A stretch of 64,000 nucleotides of DNA from Azolla caroliniana (Eukaryota; Plantae; Polypodiophyta): positions 16,678,001 through 16,742,000 of the forward strand of contig JBHGNT010000003.1 of assembly GCA_043228905.1 (NCBI GenBank), read 5' to 3'. A program made the position numbers and the translations under genes. The notes under the pieces were generated by a model, which saw nothing but the letters and a program-made list of their open reading frames with translations, was not told where the DNA came from and ran no database searches. This document shows positions 1 to 64,000 of the stretch, one piece after another; position 1 is the first letter of the stretch, and every line of letters starts with the position of its first letter.

Positions 1-430
1 GAGGTTTCAAGATCTACAATCAAAACATGTGGTTTTCGGATTGCTGAAATTTAGTGGCCGGAAAGCTCAAATTTGTGAAGCTTGCCAGCTAGAGAAGCAA
101 CACCGACTTCCATTCCCCAACGAGTGAAACCGTAGCGGGAATAAGCTTGACCTAATACATTCAGATGTATGGGGACTGACACTAAATGTTAATATTGGCG
201 GGAGTCGATATTTTGTCTCCTTCATCGACGACTACAGTTGGCATATGTGGATCTATCTCATTTAGAAGAAAAGTGAGGTCTTCAACTATTTCCAGAACCT
301 GCAAAGTCTTGTCGAACGGGAAATGGAAAGGAAGATCAAGTGCCTGCGGTCGAATGGCTGAAAACAATACTTTTACGGCCAATTCAACAGTTATCTACAA
401 CAGAAGGGAATTCAAAGAGAATTCAGTTGG
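1..430 (+). mobile_element. Degenerate Ty1/copia integrase fragment (host of copia A)
   Basis: Translates in pieces to DLIHSDVWG, YFVSFIDDYS and KIKCLRS, with stops and frameshifts. Confidence 0.75.
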
Positions 431-3187
431 TCTATTGGTCTATTGGCATGCTAAGCTAACACAAGCTATTGGGAAAGATGTCTCTCCGGATGAGAAGAGA
501 AGTACCGTGTTGGTCAGTATCTTGGCCGAGGCCGAAACCGAAATCGAAATCGAAAACCGAAATCGTTTCGGAAGACTATAATTGAAAATAGTCTAAAATG
601 CCCCGCGTGGGCTATACTTGTAAATAGCCAAAAAGTTGCTTTTGTTTCTAAGAAACTAGGGCAAACTTTAGTAAGGGAGTAGTTGATCATGATTGAAAAG
701 TCAGAATGAGGTAGTAACTGCCTTTGTAACCATGAGTAAGAGAGTGAGAATGTAACTTTGTAGCCGTCTATTAGACGAAGGAGAACTCAAGGTTATTGCC
801 TCCGAGTTCTGTATCTGTACTTCCTCTCTACTATAGTGATCTGTTTTCTCGGGGTTTGTGGACCCCTGTGGTTTTTCCCATTTCGGGTTTTCCACATAAA
901 ATATCGGTGTCTCTGTGTCATCACATTTTTTTCTGTGTACTAGTTCTTGGCTTCTGCACACTACCACGAATGTGTAACCGGTTGTGGCCGATCGATTCCT
1001 AACAAAGTGGTATCAGAGTGATGGAAGACTCGTTCGGCATCATGTTTAAGCTAACCGGCTCCAACTACTTAGTGTGGAAGTCGAAGATGAGAGACATGCT
1101 CGTATGCAAAGACCTCTGGTTGTCAGTGTGCAGTTTGGAGATAAAAGATTAGACAAGATCGATGCAGCGACTTGGGAAGCGTTGCATCTGAAGGCGGTTG
1201 CATATATAAGGTGTTTTATAGACATGAGTCTATACAACAACTTCGGCGAAGAAACAGAAGCAGACGTTCTTCAGAAGAAGATCAATGTCATGTTTGAAAA
1301 CAAGAACGCCATGAATCGAGTCTTAGTATTTTGAAAAATTGTGAGGCTCCGGTGTCAAGATGGCTCCACTATGGTGGAGCACATGAATGACTTCCAAGGA
1401 TTGATGAACCAAACCACCTCTCTAGAAGTACCGCTGGCCGACGAGGTATTAACATTACTGTTCTTGGGATCCCTCTGGTAGTTGGGAGACGCTCGTTGTC
1501 ACTTTGGGCAACGCCGGGCTGGAAGGGAAGCATCTATCCCTAGAGTAGGTGAAGTGAAGCTTGCTGAATAAAGAAGCTCGCCGGAAGGACTGTGAGTCCA
1601 AGACCAACCAGAAGGCCTTAGTCATGGAAGGTGACATGATTCGGGGAAGAGGCTGAAATCAAAGTCCCTAGAACTGAGATAAGTCGGGGACCAGTCGTAT
1701 TCGAGGGGGAGGCCCAAGTGCTTCTATTGTGGGAAGCGAGAGCACTTCCAAAAAAACTGCCGACACTTTCGAAAGGAGAAAGGCGGAGTTGATAGGGTAG
1801 AGCTGAAGAAAATCCCGGACAGAAAGAACACCTCAGCAATCGCCACGAGTGAGGAGGAGTTGTTGCTCATCAGATAGCAAAACGAAGTGAATCTCGCTGG
1901 CGAAGAATTGACATGGGTGGTCGATTCGGGTGTGTCATTCCACCTAACCCCTGACCAAAAGTGCTTCTCATCCTACAAAGTTGGAGATCTCGGATCCGTA
2001 AACTTGGGAAATGAAGGAGCATGCCGAATCGTCATCATTAGAGATGTGTGTTTCGAAACATCAACCAGGTGCAAACTTGTGTTGAGAGATGTACGACACG
2101 TTTCGGAGGTTCGATTGAACCTAATATTAGGCGGTCAGCTAGATGATAAAGGCTACAAGGGTAGCATCCGTAACGGTGTCATGAAGTTCTGCAAGGGAAG
2201 TCTGATCGTGGCTCGAGCCCGGAAAACCAGCACACTATACATAATGAATGCTTGAATATGCCGAGGGGAAGCAAACATGGCAGCTGACACAGTCGGTGAA
2301 CTGTGGCACATGATATTGTGCCATATGAGCCAAAGGGGATGTGAAAGCTTGTCGAGGACAACCTCATTCTGGAGGTGAAGAACGTGCAACTTGAGAAGTG
2401 CATTGATTGCTTGGCTGGCAAGTAGAATCGAGCATCTTTCCAAATGAGGCCCCTGATGCGGAAGAAAATGTCGTTGGAGCTCGTGCATACAGACGTATGC
2501 TATGTGGACATGAAATTGCATGGTGGTTCACAGTATTTTGTGACCTTCATTGATGACTGTAGCAGGAAGTTGTGGGCTTCCGTTGTCATGAAGATTTTCA
2601 GCAATGATATGAAAATTGTGAGGAACATACAAAATCGAGTGTGGTTCTTTACACACAATATGAAACAATAATAGTAAAGATAATATTTTAGATTATTTTA
2701 ATATCTTGGTACGAAAAGATGGATGTCTTCAAGAGCTTCCGAATGTACTTTACTACATTTGAAACGGACAACTAAATGTCAAGTTATGTGAATGTGAAGT
2801 TTGAGAAGAAGAAGAGAAAAACAAAACTATGAGATATCCCATATAGATAAGACAAATCAGGATCCCACAGTATATAAGCAGAGCTAGAACTTATTACTTT
2901 TTGTCTATGTGTGAAGCACAGAATGTTCTTGGGCTAAACTGTGGCTTAACTACTCGTAATGGTTTTGGAGGACCGGATCGGATGGACAGCGATGAAACTG
3001 GAACCGGAACCGAAACCGAAACTGGACCGGCAGACGGCGTCGAACTGGAACCGGACGAGGACGGCAACCGAACCGGCACCGGCGGACGGCGGCGAACTAG
3101 AACCAGACAAGGACAACAACCAAACCGGCACCAGAACCGGACCGGATAGACCGGATCATCGGGTTGGATGCGGACCGGATGAACCAG

Positions 3188-3794
3188 TGTCGTGAAGAAT
3201 TTCGGCCATAGGCGAAAACCGGGAAACATTGGCTACATTGGTGGGGTGCAGCGTGTGTATGCACCCATGTACATTTAGTGTGAATATCGAGGGCGCCTTT
3301 ATGGCGCCAAAGAGTAGTCAAGTCGGGACAGATGATCCCATGTAAGTCGGGATTTGTCCCGCATTGTAATGCCTCCCTTTCCTTGTTCTATAAAAGGGAG
3401 GGAACGCCCTTTGTAAAAGGGTTTCCCATTTTGCATTAGAGGGTATACCGTTAGGTTTAGAGTTAGCTTCTTCTTCTTCTTCTCCTTCGTGTTCGCTTAG
3501 GGTTTGTTGCAGCTCATCTCCTGTGCAAGACCTCGCTCGGCGCGACGAGCCCGAGAGCTCCCCGACGCCGGCTTGGCAGCAGATGACCACTGTAACCTAC
3601 CTCGGTCCGGCTCGAAGCTGGGAATGTATTCTTCTTATATATATATATATATGTATGTTTGTCTGTGTATATTCACGTCGTTGTTGGCGTCGGGTGCTCA
3701 CCCCTTTCCTGCGTTTCCTGTACATAAGGGCGTGAGTCGGGTCAGGCTGTGTGTGCGCGTGTGTGCATGTGTGTGCGTGAGTCGGTGTTAAGCA

Positions 3795-3828
<34 letters not shown>

Positions 3829-6800
3829 CTCTCTCCCTTCGGTTGCTTCCGGTGTGTTTCTGAGATGCCCCAGAAGCAGTGAAGCACGACTTCCTACGCT
3901 CCATCCCTCTCTAGTCCAAGGCCCCCATGGTCCCGCCTTTCTCCACGCACGCGCGTAACAACGCGACATATTTGGTGAACCCGACGTTAAAGGCGGCAAG
4001 GGAGGATGGAGTCGGAAGACGACGACCTTGCGAGATGGTGGCCGGAGTGGTGTTGGAGTCGGCACGAGTAGTGATGAGGCGAGAAGCAGCGCAACAAGCG
4101 GTTGGGCGAGTGGTTGAAAGAGTTGGTTGTTTCAACTGGGACTTTGTCCCATCTAACTTGGAAGCCTACAACGCGGGAATGGAGGAGCGTGGCGTAGACG
4201 AGGCGTTGAGGCTGGAGTTCTTCTGTCGGGTCGTGGCTGTCCGGATGCATGCGGAAATAAAGGAGCTCCGTGAGGCTCATAGTTCGTGGGAGGCCTTCGA
4301 AGAGGCGCTCCTGAAGGCATACGGAGGATGGCGGAAGAGCCGGGGACGACACGACTTTGACCAGTGGGTGGCATCGGCAAAGACCTACCGGGGCGCGACC
4401 AAGGCGTTCCGAGAGTTCGAGCGACGGCTTGCTCGGCTCCCGGAGCGGGAACAAGGTTTGGTGGGGGCGGACAAAATCCTTTTGTTCGTCAGGTCGATCG
4501 ACCGAGCGGAACGGGAAGCCATCGGGATTGAGCTCGAAGACGATGATGGAGCGAATGGGCTTACGGAGGACTGGTCGAAGGTCGGAAGGGTGTGCCAAAG
4601 GCTAGACAACGAGCAAGCCGAGAAGGCTAAGAGGAAGGTACGCGATGGCGTGCCATCACAGCGGGAAGAGGCCGAACGGCAAAGAGAGTCGGCAAGGGTC
4701 GGCATTGGGGCCAGGATTGCGGAGGCGTACGCAGCGCTCAAAGCGATGCTCGAGGAAGAGGGGGGATCGAGGCCAGAAGCTGAGATCGAGGAGACGGACT
4801 TGCCCCACGCGACGGCGGAAGATCGGTACCACGGTACCACGGGAGAGGGTGCGGGACGAGCCACCCTCTCGACATGCGGAGAAAGATCGACCGAGGACGA
4901 GGTCGAGGACGGTGAGGCGGCGATCGCCGATTCGAGCGGACATGAGGGAGGTTGGGCACGGAGGCCCGAAGCATCGAGCGGGGAGAAGACGGGCGGTGGT
5001 GCCGCGACCTTACGCACACCGGGCCTACAGACTCCGGCAACCGGCCCGAGAGCCGGTGTGAGACCTAGAGTGACGGGCGTTGGCGGCGGCAAGGCGGGCG
5101 ACCACGACTGCGACGATGTGGGAGAGGGTGCGGAGAGAGCGACCCTCTCGACTTGCGGAGATAGAACGGCCAAGGACGAGGCCGAGATACAGATCGTGGA
5201 ACCAGAACGTTGGGACCAACGGTTTCGGGCGTGTCAGCCTGAGATCCCGGTCATTGGAGAAGCAAGCCCAGACGGGGCTTGCGCGATCAGTAAGAAGACC
5301 ACCGCCGACCACGAAGAGTCGGGGGCTACGGAGAAGGGCATAAAACGGATGAGTGATTCTTTGTGTCTTCCCACACTTGATCCCAAGACGATGGCAGTCG
5401 GGCCCTAGTACCCACGTGAGTCCCAAGCGGAGGAAGGCGGCGGCGGAGGGCCAAGAATCACCGGCGAGACGATATGGGGAAGGAGCGGACAAAAGCCCAC
5501 GGACCCGATTCCGGAGAACTCGGCATTCGGGCCCGTATGCCCATGTAAGACCGAGGAGATGGATGGCAGTATCGAGGAGTCCTGGAAACGGCCTGCGAGG
5601 AGGTCGAGGACGGACGCGGCACGAGGAGATTGGCCTTCCGATACGGGTAGAGCGTAATCCGGCTGTGGATCGTTCGATCGGGGCCAGAGTCGGCATGAAA
5701 GTGCCGATACGGAAGGGGGTGCGGGACGAGCCGCCCTCTTTTACATGGGGAGAAAGACCGACCGGGCGAAGGTCGAGATTAAGAAGGCGAAGGGCGGTCG
5801 ACGGAGGATCCTTCACACCGGTTCTAGAGACTTCGGCAGTCGGCAACGGGGTCGACGTAAGACCAAGATACTGACGGTGGCGGCGAGGTGACGAAGACAA
5901 TGGGCGTAAGGAAGTCCGGTCCTACGGGATCCCCACACCGGTTCCAGAGACTCCGGCAGTTCGGCCAACGTGGCAACGTGAGACCGAGGGAGAAGGACAG
6001 TGGCGGCTGGAAACGGGACCCGACTACGCGGAAGACACGAGGAGAGTCCGGGAGGGACTCAAACAAAAGGCACCCAAATTTCGGCAAGCATAGAAACGGA
6101 GTCCGGTCCTATGGGACCCTCACACTGATCCGGAGACTCCGGTAGTTCGGCCAACGTGGCAACGTGAGACCGAGGGAGAAGGACGGTGGCGGCAAGGAAC
6201 GGGACCCGACGACATGAGGTTCGGAAGGAGCCGGTAGGGGCAAACGCGAGGAGGTGTGTCAGGCCGGAAAGGCACACCTAGAACAGAACAAGAGTCTCGC
6301 AAATGGCCATCGCGGGCCGGATCGAAGCGTGACTACGGGACGGTGTTCGGCGCGGGCGGGGCCGAATGAAGGAAGCGGAAGACGGCACAAGGGAGGTGCC
6401 AAGAACGAAGTGACAAGTGCCTAGTCGACTGCACAAGATCGGAATCAGGATGGCAACAGAGGTCGGAGGAGGATCCTCCACACTCGCTCCGTAGATCTCG
6501 GTAGCTCCGTCGAAGTAACGAAGACTGACACGGCAAGCCGGGGTGACAAGCTGGTGGGGGCGAGGGGACGACGGCAAGAGGAAGACTCAGGACCTATTGC
6601 AGCAGCACGAGGATGGGAAGGGCCAAGCGGGCTACTACGGGGTGTTCCTCGGATGCAAATGACACCGGTATGCGGGTGAACAGCGATGCACGATCTGGCC
6701 GGAAAAGGGGCCGACGAGGAGTGCAACACGGGCAGTGCCAAACAACGGACTAGGGTATGTGGCACACGGAGGTGCCGGAGCGGGAAGGCGAGCGCGGAGA

Positions 6801-7701
6801 AGGCCGGAAAGGAATCCTCCACATCGTTCCGGAGACCATGGCGGATCGAGCCGACGCGGTAATGTAAGACCATGGAGAAGGAAGGTGGGGGCGGAAGGAC
6901 GACGGCGACGCGAAACACCATCGGGACATCACGATTCGACAACGGAGGCCAAGCGGGCTGCCACGGGCATTCCTCAAGCGGAGGACATCGGGCATACGAC
7001 GGGAAGCGGGGCGTTCATACAGCCGAACAAGGGCCAACGGAAGAACGCGTGCTACGGAGATCGCGACTGAGGACCCATCGACGGGTCGAACGAGCCTACG
7101 GGGAGGCGAGCGTGAAGGAAGACTCGAAGCCTACGGATCAAACCGGCAGCGAGCAGAGATGCGGATCATGGGAGACCAGTTTCTCACCGGCCGAAATCTC
7201 TCACCCTTCAACCAGATTGGCACATACCGGTGGACGTGCAGTTAGGTGGGGGCGGATGTCGTGAAGAATTTCGGCTATAGGCGAAAACCGGGAAACATTG
7301 GCTACATCGGCGGGGTGCAGCGTGTGTACGCACCCATGTACATTTAGTGTGAATATCGAGGGCGCCTTTATGGCGCCGAACAGTAGTCAAGTCGGGACAG
7401 ACGATCCCATGTAAGTCGGGATTTGTCCCGCATTGTAATGCCTCCCTTTCCTTGTTCTATAAAAGGGAGGGAACGCCCTTTGTAAAAGGGTTGCCCATTT
7501 TGCATTAGAGGGTATACCGTTAGGTTTAGAGTTAGCTTCTTCTTCTTCTTCTCCTTCGTGTTCGCTTAGGGTTTGCTGCAGCTCATCTCCTGTGCAAGAC
7601 CCCGCTCGGCGCGACGAGCCTGAGAGCTCCCCGACGGCGGCTTGGCAGCAGACGACCACTGTAACCTACCTTGGTCCGGCTCAAAGCCGGGAATGTATTC
7701 T

Positions 7702-7732
<31 letters not shown>

Positions 7733-7861
7733 CGTTTGTCTGTGTATATTCACGTCGTTGTTGGCGTCGGGTGCTTACCCCTTTCCTGCGTTTCCTGTAC
7801 ATAAGGGCGTGAGTCGGGTCGGGTTGTGTGTGCGTGTGTGTGCGTGATTCGGTGTTAAGCA

Positions 7862-7901
<40 letters not shown>

Positions 7902-8041
7902 CTCTCTCCCTTCGGTTGCTTCCGGTGTGCTTCTGAGATGCCCTAGAAGCAGTGAAGCACGACTTCCTACGCTCCATCCCTCTCTAGTCCAAGATCCCCG
8001 TGGTCCCACCTTTCTCCACGCACGCGCGTAACAACGCGACA
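3188..8041 (+). mobile_element. Element B: non-autonomous gypsy-type LTR element (gag-like ORF, no pol)
   Basis: Near-identical LTRs 3188-3968 and 7257-8041 (TGTCGTG..CGCGACA), PBS TGGTGAACCCGACGT 3973-3987, PPT TTAGGTGGGGGCGGA 7242-7256, TSD CCAG/CCGG. Confidence 0.9.
3927..5408 (+). CDS. Gag-like protein of element B: capsid-like N-terminus, then a repetitive acidic/Gly-rich tail
   Basis: N-terminus (VGCFNWDFVPSNLEAYNAGM..WEAFEEALLKAYG..LLFVRSID..GLTEDW) aligns by eye with the gags of C, D and G; true start codon uncertain. Confidence 0.65.
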   Translation: MVPPFSTHARNNATYLVNPTLKAAREDGVGRRRPCEMVAGVVLESARVVMRREAAQQAVGRVVERVGCFNWDFVPSNLEAYNAGMEERGVDEALRLEFFCRVVAVRMHAEIKELREAHSSWEAFEEALLKAYGGWRKSRGRHDFDQWVASAKTYRGATKAFREFERRLARLPEREQGLVGADKILLFVRSIDRAEREAIGIELEDDDGANGLTEDWSKVGRVCQRLDNEQAEKAKRKVRDGVPSQREEAERQRESARVGIGARIAEAYAALKAMLEEEGGSRPEAEIEETDLPHATAEDRYHGTTGEGAGRATLSTCGERSTEDEVEDGEAAIADSSGHEGGWARRPEASSGEKTGGGAATLRTPGLQTPATGPRAGVRPRVTGVGGGKAGDHDCDDVGEGAERATLSTCGDRTAKDEAEIQIVEPERWDQRFRACQPEIPVIGEASPDGACAISKKTTADHEESGATEKGIKRMSDSLCLPTLDPKTMAVGP

Positions 8042-11000
8042 CCGGATAGATGGATCGATCAGATAGGTTGATCACGAAGATTTTAGTGTGAAAGAACAAA
8101 ATCATCTAGACTAAAAAAACCTAGTAAAAATCTGTATACAAAAGGATGCAAGCAAGGCTTGAACCTTGCACCTTCAAGTTAGGAGGTAGTAAACTTACCA
8201 CTAAGCCAAGTCATTTCTTAAATGTTTTTTCTATCATTATACTTTTACATCTAAATTCTCATATTAGAGCGTTATTGAGTGACATGGTTATCATGCATCA
8301 CATGTAATGCATGAGCGCCAAATGGCAAACATGCATCACATGCATTCCATACATTGTATGCATGTCTTGTACCCTCACATGCATCATATGGATAGGGGCG
8401 TCTATAAAAGAGTGGATGAAAAAGATCAAAGGGAGCTAGGTATGAATCAAGAATTTAAGAAAAAAATTCGTTATCCAATTGATGATATATCTTGTTCCTC
8501 AAATCTAAAGTCAAGGGTTCAATCTTAATCTCTCTCTCCATTTCAATCTCTCTAAATCTAAAGTCAAGCGTTTTATCTTATCTCAATCTCTCTCTCTTTC
8601 AATCTCTCTTAAATACTTTCTCGCTAAATCTAGTGCAAACTTTGAATCCTTCCGGTCCAGAACCCCGGCGGTTCCGCCTCACGATCCGAACGTAGTGAGG
8701 GATTTTTCACGACATTGTGCTAAAGACGAAGGGTCAAGTGTTATCCGTCTTCAAAGAGTTCCAAGCGAGGGTCGAGAGAGAAACCGGCCGAAAACTGAAG
8801 GCAATCCGAGCGGACAATGGCGAAGAGTATCATGGACCGTTCAAGGAATATTGCCGAAATCAAGGAATCTGGCTCGAGTACATCGTGCCGAAGACGCCAG
8901 AGCTTAATGGATTGGCCGAGAGAATGAACCAGACCGTAATTGAAAGGGTCTGAAGTATGCTTGCACATGCTAAGTTACCGAAGACGTTCTAGGTTGAGGC
9001 GTGATAAACCGATCACCCTCAGTACACTTGGACGGTGATATTCCACAAAGGGTGTAGAGTGGCAAAGATATATTGTACCGACATTTGAGGGTGTTCGGCT
9101 ATCTTGCTTATGTGCATGTGGCAAAGGACTAGAGGGGGAAGTTGGACCCGAAATCTCGGCCATGGATATTTCTCGGCTACAGCAATGATGAATTTGGTTA
9201 TCGGCTATGGGACTTAGCCGAGAAGAAAGTGATTAGGAGCCGCGACATTGTCTTCATGGAGGAAAAGACAGTAGTCGACTAGGAGATTGAGAATAAGTCT
9301 CCAACTACCAAATCGAACCGAGTCGACGCTTAGCCGAATCAAGTAGAAGCCGATTCAATTGAAATCGAATCTGAGTCAGTCGGCCGAGTTAATACTCGGC
9401 AAAATCGAGAACTGATTGAAGAGCAAGGGGAAACAGCCGAACAAGGAACCAAATTCGAATTGGCTGAAGAAGTCGATGAAGAACCGACTGTGCCGAATGG
9501 AGGCCTAAGAGAAAGGAGGGGCCCCCAAAGATTTGTGGATGAAGAGCATGTACTGCTAACCGATGAAGGGGAGCCGGAAAGCTTTGAAGAAGCTAAGGAC
9601 GATACCCACAGCCGAAATTGGTTGAGTGCCATGCAAGAGGAGATGAATTCTTTTCATGAAAACCACACATATGAACTGACCGAACTGCCGAGAGGAAAGA
9701 AGGCACTTCATAATAAATGGGCATACAAGATGAAATTGAGAGATGGCGGGAATCCACCCAAGTACAAAGCATGAATCGTCGTGAGAGGCTTTCAACAGAA
9801 GAAGGGTGTCAATTTCAACGAAATATTTACGTCGGTCGTAAAGATGACATCAATTTGAACCATGTTGAGCATCGCAGTCAGCATGGACCTCCAAGTTGAA
9901 CAACTGGACATCAAGATTGCCTTTCTCCATGGAGCTTTGGAGGAAGAGATATGCATGCACCAGCCGGAAGGATTCGTGGAAAAAGGTAATGAAAGTCTGG
10001 TATGCCGATTGAGGAAGAGCTTGTACGGGTTGAAGCAAACTCCTCGGCAATGGTACCGAAAATTTGAATCCTTCATGATTGAAAACGGGTACCACAAAAC
10101 GCAGGCCAATCACTACGTATTTGTGAAGAAATTCGACGGAGGAGATTTCCTCATCCTCCTATTGTACGTGGACGACATGCTGATTGTCGGACGGGACCAT
10201 AAGAAGATCCAAGTGTTGAAGAAAGCCTTGAGCAGATCGTTCTCGATGAAGGATATGGGTCCTGCAGAACAAATCCTAGTGATGCACGTTGTTTGGGATC
10301 GAACATAAAAATTGTTGTGGCTATCACAAGAAAAAGACGTGACAAAGGTGCTCTAGAGATTCGGCATGGAAAGCGATGTCGCGTTGCTACGCGCGTGCGT
10401 GGAGAACAAGGCGGGACCACTAGGGTCTTGGACCGAGGAATAGGTGAGGGAAGAGAGAGAGAGAGAAACGCTCACTCACGTATAACAAAGAGGCGCACGG
10501 GGACGCGGCACAACAACACAGGAGACACGAGTTGAGAACACTAGAGTATGTATGTAAATATAGGCATGTATTTGTAAGAATGGAGATGACTCGAACGGTT
10601 ACAGCCGATCAGGTCGGTGAGGTGGATGCCGACGCCTGATCACCCACGCACATAGGAGAGAAAGATGGAGATTCTGCCGGAATCACACGGGCGTTCCACT
10701 GAGCAGAATCAGCCTCCTGAGAACCTGCGTAAAAGAAGCTATGGAGAATGACAGAGAAGAGGAGCTCGGTCCCAGTCCGACAACACTTCGTTCCTTCTAG
10801 CGCCCCCCCCTTTTCTTCTCTCCCGTCTCCCTCTCTTTTATAGCTCAAGGAGGGAGGCCGCCTTGCCCGTTTACATCACATTAATTCTCTGTCCTTTCGG
10901 ACAGAGATACTCCTCGATTCTCCCTATAGAATATTGCTACCTAGGATCTAACCTTTGTGCCTACCTATCTACTGTACGACAAGGGACATGCCCACGTGTA

Positions 11001-14000
11001 AGGGCCGGTTCACACACACTATACACGGTTTGCGCTTGGGGACGGTTTTCTTCACGACATCCGCCCCCACCTAACCGCGCATCCACCGGTATGCGCCAAA
11101 ATTGGGTTCCTACTTGGAGAAAACCGGTCCTTGCTTTTATTCCTCGTTTACCGGTTCATCCTCCGCCTCGGGCTGCTCGTCGTCGCTGTCCCTGCTTCTT
11201 AGCCCCGGCTCCCCGTCGTGCCGTTTCTTGAACGCTTTGATCCTCTTCCCCGCTACCAGTATCGCCATTCTCGTACCGTCGAGCTCCGCGAGATGGTACG
11301 TCCCATTGCCGTTGGCGCCTGTTACTACGTAAGGCCCGAACCACCTCCTCGCAAACTTCCGTGTGGCCCTGTGCTGATTGTTGAGGCTGTTGTCGTAGAC
11401 TAGCACCCAGTCGCCTTCCTCGATCTTCCTTGGCCTAGACCGGTGTGTTCGGTCGAACTGGGCTTTGTTCCTTATCCTCGCTACTCGAAGTTTCTCCGCG
11501 GCTCGCTCTACGTCCTCCGGCCTCTGCTCGAGCTGTCGAATCCGCGCCGCCAACAGTTCCTCCCGGCTCATCTCATCCCTCCAGTCCACCGTGGCCCACG
11601 AGGAGATCGTTCGTTCTGTTGGCATGATCGGCTTCTATCCGAACATCAGCTCGGTCGGCATGAACCCGGTTACCGAATTGTGCGTAGTCCGGTCTGCCCA
11701 CAAGGCATAAGGTAGCAGCCGTGGCTAGTCCCCGACTCGGCCACCGCACGCCCGTACTAGTGCTTTGACAATTGGACCATGTCCGCGCTCCACCTTCCCG
11801 TTCGCCTCCGGATTGTATGTTGTGGTGAGCGAAAGTTTGACTCGTAGGTCGAACAGCTCTTCGGCCTCTTCTGCGTCCAACTCACCACGGTCAGCCACGA
11901 TCTTCCCTACGCACCCGTATCGGCATACTACGTCCTCAATCAAAAACCGGCACACGGCTGCCGTCGTCTTGTTCTGCAGGGCTCGGCCTTCAGCCTGGTT
12001 CGTTAGATCTTCCCGAGCCAGCACCAGATACCGCATCTGTCCTACCCCCATTGGCATCGTCACCAAATCCACCATCCATTTGAAGTGGACGGTCGGAGGG
12101 TAGGTCCGGTGAAGCTTGTCCCGGTGTCGGATCATGGAGTGCATCTGGCAGCTTTCGCAAGTCGTCACGAACCGATGCACGTCCCGGTATAGACCCGACC
12201 ACCAGTACGTCCCCCTTTAGCTTTTCGAACTTGGCCCACGGGCTATCGTGGTATGCCGCCAGCAAATCCTCCTGTTCCTCCTTCTTCGCCACCACTCGGA
12301 GTGGGATGTCGTTCCTCTTCTTCGGGTGCTTCCAGATGTATCCGTCCCAAAGAAAGAATCGGTAGGCTTTCTTCCGTATCCGGTTGGCCTTGTCCGTTGT
12401 CCATGCCGTGTCCGGTGTCATTGTTTTCAGGAACCCGCCGATCTGTAGCCACTCCCCGTCGTACTTGCTCTCGTCGAAGTCGTTAAGCGTTGGAGACCAT
12501 TCCCCGTTGGTTGTCATGTAAGCCGCCTCGAAGAAGTCCACGCTGACTTCCTCGTCCTCTGAAACCATGCCGCCGTCGTTTTCGAACCTTGCCCTTGAAA
12601 GCATGTTGGCCATGGCGTTGTCTTTCCCGGAAATGTGTCGTATTTCCGAATTCAGGGACTTGATGTACGCTATGCACCTGAGCATTGCCAGGTCCGGCGT
12701 CGCGCATCCGGAAATCATGCCAAGAATTGGCAGGCAGTCCGTCTCGATAATTACCTCTGCCCCGATCAGGTAGTCTTTATCGGCCTTTACCGCCGAAACG
12801 ATACCCCAGAGCTCGCGTTTAACCTGGGCGTATCCTCGTTGTCGCTCACTGAGGACCTTCGCGCCAAACCGGATCGGGAAACACATGCCGTGCTCGTCCT
12901 CTTGGTTAACGACCCATCCGATCCCGGTCGGACTCGTGTTTACCGTTACGTAAATTGGAGTGCTCTTTCCGTAGACAGCCTTTCGGAGCGCCGGAGCGGC
13001 AGCAAGTGCTTCCTTCATCTTCCGGACAGACTCCGTATGCTCGTCTCTCCACTCGAATCTTCGCCCCTTTTTCAGCAACCCGTATAACAGCTCCGCGATG
13101 TGAGCGTAATGCGGGATCCATATGTGGTAGAACGTGCACGCTCCCAAGAACCTCCGAACCTCCGTGACCGAGTTGTAGTCGTCCTTCATCACAGAGATGG
13201 CTTCTACCTTAGCCAGAGACGGTTTTGGGCCGTACGACCCGCATAGGTGTCCGACGACCATGATCTCTGCTTGCCCGAAGGCTGATTTTCCCCCGGAGAA
13301 GGTGAGCCTCGCGCCCTCCAACCTCCGTAGCACCTTCTCGCAGTCATCGATGTGCGTCGCCACGAATTTCCGGCACCCGTCCGGTATGATCGTCTCGTCC
13401 CTATCCTCCACCGGGCATCCCTTGATCGGGACGTCATCCAAAAATGGCATGGTGATGTCCGGGATACAATCCCTCAACACCTTGTTCATTGTGTTCACTA
13501 TGTGAGCCACCGAGTTCGTCCCTCCTTGCGGTAGGGTACACATCTGTACTAGGCCGAGAGGAGTTCGCATTGTCGTGATGTCTCTACTTTCTATGGCTAG
13601 CTGGAACTGATCGTAGCCCGAGTAGAGATCACCGACCGAGTAAATTGACCTTCCGGCGAAGGCCTCTGCGAACTCGTCTATTGTCGGTGCGATTCTTGCG
13701 TTTCGAATGGTCACCTTGTTGACCGGCTGTAGGTCTTGAATAAAGCGCAGTGTGCCGTCCTTCTTCGGCACAGTAAACCACCGATTCGAGTATGGGGCAC
13801 TCGACGGTTCGAGGATTCCCATCTCGACCTTCTGCTTTAACAGCTCCATCAGCTTCAGGATGTGAGCTCTGGGTACTGGAATCGGTTTGAGACTCCACGG
13901 CACATGCGGTACCATGAATATCACCATCGGTTCCACGACCGTCGGGTCTACGCACCCAATCTCCTCCGGTGAGAATGCGAAAGCCTTCCCGTGCCTTTCG

Positions 14001-14089
14001 AGCATTTCCGGAAAACGGTCCTCTTCTGCTAGCAGTAGGAAGCCGCCCCCACCGATTTTGAGCTCGCACAACGTTATGTCGGTGAACGT

Positions 14090-14817
14090 TGTCGTAGTGT
14101 ATTTTGTACACTACGTGAAAAACGTATATAGTATTAGATTCAATAAAAAATGAAGAAATAGAAGAAAATAGCAAAATAAATGGAACATGCATAGGGCAAG
14201 ATTCGAACCTTGCACCTCCATGTTAATAATGTAATGTCTTACCATTACACTAGCATTTCATTAGTGTTAAAGCATAGATGTCCCACATAGAAAGGTAAAT
14301 TCACGCTAGGATAAACATTAGAAAAACGCATAACAAAAGAAAAAACTACACATACACATCTAGCATGCATGATAAAAAACGCACAAGTTAGAAAAAAGCA
14401 TGATCACTTTAGATAAAGCATATAGTCTATCTATAGGAAAAGCATGGGGTCTATAGTTAGAGAAAAAGCATGGATTACTAAGACTTCCTCATCACTACAT
14501 AAGGATGGGGAGCACAATGTAATTGTGTGTGAAAAATATTTGGAAACTGGATATGTTTCTAAAAAACACCAATTAATAAACTATACTCGTGGGATTCACG
14601 AGAATTCTATATCATTCTCTTTCAACCGAAGTTTATATTCTTATATTCATATTGATTAATCTAATACAATACACTTGTGGGATTCACGAGTTTGCTATAA
14701 CTCTTTCTTACAACATATTTATATTCTTATTAGCCTTAAAACTCTCCTCTTCCTAGTCCAAAACCCCAGCGGTTCCCACCCGACTCACGCAACGATCCGG
14801 AGCCGAAAGGCACGACA
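14090..14817 (+). mobile_element. X2: solo LTR of the gypsy D family, inserted in the pol of C
   Basis: TGTCGTAG...GCACGACA termini, perfect ACGT TSD (14086-14089 / 14818-14821); both ends match the reverse complement of 18011-18912. Confidence 0.88.
14194..14262 (-). promoter_or_regulatory. tRNA-like A-box/B-box (Pol III type) module inside solo LTR X2
   Basis: Minus strand TAGTGTAATGGT..GCAAGGTTCGAATCTTGC; homologues at 8148-8215 (-) and 18505-18568 (+). Confidence 0.6.
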
Positions 14818-17800
14818 ACGTGTCTCCTATGCGGGCCGGATTTCGTAAACTCGGGTCCGACGCAACCCCCTTTATTCGCAACTCGCTGCCCTCCGGCAAG
14901 GGAGCCGCGACTGGCCTCACCTTCCGGTCCACAGTCTTGTACCTCGTGTCCACCGGGGCCGTCCGACCCGACTCGAGCCCTCTACTGAAGTCCGCGATGA
15001 CTTCGTACATCCTTTCCGAACATATCGGAATCGTCCGGTCCTCTTTAAGGACTCCTCCGATTACCTCTCACAGCTCCCCCAAGGTATCGTCGAAAGAGAC
15101 CGTCTCCACGGCTCCGTTGATTTCCTCTCCAAGGCCGAGGACGCCACATGCCCGAAGTCGCTCCTCCGCCCTTTTCTTTTTCCGTCCGACAACGTCAACT
15201 ATCGTACACCCTCCGTTGTCGGAGAAGCAAAATTTCCTACTTATAGTACAGGGTTTCTTCGCTATCTTACACTAATTGTGGGGTTCTCCCGAAGTGTCCG
15301 GACTATCGCGGCCCCACGCCTTGATAGCCCTCTTCAAAAATCCTCCCGGCTTTCGCCCCCGAGGGTCTCGTGGTTCCTCTCATGGTTCGGTCTCACCGTC
15401 AGGAACTGGACCGAGTGGCGCCCATCCTGGCTCTTGATCCTCGCATAGGCCGAGCCGTTGTCCAGCACCTTTGTCTCCATTTGTGCTGCCGTGATGTACG
15501 GTTCTCCAAGTATAACCGGATGTGAGGACGTCTCCTGTACGAAGAAGTGTTGGTCAATCTCGACATCGCCGATCTTTACTCGTACATTCGGGCAGGCTCC
15601 ATGCAGTTCCTCGGTGGCACGCGTTGTCGCCCGTATTTTCCACCCATGCTTGGTGTTGATCGGCCATTTCCCCTTCTTATAGAAGTCCATGGACATCAAA
15701 TTGATTTTTGAACCGTGGTCCACCAACGCCACCACCGGTTCATGAACATCTCCGATCTTCACGGGGGTCTCCGTGGTTACTCTGGCCCAGTGCGGCCTCA
15801 AATAGTGGCTCTCCGCCAACTCGTCTTCCAACGCCATGTCCTCTATGTGCGTCGTCCACACCTCCACCGGCTTCTCCGGTTCTGTCTCCGTCGACAACCT
15901 CTTCCTCTTCACCCACTCCATGAAGTCCCGCTTCGAAAGTCGAAGCGCATCTTCAAGCCCGTATCTTTTGAGGAGCCGACCTTCGAACTCCTCCCAGGTC
16001 CGGCTCTCAGCCCGTACCTCGAGCACCTCCGTATGGATGCCCGGCATCGCCACTCGAGGGAATCCGGCTAGACGCCTCTCTTCCGGGATGTCCCTCATTA
16101 CCATCTCAGCCCGGTAGGACGCCAAGTAGCTTGTGGCATCCTTTCCACTAAACCAGCCGATCGTACCAACAACCGCCTCGATAGCCCTATCCAGGGCTCC
16201 GGTGCCTTCGCGCGCACTCACTATACGGTCTACAGCCGAAGCCATGGCTTCTGCATGGTCCGACCCCCTCATCTTCTACTCCTCTGCCACCTGTTCACGT
16301 CGGGTTCACCAAAGATGTCGCGTTGCTACGCGCGTGCGTGGAGAACAAGGTGGGACCACTAGGGTCTTGGACCGAGGAATAGGCGAGGGAAGAGAGAGAG
16401 AGAGAGAGAGAGAAACACTCACTCACGTATAGACAAAGAGGCGCACGGGGACGCGGCACAACAACACAGGAGACACAAGTTGAGAACACTAGAGTATGTA
16501 TATAAATATAGGCATGTATTTGTAAGTATGCAGACGACTCGAACGGTTACAGCCGATCAGGTCGGCGAGGTGGATGCCGACGCCTGATCACCCACGCACA
16601 TAGGAGAGCAAGATGGAGATTCTGCCGGAATCACACGGGCATTCCACGGAGCAGAATCAGCCTCCTGAGAACCTGCGTAAAAGAAGCTATGGAGAACGAC
16701 AGAGAAGAAGAGCTTGGTCCCAGTCCGGCAACACTTCGTTCCTTCTAGCGCCGCCCCCTTTTCTTCTCTCCCGTCTCCCTCTCTTTTATAGCTCAAGGAG
16801 GGAGGCCGCCTTGCCCGTTTACATCACATTAATTCTCTGTCCTTTCGGACAGAGATACTCCTCGATTCTCCCTATAGAATATTGCTACCTAGGATCTAAC
16901 CTTTGTGCCTACCTATCTACTATAGGACAAGGGACGTGCGCACGTGTAAGGGCCGGTTCACACACACTATACACGGTTTGCGCCTGGGGACGGTTTTCTT
17001 CACGACAGCGCGAAAGCAATCGGCTCGACACTGCCGACAAACTGCAAGCTAAGCGAAGGACAATGTCTGAAACCGGAAACCGAGAATGCCGAGATGTCAA
17101 AAGTTCCTTATGCCTCAGTGGTTGGAAGCCTGATGTATGCGATGGTATGTACCATGCCGGACATAGGATATACAGTCGGCATGGTTAGCCGATACATGAG
17201 CAACCCTGGAAGAGAGCATTGGGTTGTTGAAGTGGATACTTCGGTACCTAAAACGCACCTCGAACGTGTGTCTTCGTTTCGGTTCAAGTAACCCCACACT
17301 AGAGGGTTATATTGACTCGGACATGTCGGCTGATGTGGATACCAGCCGATACACGTCCGGGTAAGTAATGACTTATGCAAGGGGAGTCATTTCATGGCAG
17401 TCTAGGCTGCAGAAGGCCATGGCGTTGTCAACCACAGAAGCCGAATATATGGCCGCAGCGGAAGCCGACAAGGAAATCATATGGATGAAGGATTTTATCG
17501 GTGAGTTGGGAATTCGGCAAGAGGAATTCCAACTCCATTGCGATAACCAGCGTGCCATTCACCTTACGAAAAATGTTGCCTACCACTCGAGGACCAAACA
17601 CATCCAGAGAAGATATCATTGGCTCCGAGAGCGAGTAGAAGAAAAGGAGTTTGTTCTAGTGAAGATCCACACGGCCGAAAATGGATCGGATATGCTGACG
17701 AAGGTGGTGTCCGCCGAAAAGCTAAACGCACGCCAATAGAGAGTCGGTTTGGTGAAGTACCCCATGCCAGAGTGAAGAGGGAGTTTGTTGGGAAACATGT

Positions 17801-19491
17801 CCCTCTAGATAGGAAGAGAAGTACCATGTTGGTGAGTATCGAATGGGAAGAGAAGTACCGTGTTGGTGAGTATCGGATGGGAAGAGAATTACCGTGTTGG
17901 GAGTTTGTTGGGAAACATGTCCCTCCGCATCGGAAGAGAAGTACCATGTTGCTGATGATGGTGTCTCTGTATCTTCCACGTAAAATGTCGTTGTCTCTAT
18001 GTCTTCACGTTGTCGTGCCTTTCGGCTCCGAATTGTTACGTGAGTCGGGTGGGAACCACTGGGGTTTTGGACTAGGAGGAAGGAAAATTCTAAGGCAATT
18101 AAGAATGTGAAATATATTATGAGAAAGAAAGATATGAAAAACTCATGAATCCCATGAGTATAGTGTATTAGTGAGTACTCAAATTAAGAGAGAATAATAG
18201 TTAGCAAATTCGTGGATCCCACGATTATATTATATTAATCAACCCTTGTAAAAATAATCAACAACCTCTTAGACTATACATCTTTCTCTCTTCCTTATAT
18301 AGTGTTGGAAGAGTCTAAGTTTATCACATGCAAGCATCATGCTTTTTCTATCTTTAGTTTTCATGCACACTGCATGTGCATGATTAGCTTTCTATCTCAT
18401 CTTTTCTTTTTAACTCGAGTGTCTATGCATGAATAACTTTTGTACCATGCATGTCTAGAAATTTTACACGGAATAAAGTTTAGTATAACTCTAAAATTCA
18501 TGATACCCTACTATAATGATAAGGCTTAACATTATTAACATGGAGGTGCAAGGTTCGAATCTTGCCCTATGCATGTAATATATATATTTTTATACTTTCT
18601 TCTATTTACAAATACGTCTCTTCATCCGGTGAGAGACTCTCACCGGCCTTCTTCATCCGGCTCTTTCCGGTTCTATTTCATCCGGTGCTTGATAGTTTTC
18701 TTTGTCCGGTTCTTACCGGGAACTCCTTACCGATCTCTTCGTCCGTTTCTCACTGACTCTCACCGGCCTTCTTCATCCGGCTCTTGTTGGGTCTCCTTGC
18801 CGGTTTCGGTCCTTACCGGTTCGTTCTTCCGGTTCTCACCGGGTACTCCATGTCCTATCCGGAGAGACAAAAAATGTAATTTTTCACGTAGTGTACAAAT
18901 TACACTACGACACTCGCCCCCTCCGAACCCACACATCCTCCGGTATGTGTCGAAGTCCCCGATGCTTACTATTCACCTTCATCCGAAGCTTCTTCCGATT
19001 CTCCCCTTAAGTCGACGATGAGTTCTAATCCACTTTCTTCGCTTTCTGCATCACCGCGATCTTCGTCCGATTGCTCCTTCTGGTCGGTCTTGTCTAGGAC
19101 ATAGGGTTCTTCATCAGTCCGCTTCTTGAAAATCTTCACCCGTTTCCCGGCTATAGGCACTCGTAGCATTGTTCCATCTAACTCGCATAGTCGGTAAGTT
19201 CCGTTGTCGAAAACTTTCCGAACCTTGTATGGTCCGAACCACCTTTTCGCGAACTTCCGCATCGTTGTATGTTGATGATCCAAACTACTGTCGTAGACAA
19301 TCACCCAATCTCCTTCTTCAATCTTCCGCGGTCGTAGTCGGTGCTTTGTGTCGAACCGGCTTTTATTCCGGAATCGCGCTTCTTGTTGTCGGCGTATTGC
19401 TTCCGCTATGTCTTCCGGTCTTCCCTCCAGTTGTCGTATCCGGACCGCTAGTAGTTCTTCCCAGCTCATCTCTTCCTTCCATGGTAGCATT

Positions 19492-22400
19492 TGTTGGGAG
19501 ACAGGTCCCTCCGGATGGGAAGGGAGAAGAACAGTGCAGATGAACAAACTCAACCGAAACCAGATGAGGAGTACCTGGCTACGGAGAGCCGGATGGTGCA
19601 GACCCGGTGAAGACCGGATGAGGAGTACCCGGCTACGGAGAGCCGGATGGTGCAGACCCGGTGAAGACCGGATGAGGAGTACCCGGCTACGGAAAGCCGG
19701 ATAGTGCAGACCCAGTGAGGAATGCTCACCGGATGAAGAGACATATTCGTAAATATGTTTCTGAGAGTCCATCGAGGCTATATTTGTAAATAGCCGAAAA
19801 GTCATATTAGTATAAATATGACTTAGGGCAAACTTCTAGATAGAGTTGTTGTCATTCTTGTTGGCGCAAGGAGTGAGAGAGCGCGTAATTGTGTACAGAG
19901 AGAGAGAGAGAGATAGAGGTCGCTGCCTCTATTGTAACCGCCGCCTGTGGCGAAGATCGTGAGCACGAGGTCGTTGCCTCTGTGAACTCACTGTTATACA
20001 TTCTAACATAGTGATAGTTTGCAGCCTGTGGGCTGCAGTGGTTTTTAACCCTAGTTTGGGGTTTTCCACGTAAACATCCTGTGTACTCTTCTCTTCTTCA
20101 TGTCGTGTTTTCTTTCCCATTTTTTGTGTATGATCCTAAGCTCGGTTGTGGCCGAGCGTTGCGCATAAGGAGCGTCTAGTTCTCGTCAAGTGGTATCAAA
20201 GCGAAACAACACAGAAAATGGACGAATCGTTTGGCGGCATGTTCAAGCTCACCGGCTCCAACTATTCGGTATGGAAGTCGAAGATGAGGAACATGCTCGT
20301 GGTTAAAGATCCTTGGTTGCCGGTTCAGTTTGGGGACAAGAGACCAGACAAGATCGACGCCACAATATGGGAGGTGATGCACATGAAGACAACAGCGTAC
20401 ATACGGTGCTTCATCGACATGAGCCTATACAACAACTTCAATGAAGAGAGCAAGGCTCATGAGCTCAGGGAGAAGATCGGCATTATGTTTCAGAACAAAA
20501 ATGTTGTTAATCAGGTTTCGATATTCCAGAAGCTAGTAAGACTCCGGTACCAAGATGGCTCCAGCATGGTGGAGCACATGAATGCCTTCCAGGGGTTGAT
20601 CCACCAGGCAACATCTTTGGAGGTACCTCTCGCCGATGAGGTACTAGCACTACTCCTGCTCGGTTCCCTCCTGGATAGCTGGGAGACGTTGGTTGTCACT
20701 TTAGCAAGAGTAAAGTCAAGCTTGCTAGATGAGGAGGCGCGTTGGAAAGATAAAGATACGAGCTCCGACTCCAAAGCGTTACTTACCGAATCGGAACGCG
20801 GAAGACATAGGAACTGTAGCCTTCAGAACCAGGAAAAGTCGGGGACACGGTCAAAGTCAAGGGGGAGGCCTACTTGCTTCTATTGCGGCAAGCCGGGACA
20901 CTTCCAGAAGAACTGTCGGCATTTCTGGAAAGACAAGGAAACCGACAGTACCGATTCGAAGCGGACACTGGACCGGAACGGTAAAGACCGGAGGGGGCCG
21001 CACCGGAAGGGGATGACGGCAATCACGGCAAATGAAGAAGAGTTGATGCTCATCACTGAGGAGAGTGAGATAAACCTTGCCGGCGACGAGATGACCTGGG
21101 TGGTAGACTCCGGAGCGTCATTCCACCTTACCTCGGACAAGAAATGCTTCACATCCTACTCAGCCGGTCATCACGGCTGTGTCCGGATGGGGAATGAAGG
21201 AACATGCCGAATCGTCGGCATAGGAAACGTGTGGCTGACAACACCAACCGGATGCAAGTTGCTGCTGAAGGATGTCCGACACGTTCCGGAGGTTCGTCTG
21301 AACCTGATATCAGTCGGTCGGCTAGATGATGAAGGCTACACAGGTAGCATCCGGAACGGTGTCATGAAGTTCAGCAAAGGGAGCCTGATTGTGGCTCGGG
21401 CCCGGAAGGTCAACACACTGTACCTGATGAATGCTCGGTCATATCCGGAAGAAGTGAACGTGGCATCCAACACTGCCGGTGAGCTGTGGCACAAGAGGCT
21501 GTGTCATATGAGCGAGAAGGGGATGAAGAGGCTTGCAGACGACAACCTCATTCCAGTGAAGAACGTGCACTTGGAGAAGTGCACTAATTGTCTGGCCGGT
21601 AAGAAAAACCGGACCTCCTTCCGATCAAGGCGACCGATGAGACGTAATGCGCCACTGGAGTTGGTGCATACGGATGTGTGTCAAGTAGACACGAAGTCAC
21701 ATGCCGGAGCGCAGTACTTCGTGACGTTCATTGATGACCACAGCCGGAAGCTGTGGGCCACACCGTTGAAGACAAAGGATCAAGTGCTATCCGTTTTCAA
21801 AGAGCTCCACGCGAGAGTGGAAAGAGAAACCGGTCGGAAGCTGAAGGCGGTTCGAGCAGATAACGGAGGAGAATACCGGGGGCAGTTTGAGGAGTACTGC
21901 CGCTCAAAGGGAATCCGGCTCGAATTTACCGTGCCGAAGACGCCGGAACTAAACGGACTGGCCGAGAGGATGAACCGGACCATAATGGAGAGGGTCTGGA
22001 GTATGCTAGCGCATGCAAAACTACCCAAGAAGTTTTGGGCTGAGGCATTGTCGATGGCGACTTATGTGATAAATAGATAACCCTCAGTACCCTTGGACGG
22101 AGACACACCACAGAGTGTGTGGACCGGTAAGGAAGTATCCTACCGGCATCTGAAGGTGTTCAGGTGTCTCGTGTACGTGCATGTAGCTAAGGACCGGAGA
22201 GGAAAGTTAGGTCCAAAGACCCGGCCATGCATATTCCTCGGTTACGGTGACGATGAGTTCGGCTACCGAGTGTGGGACCTGGTCGACAAGAAGGTATTCT
22301 GGAGTCGAGATATTATCTTCATGGAGGACAAGACGCTCGCAGACTGGGAGTCGTAGAAGAAGATAATGAACTCCGAGTCGACCGGTAAGGATAGACTCTA

Positions 22401-24827
22401 CGATCAGTAGACCCAATTGGCAAGAGACCGGTTAGCACTCGAGGAACCGGCCAAGACCCCGAATCGGATTCGGATGAAGAGCAAATGGAGGAGCCAGTTA
22501 CCGAAGCCCGAAGACGGAGATATCCTCTCAGAGAGAGAAGGGCCCCCCGGAGATTTCCGGATGAAGAGCATGTTCTGCTGACCGATGAGGGGGAGCTGGA
22601 AAGCTTCGAAGAAGCGAAGGATGACACCCACAGCCGCAAATGGTTAAGTGCCATGCAGGATGAGATGGATTCCCTACATGAGAACCATACGTACGAATTG
22701 GTGGAGTTGCCGAAAGGAAAGCGGGCACTCCAAAACAAGTGGGTGTACAAGTTGAAACTGGGAGATGCTGGCAACCCCCCGAGATACGAAGCCAGAATCG
22801 TGTTGAAGGGGTTCCAGCAGAAGAAGGGTGTGGACTTTGACGAGATATTTGCCCCGGTTGTAAAGATGACCTCCATCCGGATGGTGCTGAGTATAGCGGC
22901 AAGCATGGACCTCGAGGTAGAGCAGCTGGACGTGAAGACGGCATTCCTTCACGGCGACCTCGAAGAGGAGATCTACATGCAGCAACCGGAAGGATTCGTG
23001 GAGAAAGGGAAGGAGCACCTGGTATGCCGGCTGAAGAAGAGCCTGTACGGACAGAAGCAGGCTCCCCGTCAATGGTACTGGAAGTTCGACTCCTTCATGG
23101 CCGATCAAGGGTATCACAAGATGCAGGCCGATCACTGCATGTTTGTGAAGAAGTTCGAAGGAGGCGACTTCCTGATACTCCTTCTGTACGTGGATGACAT
23201 GTTGATCGTCGGACGGGACCAAGTCAAAATACGGATGCTGAAGAAGGCTCTCAACCGGACCTTCTCAATGAAAGACTTGGGTCCGGCAAGACAGATGTTG
23301 GGGATGCATATTATCCGGAACCAGTCAGCGAAGCAATTATGGTTGTCACAGGAGAAGTACGTGACAAAGGTGCTTCACCGGTTGAACATGTCAGATGCGA
23401 AACCGGTCGGATCGACACTTCCGGAAAACTGCAGGCTATCCGGTAAGCAAAGCCCGAAGACGAAAGCAGAGAAGGCGGATATGATGAAGATTCCATATGC
23501 CTCTGCCATCGGGAGCTTAATGTACGCAATGGTTTGTACCCGACCGGATATAGGATATGCAGTCGGAGTGGTGAGCCGGTGTATGAGCAATCCCGGCAAG
23601 GAGCACTGGAACGCGGTCAAATGGATACTCCGGTATTTGAAGGGCACTTCAAATATGTGTCTCCGATTCGGCTCCGGAAAACCTCAACTTGACGGTTTCA
23701 CCGATTCGAATATGTCGGCTAATGTGGATACCAACCGGTCTACATCCAGGTATGTAATGACATATGCAGGGGGAGCTGTTTCGTGGCAGTCGAGGCTGCA
23801 GAAGACGGTTGCATTGTCAACCACGGAGGCGGAGTACATGGCGGCTGTGGAAGTCGACAAGGAAATATTATGGATGAAGGACTTCATCGGAGAGCTCGGT
23901 ATCCGGCAAGATGAATACCGACTCTATTGCGACAGTCAAAGTGCCATCCACCTTGCTAAGAATGTGGCCTACCATTCCCGGACGAAGCATATCCAGCGAA
24001 GGTATCACTGGATCCGGGAAAGAGTAGATGACCAGGAGTTCGCATTGACAAAGATCCACACGGCTGAGAACGGGTCAGATATGCTGACCAAAGTGCTGAT
24101 ACCTGACAAGCTGGATGCATGCCGGAAGACAATCAGACTGGTAAGACACCCTATGCCGGAGTGAAGGGGGAGTTTGTTGGGAGACAGGTCCCTCCGGATG
24201 GGAAGGGAGAAGAACAGTGCAGATGAACAAACTCGGCCGAGGCCGAAACCGGATGAGGAGTACCCGGTTACGGAGAGCCGGATGGTGCAGACCCGGTGAA
24301 GACCGGATGAGGAGTACCCGGCTATGGAGAGCCGGATGGTGCAGAACCGGTGAGGAATGCTCACCGGATGAAGAGACATATTCGTAAATATGTTTCTTAG
24401 AGTCCACCGAGGCTATATTTGTAAATAGCCGAAAAGTCATATTAGTATAAATATGACTTAGGGCAAACTTCTAGATAGAGTTGTTGTCATTCTTGTTGGC
24501 GCAAGGAGTGAGAGATCACGTAACTGTGGACAGAGAGAGAGAGAGAGAGAGAAAGAGGCCGTTGCCTCTGTTGTAACCGCCGCCTGTGGCGAAGATCGTG
24601 AGCACGAGGTCGTTGCCTCTGTGAACTCACTGTTGTACATTCTAACATAGTGATAGTTTGCAGCCTGTGGGCTGCCATGGTTTTTTACCCTAGTTTGGGG
24701 TTTTCCACGTAAACATCATGTGTACTCTTCTCTTCTTCGTGTCATGTTTTCTTTCCCATTTTCTGTGTATGATCCTAAGCTCGGTTGTGGCCGAGCGTTG
24801 CGCATAAGGAGCGTCTAGTTCTCGTCA
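19492..24827 (+). mobile_element. Copia E: full-length Tnt1/Tork-like Ty1/copia element with few lesions
   Basis: LTRs 19492-20188 and 24175-24827, perfect TSD GCATT, PBS TGGTATCAAAGC 20191, PPT GAAGGGGGAG. Gag-PR-INT 20218-22080 (CFYCGKPGHFQKNC, WVVDSGAS), RT-RH 22485-24164. Confidence 0.95.
19564..19725 (+). repeat. 54-bp tandem repeat in the U3 of copia E (3 copies in the 5' LTR, 2 in the 3' LTR)
   Basis: Unit ATGAGGAGTACCCGGCTACGGAGAGCCGGATGGTGCAGACCCGGTGAAGACCGG. Confidence 0.9.
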
Positions 24828-27800
24828 GCATTGTCCATGTCACGATTACGGTTTCCATCGGCATTACCGGTGCTTGTCCGGTCATGAGTTCTGCCGGCAT
24901 ATAACCGGTTACGGAGCTATGCGTTGTCCGATCCGCCCATAGTGCATACGGAAGCATCTGCATCCAATCCTTCACCCTTCCGTCGCATGCTTTGGCAAGC
25001 GCTTTGACGATCGAACTATGTCCTCGCTCGACCTTCCTGTTGGCTTCCGGATTGTATGTCGTTGTTAGTGTTAATCAAACTCCATGTTTGGCGAAGAATC
25101 CCCTAGCTTTATCAGAGTCAAGTTCTCCCCGATCCGCAATCACTTGTCCTACGCACCCATACCTACAAAACACTTCTTCCGAAAGGAATTGGCATACCGT
25201 AGAACACATTTTCCTCCGTAGCGCCTGACCTTCTACTTGATTTGTGTGATCTTCCCAAGCTAACACCAAGTACTTTTGTCTGATCCCGGTTGGCATGGCT
25301 ACAATGCCGACCATCCATTTGAAGTTGATTGTCAGTGAGAATGTCGGAAGTAACTTATCTCGGTGTCGAACTCCGGAGTAGATTTGACACTTCTCGCAGC
25401 TTTCTGTGAACTCCGCGACATCTTTGTACATATTTTTCCACCAATATCTTTTTGCTTGATCTTCCCAAATGTTGCCCATGTTCCCCGATGTCCAGCCCAA
25501 TCAGATTTGTGAAATTCGGACATTACCTAGTTTCGTTGCTCTTTTGTCCTGAGTACTCGAAGTGGTATGCCACCCGGTCTTTTCGGCTCCCTCCATAAAA
25601 TTCCATTTTTCAAGAAGAACTTTCGGACTTGCCGTTTCTTACTTTGGATCTCGGCTCTCTTCTCTTTATTGTCCGATGATTCCTCGATTTCTCGTAGCAT
25701 TTTCCCAATCAACAAGCTTTCTCCCTCGTATTCTTCTTCCCAGAATTCTTGGATTACATCCACCCGGCATATGCGCTCCAAAGCAAAGTAGTCTTCGGAA
25801 ACTTCTTCATTATCGGATTTGGTTATGCCATCTCCGAACCGCGCCCTTGATAGCATATCCGCTACAGCGTTGTCTTTTCCGGAGATGTGTCTTACCTCCA
25901 GATTAAGTGACTTAACATATGCAATCCATCTTAGCATAGCCACATCCGGTATCGTGCAACACCGCATCATCCCAAGTATCGGAAGACAATCCGTTTCAAT
26001 CACTACTTCGGCTCCAATCAAATAATCTCGATCCGATTTGATTGCTGACACGACTCCCCATAATTCTCTTTTAACTTGTGCATATCCACGTTTCCTTTCA
26101 TTGAGAACCTTTGCTCCGAATCGGATCGGATATCGCGAACCTTCCGGATCAGCTTGATTGATGACCCATCCGATTCCTGTTGAACTTGTGTCAACCGTTA
26201 CTATGATCGGTTGGTCATAGTTCGGCTTCTTTAGTGCTTCTACCCTCCGTAGTGATTTCTTAAGCTTCTTCACGGCTTTGGTATGCTCCGGTTTCCATTC
26301 AAAATTCTTACCCTTCCGCAACAAGTGATAGAGTGGGTCCGCTATATGTGCATAGTGTGGAATCCATATGTGGTAGAATGCACATGCTCCAAGAAACCTT
26401 CGAACTTCGGATTGTGACTCGCATACTTCTTTCATAGCTCGAATCACATCGATCTTGGTTGGTGACGGTCTTCGGCCGTAGGGCCCACATAGATGTCCGA
26501 CTACCAATATTTCTTCTTGTCCGAATGCCGATTTCTCTCCGGAAAGTGTTAGATGCACATCTTCTAACTTCCGTAACACTTTCTCACAATCACGGATATG
26601 GTTGACTACGAACCTTCGGCATCCCCGTTCATCCATAGCTTCATCTTTTTCTTCCACCGCACACCCTTTTATCAGAATGTCATCTAGGAACGGCATCGTT
26701 ATCTCTGGTATGCAATCCCGGAGCACCTTGTTCATCGCATTCATCATATGTGCGACTGAGTTCGTCGCGCCTTGTGGTAGCGTACACATCCCGACTAATC
26801 CTATCGGTGTCCGCATGGTAGTGATGTCTCGGCTCTTCACAGCTAGTTGGAATTGGTCATATCCGGAGTATAGGTCTCCGATGGAGTATATTGCGCGACC
26901 GGCAAATGCTTCCGCAAATTCGTCCACTATCGGACCGACTCCGGAGTTCCGGATCATGACCTTGTTCACCGGTTGCAAATCTTGAATAAATCGGAGTGAC
27001 CCATTCTTCTTCGGAACCATAAACCATCGATTTGAGTACGGAGCATTTGATGGCTCTAGAATCCCCATCGCCACCTTCTCCTTGAGCAAGTCGATGATTT
27101 TCGGAATATGCGCCCGTGGCACTGGAATCGGCTTCAGGTTCCACGGCACATGGTCAATCATGAAGATCACCATTGGCTCCACTATCTTCGGGTCAGCGCA
27201 TCCTATTTCTTTCGATGTAAATGCAAATGCTCTCCCATGTCGCTCTAGCATCCCACGAAATCGTTCTTCTTCATTCTTTAATAGGAACCCACCTCCACTG
27301 ATCCGAAGTTTCTTCCGGGTCTCATCCGTGAAGGCATGTCCGATATCCACGGATTTCCGAAGTGTCAGATCTCCCGAGATTTCTTTCCTCTTTTGTTCGC
27401 TAAAAGCGGGTAGTGGTCCCGCGGCCGGTTTCACCTTCTTCTCCACGGTCTTGTATTTCGTACTTACCATTGCTTCTTCTTTGCGGAGCGCATCCGGCCC
27501 CATTTTCACAATGATCTCGTACATCTTGACCGACTTCACCGGAATTACCCGGTTTCCCTGGCTTGTATCTTCCGCGAGCTCTTCAAGCCGTTGTAGTGTG
27601 TTTCCATAGAACACCTCTTCGACTATGCCCACGATTTCTTCGTCTTCTTTTATTATTGATGTCGATCGTAACTTATCCTCCACTTTTCGGTATTCTTTCT
27701 TCATTCCTCCGGTTACGGCCGTCTACGTGGATGCCCCATCCTGACCGATTCGTACTTGTTTTGCACCGAGAGGTTTCTTCCTGTGTGGGGTATCAGGGCT

Positions 27801-28288
27801 TCTCGGACTATCACTTCCCCACTCCGCAACAATCCGCTCTAAAAATCCATTCTTGTTTGGGACAAGAGCTCTCTCTTGTTCCTTTCATGATTTGCCGGCA
27901 CCGTTAGGAATTGGACGGATTTCCCTCCGTTTTGGCTCCAAATTCGTGCAAAAGCCGCACCGCTATCGAGCACCTTCGTCTCCATCCGTGATGCCGTAAT
28001 AAAACGTTGCCCGAGGGTCACGGAATGTGAGACCTCATCTTGTACGAAGAAATTTTGGTCGATCTCGACATCCCCAATCTTCATCGTCACATCCGGACAA
28101 GCCGCAAATAGATCTTCCGTTGCTTTAGTGGCCGCCCGGATCTTCCACCCATGATTCGTGTTAATAGGCCACTTACCCTTCCGGTAGAATTCCTTGGACA
28201 TCAAGTTGATCTCCGATCCGTGATCAATCAATGCTAGCACGGGTTCTTTGATGCTACCGATTCGAACCGGAGTCTTTGTAGTTGCGCG

Positions 28289-31200
28289 TGTCGAATACAA
28301 ATGTATAATGGACGTATTCACACTATCATCTTAGAGAGCCCAAGTTTGGGCTATTTCTGTAAATAACATAAAGGGCAGTTGCCCTAAATGAGTCACTATA
28401 TAAAGTGACTTTATAACCTTTTGTAAAGGTTGGTTGTTCATTGTTGTAGTTGTTGCCCTTTTATGAATATAGATATATTCTTTGTGCCTCTCTCTCTCTC
28501 TCTCTCTCTGTGCGTATTTTGTTCTTGCCTTTCTCATACGTAGGTATTTCTTCCTCACAGTTTCATACTGTGTGATCTCTTCCGCACTGACGGCCTTGTT
28601 CATTCCCTACATATGGTATCAGAGCTTGGATTTCCTTCATCCCGCTGCCGGCCGCCATTCGAATCTTTGGATCACAACATTCTGTTTTTTTTCTGTTTTG
28701 TATGAATATAGATATATTCTTTGTGCCTCTCTCTCTCTCTCTCTCTCTCTGTGCGTATTTTGTTCTTGCCTTTCTCATACGTAGGTATTTCTTCCTCACA
28801 GTTTCATACTGTGTGATCTCTTCCGCACTGACGGCCTTGTTCATTCCCTACATATGGTATCAGAGCTTGGATTTCCTTCATCCCGCTGCCGGCCGCCATT
28901 CGAATCTTTGGATCACAACATTCTGTTTTTTTTCTGTTTTGTATTTGAAGAAATAGAGAAGAGAGAAGAAGAAGAAAGAGGCTTGCATCTCATCGCGTTA
29001 GATCATCTTTGCTTGGAGTAAGCCAGCCGACTGTACTCTGTTCCTCGTGATCGTAACCGCTCGAGGTGAAATCCCCTTGTGCAACATTGACACGATCGTG
29101 CTCCACTTGGTTGAACGGCATCCGAACAGGTCACCGAACGCTGCTCGCCACCCGTTATAACCACTCGGTGCAGATCGGTCTCAAGACAACAACCCCAATT
29201 CGTGCTTCATCCGGCTGATTGACATTTGGGAGGATCAATTGGATCCGTCTCTCTTGTCGCTGCAGTCACCCGAAGCAGAATCGGTCCAGACAATCGGTAT
29301 TTGGCATATATATCCGGAAACGAACCGGGCTCACTCCGACTCGGCAACATTCGGGGAGACCAGTCGGTTATGTCCCTCAAGTTACCGGAGTCAATTCGAG
29401 CAAGTTCAACAATACATATATCCAAAACCGAACGATATCGGGTGAGTCGACCAGTTGCACTCCAACAAAGTTCGTAGTCAACTCCGAACCGAGCTTCGTC
29501 AACCGAAACCGAATCTGATGGCATCAACATCCGGCTCATCGGAAATGAGTCTAAGGAGGTTTGACGGTTCGAACTTCAATTTTTGGAAGGAGCAAATGCA
29601 GGAATATCTTATAGTCAAGGGTCAGATCGATCTGATTGAGAATGAAACTGCTCCAGAAATATACAAGGCAAATGAGTGGCAGAAGCTGGATAGAATCGTC
29701 TGCGCCACGATTCGGATGCACCTGTCGGAGTTAGTGTACTTCACAGTGCAATCGTGCACGACAGCCTTCGAACTTTGGAAGAAGTTGTCGGAAACCTACG
29801 AAAAGAAGGTCGCCTCAACGAAGATGTATTTGATCCGGTGCCTCTACAACTTGCGGATGAAAGACTCCGATTCGGTTCAGGCACACCTTAACGAGTACGA
29901 AAGTTTGAGCTCCCAAATCTTGTCACAGGGAACGACAATCGAGGATGAACTCAGAGCAATGATACTCATGAGCAGTCTCCCCTCCTCTTGGGAAACCTTC
30001 GTTACAACTGTGTGCAACGCTTCTACGACTGCCATCAAGTACTCCGAAGTCACAAGTGCAATCCTAACTGAAGCAGCTCGGAGAAAGTCTTTCACCAAAG
30101 ACTCGGTAGAAGAAGCCTATGTAGTACAAAGCTCGACCGACCGATCGAACAACAGGGGAAGAAGTTCTTCCCGACCACCGACAAATCAGCGAAGCCGCAG
30201 CAAGTCCCGGGAAACCCGAATCTGCAACTACTGCAAGAAACCGGGACACATCAAGGCCGACTGTCGGGTACTCAAGTCAAAGACAGACAAAGCTTAGAGA
30301 GCTGATCAGAGGAGTAACCAACATGAGGAAGTCAACTATGTCAGCTCTTTAGCCGAGATATTGACGACCGACCCAAACATATTCTCCATAGAGAATCCAG
30401 TCGAATCAAAAGTTCTGCTTACGACTGAGGAATCGAGCACATGGCTTCTGGACTCAGGCGCGTCGTATCACGTGACACCTCACCGATCACAGTTTCGGCA
30501 ATATTCGGACTGGCACTCCGACTCAGTTCGAGTCGGAAATTCACAACACTGTGCTATCATCGGAATCGGCACCATAGAGCTCAACCTTCCGGATGGCTCT
30601 ACACTCGTACTACACAACGTCCGACACGTTCCTGAGCTCTCACGACCCTTGATCTCAGTTGGACAACTTGATGAAGCTGGCATCCATGCTGGTTTCTCAT
30701 CAGGAGGATGGACACTCCACAAAGGAAACCTCCTGCTTGCTAGAGGACCAAAGGTACACTCATTGTACCCTTTGTATGTCACACTCAAAGAGGGTGACTT
30801 ATTTCTGGTAGATATCCCTGTGTCATCCTTATGGCATGGACGACTTGGATACCTCAGCAAGGCCGGCATCATGCACCTATCCAGAGCCGGATACATCCCG
30901 AAACTCTCCTTCTCGGACCATCAGTTTTACAAGCTTGCCAGTACGGCAAACAGGTAGCCGCATCACACCCGACATCAACACCAAGAGAGTCGAGCCCGCT
31001 CGATTTGGTCCACTCGACGTCTGTGGCCCGATGCCACATCAGTCACTCGGTGGTGCCTCGTACTTCGTCAGTTTCATTGACGACTCGACTTGGAAGGTGT
31101 GGGCTTACCCCATCAGAACCAAAGATCAGGTGTTCTCGATCTTCTCAGATTGGCTCGCAATGGTCGAAAACCAGACCGGTCGGAAACTGAAGTGTCTCCG

Positions 31201-34053
31201 AACTGACAATGGAGGTGAGTTCAAATCTGATGAATTTGTCAAATTTTGCTGAGAACGCGGCATTAGACGTGAATATACGGCACCATATAGTCCGGAGCAG
31301 AACGGAATCGTAGAACGCATGAATCGGACGATTCAAGAACGCGTTGTATCCATGCTCCAACACTCCGGACTGTAGGATGGCTTCTGGGCAGAGGCTCTAC
31401 TCACGGCAGTACACATAATCAATATGTCGCCAAGTAGACCTCTAGGACTTAAGATACCTCAGGAAATATGGACTGGCAGAAAGCCGAATTATGATAAGCT
31501 GAGGATTTTCGATTGCGAGGCATACGCACTCATACCAAAAGATGACCGCCGAAAACTCGAACTGAGATCAAGGAAATGCGTTTTCCTCGGTTATGGACCC
31601 GACGGCGAAATCGGATACCGACTCTGGGACCCCGAGCACAGGCAAATCGTCCGAAGTTCGGACGTCGTGTTCAACAAGTCGACTATGCACAAAACGGCCG
31701 AAAGGCCTATTGAAGTCCGAAGGGTAATATTTTCCGAAGTGCCAACCCTTCATGACGGCCCAACACACAACGTGAGATTGGTTTCACGGGTAACTGACTT
31801 CTCTTGCACCGAATCCACAGATTCGGCACAGCCGAATGGCTCGGCTTCTAACCATCCGACATCGACACCCGATGCGACCAGTCCAGTCATACCTCGAAGA
31901 TCCGAGAGACTGTCGCAACCTCCGGAGAGGTACTCTCCCGGAATTTTCTTCACCGACATCGGCGAACCGACATCCTACGAAGAAGCATCGGCAGCTGCCG
32001 ATTCAGCCACCTGGCATCTGGCAATGGAGTCGGAAATGCACTCCATCCGCGCCAACAAGACTTGGGATCTGGCCGACTTACTGAAGAATCGACGTGCTCT
32101 TCCTTGCAAGTGGGTTTATAGACTAAAGGAGACGTCCGACTCGACCACCCCAAAGTACAAGGCCAGATTAGTTGCGAAGGGATTTTGACAGGAATATGGC
32201 GTCGACTTCGATGAAATCTTTTCACCAGTGGTAAAAATGAAAACCCTTCGTTTCATGCTCAGTGTTGTGGCTGTCGACAATTTGGAGCTCATTCAGCTAG
32301 ATGTGAAAACGGCATTCCTCCACGGTGATCTAAAGGAGGAAATCTACATGGAGCAGCCGAAAGGCTTTGTGGCCACCGGTCAGGAACATCTAGTCTGCCG
32401 ACTCAGGAAGAGTCTTTACGGCCTGAAACAGGCACCCCGACAGTGGTACAAGAAGTTCGACGATTTCATCCAGTCTGTCGGCTTCTCCAAGAGCAATGAG
32501 GACCACTGCCTCTTCACCAAAACAGCTCAAGACGGTTCTCCCGTCTTCCTCATCATCTATGTGGACGACATGCTACTCTCTAGTCGGCATATCGGAGAGC
32601 TCACCAAACTCGTTCGGAAACTGCGATTGAAGTTTGCCATGAAGGACCTCGGTCCGGCAAGACACATAGTCGGAATGAAGATTAGTCGGAATCACGCCAA
32701 AAGACAGTTTTTCTGTCTCAAACCAACTACATCGGACGTGTCTTGGAACGCTTCAACATGCAATCGGCAAAGTCTGCTTCGACCCCGCTCCCCATTCATC
32801 TTCGGCTTTCTCAGCGAGACTGCCCGACATCCGGTCCGGAGGGGGAAGATATGAAGTCGGTACCGTATGCATCGGCAGTAGGCTCTCTGATGTACGCAAT
32901 GGTCGCGACACGGCCTGATATTTCTCATGCCGTAGGAGTCATCAGCAGATTTATGCACAATCCCGGCCGATCGCACTGGAACGCAGTCAAGCATGTGTTC
33001 AGATATTTAGCTGGCACAAAAGACCACGGCATCCTTTTCGGTCCGAACTCAACTTCAGGCGTACTCGGTTACACCGACTCGGACTTCGCCGGCTGTGTGG
33101 ATAGTCGCAAGTCAACAACCGGATATTGCTTTAAATTCGGCAATGGAGCAATCTCGTGGAAGTCGAAACTTCAGGAGTGCACAGCCACCTCAACGACCGA
33201 AGCAGAATATGTAGCTGCCTCCGACGCAGCGAAAGAAGCTTTATGGCTCGGTCGGCTGGCGCACACATTTCGGCAAGTCGACTCCGACTCAGCTCCAGTT
33301 CTCTACAGCGACAGTCCGAGTGCTGTTGCTTTGTCGAAAAATCTGGTTCATCACAACGCCTCCAAGCATATCAAAGTTCGATATCACTTTGTTCGGGACT
33401 GCGTCATTTCCGGGAAAATCGGTTTAGAGAAGATATCCACAACCGATAATGTCGCAAATGGAATGACCAAGTGTCTTTCGGCAAACCGGTTCCAGTCTCT
33501 TCGGCAACAGATGGGCGTAACAACATATCGGTCCGGTTGAAGCCGGACATAGTGCACGACGGTTTCGGACAACAGACATCGGTTCACTGACAATCGGCTT
33601 CAGCTTTTCCGACCCGACCAGTTCGGTCTTTTGTCTACGGATCATGCTGATTCGAACAAAACCGACCTGTCCGAGAACCTATGCCTATACTCGTACTTTT
33701 TAGATAACCCATGTATACGCCCATTACGGGGGAGTGTCGAATACAAATGTATAATGGACATATTCACACTATCCTCTTAGAGAGCCCAAGTGCGGGCTAT
33801 TTCTATAAATAACATAAAGGGCAGTTGCCCTAAATGAGTCACTATATAAAGTGACTTTGTAACCTTTTGTAAAGGTTGGTTGTTCATTGTTGTAGTTGTT
33901 GCCCTTTTATGAATATAGATATATTCTTTGTGCCTCTCTCTCTCTCTCTCTGTGCGTATTTTGTTCTTGCCTTTCTCATACGCAGGTATTTCTTCCTCAC
34001 AATTTCATACTGTGTGATCTCTTCCGCATTGACGGCCTTGTTCATTCCCTACA
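28289..34053 (+). mobile_element. Copia F: degenerate full-length Ty1/copia element with short LTRs
   Basis: LTRs 28289-28611 and 33735-34053, TSD GCGCG, PBS TGGTATCAGAGC 28614, PPT ACGGGGGAG. Gag from 29518 (CNYCKKPGHIKADC), WLLDSGAS protease, INT, RT, RH to 33540, with stops and frameshifts. Confidence 0.93.
28462..28941 (+). repeat. ~240-bp tandem duplication of the R/U5-PBS-leader of copia F
   Basis: 28462-28700 repeated at 28701-28941; PBS at both 28614 and 28855. Confidence 0.92.
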
Positions 34054-34652
34054 GCGCGTGCCCAATGTGGTTTTGTGTAGTGAGAATTCGGTATTTCGCC
34101 ATCCAATTCAGTGTCATTCATCAGAACGGTATTTGCATTCGCCCTTGGAGCGTTCTCCTTCGTACTTTGCCTTTTTCTCTTCACGAGATCCACAAGAAGA
34201 TCGTGGAACTCCTTCTTCGCTATTCCGAGTAATTCTCGAAGCGAAAAATCTACCCGGCTATCGAGGATACTCTCCTCGAACACCTTTTTCAAGTCCGTTT
34301 GTTGTTCTATTTCCGAGGCGAGCTTGAATGCCGGAATCATCTTTTCTTTTCCCTTACCTCCGGAGTTCCAGCTTTCCGGTGTCTTCGATGGACCGGCCGC
34401 CTCATCCGTGCGTCGTCGCTTCTCATCTACATACACTTCATGCAATTGGCATAAAGCAAACACGTTATTCTTATCAATAGGGCACTCCCATCCCGTAGCT
34501 TCCCGGATGCCTTCCGCGGTGCTTTGGATCTCGTTAGAGTCAGTTTTCTCGGTGTTTTCTAGCACTTCCGGCCAAAAAGACACCTTTGCTCCCGATGACT
34601 CCCCGACACGTATTCCCGCGGTTGTCGCGTAATTGTTCTTCGCCGCTATTTT

Positions 34653-34672
34653 AGACCCTAAACCCTAAACCC
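34653..34672 (-). repeat. Short interstitial plant telomere-type repeat
   Basis: Minus strand reads GGGTTTAGGGTTTAGGGTCT inside the gag of D. Confidence 0.7.
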
Positions 34673-35543
34673 TTTTCCTCCTCTAGGATCTTCTTCATGC
34701 CACCTTTCCGGAAGTTCGGTCGGAGTGGCTTCCGAGAGTCCATCGAATGAATCCAATTTCCCTCGTAGTAGATAAGATCCCGTCGTAACGCCTCCTTGTG
34801 CTCGTCTCAATCCCTCCGATCATGTTCGGTGCTATCGCACCATATGCATCGACGGTCCATATACTTGGAACTTGTGGGACGGTCATCCGACTTCTTCACC
34901 ATCGCGATTTTTAGATTCTCCATCTCCTTCAGCAACGGCTCCACCGTAGTTGCGTCGATTCCCTTCTCAGTTGTAGCTTCCCGAGCCCGCGGTTGATGGT
35001 CTTCCGATCCGGATCTCAGTTTCGGAATCGGTTCCGAAACCCTCTTTTCTTCGTTGGCAAGCCATTGCCCCCTCTTTGTGTATCGTGCGACAATATCCCG
35101 CACGCTTTCCCATGTTTCGGTGAGGCCACTCTCGGTATTCGTGTCCTCTAGAAGCACTCCAAGATCCTTCTGGTCCCGGACGTCTACAGCTCGTAAGAAC
35201 ATGATAACTTTGTCTGGTGCGAGGATAGCTTGATCTCTCGCAGACAACCTCCCGAACCGACTTTCGAATGCCGAAAACACATCGAGGACCTTCATCCCCT
35301 TGTCCGGCATTTCTACCCAATCCTCGAATCCTCTCTGCGTTGCCTTGGAGGAGTCCTCGATAGCGAACGTGGTCTTTAGCGCCTCTTCAAACGCTTCCCA
35401 TGTCGGATTTTGTTGTCGTAGCCCGTGGATACTTGCTTGAAACCCGTCGGTAGCCACCCGGTTGAAGGATGTCACTTGCAGTCCTTCCGAAATCCCGCAC
35501 CGTAGCATTTCCGCCTTGTAGTCCTGAAGATAGCGCGATACGT

Positions 35544-47520: not shown

Positions 47521-49480
47521 AAGAATGTTTCGGAGGTCCACCCGACCACCCTCAAGCGAAGGGATCAAGACCGACTCAAGCCTTGATTGGCATCCCATAC
47601 CACCTCCATGGCATCCAATCCTACCTTGTATTGGCACGCTCGCTACAAGAGTCTATTCACCACAAGATCATAGTCCCAACGTAGTCGAATAAGGTGATTA
47701 ATGAAGGTCGCTAGGCCTCATATTTATAGCCAGACCTAAGGCCCCCAAGCAAGTTCACATTTTGGCCCTTATGGATTGTCTCAATTACTAGGATTAAAGT
47801 AATCCATACTTCTTTACACGCTCAATTAACCCTCACACTTTAGCCTCGTGTGTAGAATACTATAATACAACTTACCATGGGATAAAATATGGTCATGCGC
47901 ATAACAAATTAGGTGTCCTCATGGAGGAAAGCTCACACACATGGGACATCGATGGCATAGCGCAACATGTGCTCTTTGCTAGAGGATGAATGTGCATAGC
48001 AAGATGAACACACACTCTTTGCTAGACTATGTTATAGTGAGTGAGCAGCATGCGATATTTGCTACACCATTTCAATAGTGTGTTCTAAACAATGGACTCT
48101 TTTTTAGATACAGCATGTGGTTGAGGAGAAACTTGGGTTCTCTGCTAGAACAAGTGTTTGATGTGTGGATATGCACTATACTACGTGCATAATTTGGTAT
48201 AATGTTGCCTTTTCAAGGTTCGCTTTTATGCTCCATGAGTGTTTGGGGCATGTGTTACACTCTCTTATTGCCTTGCTTTTTCAAGTCATACTCCTATCCT
48301 TGTGAAGCTTCTAATGGACTGTTCATCCCTTCATTAGAGTTATAGGATTCTTATTTCCAATGAGTGGGCTGTTAATTAAATGGTTAGCTTAAGAACTTCC
48401 TTAATATCTGGACAAGACAAATGGGATCAATAGAGACATCCACATGCCATGGTTTTCCCTCATAAAGTGTTCAAATCACAACCTTCCAATCCTTGGGGGC
48501 ACGATTAAGGTGTAGAACATTAGAAGAAGTTTGTTACCAACTTTCTTTCTGCATTCTTTCAACAATACTATTGGACCTAACAATTGCATATGATAGCTAA
48601 AAGGCAATGCTAATAAAGAAACTAGAAACGAGTACTCTACCTTACAAACAAAACCCAAGTTACCAAATGCACAACCTCATAAACTAGAGTTTAACAATAA
48701 ATTTGATATTAAACATTGCTCAGGTTCAAAACCATAAAGTTAAGGTTACGTAGAACATGTCCCACTCATTTGAAATTTGTGGGTGGGGCTCTTATTCACT
48801 GTATAAACGAAATGCGTTTACATTTCGGTTTGGGAATCAATCCATTGCATTTCACATTGCTTTTGAGTAAAAAAACGGTCTATCAACGCAAAAGGGCTGA
48901 AGCATGAAATGTTGCACAATACAACAAATTCAAATTACAGCATTTCCCAGAACCAACTATATAATATTATTCCTTGTCAAGATCTAACTAGGGCACTAGT
49001 GAACGTAAGATATTCATTTGCAATTGTTATAGTGTATATCATGCACAAAATATGAAAGAATAGTTTGGGAGAAGTAAAAAATATCCTGACAGACAGCTAA
49101 TGAGCAAGAACAATTAATGCATCCATATGTCCGTTTGTAATGCATGATGCTTCAGACATAATCATATTTATTTTCATCTATTTTTCTACTTCTCAATCCT
49201 GTTCCATGGAATATTTAGCATTTTCTATTTGTCGTCTTATTCAAACTTGAGAATAAGTAACAAAAAGTGGAACACTTGCAAAAACGTCAATTTTAGTAAG
49301 AAAAATCTTTCATTGGATACCTGAAAAGAATTTTAACACAAACCTTGAAAAACCTCAACCTTCACGAAACGAACAGAGCTCGATAGCTTTTTGTGTTGTG
49401 ATTTACATTAATGAATGTCTCAAACACAAAAGCAAATGAACAAGGACCTTGAAGTATATATTAAGCGAGAAAAAAAAATA

Positions 49481-52400
49481 TCACTCACATTTGATAGATC
49501 GGTAAATGTGGCGAACAAAAAGTAGAGAAGCTCTAAAACCTACAGAACCAAGCATTAGGAAAAACCCATAACAAACACAAGCCATGTAGCCAAAAAAGAA
49601 AGATGTCTGCATAAAACCAGTCATATCTGAGCGAGCAAAGTAGTAGTAAAAACAGTAGCCGAAGACGAATACACCTGTCGAGCCTCCACATAAAACAGAT
49701 CTGCATTTAAATGAAATGCACGTTAAGGTCCATAAACATCACTTCAATATAAATTTCTATAGCCTTGAATACTTCATCATGAATTTTAATATGATCCACA
49801 TATCTGATAGTGCAAAATATGAGATATTTTATAGTATGATATACTGCTAACTAATTCCGAACAATAGAGAGCATTAAGTATTAATGTCATGCATGGCCAT
49901 ATGTGGAGATAACCCATAAATTGAAACACCCATAATAGGTAACACTCAAAAATACATCTCAAATTGTTGTTTTTTACATCAATTCAAAAAATAATCACAA
50001 ATATTAACAGCAGGAAACTTCTCCAGTTAGCATTACGGGATATAATGAATAATACCCATCTACAGGTTGAAACCAGTATGGCAATTTTTCAGAACAATAA
50101 ATTCACACTGTAGACTTCACATGTGCTTAAGTCAGAATCCCAAATGTATCCTGCAGTCTTAGCTTAAATCTAAATATAACAGACTGAGAAATCTATCAAG
50201 TTCACTCTAAGCAGACGCAAACCTAGTAAACTGTTTATAACCTATCTTATCACTCCTCCCAAAATGACTCGCCTAGTTGCCATCATCTACCCACTACGAG
50301 CGTAAAACTATGTCCTCTCTTCATTAGAGACACTTAGCTCTTAATGTTAAGTCTATCAATTAAACAAAGCTAGTCATTTTGATAGCAAAAAGTTGTATTG
50401 CCATGAGTAAAGAATTTGACCAACAAGTAGACACGTTCTTACCTCCACCACCACTCATGATCCTCCACAGCCAGTTGAAAATATGTCAGAGCTATTGTAA
50501 TAAAAGCAGTCACAATTATCAGGATAATGAAGACGATGGAAAGAATGCTATAGATGGTGTAGACTTTGTGGCCCCAGACACTCGCAAAGATATAATATAG
50601 CTCAATATAAATTGCACTAAAAGGTAAAAATCCTGCCATGGCCATTTGTGGTATTGTTCCTCTATACCAAGGTAATTGAGGAATCTCCCGTGGATACTTT
50701 GTTGTGCGACAAGGAGCTTGAAATTCCACTTTGCTATTTTTTCCCGCAATTCCTCCCAAAACAAGAAGGGGTGATGTGACCAAGGCCCAAATAAGAAGAA
50801 TCACAATAATGGTTCCAAAGGGCAAAGCAGCTGTAGAATTATAACTGATAGCCACAGTATTCAAGAAACAGAATGTCAAGAACAATGGCCCACAAAATAA
50901 GCATCCTGTGAGCAGCAGATTGCGTACCTACAAGATGAATGGTTTTATAAGTTTATAACATCAGAAACATTGCCTAACACTAGTGAAATTCCAAACCTAG
51001 AAGTATCTTTACTACCCCCATAGTAACTTGTAAGTCTTAATCTCACCCAATTTGTTCCTTCTAGTTGTCGATACATAGATGCCGCACTATATCCCGCGAT
51101 TCCTGATGTAAGGGCATAGATAACAACAAGAGCTGTGAAGAGTGCCCCACGATTGTAAGGGTAGAAGACACCAATTAGAGCTAGCAAGAAGATAAAGATG
51201 GCACTGCATAACAAAAGGCAGAAGGCATATAAATAGTACTTCAGAAACGAAGTAAAAACAGAAGGGAAAATTTCTGAGATACCCAAGTTTTCCTTTATTT
51301 CACCAAATGCCTCTAAGTTTTCATTCTTTCCACGAACAACACTGGTCAGCCGCCGAAAGAGAAAATGTATGAATCAACCATATAATTACACAAATCGCAC
51401 ATATAATTGAGGGAATGGGGAATTAGCAAACAATATCATTTCCCAATAGCAAATATAATTGCTCTTTCATGGGTCGACCAATGTCATTGAGGGAACTTAA
51501 CTCAGGACACAAGGGGAATTAGAAGTTTGAATATATCACAAAAATCCTAAAACAAAATGAGAATAAACTCAAAGTCACTACAGAGGCAAACTCATTGAAC
51601 CATTTCTCATAAAAGAAAGATACTCACAGTGCAAGCAGCTGAGAGCCACTGCCCAACACAGCACAAAACAAAGACTTATTTGGTGGATATCTAAAAACAT
51701 CTCCATGAATATATTTCCAGCCTGTTTCCTCCTGATCATCTACAGCCTCATCATCCCGAGTATATCTAAATGATGGATCAACAATTTGATCAACAAAGAG
51801 TGTTAAAACAAAAATAAAATTTTAATTGGGAAAAGAACATTCACTGCATCATTAAAAATGAAATACATAGGTACCATCCTTACTTGATAAAGTCGTTCTT
51901 CAAAACTCGCATTAGAATTGTAGCAAGGAATCCGGTAAGGAGAAGCACTGTAACACATGAATTAATGATAGAGAACCAATGGATTTCTAGATGTTGAGGC
52001 AAGAAAGAGGACTTTGCATATTTCTCCATCCGCTTATCAAAAGTGATATCAGTTTCTTTCCACTTGACAGAGTAATGAAACTCCACTTCTACCTCTTTAT
52101 CATCTGTTATGTCTACAACATTGCTATTATCTGAAGCGACACTAATTTCTATGACTTTGTCATCATTATAAAGAACTTCGAAAGGCACGTGTGTGAACAG
52201 ATAATATTTCATCTCAGTTTCATCCACTTTACCAATGAATCCCCATAAGGGAAGATCATCATAATACATTTGAAAATAGTAATCCTGCTTCACAGCATCT
52301 CGGAATTGTCTTACTTCGTCCTTGCTAAGTGTTTTCTTGCATATTGATCCAAACTGCTTGTCCTCCCTGAAATTCAACTGATAGTTCGATTGGACCATTC

Positions 52401-54913
52401 GATCTCCATTGAGAACCTCTCCAAGATCCTCCTTCTTCTCTGTTATTTGTACTGCAATATGTAGATGCCTTAAGTATCAATGCATACATAGAACACATTC
52501 TAAACACAAGGAAGAATGTTGAAAGAAGTCATTCAGAACAAAATAAGCTTACCAGGGGGACAAAAGGGAAGGTTGAAGTACCTATAAGTTTCACTGCAAA
52601 TTACATCCAACAAACAGAAGACGAGTTCAGAATGTGTTGATACTTAATGATAAAATAATGCAATATTATATTACATTCAACGAACAAAAGCCCACGAAAT
52701 GCTTGTTTCAGGAACTAGATACTGATGAGAAAAGAATGCATATCAGTGTTCCATTTAGACTCATGTTTTGGGATACCCAAGACTATTCTGTTATGGAAAA
52801 CAGACACAAGAATCTACAGACACACCAGATGAAACCAAAATGCCCTTACATAGATCAAAGCCTAACATTTATAAAATGTCTTCCATTGAGACCATTTAGA
52901 ATTCAAACAAGTTGTATACTAAATGTATATCCCTAACCCGTTATTAAAGTCTTTCAATTAAGTCTTTCAATTAGACCCATTAAGAATACAAGCAAGTTGT
53001 ATGCTAAATGCACATTCCTAACATGCTACAAAAGTCTTTAAACAGGACCATTTAGAATACAAGCAAGTTGTATGTGCAGAATAGATCTCAGAGCACATCG
53101 AAATCAAAGGCTATCGATTAAAGTCATAGCTTCGACATACATCCCTTGCATGTTATGAGGTCAAATCTATGGATCAAAGCCACAGGTTCTATACATCCCT
53201 GAAGTATTATGTGTCCTCTAAAATAAGACCATTAGAATGATTCTCTCAAATAGACCATTTGAATCATTCTCCCAAATAAGATTATTAGAATGATTTCATC
53301 ACATAAGACCATTAGAGTGCATGCTTGTTCTATGTAGAGTGAGATCTTAGAACAGAACAACCCACATGCTATGGAATATCAAGAACATGGACTCCTTTAT
53401 TTCAATAACAGCATTAGAACATAGAGATAACCCCAACTTTTTCTTTAGTTCCCTAAATGCCCCTAATTTTTTTGTTATATCCCCAAATGCTCTTGGTCAA
53501 CCCCAACTTGCACTCCTGCTCAATTCACCAATTTTTCTCTCTTGAAGTCTTGATCAGGAACATTTGGAGGAAATAACGAGAGCAAATGAGATCTCAAGCC
53601 ATACTGAGATAAAAACATAAATATGGATCAACGAAAGAAATCTACATATATCCTTACCGCATTGTGTCCTCATAACTCAGGTGTAAACCAAACCCACAAA
53701 GATTCTACGTAAAAACAAACATGCTACAATTTATTTCACAAAGCAATTAGAGCATTGGAATATTTGATATGCAAATGAGATACTTATAATAAGACACACA
53801 CATATATAAAGTATTCAAACAATTCCATTAGAATATAATCAGATTAGTCATGCAGGGAGATATATATCAAAATGAGGCATTGAAGTTTCAAAGCTAAAGG
53901 CTTATCCATATCCCTAGCACATTAGAAAAGTCTTTCATTTCCACAGGATCATTAGAACGTAAGCAGGTTGTATATATGCTAATATGGTCTAAGCTCAGAT
54001 CAAAATTTAAAATGTTGCTATGGAATATCAGGGCACAGGTTCTTTAAACATATTGCCTTAACACTTCCACAAAATTCTTTCAGATTTTACGTACTTTTTC
54101 ATTTCAACAAGACGCTTAGAAAATAAGAAAAGATCCATGTCACAAAAACACTAGGGACGATCAAACCCATAGGTTTTACATGTAGGATTAACTTTTTAAT
54201 TTGTCGTCCTAATTTTTGTATGCATATTGTTAGAAAACCTTTGATTTCAACACCACAATCACAACATAAACAAGCTATATGAGCAGATGAGATCTCAGAC
54301 CAGATCAAAGCTAGATCTCCTCGGTGTATCCCTGACTTGCATGTCTGAAGCCAGTATCCATATCAAAATGTAGCTAAGTAACATCAAAACCATAGCCTCG
54401 TGCTTTCTATATCTCTAACAGGTTAGAAGATTTCCTTAAGGTTCTAATCAGATTCCATATAAAGTCTTTTTCTTCATCAGAACCAATACGACTAAAGAAA
54501 GTGAGATCCAGATCAGATCAAAGCAATTGCTTATTTCTCCAGATGTCCATAACTTGCCACAAAACAGTTCCAAGCTTCTAAGCAGATTGATTTATATACG
54601 TAATCAAGCAAGATCTCAGATCAGACTCGTTACAAAATTCTTACAGATTCTAAGCACATAAACGTGTGTGTATGTATGCGAGAGGCGAGAGGAAATCTGC
54701 ATCAACATATTAAAGAATGCGAAACAAAAACCTGGGGTTCTGGAAAGGTCCGATCTTGTTAACGTAGAGCGGAACAGGTTCACCTTTGTTAAACTTGTGA
54801 TCAGAAGGCGAGGCAACAACAGAAGGGAAGACGTCTACTACAAGTATAAGAAGAAGAAGAAGAAGAAGAAGAAGAGAGAGAGTCGGAGTCGAAGAAATGG
54901 CAGGAACCGCCAT
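49481..54913 (-). CDS. Transmembrane 9 superfamily (endomembrane protein 70 / nonaspanin) gene, Arabidopsis TMN2/3/4-like, 596 aa
   Basis: Seven GT-AG exons: 54732-54913, 52553-52593, 51884-52451, 51628-51765, 51047-51203, 50443-50927, 49481-49700 (total 1791 nt). Signal peptide; motifs NKIGPFQNPSETYRYFNLPFC, IHWFSIINS, GWKYIHGDVFR, EDHEWWWRS; C-terminal IKCE (KxD/E Golgi retention motif). Confidence 0.95.
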
Positions 54914-55075
54914 GACAAGTTACAGGAAACAGATCTGAGAATGAGCTGATCAGGAGAAAGGAAGATGGAGGCGTAGCAGTAGAGGGGTATGGATCGATCT
55001 GTGGCGGACTCCAAACTCTGTCTGTTGTTTGCCTTCTTTCTTTCTTTCGTCTACGGAGGGAGGGAGTGAGAGTGA

Positions 55076-55137
<62 letters not shown>

Positions 55138-55235
55138 GTGTACGTGTCTGTATGTCTATGTCTATGTCTATGTCTATGTCTATGTCTATGTCTATGTCTA
55201 TGTCTATGTCTATGTCTATGTCTATGGGTATGTTT
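55076..55235. repeat. Compound hexanucleotide microsatellite (GTATGT)n-(CTATGT)n upstream of the TM9 gene
   Basis: Directly visible. Confidence 0.95.
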
Positions 55236-55391
55236 ACGTGTATGTGATTTGTCCGCTCGTGACTAACTAGTACCAAATATTTAAGAGGGCAAGTGAGGGA
55301 ATCGCGGAGAGGGACGGTGCAAGTCGCACCGCTGATGGCGCATTCGATATCCATCGTTCAAGTTGGATAAAAAGCTGACAACGTCTGTCAC

Positions 55392-55582
55392 CAGGAGCCT
55401 AACTCTATCAAAAGGAGCCCCGCTGTCAGACAGCCAATGTACGCAGGAGCCCGACTCTATTAGAAGGAACCCCACTGTTTGACAGCATCAGTAAGAAGGA
55501 GCCCGACTCTGTCAAAAGGAGCCCCGCTGTTTGACAACCTTTGTCATCAGGAGCCCGACCGACACATGGAAGGAGCCCGACT
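55392..55582. repeat. ~52-bp degenerate tandem repeats with AGGAGCCC cores, probably subterminal repeats of the MULE
   Basis: AGGAGCC(C/T)(G/A)ACTCT..AAGGA(G/A)CCCC(G/A)CTGT(T/C)..GACA three times, plus partial copies. Confidence 0.7.
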
Positions 55583-55767
55583 TAAAAACAAACATCAAAA
55601 ACTCCAAAAAATGGTAAGTGTACAACAAATATTTGCCATGAAAATGATCATAAAATTTCTCAAAAAAACCTAAAGATTCAAATAACAAGTCTTTTACATA
55701 AAATATTAAAACGTCAAATATTGACAACCCTAAAATGAAATATGAATATACATGTTACATATTAAGA

Positions 55768-57017
55768 TTATGGCTCATGTCGGGATGATTGCAAGATGCA
55801 ACCACAATTTTTACAACATGTAACATTCGAGTCCCTTGAAGTCAAGGTCAAGCCATCGCAACACAAACACCGAACCTTCTCATGGTCACCTATTGGCAAT
55901 CGCCTCCTAGCCCGACTTGCACCTCTTTGTAGTTTTCTGGAGTGGGATTTGGAAGTGTTTGGGGAGCTACCAATAAGTTCTTGCGAGATGTCTATTGTTG
56001 CACTTCTTTTGGCACCGATTTGTTGGTTGCGACTTATTGATCTGTCATCTTCTTCATTGGTTGATTTTGGTGCACCAACGCGATACACCTTCTCAGCCAC
56101 ATCTTCCAATGTTCGTATACCTTCGACAATAGTTGCACGGTCAAAGGTTCCTAGCCCTTGCTCAAGACATTGAAGTGTTTTCATGACCGTTTGTATTTTG
56201 GACTTGAATGATTCAATCTCGGATGTTGTGGGGTTTGTCTCCTTGATTCGTTCTACCTCTGCCTCCACTTCTATTTCTGTATTATGGTCCATTCGCATTT
56301 GGGTCATGTGATCTATAAAAGGCAATGAGCCACATAAATGTGGCATATGCCTCTCAATAATCATTCGGATACTGAGTAAATGCTTACATTTACTCGCAAT
56401 GTCTTGGCAATCACAATATGAACATTGGAGTGAGACATTATACCATAGAGTATGAGTCGTCATGCTCAAGATTCTAAACCAATATCGGGCCTCGTTGACA
56501 ATTTCCATTGTGGAAGTATCGTCGACATACCTTTCCAATATTCTCTCCACTTCTTTAAGTCGGGACCTTTGATCCCTACAATTTGCATGGGGTGCAAACC
56601 GACCACTCTCACATATTTCTTGTCGTTGCTTGTACCACTCTATTACCGTTCCTCCTATGCAAGTGCCAATTTCATTGTCCCCAATTAAGACATGTAGAAG
56701 GTTGGTAATTGATCAGTTTATTCTTCCTGTCAAGGCAGTATACTTGATAAACTGCCAATGTCTTTCCAATATTGGTAGTGTCAACGTGTCCATAGTTGAA
56801 CATTCTACCAGACTTGGGCCAAAGTTTCCTCCACACACAGGTTAGACCGCACCATCCTCCTTCTATATATTGCCAAACATTGGGCGTGTCTGCATATTCT
56901 ACCTTTAACTCCTCACACATCGCATTGAATGCGGATTCAATAATGCATTGCATCAATTGGCACATTTGTTGATAAAGATGGGTTCTCTGAGTTGCACTTA
57001 CTTTTGGCAACAAGTTG
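55768..57017 (-). pseudogene. Mutator-like (MULE) transposase 3' part with SWIM zinc finger, interrupted by copia I
   Basis: YCDCQDIASKCKHL (CxC-x5-CxH SWIM), upstream VWQYIEGGW..HVDTTN motif, C-terminal CxxC..CxxC; frameshifted. Confidence 0.7.
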
Positions 57018-60000
57018 TGTTAGGATTTCGGTCCCTCAGGATGGGATGATGAAGGCCCGGTGAGAACCGGATGTTGCAGGCCCGGTGAGAACCTCTCACC
57101 GGATGAAGGGACATATATGTAAATATGTTCCAGAGAGCCCACATGGGCCATATTTGTAAATAGCCCGAAAGTCATATTAGTATAAATATGACCTAGGGCA
57201 AACAATATTGTGTGTGTTGTTGTCATTATTTTGTATAGAGTTATTGGTGTAACTACTGTACAGAATGTAGTGGAGGGAAAGAGAGAGAGAGAGAGAGAGA
57301 GACATTGTGTGTCTCTGTTGTAACTGCCGTTAGGCAAAGAGTGAGAGCAAGAGGTCGTTGCCTCTGTGTTCCTCTGTTGTATTCTCCTTACATAGTGATA
57401 GTTGGAGCTAGTGGGCTCCCGTGGTTTTCCCCGTTTAGGGTTTTCCACGTTAACATCCTGTGCATTCTCTTCTGTCTTTGTACTTACTTCCATTTCTTAT
57501 CTTTCTGTGTTTGATTATCATTAAGTGATCTAAGTCTCGGTTGTGGCCGAAGATTATTCCGCATAATTCCTGTCAATCTGGTATCAGAGCGAAACGACAC
57601 AGAAAATGGAAGAATCCTTCTGCGGCATGTTCAAGCTCACCGGCTCCAACTACTCAGTGTGGAAGTTGAAGATGAGGGACATGCTCGTGGTGAACGATCT
57701 TTGGTTGCCGGTTCAGTTCGGGGACAAGAGACCGAACAAGATCGACACCACGATATGGGAGGTGATGCACATGAAGACAACGTCGTACATACGGTGCTTC
57801 ATCGACATGAGCCTATACAACAACTTTAATGAGGAGAGTAAGGCTCATGAGCTCTGGAAGAAGATCAACATTATGTTTCAGAACAAAAATGTTGTTAATC
57901 GGGTTTCGGTATTCCAGAAGCTAGTGAGGCTCTGGTACCAAGATGGCTCCGGTATGGCGGAGCACATGAATGCCTTCCATGGATTGATACACCAAGCAAC
58001 CTCGTTGGAAGTACCTCTCGCCGATGAGGTACTAGCATTACTCCTGCTCAGTTCCCTCCCGAATAGCTAGGAGACGTTAGTTGTCACTTTGGGCAATGCT
58101 GCGCCAGAAGGAAAACAATTATCCCTAGCAAGAGTCAAGTCGAGCTTGCTAGATGAGGAGGCGCATCAAAAAGACAAGGATACGAGCTCCGACTCCAAAG
58201 CGCTCCTTACCGAATCAGAATGCGGAAGACAAAGGAATCGTAGTCCCGAAACCGAGAAAAGTCGGGGACACGGTCAAAGTCAAGGGGGAGACCCACTTGC
58301 TTCTATTGTGGCAAGCTGGGACACTTCCAGAAGAACTGTCGGCATTTCCGGAAAGAAAAGGGAACCGACAGTCCCGATTTGAAGCGGTCACTGGACCAGA
58401 ACGACAAAGACCGGAGAGGACCGGACCGGAAGGGAACGACGACAATCGCGGCAAGTGAAGAAGAGTTGATGCTCATCACCGAGGAGAGTGAGTTGAACCT
58501 TTCCGGAGTGTCGTTCCACCTGACCCCGGACTGGAAATGCTTCTCATCCTACATAGCCGATGAGCACGATTGTGTCCGGATGGGGAATGAAGGTACATGC
58601 CGAATTGTCGGCATAGGAGACGTGTGGCTGACAACACCAACCGGATGCAAGTTGCTACTAAAGGATGCCTGACACGTTCTGGAGGTTCGTCTGAACCTGA
58701 TATCAGCCGGTTGGTTGGATGATGAAGGCTACACGGGTAGCATCCGAAATGGTGTCATGAAATTCAGCAAATGGAGCCTGATAATGGCTCATGCTCAGAA
58801 GGTCAACACACTGTACCTGATGAATGCCCGGTTATGCCTGGAAGAAGTGAACGTGGCATCCGACACTGCCGGTGAGCTGTGTCACATGAGCGAGAAGGGG
58901 ATGAAGAGGCTTGCCGAAGACAATCTCTTTCCGGTGAAGGACGTGCATCTTGAGAGGTGCACCGACTGCTTGGCCGGTAAGCAAAACCGGACCTCCTTCT
59001 GATCAAGGCCACTGATGAGACGTAATGCACCATTGGAGCTGGTGCATACTGATGTGTGTCAAGTGGACATGAAGTCACATGCCGGATCGTAGTACTTCAT
59101 GACGTTCATAGATGACCACAACCGAAAGCTGTGGGCCACACTGTTGAAGATGAAGGATCAGGTGTTATCCGTCTTCAAGGGAGCTCCACGCAAGAGTGGA
59201 AAGAGAAACCGGTCGGAAGTTGAAGGCGGTTCGAGGAGATAACGGAGGCGAATACCAGCGGCAGTTTGAGGAGTACTACCGCTCGAAGGGCATCCGACTC
59301 AATTTTACCGTGCCGAAGACGTCGGAACTAAACGGGTTGGCTGAGAGGATGAACTAGACCATAATGGAGAGGGTCCGGATTATGCTGGCACATGCAAGGT
59401 TACCCAAGACATTTTGGGCTAAGGCGCGGGCGACAGCTACATACGTGATAAACAGATCACCCTTAGTGCCCTTGGACGGAGATACGCCGTAGAGAGTGTG
59501 GACCGGTAAGGAAGTGTCTTGCCGGCATCTGAAGGTGTTCGGGTGACTCGCTTACGTGTATGTTGTAGAGGACTGGAGAGCAAAGTTGGATCCAAAGTCC
59601 CGGCCTTGCATATTCCTCGAATACGGTGATGATGAGTTCGGCTACCGAGTGTGGGATCCGGTCGACAAGAAGGTTTTCCGGAGTCAAGATATTATCTTCA
59701 TGGAGGACAAGACCCTTGCCGACTAGGAGTCGGGGAAGAAGATAATGAACTCCGAGTTGACCGTTAAGGATCAGTTCAATGAGATTCAGACCTACCCGGC
59801 TAAGAGCCGGTTGACACTCGAGGAACCGGCCAGTTACGATGAGGATACCGAACCGGTAGAAGAAGAAGAAGAGGAAGTTGAAACCGGAACTTGCCAAGAC
59901 CCCGAATTAGATTCGGATGAAGAACAAATAGAGGAGCTGGTTGCCGAAAGCCAAAGACAGAGATATCCTCTCAGAGAGAGAAGGCCCCCTCGGAGATTTC

Positions 60001-60392
60001 CGGATCTAGAGCATGTGTTGCTAACCGATGAGGGGGAGCCAGAAAGCTTCGAAGAAGCGAGGGAGGACACTCATAGCCGCAAGTGGTTAAGTGCCATGCA
60101 AGACGAGATGGATTCCTTGCATGAGAACCACACGTATGAATTGGTGGAGTTGCCAAAAGGAAAGCGGGCACTTCAAAACAAGTGGGTGTACAAACTGAAA
60201 TCGACAGATGTCGATAACCCCCCGGGATACAAAGCCAGGATCGTGGTGAAGGAGTTCCAACAAAAGAAGGGCGTGGACTTCGACGTGATATTTTCCCCGG
60301 TAGTAAAGATGACTTCCATCCGGACGGTGCTGAGCATAGCGGCAAGCATGGACCTCGAGGTAGAGCAGTTAGACGTGAAGACGACATTCCTC
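57018..60392 (+). mobile_element. Copia I: degenerate E-family element interrupted in RT by copia J
   Basis: LTR 57018-57575, PBS TGGTATCAGAGC 57579, gag ATG 57606 closely similar to E, many stops; RT ends at LDVKTTFL. Confidence 0.9.
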
Positions 60393-63300
60393 TGTTGAAA
60401 GCGAGGTCGTCAATGCGGAAGATCAAGGAGCATTCAGTTCTGTTCTGAGTACCTGCGTATGACAGAAGGTAGGTCGTTGCACAGAGAGAGAGAGAGAGAG
60501 GCACAAAAGAGTCTTTATTCCATAAAGCAAATAATACAACATCCAACCTCACAAAGAGGTTACAAGGTCACTATATATAGTGACCGACTTAGGGCAACTA
60601 CCCTTTATGATAATTTCATAAATGGCCAAAACGGAATAGTGTGAATACGTCCATTATACACATGTATTCGACACTCCCCCGTAATGGGCGTATACATGGG
60701 TTATCTAAGATTACAGGTATAGACTTAGGTTCTCGGACATATCAGCTTTGTTCAAGTCGGCAGGGTCCGAAGGCAGAAGACCGAACTGGTCGGGTCGGAA
60801 CAGTTGAAGCCGATCATTAAGGAACTGACGTCGGTTGTCGGGAACCATCCTGCTCTGTGTCCGGCTCTAACCGGACTGGTTTGTCGTTACGCCCATCTCA
60901 TGCCGAAGAGACCGAAAGCGGTCTGCCGAAAGACATTTGGTCATTCCATCTGCGACATTGTCGGTTGTGGATATTTTCTCTAGACCGATTTTCCCTGAAA
61001 TGACGCAGTCCCGAACGAAGTGATATCGAACGTCGATATGCTTGGAGGCGTTGTGGTGAACCGGATTTTTCGACAAGGCAACAGCACCTTGACTGTCGCT
61101 GTAGACAACTGGAGCCGAGTCATGTTCGACTTGTCGAAACGTGTGCGCCAGCCGACCGAGCCACAAAGCTTCTTTTGCTGCGTCGGACGCAGCTACATAT
61201 TCTGCTTCGGTCGTTGAGGTCGCTGTGCACTCCTGAAGTTTCGACTTCCACGAGATTGCTCCATTGCCGAATTTGAAGCAGTATCCGGTTGTTGATTTCC
61301 GACTGTCTATACAGCCGGCGAAATCCGAGTCGGTGTAACCGACTACGCCTGAGGTTCGGTTCGGACCGAAAAGAATGCCGTGGTCTTTTGTGCCAGCCAG
61401 ATATCTGAACACATGCTTGACTGCGTTCCAATGCGATCGGCCAGGATTGTGCATAAATCTGCTGACGACTCCTACGGCGTGAGAAATATCAGGCCGTGTC
61501 GCGACCATCAGGTACATAAGGGAGCCGACTGCCGGTGCATACGGTACCGACTTCATATCTTCCCCCTCCGGACCGGATGTCGGGCAGTCTCGCTGAGAGA
61601 GCCGAAGATTCATAGGGAGCGGGGTTGAAGCAGATTTGGCTGATTGCATGTTGAAGCGTTCTAAGACACGTCGGATATAGTCGGTCTGAGACAGAAAAAG
61701 ATGTCGTTTATCGCGATGCCGACTAATCTTCATGCCAAGGATGTGTCGTGCCGGACCGAGGTCCTTCATGGCAAACTTCAACCGCAGTTGCCGAACGAGA
61801 TCGGCAAGTTCGCCCGCGTGGCGTCCAGAAATTAGCATGTCGTCCACGTAAATGATGAGGAAGATGGGTGATCCATCTTGAGCTGTATTGGTGAAGAGAC
61901 AATGGTCCTCATCGCTTTTGGAGAAGCCGATCGATTGGATGAAGTCGTCGAACTTCTTGTACCATTGTCGCGGTGCCTGTTTGAGGCCGTATAGACTCTT
62001 CCTGAGTCGGCAGACTAGATGTTCTTGGCCGGTGGCCACGAAGCCTTTTGGCTGCTCCATATAAATTTCCTCGTCAAGATCACCATGGAGGAATGCTGTT
62101 TTGACATCTAGCTGAATCAGCTCCAAGTTGTCGGCTGCCACTACGCCGAGTAGGAAACGAAGGGTTGTCATTTTCACCACTGGTGAAAAAATCTCGTCGA
62201 AGTCGACACCATATTCTTGTCGGAAGCCCTTCGCAACTAATCTGGCCTTGTACTTTGGGGTGGTCGAATCAGACGTCTCTTTTAGTCGATAAACCCACTT
62301 GCAAGGAAGAGCACGTCGGTTCCTGGGTAATTCAACCAGATCCCAAGTCTTGTTTGCCCGAATGGAGTGCATTTCCGACTCCATCGCCTGATGCCAGGTG
62401 GCTGAATCGACAGATGTCGATGCGTCTTCGTAAGACGTCGGTTCGCCGGCGTCGGTGAAGAAAATTCCAGGAGAATACCTCTCCGGAGGTTGCGACAGTC
62501 TCTCGGATCGTCGAGGCATGATTGGACTGGTCGCATCGGGTATCGTGGTCGGATGGTCCGAAAGCGGATTGTTCTGCTGTGCCGAGTCGGAGTTGTCCGA
62601 GTCGGTAGTGTAAGGTTCAGCTACCCGTGAAGCTGACCGTGTGTTGAGAGCGGGGCCTTCTTGAAGGGTCGGCACATCGGAAAATGTTACCCTTCGGACT
62701 TCGATCGGTTTTTCGACTGATGGATTCATAGCCGACTCGTTGAACACAACGTCCGAACTTCGAACGATTTGTCTGCGTTCGGGGTCCCAGAGTCGGTATC
62801 CCATTTCGCCGTCGGATCCATATCCAAGGAAAATGCATTTCCTGGACCGAGGTGCAAGTTTTCGGCGATCATCTTTCGGAATAAGGGCGTACGCCTCGCA
62901 TCCGAAGATCCTCAGCTTGTCGTAATTCGGCTTACTGCCGTTCCATAGTTCCTGAGGAATTTGAAGTCCTAGAGGTCTACTTGGCGACATATTGATTATG
63001 TGTACTGCCGTGAGTAGAGCCTCTGCCCAGAAGCCATCCGACAGTCCGGAGTGTTGGAGCATGGAAACTATCCTTTCTTGGATTGTCCGATTCATTCGTT
63101 CTGCAATCCCGTTTTGCTCCGGACTGTGTGGTGCCGTAAATTCACGTCGGATGCCGCGTTGTCGGCAGAATTTGACGAATTCTTCTGATTTGAACTCTCC
63201 CCCATTGTCGGTCCGAAGGCATTTCAGCTTTCGGTCGGTTTGATTTTCTACCATAGCGAGCCAATCGGTGAAGATCGAGAAGACCCGATCTTTGGTGCGA

Positions 63301-64000
63301 ATTAGATAAGCCCACACCTTTCGAGTCGAATCGTCAATAAAAGTGACGAAGTAAGAGGCACCACCGAGAGACTGATGCGGCATTGGGCCACAGACGTCCG
63401 AGTGGACCAAATCGAGAGGTCTCGATTCTCTTGGTGCTGATGTCGGGTGTGATGTGGCTGCTTGTTTGCCATACTGGCAATGCTCGCAAAATTGATGGTC
63501 GGAGAAGGAGAGTTTAGGGATGTATCCGGCTCTAGATAGGTGCGTGATGCCGGCCTTGCTGAGGTGTCCTAATCTTCTGTGCCATAGTGATGACACAGGA
63601 ATATCCACCAAAAACAGGTTACCCTCTCTGAGCGTAACATGTAACGGATACAGTGAGTGTATCTTGGGTCCTCTAGCAAGCAGGAGGTTCCCCCTGTGGA
63701 GTGTCCACCCTCCCGAAGAAAAACCGGCACGAATGCCGTCTTCATCTAGTTGTCCGACTGAGATCAATGGCCTTGTGAGCTCGGGTACATGTCGGACATT
63801 GTGGAGTACAAGTGTAGAGCCCCCTGCAAGGTTGAGCTCTACTGTGCCGATTCCGACGATGTCACAGTGTTGTGAGTTGCCGACTCGAACTGAGTCGGAG
63901 TGACGGATCGTATATTGCCGAAATTGGGATCGATGAGGAGTCACGTGAAATGACGCGCCCGAATCCAAGAGCCATGTGCTCGATTCTTCAGTCGTGAGTA
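60393..64000 (-). mobile_element. Copia J: F-family element, 3' part, continues past the window end
   Basis: 3' LTR 60393-60673, PPT ACGGGGGAG, pol homologous to F. Confidence 0.92.
60867..63968 (-). CDS. Uninterrupted copia Pol (PR-INT-RT-RH), more than 1033 aa
   Basis: DSGAS, WHRRLGH..CEHC, HSDVCG/FIDD/ERMNR, YVDDML, YTDSDF..SKHIDVRYHF. Confidence 0.93.
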   Translation of the reverse strand: MDSGASFHVTPHRSQFRQYTIRHSDSVRVGNSQHCDIVGIGTVELNLAGGSTLVLHNVRHVPELTRPLISVGQLDEDGIRAGFSSGGWTLHRGNLLLARGPKIHSLYPLHVTLREGNLFLVDIPVSSLWHRRLGHLSKAGITHLSRAGYIPKLSFSDHQFCEHCQYGKQAATSHPTSAPRESRPLDLVHSDVCGPMPHQSLGGASYFVTFIDDSTRKVWAYLIRTKDRVFSIFTDWLAMVENQTDRKLKCLRTDNGGEFKSEEFVKFCRQRGIRREFTAPHSPEQNGIAERMNRTIQERIVSMLQHSGLSDGFWAEALLTAVHIINMSPSRPLGLQIPQELWNGSKPNYDKLRIFGCEAYALIPKDDRRKLAPRSRKCIFLGYGSDGEMGYRLWDPERRQIVRSSDVVFNESAMNPSVEKPIEVRRVTFSDVPTLQEGPALNTRSASRVAEPYTTDSDNSDSAQQNNPLSDHPTTIPDATSPIMPRRSERLSQPPERYSPGIFFTDAGEPTSYEDASTSVDSATWHQAMESEMHSIRANKTWDLVELPRNRRALPCKWVYRLKETSDSTTPKYKARLVAKGFRQEYGVDFDEIFSPVVKMTTLRFLLGVVAADNLELIQLDVKTAFLHGDLDEEIYMEQPKGFVATGQEHLVCRLRKSLYGLKQAPRQWYKKFDDFIQSIGFSKSDEDHCLFTNTAQDGSPIFLIIYVDDMLISGRHAGELADLVRQLRLKFAMKDLGPARHILGMKISRHRDKRHLFLSQTDYIRRVLERFNMQSAKSASTPLPMNLRLSQRDCPTSGPEGEDMKSVPYAPAVGSLMYLMVATRPDISHAVGVVSRFMHNPGRSHWNAVKHVFRYLAGTKDHGILFGPNRTSGVVGYTDSDFAGCIDSRKSTTGYCFKFGNGAISWKSKLQECTATSTTEAEYVAASDAAKEALWLGRLAHTFRQVEHDSAPVVYSDSQGAVALSKNPVHHNASKHIDVRYHFVRDCVISGKIGLEKISTTDNVADGMTKCLSADRFRSLRHEMGVTTNQSG

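Follow-up and report, generated by a model that had tools for sequence, protein, structure and literature searches.

The retrotransposon in the window

The window (i.e. the whole stretch of 64,000 nucleotides of Azolla caroliniana DNA that was analysed) is composed mostly of stacked LTR retrotransposons. On the minus strand is a Ty3/gypsy element bounded by a 5′ LTR (TGT...ACA) at 16316-17007 and a 3′ LTR at 10377-11059, the two being 96.8% identical (660 matches and 22 mismatches). The element is flanked by a 4 bp target duplication of the NCGN type containing one mismatch (GCGC / TCGC), and is nested in a copia element on the plus strand, within the part that encodes RT (9334-10376 and 17008-17739). 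A primer-binding site at 16294-16311 on the minus strand is complementary to the 3′ end of tRNA-Trp. The tRNA 3′ motif that is complementary to this site is present at 63 positions in the genome, and all six that were tested were tRNA-Trp(CCA) genes. The motif is clustered at G000:C8:17796786-17823371 (14 matches at a spacing of ~1.2 kb) and at G000:C16:4989495-5105657 (19 matches), which suggests tandem arrays of tRNA genes; locus L010 sits within the latter cluster. Another element in the window, on the plus strand at 3188-7915, has LTRs that are 97% identical and the same tRNA-Trp primer site, with just a gag-like ORF, and is possibly non-autonomous. On the minus strand at 50439-52476 are what we take to be the exons of a host gene, resembling the transmembrane-9 (endomembrane protein 70) family.

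The gag-protease ORF of the gypsy element (15334-16272, minus strand) encodes 312 amino acids with the C-terminus ...ESREDF, compared with open frames of ~710 amino acids in its relatives. Its match to an aspartyl protease is weak (PF13650, E 0.0098, below the cut-off). Downstream on the same strand the RT, RNase H and a broken integrase extend over 11137-14089, the reading frame at their start being -1 relative to that of the protease. The RT-RNase H ORF matches PF00078, PF17917 and PF17919, and an integrase zinc finger is also matched among the ORFs downstream of the protease. No Pfam match to a chromodomain or to aRH was found in the five ORFs scanned from this decayed copy. The pol frame is broken by a solo-LTR-like insertion of 728 bp on the minus strand (14090-14817; TGT...ACA, with a 4 bp duplication ACGT). 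Ends related to those of this insertion are met again near 18006-18593, oppositely oriented.

An earlier note on this DNA had taken the -1 frame to run into RT apart from stops that looked like point mutations. RT is indeed found at -1 (locus L001), but the first -1 stop (15274-15272) is no point mutation, because it arrives with a 3 nt insertion (TTA-like, at 15272-15276 on the minus strand) that comparison of copies shows to be private to the window copy; it is absent from the other 29 copies shown. This insertion may be a footprint left by excision of a PIF/Harbinger element. A second pol-frame stop lies at 15070-15068. The copy in the window is decayed; with its short gag, the stop-bearing insertion, the second stop and the 728 bp insertion it is unable to make full Pol.

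The tRNA-Trp primer site and the 4 bp NCGN duplication are hallmarks of Phygy, a clade of non-chromovirus Ty3/gypsy elements defined by these two features (Neumann et al. 2019, PMC6317226), and we describe the window element as Phygy-like. In the available text of that survey the clade is known from Physcomitrella only, and its ORF layout is given as ND. The layout found here, i.e. GAG-PROT overlapping RT-RH-INT, appears in none of the 15 gypsy rows of Additional file 5 of the same survey. The family is one of mosses, liverworts and ferns, those protein relatives that carry a name being from Physcomitrium, Riccia and Adiantum, and the protease is 61-68% identical to Physcomitrium proteins. A possible link to the fungal Ylt1 elements was considered, and no relationship to the Phygy-like elements was established.

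A slippery heptamer and predicted pseudoknot at the protease/RT junction

On the minus strand the gag-protease ORF ends in G GAT TTT TGA, as the earlier note had said, with the stop codon at 15336-15334. The slippery heptamer G_GAU_UUU (GGATTTT) occupies 15337-15343, and is separated from a predicted H-type pseudoknot by a spacer of 6 nt, of which the TGA forms the first half. In the predicted structure stem 1 comprises 8 bp, formed between the 5′ strand GGGCTATC (15323-15330) and the 3′ strand GATAGTCC (15300-15307). Stem 2 comprises 6 bp, with GTGGGG inside the loop of stem 1 (15312-15317) pairing to CCCCAC (15278-15283). All lie on the minus strand, and the spacer and both stems were found as originally described. 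The same signal is present in a second, diverged Phygy-like family in the window (27785-27848, minus strand; ~68% protease identity), where G_GAU_UUU is followed by UAG, and a stem 1 of 11 bp is predicted together with the same stem 2.

When the 81 nt of the window junction were folded singly, stem 1 was found with a z score of -1.9, and 7 of 200 shuffled sequences were equally stable. Single-sequence folding is blind to pseudoknots. Since this result is only modest, the case rests on comparison.

The frame offset is conserved

The protease-end motif VQFLTV, which does not presuppose the signal, has 3,661 matches in the genome, compared with 96 for the reversed-pattern control. GGATTTTTRR (where TRR admits TGG too) follows directly after 3,062 of these, with none for the reversed-pattern control. 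We pooled 221 loci from the Azolla genome, metagenome contigs and one genome bin, a redundant and nonrandom sample, of which 215 were assessable and six were dropped. Ninety of the 215 were set aside because they have no normal protease tail or long open frame. In the remaining 125 junctions the protease tail is normal and a frame other than that of the protease is open for at least 200 codons; this frame is at -1 in 112 and at -2/+1 in 13. The earlier note had held that protease and RT lying in one frame would count against its reading. None of the 215 assessable junctions has this arrangement, the protease frame nowhere continuing in frame for more than 150 codons, and the reading survives. 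Where RT could be matched, it lies at -1 in 125 of 144 GGATTTT junctions, and at +1/-2 in 18 of 21 GGTTTTT junctions. The 19 GGATTTT copies with RT in other frames are read as decay. Eight pattern matches were obtained in viral contigs, none of which was confirmed as a relative. Among prokaryote genome contigs there was a single locus (L221), a signal-bearing Phygy-like element in a cyanobacterial genome bin that is probably plant DNA inside that bin.

Two of the 125 junctions, having no Phe codon near the stop, were dropped, and the other 123 were clustered at 85% to give 25 types. We retained 23 of these, removing L205 (deletion in the stem) and L207 (mis-anchored). Gag and protease form one ORF that ends just past the heptamer, with RT-RH-INT following at -1 after a short overlap. 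All 21 types with pol at -1 keep G-G(A/G)T-TTY; G_GAU_UUU is found in 19, and the variants are G_GAU_UUC and G_GGU_UUU.

The ends of database proteins can be compared with this arrangement. Among 118 gag-protease proteins 89 are of the ORF type, with 59 ending in DF, four in NF and 19 in PL or PF; those ending in PL or PF mostly carry DF ~5 residues earlier. The 29 that are gene models have variable ends, and the Physcomitrium models, known from the protein alone, join across the junction.

Both stems of the predicted pseudoknot covary

Testing for covariation in aligned copies, the check proposed by the earlier note, bore out its structure. The alignment of the 23 junction types is free of internal gaps. 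With no structure supplied, RNAalifold recovered stem 1, with double changes at six of its eight pairs. When the whole pseudoknot is taken, pairing is possible in 81.6% of 391 cells, compared with 73.4% on shuffling and 40-46% for slid controls. Double-change cells number 42 against 17.3 when shuffled and are found in both stems; this was reached in none of 500 shuffles, although because the 23 types are related and the loci redundant these counts are not probabilities. At fixed register 74.6% of stem 2 cells pair, a low value because loop 3 varies. Between types the letters of stem 2 are swapped wholesale (GTGGGG/CCCCAC, GAGGGT/ACCCTC, GCGAGA/TCTCGC and CAAGG/CCTTG). Its 3′ strand occupies four registers and two codon phases, the register having been picked for each type by the analyst, and in several types stem 2 is merely 4-5 bp. 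Using a simple stacking score, the best H-type pseudoknot bettered all but at most one of 60 shuffles in each of the 23 types, and scored above all of the 10-15 control windows that were taken per type from its own pol ORF. The predicted pseudoknots of the 23 types begin 4-8 nt from the heptamer, mostly 5-6 nt. On these comparisons both predicted stems covary across diverged families.

It could be argued that the frame was broken by a chance mutation, and that the stems reflect a constraint on the protein or some other role such as packaging or dimerisation. The window copy is after all decayed, its fold alone is unremarkable at z -1.9, and the overlap encodes a recurrent WG/P motif. Yet thousands of copies and 21 diverged types have an identical frame offset, and the distance from heptamer to stem is constant across all 21 -1 types. 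Moreover the pairing persists although the encoded peptide varies freely, and stem 2 shows changes of codon phase in its 3′ strand. The covariation appears largely to have refuted this explanation already, and we find it hardly credible.

Probable programmed -1 frameshifting between protease and RT

The frame offsets, the heptamer and the covarying stems support the reading of the earlier note, that this is a programmed -1 pro/pol frameshift. From the sequences we consider that G_GAU_UUU and the predicted H-type pseudoknot very probably direct such a shift, and that it is common to the Phygy-like elements. Most ribosomes would terminate, generating Gag-PR. A minority would stall at the pseudoknot on GAU UUU, whereupon tRNA-Asp and tRNA-Phe would slip one base back from GAU UUU to GGA UUU, and the slipped ribosomes would synthesize Gag-PR-RT-RH-INT. 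As most ribosomes would stop at Gag-PR and only a minority shift, the protease would be made 1:1 with Gag; RT and integrase would be rationed and co-packaged. The sequence features of a canonical -1 site are present, i.e. a heptamer in the upstream frame and within the ORF overlap, a downstream ORF at -1 with no shared start of its own, and a predicted structure mostly 5-6 nt downstream (5-9 nt being canonical). G_GA is a documented variant of the XXX triplet in umbraviruses and dianthoviruses, and the statement that G GAU UUU is a functional dianthovirus heptamer is borne out by the available text of the same source (PMC5009743). Readthrough of the stop codon was rejected as an explanation, for the protease frame closes again within ~4-30 codons.

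An intron spanning the junction could instead be spliced out to join Pol to Gag-PR, with the structure regulating the splicing. There is a precedent for this in the Ogre elements (PMC6317226, in the text available), and gene models of Riccia and Physcomitrium fuse protease to pol. However, the joining points of the fused models differ widely, and the protease and pol ORFs run into one another in overlapping frames, leaving no room for a spacer; nothing is found here of the non-coding stretch with conserved splice sites that separates PROT from RT in Ogre-type elements. GTRAG donors are present in only 3 of the 23 junction types, at differing positions. No spliced joint is listed in 354 polyA reads over the junction of a related family (depth ~9-19 per run), a weak test based on ~12% of each of three runs of one study at ≥85% identity on both strands; joints in run X5, which is probably DNA, were ignored. 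With neither a conserved donor nor a listed joint, an intron across the junction, to which the earlier note had drawn attention as the arrangement contrary to its own, finds little encouragement. Splicing would also leave unexplained why the heptamer is conserved and why its distance from the stem is fixed, and we regard it as very improbable.

Outside Riccia the protein databases reflect the same division. Of the 120 pol relatives, found in a search that covered proteins of ≤2,000 amino acids (which is near the size of a fused polyprotein), 86 are not Riccia gene models, and only one of these carries the protease. It is carried by 25 of the 34 Riccia gene models, known from the protein alone. 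A more distant relative of 1,374 amino acids (P0118), known from the protein alone, has protease and RT in one chain; it is possible that this is an in-frame lineage or a mutated copy.

A sister clade with pol in the -2 frame

The earlier note recognized the signal itself, but overlooked its spread through the clade, the likeness to Phygy, the decay of the copy, and a sister clade in which pol lies in the -2 frame. Two metagenome loci end CAG GTT TTT NAC TAG, with pol at -2/+1 and open for 826 codons. The G GTT TTT clade motif has 86 exact matches in the genome (control 0), and the loci of the clade (L138, L141 and L171-L190) lie in genome and metagenome contigs. Of the first 20 genomic copies, 16 have RT at +1/-2, two at -1 and one in frame 0, with no RT found in the remaining one; the -1 frame meets an immediate stop in 19 of them. 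The same pseudoknot is predicted, 1 nt nearer to the heptamer (i.e. with a 5 nt spacer).

The -2 elements form a single clade with a support of 100/100, and -1 lineages are found on both sides of the midpoint root. In a tree with L170 added the -2 clade is placed beside two -1 types, one of which has G GTT TTC; this has just 74% support, and so a stepwise path from -1 to -2 is not shown. Comparison of RT between the -2 sub-types gives a dN/dS of about 0.05 (dN 0.052, dS 1.1), indicating strong purifying selection, so that Pol is likely to be made. RNA reads matching a -2 element number nine in total, none of which crosses the junction.

G_GUU_UUU is the -2/-1 site of PRRSV, where a -1 shift also encounters an immediate stop (PMC6675879, in the text available). 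The optimal spacer for a -2 shift is 1-2 nt shorter than that for -1 (PMC3458567, likewise), and the cases of -2 shifting given in the available text of a 2016 review are phage Mu, the arteriviruses and Trichomonas virus 1 (PMC5009743). As at the arterivirus site, the sister clade has G_GUU_UUU with potential re-pairing in the A site at -2, together with a long -2 ORF. The C-rich stimulator that arteriviruses have 10 nt downstream is absent, and the predicted stem 1 occupies its position. Thus the heptamer and the immediate -1 stop of the -2 clade both resemble PRRSV nsp2TF, but whereas PRRSV needs nsp1beta and PCBP on the C-rich motif 10 nt downstream, the -2 clade has a predicted covarying pseudoknot 5 nt downstream. 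We think it reasonably probable from these sequences that the nested clade represents a natural switch of slippage from -1 to -2.

Pol might alternatively be made separately, by termination-reinitiation or internal initiation, with the pseudoknot serving that process. In every one of the 22 GGTTTTT junctions an ATG in the pol frame precedes the protease stop by 17-29 nt. However, its position is unlike in the two -2 sub-types (-17 and -26). Such ATGs stem from the Asp-rich tail, and five of the 21 -1 types have an ATG in the same frame that is unused. Furthermore the -2 clade has retained a slippery heptamer, altered to a known -2 motif. Among the -1 types a pol-frame ATG at or before the protease stop is found in just 1 of 21, and none is shared. 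As an account of the elements in general we give separate synthesis of Pol very little chance, it being plausible mainly in the -2/+1 clade; within that clade reinitiation is unlikely, and a +1 shift or other route is less likely still. The +1 shift was judged less likely than -2, there being no re-pairing of Phe in the majority sequence G GTT TTT GAC TAG.

Comparison with known frameshifting systems

The proposed -1 signal resembles that of the umbraviruses and dianthoviruses in having the same G_GAU_UUU heptamer with a stop close behind (PMC5009743, in the text available). Those viruses use a stem-loop together with pairing kilobases away, whereas the Phygy-like elements, which are nuclear retrotransposons, would rely on an H-type pseudoknot that is compact and local. 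Among the retroviruses, pro/pol shifts (Gag-PR to Pol in Rous sarcoma virus, and pro-pol in MMTV and HTLV) are likewise -1, have a pseudoknot and occur after the protease. Rous sarcoma virus encodes its protease in gag, and uses tRNA-Trp as primer. The Phygy-like elements differ from the retroviruses in being plant LTR retrotransposons with no env, another heptamer and a single shift.

Within the plants, the Tat elements Ogre and Retand also have the break between protease and RT; in these the two parts are separated by a spacer with an intron or by one in-frame stop, in contrast to the overlapping frames and slippery site of the Phygy-like elements (PMC6317226, in the text available). A 2003 survey of gag/pol recoding, as recounted in the available text of PMC5009743, included plant elements with +1 arrangements only. 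In the literature that we searched, which was mostly open-access and included the available parts of PMC5014426 and PMC7466625, no description of a Phygy-type signal was found.

On balance we favour the view that the Phygy-like elements of seed-free plants have a clade-wide pseudoknot-directed frameshift, and that one living sub-lineage has changed from -1 to -2 through loss of a spacer base and acquisition of the arterivirus G_GUU_UUU. If this is true it supplies the missing ORF layout for a whole clade of plant retrotransposons, makes a covarying family of pseudoknots available to work on frameshifting in plants, and explains the inconsistent introns that gene predictors have invented in Phygy-like elements. 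The two sister lineages, -1 and -2, have the pseudoknot in common, and what separates their signals is a single base of the spacer and a single letter of the heptamer. Engineered spacers at the HIV U6A site have shown the direction of slippage to be set by spacer length alone (PMC3458567, in the text available), and these natural sequences could test whether the same holds here. The -2 clade would then have a natural -2 frameshift driven by an RNA pseudoknot, and would put the mRNA-tension model to a natural test.

Follow-up and report, generated by a model that had tools for sequence, protein, structure and literature searches.

Retroviruses of the HTLV-1 and MMTV type make their pro-pol product through a pseudoknot-stimulated -1 slip between protease and reverse transcriptase (RT), as we propose here; they also shift between gag and pro, whereas in the elements described below gag and protease are a single ORF. 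The protease would therefore be made 1:1 with Gag, as it is in the avian Rous sarcoma virus. In plant viruses, the heptamer G_GAU_UUU has been proven to serve as a -1 site on plant ribosomes when a stop codon stands directly at its end or 3 nt farther on; the stop codon contributes, and any of the three will do (PMC4737148, in the part of that source drawn on here). The junction that we report resembles that of the umbraviruses and dianthoviruses (PEMV2, RCNMV) in its identical heptamer, in the position of its ORF1 stop, directly at the heptamer or 3 nt farther on, in the free identity of that stop and in its presumed use of plant ribosomes. It differs in the stimulator, which in PEMV2 and RCNMV is a hairpin that is bulged and has a long-range partner (PMC4737148), whereas a compact local H-type pseudoknot is predicted here, and it lies in a retrotransposon.

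Plant LTR elements are reported to be single-ORF, spliced, or to have pol in the +1 frame (PMC5009743 and PMC12786077, both in part), and in a 2003 survey, as relayed in PMC5009743, +1 is the sole gag/pol layout of plant elements. Some groups possess a GAG-PROT first ORF, for which the portion of PMC6317226 used here gives no mechanism except the intron of Ogre; that intron measures ~274 bp, whereas in our case the frames overlap without a spacer. In the same portion, the elements of Phygy, a non-chromovirus Ty3/gypsy clade, have a 4-bp NCGN target duplication, a tRNA-Trp primer site, no chromodomain and a compact size, as do the elements studied here. Their ORF organization is listed as 'ND' (PMC6317226), whereas here the split is fixed (gag-PR / RT-RH-IN) and carries a putative frameshift signal, and they are described as specific to P. 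patens, whereas the protein relatives that we found come from moss, liverworts, and fern. A literature search on the signal, on Phygy and on -2 shifting, with subscription papers, Gao 2003 and Repbase/REXdb entries outside its scope, found no description of this signal.

The window, a stretch of 64,000 nt from Azolla caroliniana (GenBank assembly GCA_043228905.1, contig JBHGNT010000003.1, positions 16,678,001 to 16,742,000), is a nest of LTR retrotransposons. Element D, on its minus strand, is a decayed, three times interrupted copy of a Phygy-like Ty3/gypsy family (Table 1), and its three pieces match another copy of the D family at 86.5-89%. With its three interruptions and a premature stop, the window copy is a dead element. 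The 3' LTR of D (902 nt) is only ~73% similar, in patches, to the LTR of another D copy, while the internal part reaches 89%; an LTR swap or fast LTR evolution may lie behind this. A D-related solo LTR in the opposite orientation (14090-14817) splits the pol of a second element, C, between its junction and RT, and C carries a private stop 24 codons into its -1 frame. The plus strand has a C-type 5' end at 35544-37040 that continues into a repeat resembling a copia LTR (37031-37225), beyond which (38500-44000) lie a different gypsy-type gag/PR/RT/IN and a further 3' ORF, an arrangement that may be chimeric or nested.

Table 1. Positions of element D, of its junction signal and of homologous signals (window coordinates unless a locus is named).
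Feature	Position	Strand	Remarks
Slippery heptamer G_GAU_UUU (DNA G_GAT_TTT)	27842..27848	-	final two codons of the gag-protease ORF
ORF1 stop TAG of D	27839..27841	-	first 3 nt of the spacer
Predicted pseudoknot stem 1, 5' strand CGGATTGTTGC	27826..27836	-	
Predicted pseudoknot stem 1, 3' strand GTGATAGTCCG	27804..27814	-	
Predicted pseudoknot stem 2, 5' strand GTGGGG	27817..27822	-	within the stem 1 loop
Predicted pseudoknot stem 2, 3' strand CCCCAC	27785..27790	-	
Premature TAG in the pol frame of D	27723..27725	-	41 codons into the -1 frame; absent at that codon in 29 other D copies
Homologous signal of element C	15279..15343	-	heptamer 15343-15337, TGA, same two stems
Signal of the -2 branch	L116:2835-2910; L121:2497-2572		same pseudoknot
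D gag part	34054..35538	-	has a zinc knuckle and DUF4100; disrupted by stops and frameshifts; 86.5% match to another D copy
C-type insertion	35544		truncates the 5' end of D
Copia element inside the D protease	28289..34053	+	5-bp duplication CGCGC
D aspartic protease part of ORF1	27839..28288	-	DHGSEIN motif
D pol, -1 frame	24827..27848	-	130-aa linker, RT, RNase H, start of integrase
Second copia element, inside the D integrase	19490..24827	+	
D integrase tail	18969..19489	-	89% to another D copy
D 3' LTR	18011..18912	-	ACGT follows the LTR

LTR pairs were found in 19 of the 20 fetched regions (one of the 20, L192, missed its junction). Between the LTRs, Pfam searches of ORF1 and ORF2 gave the Ty3/gypsy domain order GAG-PROT-RT-RH-INT, with the protease only weakly detected: Asp_protease_2 matched 17 of 23 aligned relatives, at a best E of 7.7e-5 that lies under the curated cut-off. 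No capsid family was matched by Pfam on ORF1, the protease profile gave 0 matches among PDB sequences, and the two full ORF2 that were searched contain no chromodomain or extra domain at E<=0.05. The linker of ~130 aa between the shift site and a conserved TKYK motif before RT (L061:2410-2800 and its homologs) likewise matches nothing in Pfam at E<=0.05.

Identical 4-bp duplications, all of the form NCGN, flank 15 of the 19 elements, and 18 of the 19 have a primer site beginning TGGTGAACCC after the 5' LTR, the complement of which ends the genomic tRNA-Trp(CCA) genes at all three loci scanned. Genes resembling tRNA-Trp(CCA) occur in tandem arrays (C8:17.80-17.82 Mb, C16:4.99-5.11 Mb), with 63 pattern matches genome-wide. 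The NCGN duplications, the tRNA-Trp primer site and the lack of a chromodomain fit a Phygy-like assignment, in which the RT is not placed among the REXdb references; the element size of 6.95-8.0 kb overlaps only the low end of the 7.7-10.0 kb of Phygy. One of the loci has a predicted protein of P. patens (Physcomitrium) as its sister.

ORF1 of D ends ATG GAT TTT TAG on the minus strand, and every coordinate and letter given for this junction in an earlier note, made from the window alone, proved correct. The spacer TAGAG is 5 nt long (27837-27841), CGGATTGTTGC pairs with GTGATAGTCCG in stem 1 with the help of four G-U pairs, and stem 2 (GTGGGG/CCCCAC) is identical in C. As that note had said, the -1 frame (FLERIVAEWGSDSPRSPDTPH) crosses one TAG into the RT/RNase H frame, which has 731 codons from stop to stop and 725 aa from the first Met. 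This TAG was considered as a readthrough site and rejected, being private to the window copy and a sense codon in other D copies. C and D do have the same heptamer, stop position and frame offset, as claimed, but the identity of the stop differs (TAG in D, TGA in C). The term 'compensatory', applied in the note to the changes between the two stems, is wrong for this pair because only one-sided changes occur there: four of these keep pairing, four pairs are identical, three are lost in C and none changes on both sides. One of the G-U pairs of D (column 17) is private decay, since most other D copies have C at this column. Taken singly, the 67-nt region of D folds with z = -1.33, and 20 of 200 shuffles fold equally well under a scoring that is blind to pseudoknots; Rfam models of frameshift elements gave 0 matches at E<=1 in positions 27600-28000 of the window. 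D alone is not significantly structured, and the case for a signal is built on comparative sequence data, which are far beyond chance.

For this comparison, copies were gathered by similarity of their protease, not by the motif, and their frames were assigned by profile search. Among 29 other copies of family D, ORF1 ends in G_GAT_TTT-stop in 28, and RT lies in the -1 frame in 27, of which 22 are open through the site; one remaining copy has no RT match and another is fused through an extra T. Family C showed the heptamer in 27 of 29 other copies (RT in -1 in 25, in +1 in one, no match in three), and a third family of the same genome showed it in 19 of 22 (RT in -1 in 17, in +1 in two, in frame 0 in two, no match in one). 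Two odd-frame copies of this third family were inspected, and both have indels. We also examined a metagenome set (169 loci found, 80 kept, most from one accession series), in which RT lies in -1 in 57 loci, all open through the site, in -2 in two, both open, and in +1 after a break in three; the other 18 are uninformative (16 without RT match, two without junction). The heptamer is present in 71 of 78 metagenome loci, and its variants are G_GAU_UUC and G_GGU_UUU.

Genome-wide, a motif pattern gave 3,658 matches against one for the reversed control, although counts by pattern preselect the motif. With one stricter pattern, the five-T form was found 2,991 times and the in-frame six-T form five times. 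The signal is thus present in about 3,000 copies of the genome, and five are fused in frame. These five come from several subfamilies and none has been amplified, so fusions arise but have not spread. The same heptamer, stop and frame offset recur in three families of this genome and in dozens of outside families, and over 31 junctions the stop is TAG in 14, TGA in seven, TAA in six, and farther down in four.

The ends of the ORF1 protein were compared as well. Among its close homologs, 98 of 120 end within 60 aa past the protease, with DF in 61, DF plus five residues in 26, NF in four, GF plus five in two, VF[DY] in two, and none of these in three; [DNG]F ends total 93 of 98, against a background rate of 4.2%. 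Of the distant homologs, 55 of 129 end near the protease, 35 with [DNG]F plus 0-5 residues, one with VFY and 19 with none. Named carriers of this ORF1 end are Physcomitrium patens, Riccia sorocarpa, and Adiantum nelumboides, and a look-up of 10 distant proteins returned Calypogeia fissa as the only named organism. A search begun from one distant protein gave two matches. In L125, L128, L135 and the proteins ending in DF plus five residues, the ORF1 stop stands five codons beyond the heptamer, in the stem 1 and loop region; from this one group, an adjacent stop is not essential. Viral contigs were scanned for relatives, and none were found there.

To describe the RNA, the 146 loci with heptamer and flank were clustered by protease identity (85%), which gave 30 clusters. 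H-type pseudoknots were then sought by a simple method that needs no alignment; within its own locus, the junction ranked in the top 5% of positions for 27 of the 30 clusters, 23 of them without a better control. The poor scorers in this search are L033, L127, and L130; in L124 the best-scoring knot is a different one, and in L134 plain MFE gives another fold.

Covariation was judged by direct pair counts in a plain MAFFT alignment of 31 junctions, which contains no gaps over stem 1. In this stem, 81.8% of cells pair, and two-sided changes are seen at nine of 11 pairs (37 cells). None of 500 shuffles matched four of the five measures and nine of 500 matched the fifth, counts that are not probabilities because the rows are related, just as the changes are not independent events; partners slid along the alignment pair in 26-44%. 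Unaided, RNAalifold recovers an 8-bp core of stem 1 with a covariation term of -1.36. Because only 12 of the 31 rows keep the outer pairs 13-45 and 23-35, we put the conserved core at 8-9 bp and the spacer at 5-6 nt.

The 3' strand of stem 2 is found in all three codon registers, with a loop 3 of 9-17 nt (5 in one row), and GUGGGG/CCCCAC is replaced by GCGAGA/UCUCGC, GCAGGGA/UCCUUGC or CAAGG/CCUUG. With partners chosen per row, cognate pairing exceeds 20,000 of 20,000 permutations over 19 distinct loops; singly, only 13 of the 31 rows exceed 95% of base-shuffled windows, and the stem is often merely GGGG/CCCC. Both predicted stems covary two-sidedly across the 31 diverged junctions. Within family C (L031-L060), one stem 1 pair changes from A-U to G-C with a synonymous GAT/GAC change in its partner, and a large subfamily has a C-A mismatch beside this switching pair.

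We read the junction between protease and RT as a site where a pseudoknot stimulates -1 ribosomal frameshifting, and give this a probability of about 0.88. The frame layout, the heptamer, the stop position, the two-sided covariation of both stems and their independence from the encoded peptide are directly supported. The -1 ORF is open through the site, the heptamer, of a known non-canonical form (PMC4737148), stands in the register of ORF1, and a covarying predicted 3' structure follows after 5-6 nt; the usual -1 stimulators consist of a 5-9 nt spacer and an H-type pseudoknot (PMC5009743, in part). The gag-protease ORF ends just past G_GAU_UUU, with RT, RNase H and integrase in the -1 frame. 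An H-type pseudoknot, predicted 5-6 nt downstream, would fold in the cell, and ribosomes would pause with GAU/UUU in their P and A sites and re-pair on GGA/UUU. The minority that slips would make the full Gag-PR-RT-RH-IN with a junction ...M-D-F-L-x-R-T..., and most would stop after Gag-PR, which would leave Gag-PR in excess over RT and integrase.

The earlier note was right that the signal is real; it missed the clade-wide position of this signal after the protease, as well as a sister branch with pol in the -2 frame. In two metagenome families of this branch (L116, L121), ORF1 ends CAG GTT TTT (G/T)AC TAG, the -2 ORF extends over 1,153 and 1,100 codons, respectively, and the -1 frame closes within 1-6 codons. 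A scan of the Azolla genome for this type gave 96 matches against one in the control, 94 of them of the true type by eye. Both frames could be assigned in 15 of 25 such loci, with pol in -2 in 13, in -1 in one and in frame in one. Nine full-length copies have LTR pairs that are 99.4-100% identical, and their ORF2 is open over 1,154-1,155 codons in seven. The stop in the -1 frame is immediate in the GAC type and comes 6-27 codons on in the TAC type. Between -2 families, pol has a dN/dS of 0.09 at dS ~1.2 and of 0.12 at dS 0.2; the value of 0.09, a mark of purifying selection, points to an offset that is old and functional.

In a protease-only tree, whose outgroup does not lie on one side of a single branch, the -2 elements form one clade (100/99); it lies within a supported group (98/98) that otherwise consists of -1 members. 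As it is nested among -1 members, the -2 clade is likely derived. Its pseudoknot is fixed relative to pol and its heptamer (AG_GUU_UUU) lies one base nearer to the pseudoknot, a 5-nt spacer being found also in D-type rows with an extra outer pair. A -2 slip is probably the route to pol in this derived branch. A distant ORF1 protein of Calypogeia fissa (P0205) ends V-F-Y-stop, like the -2 branch, and its end possibly reflects an independent -2 origin.

The arterivirus nsp2TF -2 site, GG_GUU_UUU, and the sister branch both have G_GUU_UUU, a long -2 ORF and a UGA at once in the -1 frame (PMC4937337, in part). In PRRSV, -2 shifting involves no RNA structure and needs nsp1beta and PCBP bound at a C-rich motif 11 nt downstream (PMC4937337). 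Unlike PRRSV, the sister branch has a covarying predicted pseudoknot 5 nt downstream, and the stretch that would hold the C-rich motif is stem 1. Stem 1 takes the position of that motif, so the branch, although it may work like an arterivirus site, does not belong to that type.

A different route to the same pol frame in the -2 branch, which we regard as possible although rather doubtful, is a +1 shift, either at UUU_G/U or on the UAG stop codon, similar to that of antizyme with its 3' pseudoknot. Shifts of +1 and -2 lead to the same frame, the UAG comes two codons later, and the antizyme +1 cassette, which uses a 3' pseudoknot, gives -2 in budding yeast (PMC5009743, in part). It is upstream, however, that letters are conserved (AG_GUU_UUU); the codon that follows them is variable (GAC/UAC), and re-pairing is impossible at GAC_UAG. 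The motif with its immediate -1 stop matches the arterivirus -2 site (PMC4937337), and shorter spacers favour -2, the optimum for -2 shifting being at spacers 1-2 nt shorter (PMC3458567, in part). Keeping a -2 slip as the preferred reading of the branch, we lean towards a wider picture in which a clade of gypsy elements of non-seed plants would use a pseudoknot-driven -1 shift to control RT and integrase, not protease, and one branch, with its slippery site moved one base closer to this pseudoknot, would have switched from -1 to a protein-free -2 shift stimulated by RNA structure. What is new here is the nested branch with AG_GUU_UUU and a -2 pol, which has likely switched in nature to -2 frameshifting.

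Explanations of the junction that dispense with ribosomal slippage fare worse. Splicing might join Pol to gag-protease, as in Ogre, or produce a separate spliced or subgenomic mRNA, with the structure regulating splicing or packaging. The site is U-rich, an AG often follows it, and ..CAG|G in the -2 branch resembles an acceptor, but the ORFs overlap with no gap, the AG has no fixed position (column 9 in 14, column 11 in 12 and column 13 in 12 of the 31 rows, and none in some), and GT is not conserved near the site. Raw RNA runs gave no usable coverage of either junction. Splicing also leaves unexplained the perfect heptamer in the codon register of ORF1, and we consider it improbable.

Termination-reinitiation or internal initiation would instead yield a separate Pol, with the pseudoknot as an entry or reinitiation signal. 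The conserved position of the stop codon and the early AUGs in the pol frame of some families agree with this, yet the first pol-frame Met falls between codons 7 and 112 in 11 families, no AUG is conserved near the site, and the pol frame stays open upstream, through the heptamer. Such a mechanism is very improbable.

Scarcely credible is conservation of the protein only, as a WGxDSP linker in which the protease may cleave, or common ancestry with the frameshift as a decay mutation. The peptide is common to C and D, between which only one-sided changes occur, and the earlier note had named this peptide as what could undo its own proposal. No residue of WGxDSP is invariant over the 31 rows, however (W in 17, G in 27, D in 13, S in 19, P in 26), and pairing is seen in 255 of 279 pairs, against 163 +/- 6 pairs expected from synonymous codons that keep the peptide of each row. 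Because stem 2 occurs in all three codon registers, this peptide cannot explain it. As for decay, the offset is common to thousands of copies with LTR pairs that are 96-100% identical; the heptamer, stop and offset shared across families, and the covariation of both stems, support a conserved slippery site and pseudoknot rather than random decay, as the note had argued. Structure-stimulated RT slippage exists, and five genomic copies do have an extra T, but slippage of Pol II or RT that adds U/T in the U5 run and so restores the frame in RNA or DNA is just as hard to credit, given a T run only five long and fused copies that number five against 2,991 and were never amplified.

Pseudoknot-stimulated -1 frameshifting past the protease would explain how RT is expressed in a very abundant clade. 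If the signal is true, 'frameshifted' copies of this clade should not be counted as broken. The clade supplies dozens of natural covarying cassettes, and in its -1/-2 sister pair, which stand one base of spacing and two site letters apart, the question of frameshift direction becomes testable. If true, the switch from -1 to -2 would put the mRNA-tension (spacer-length) model to a natural test.
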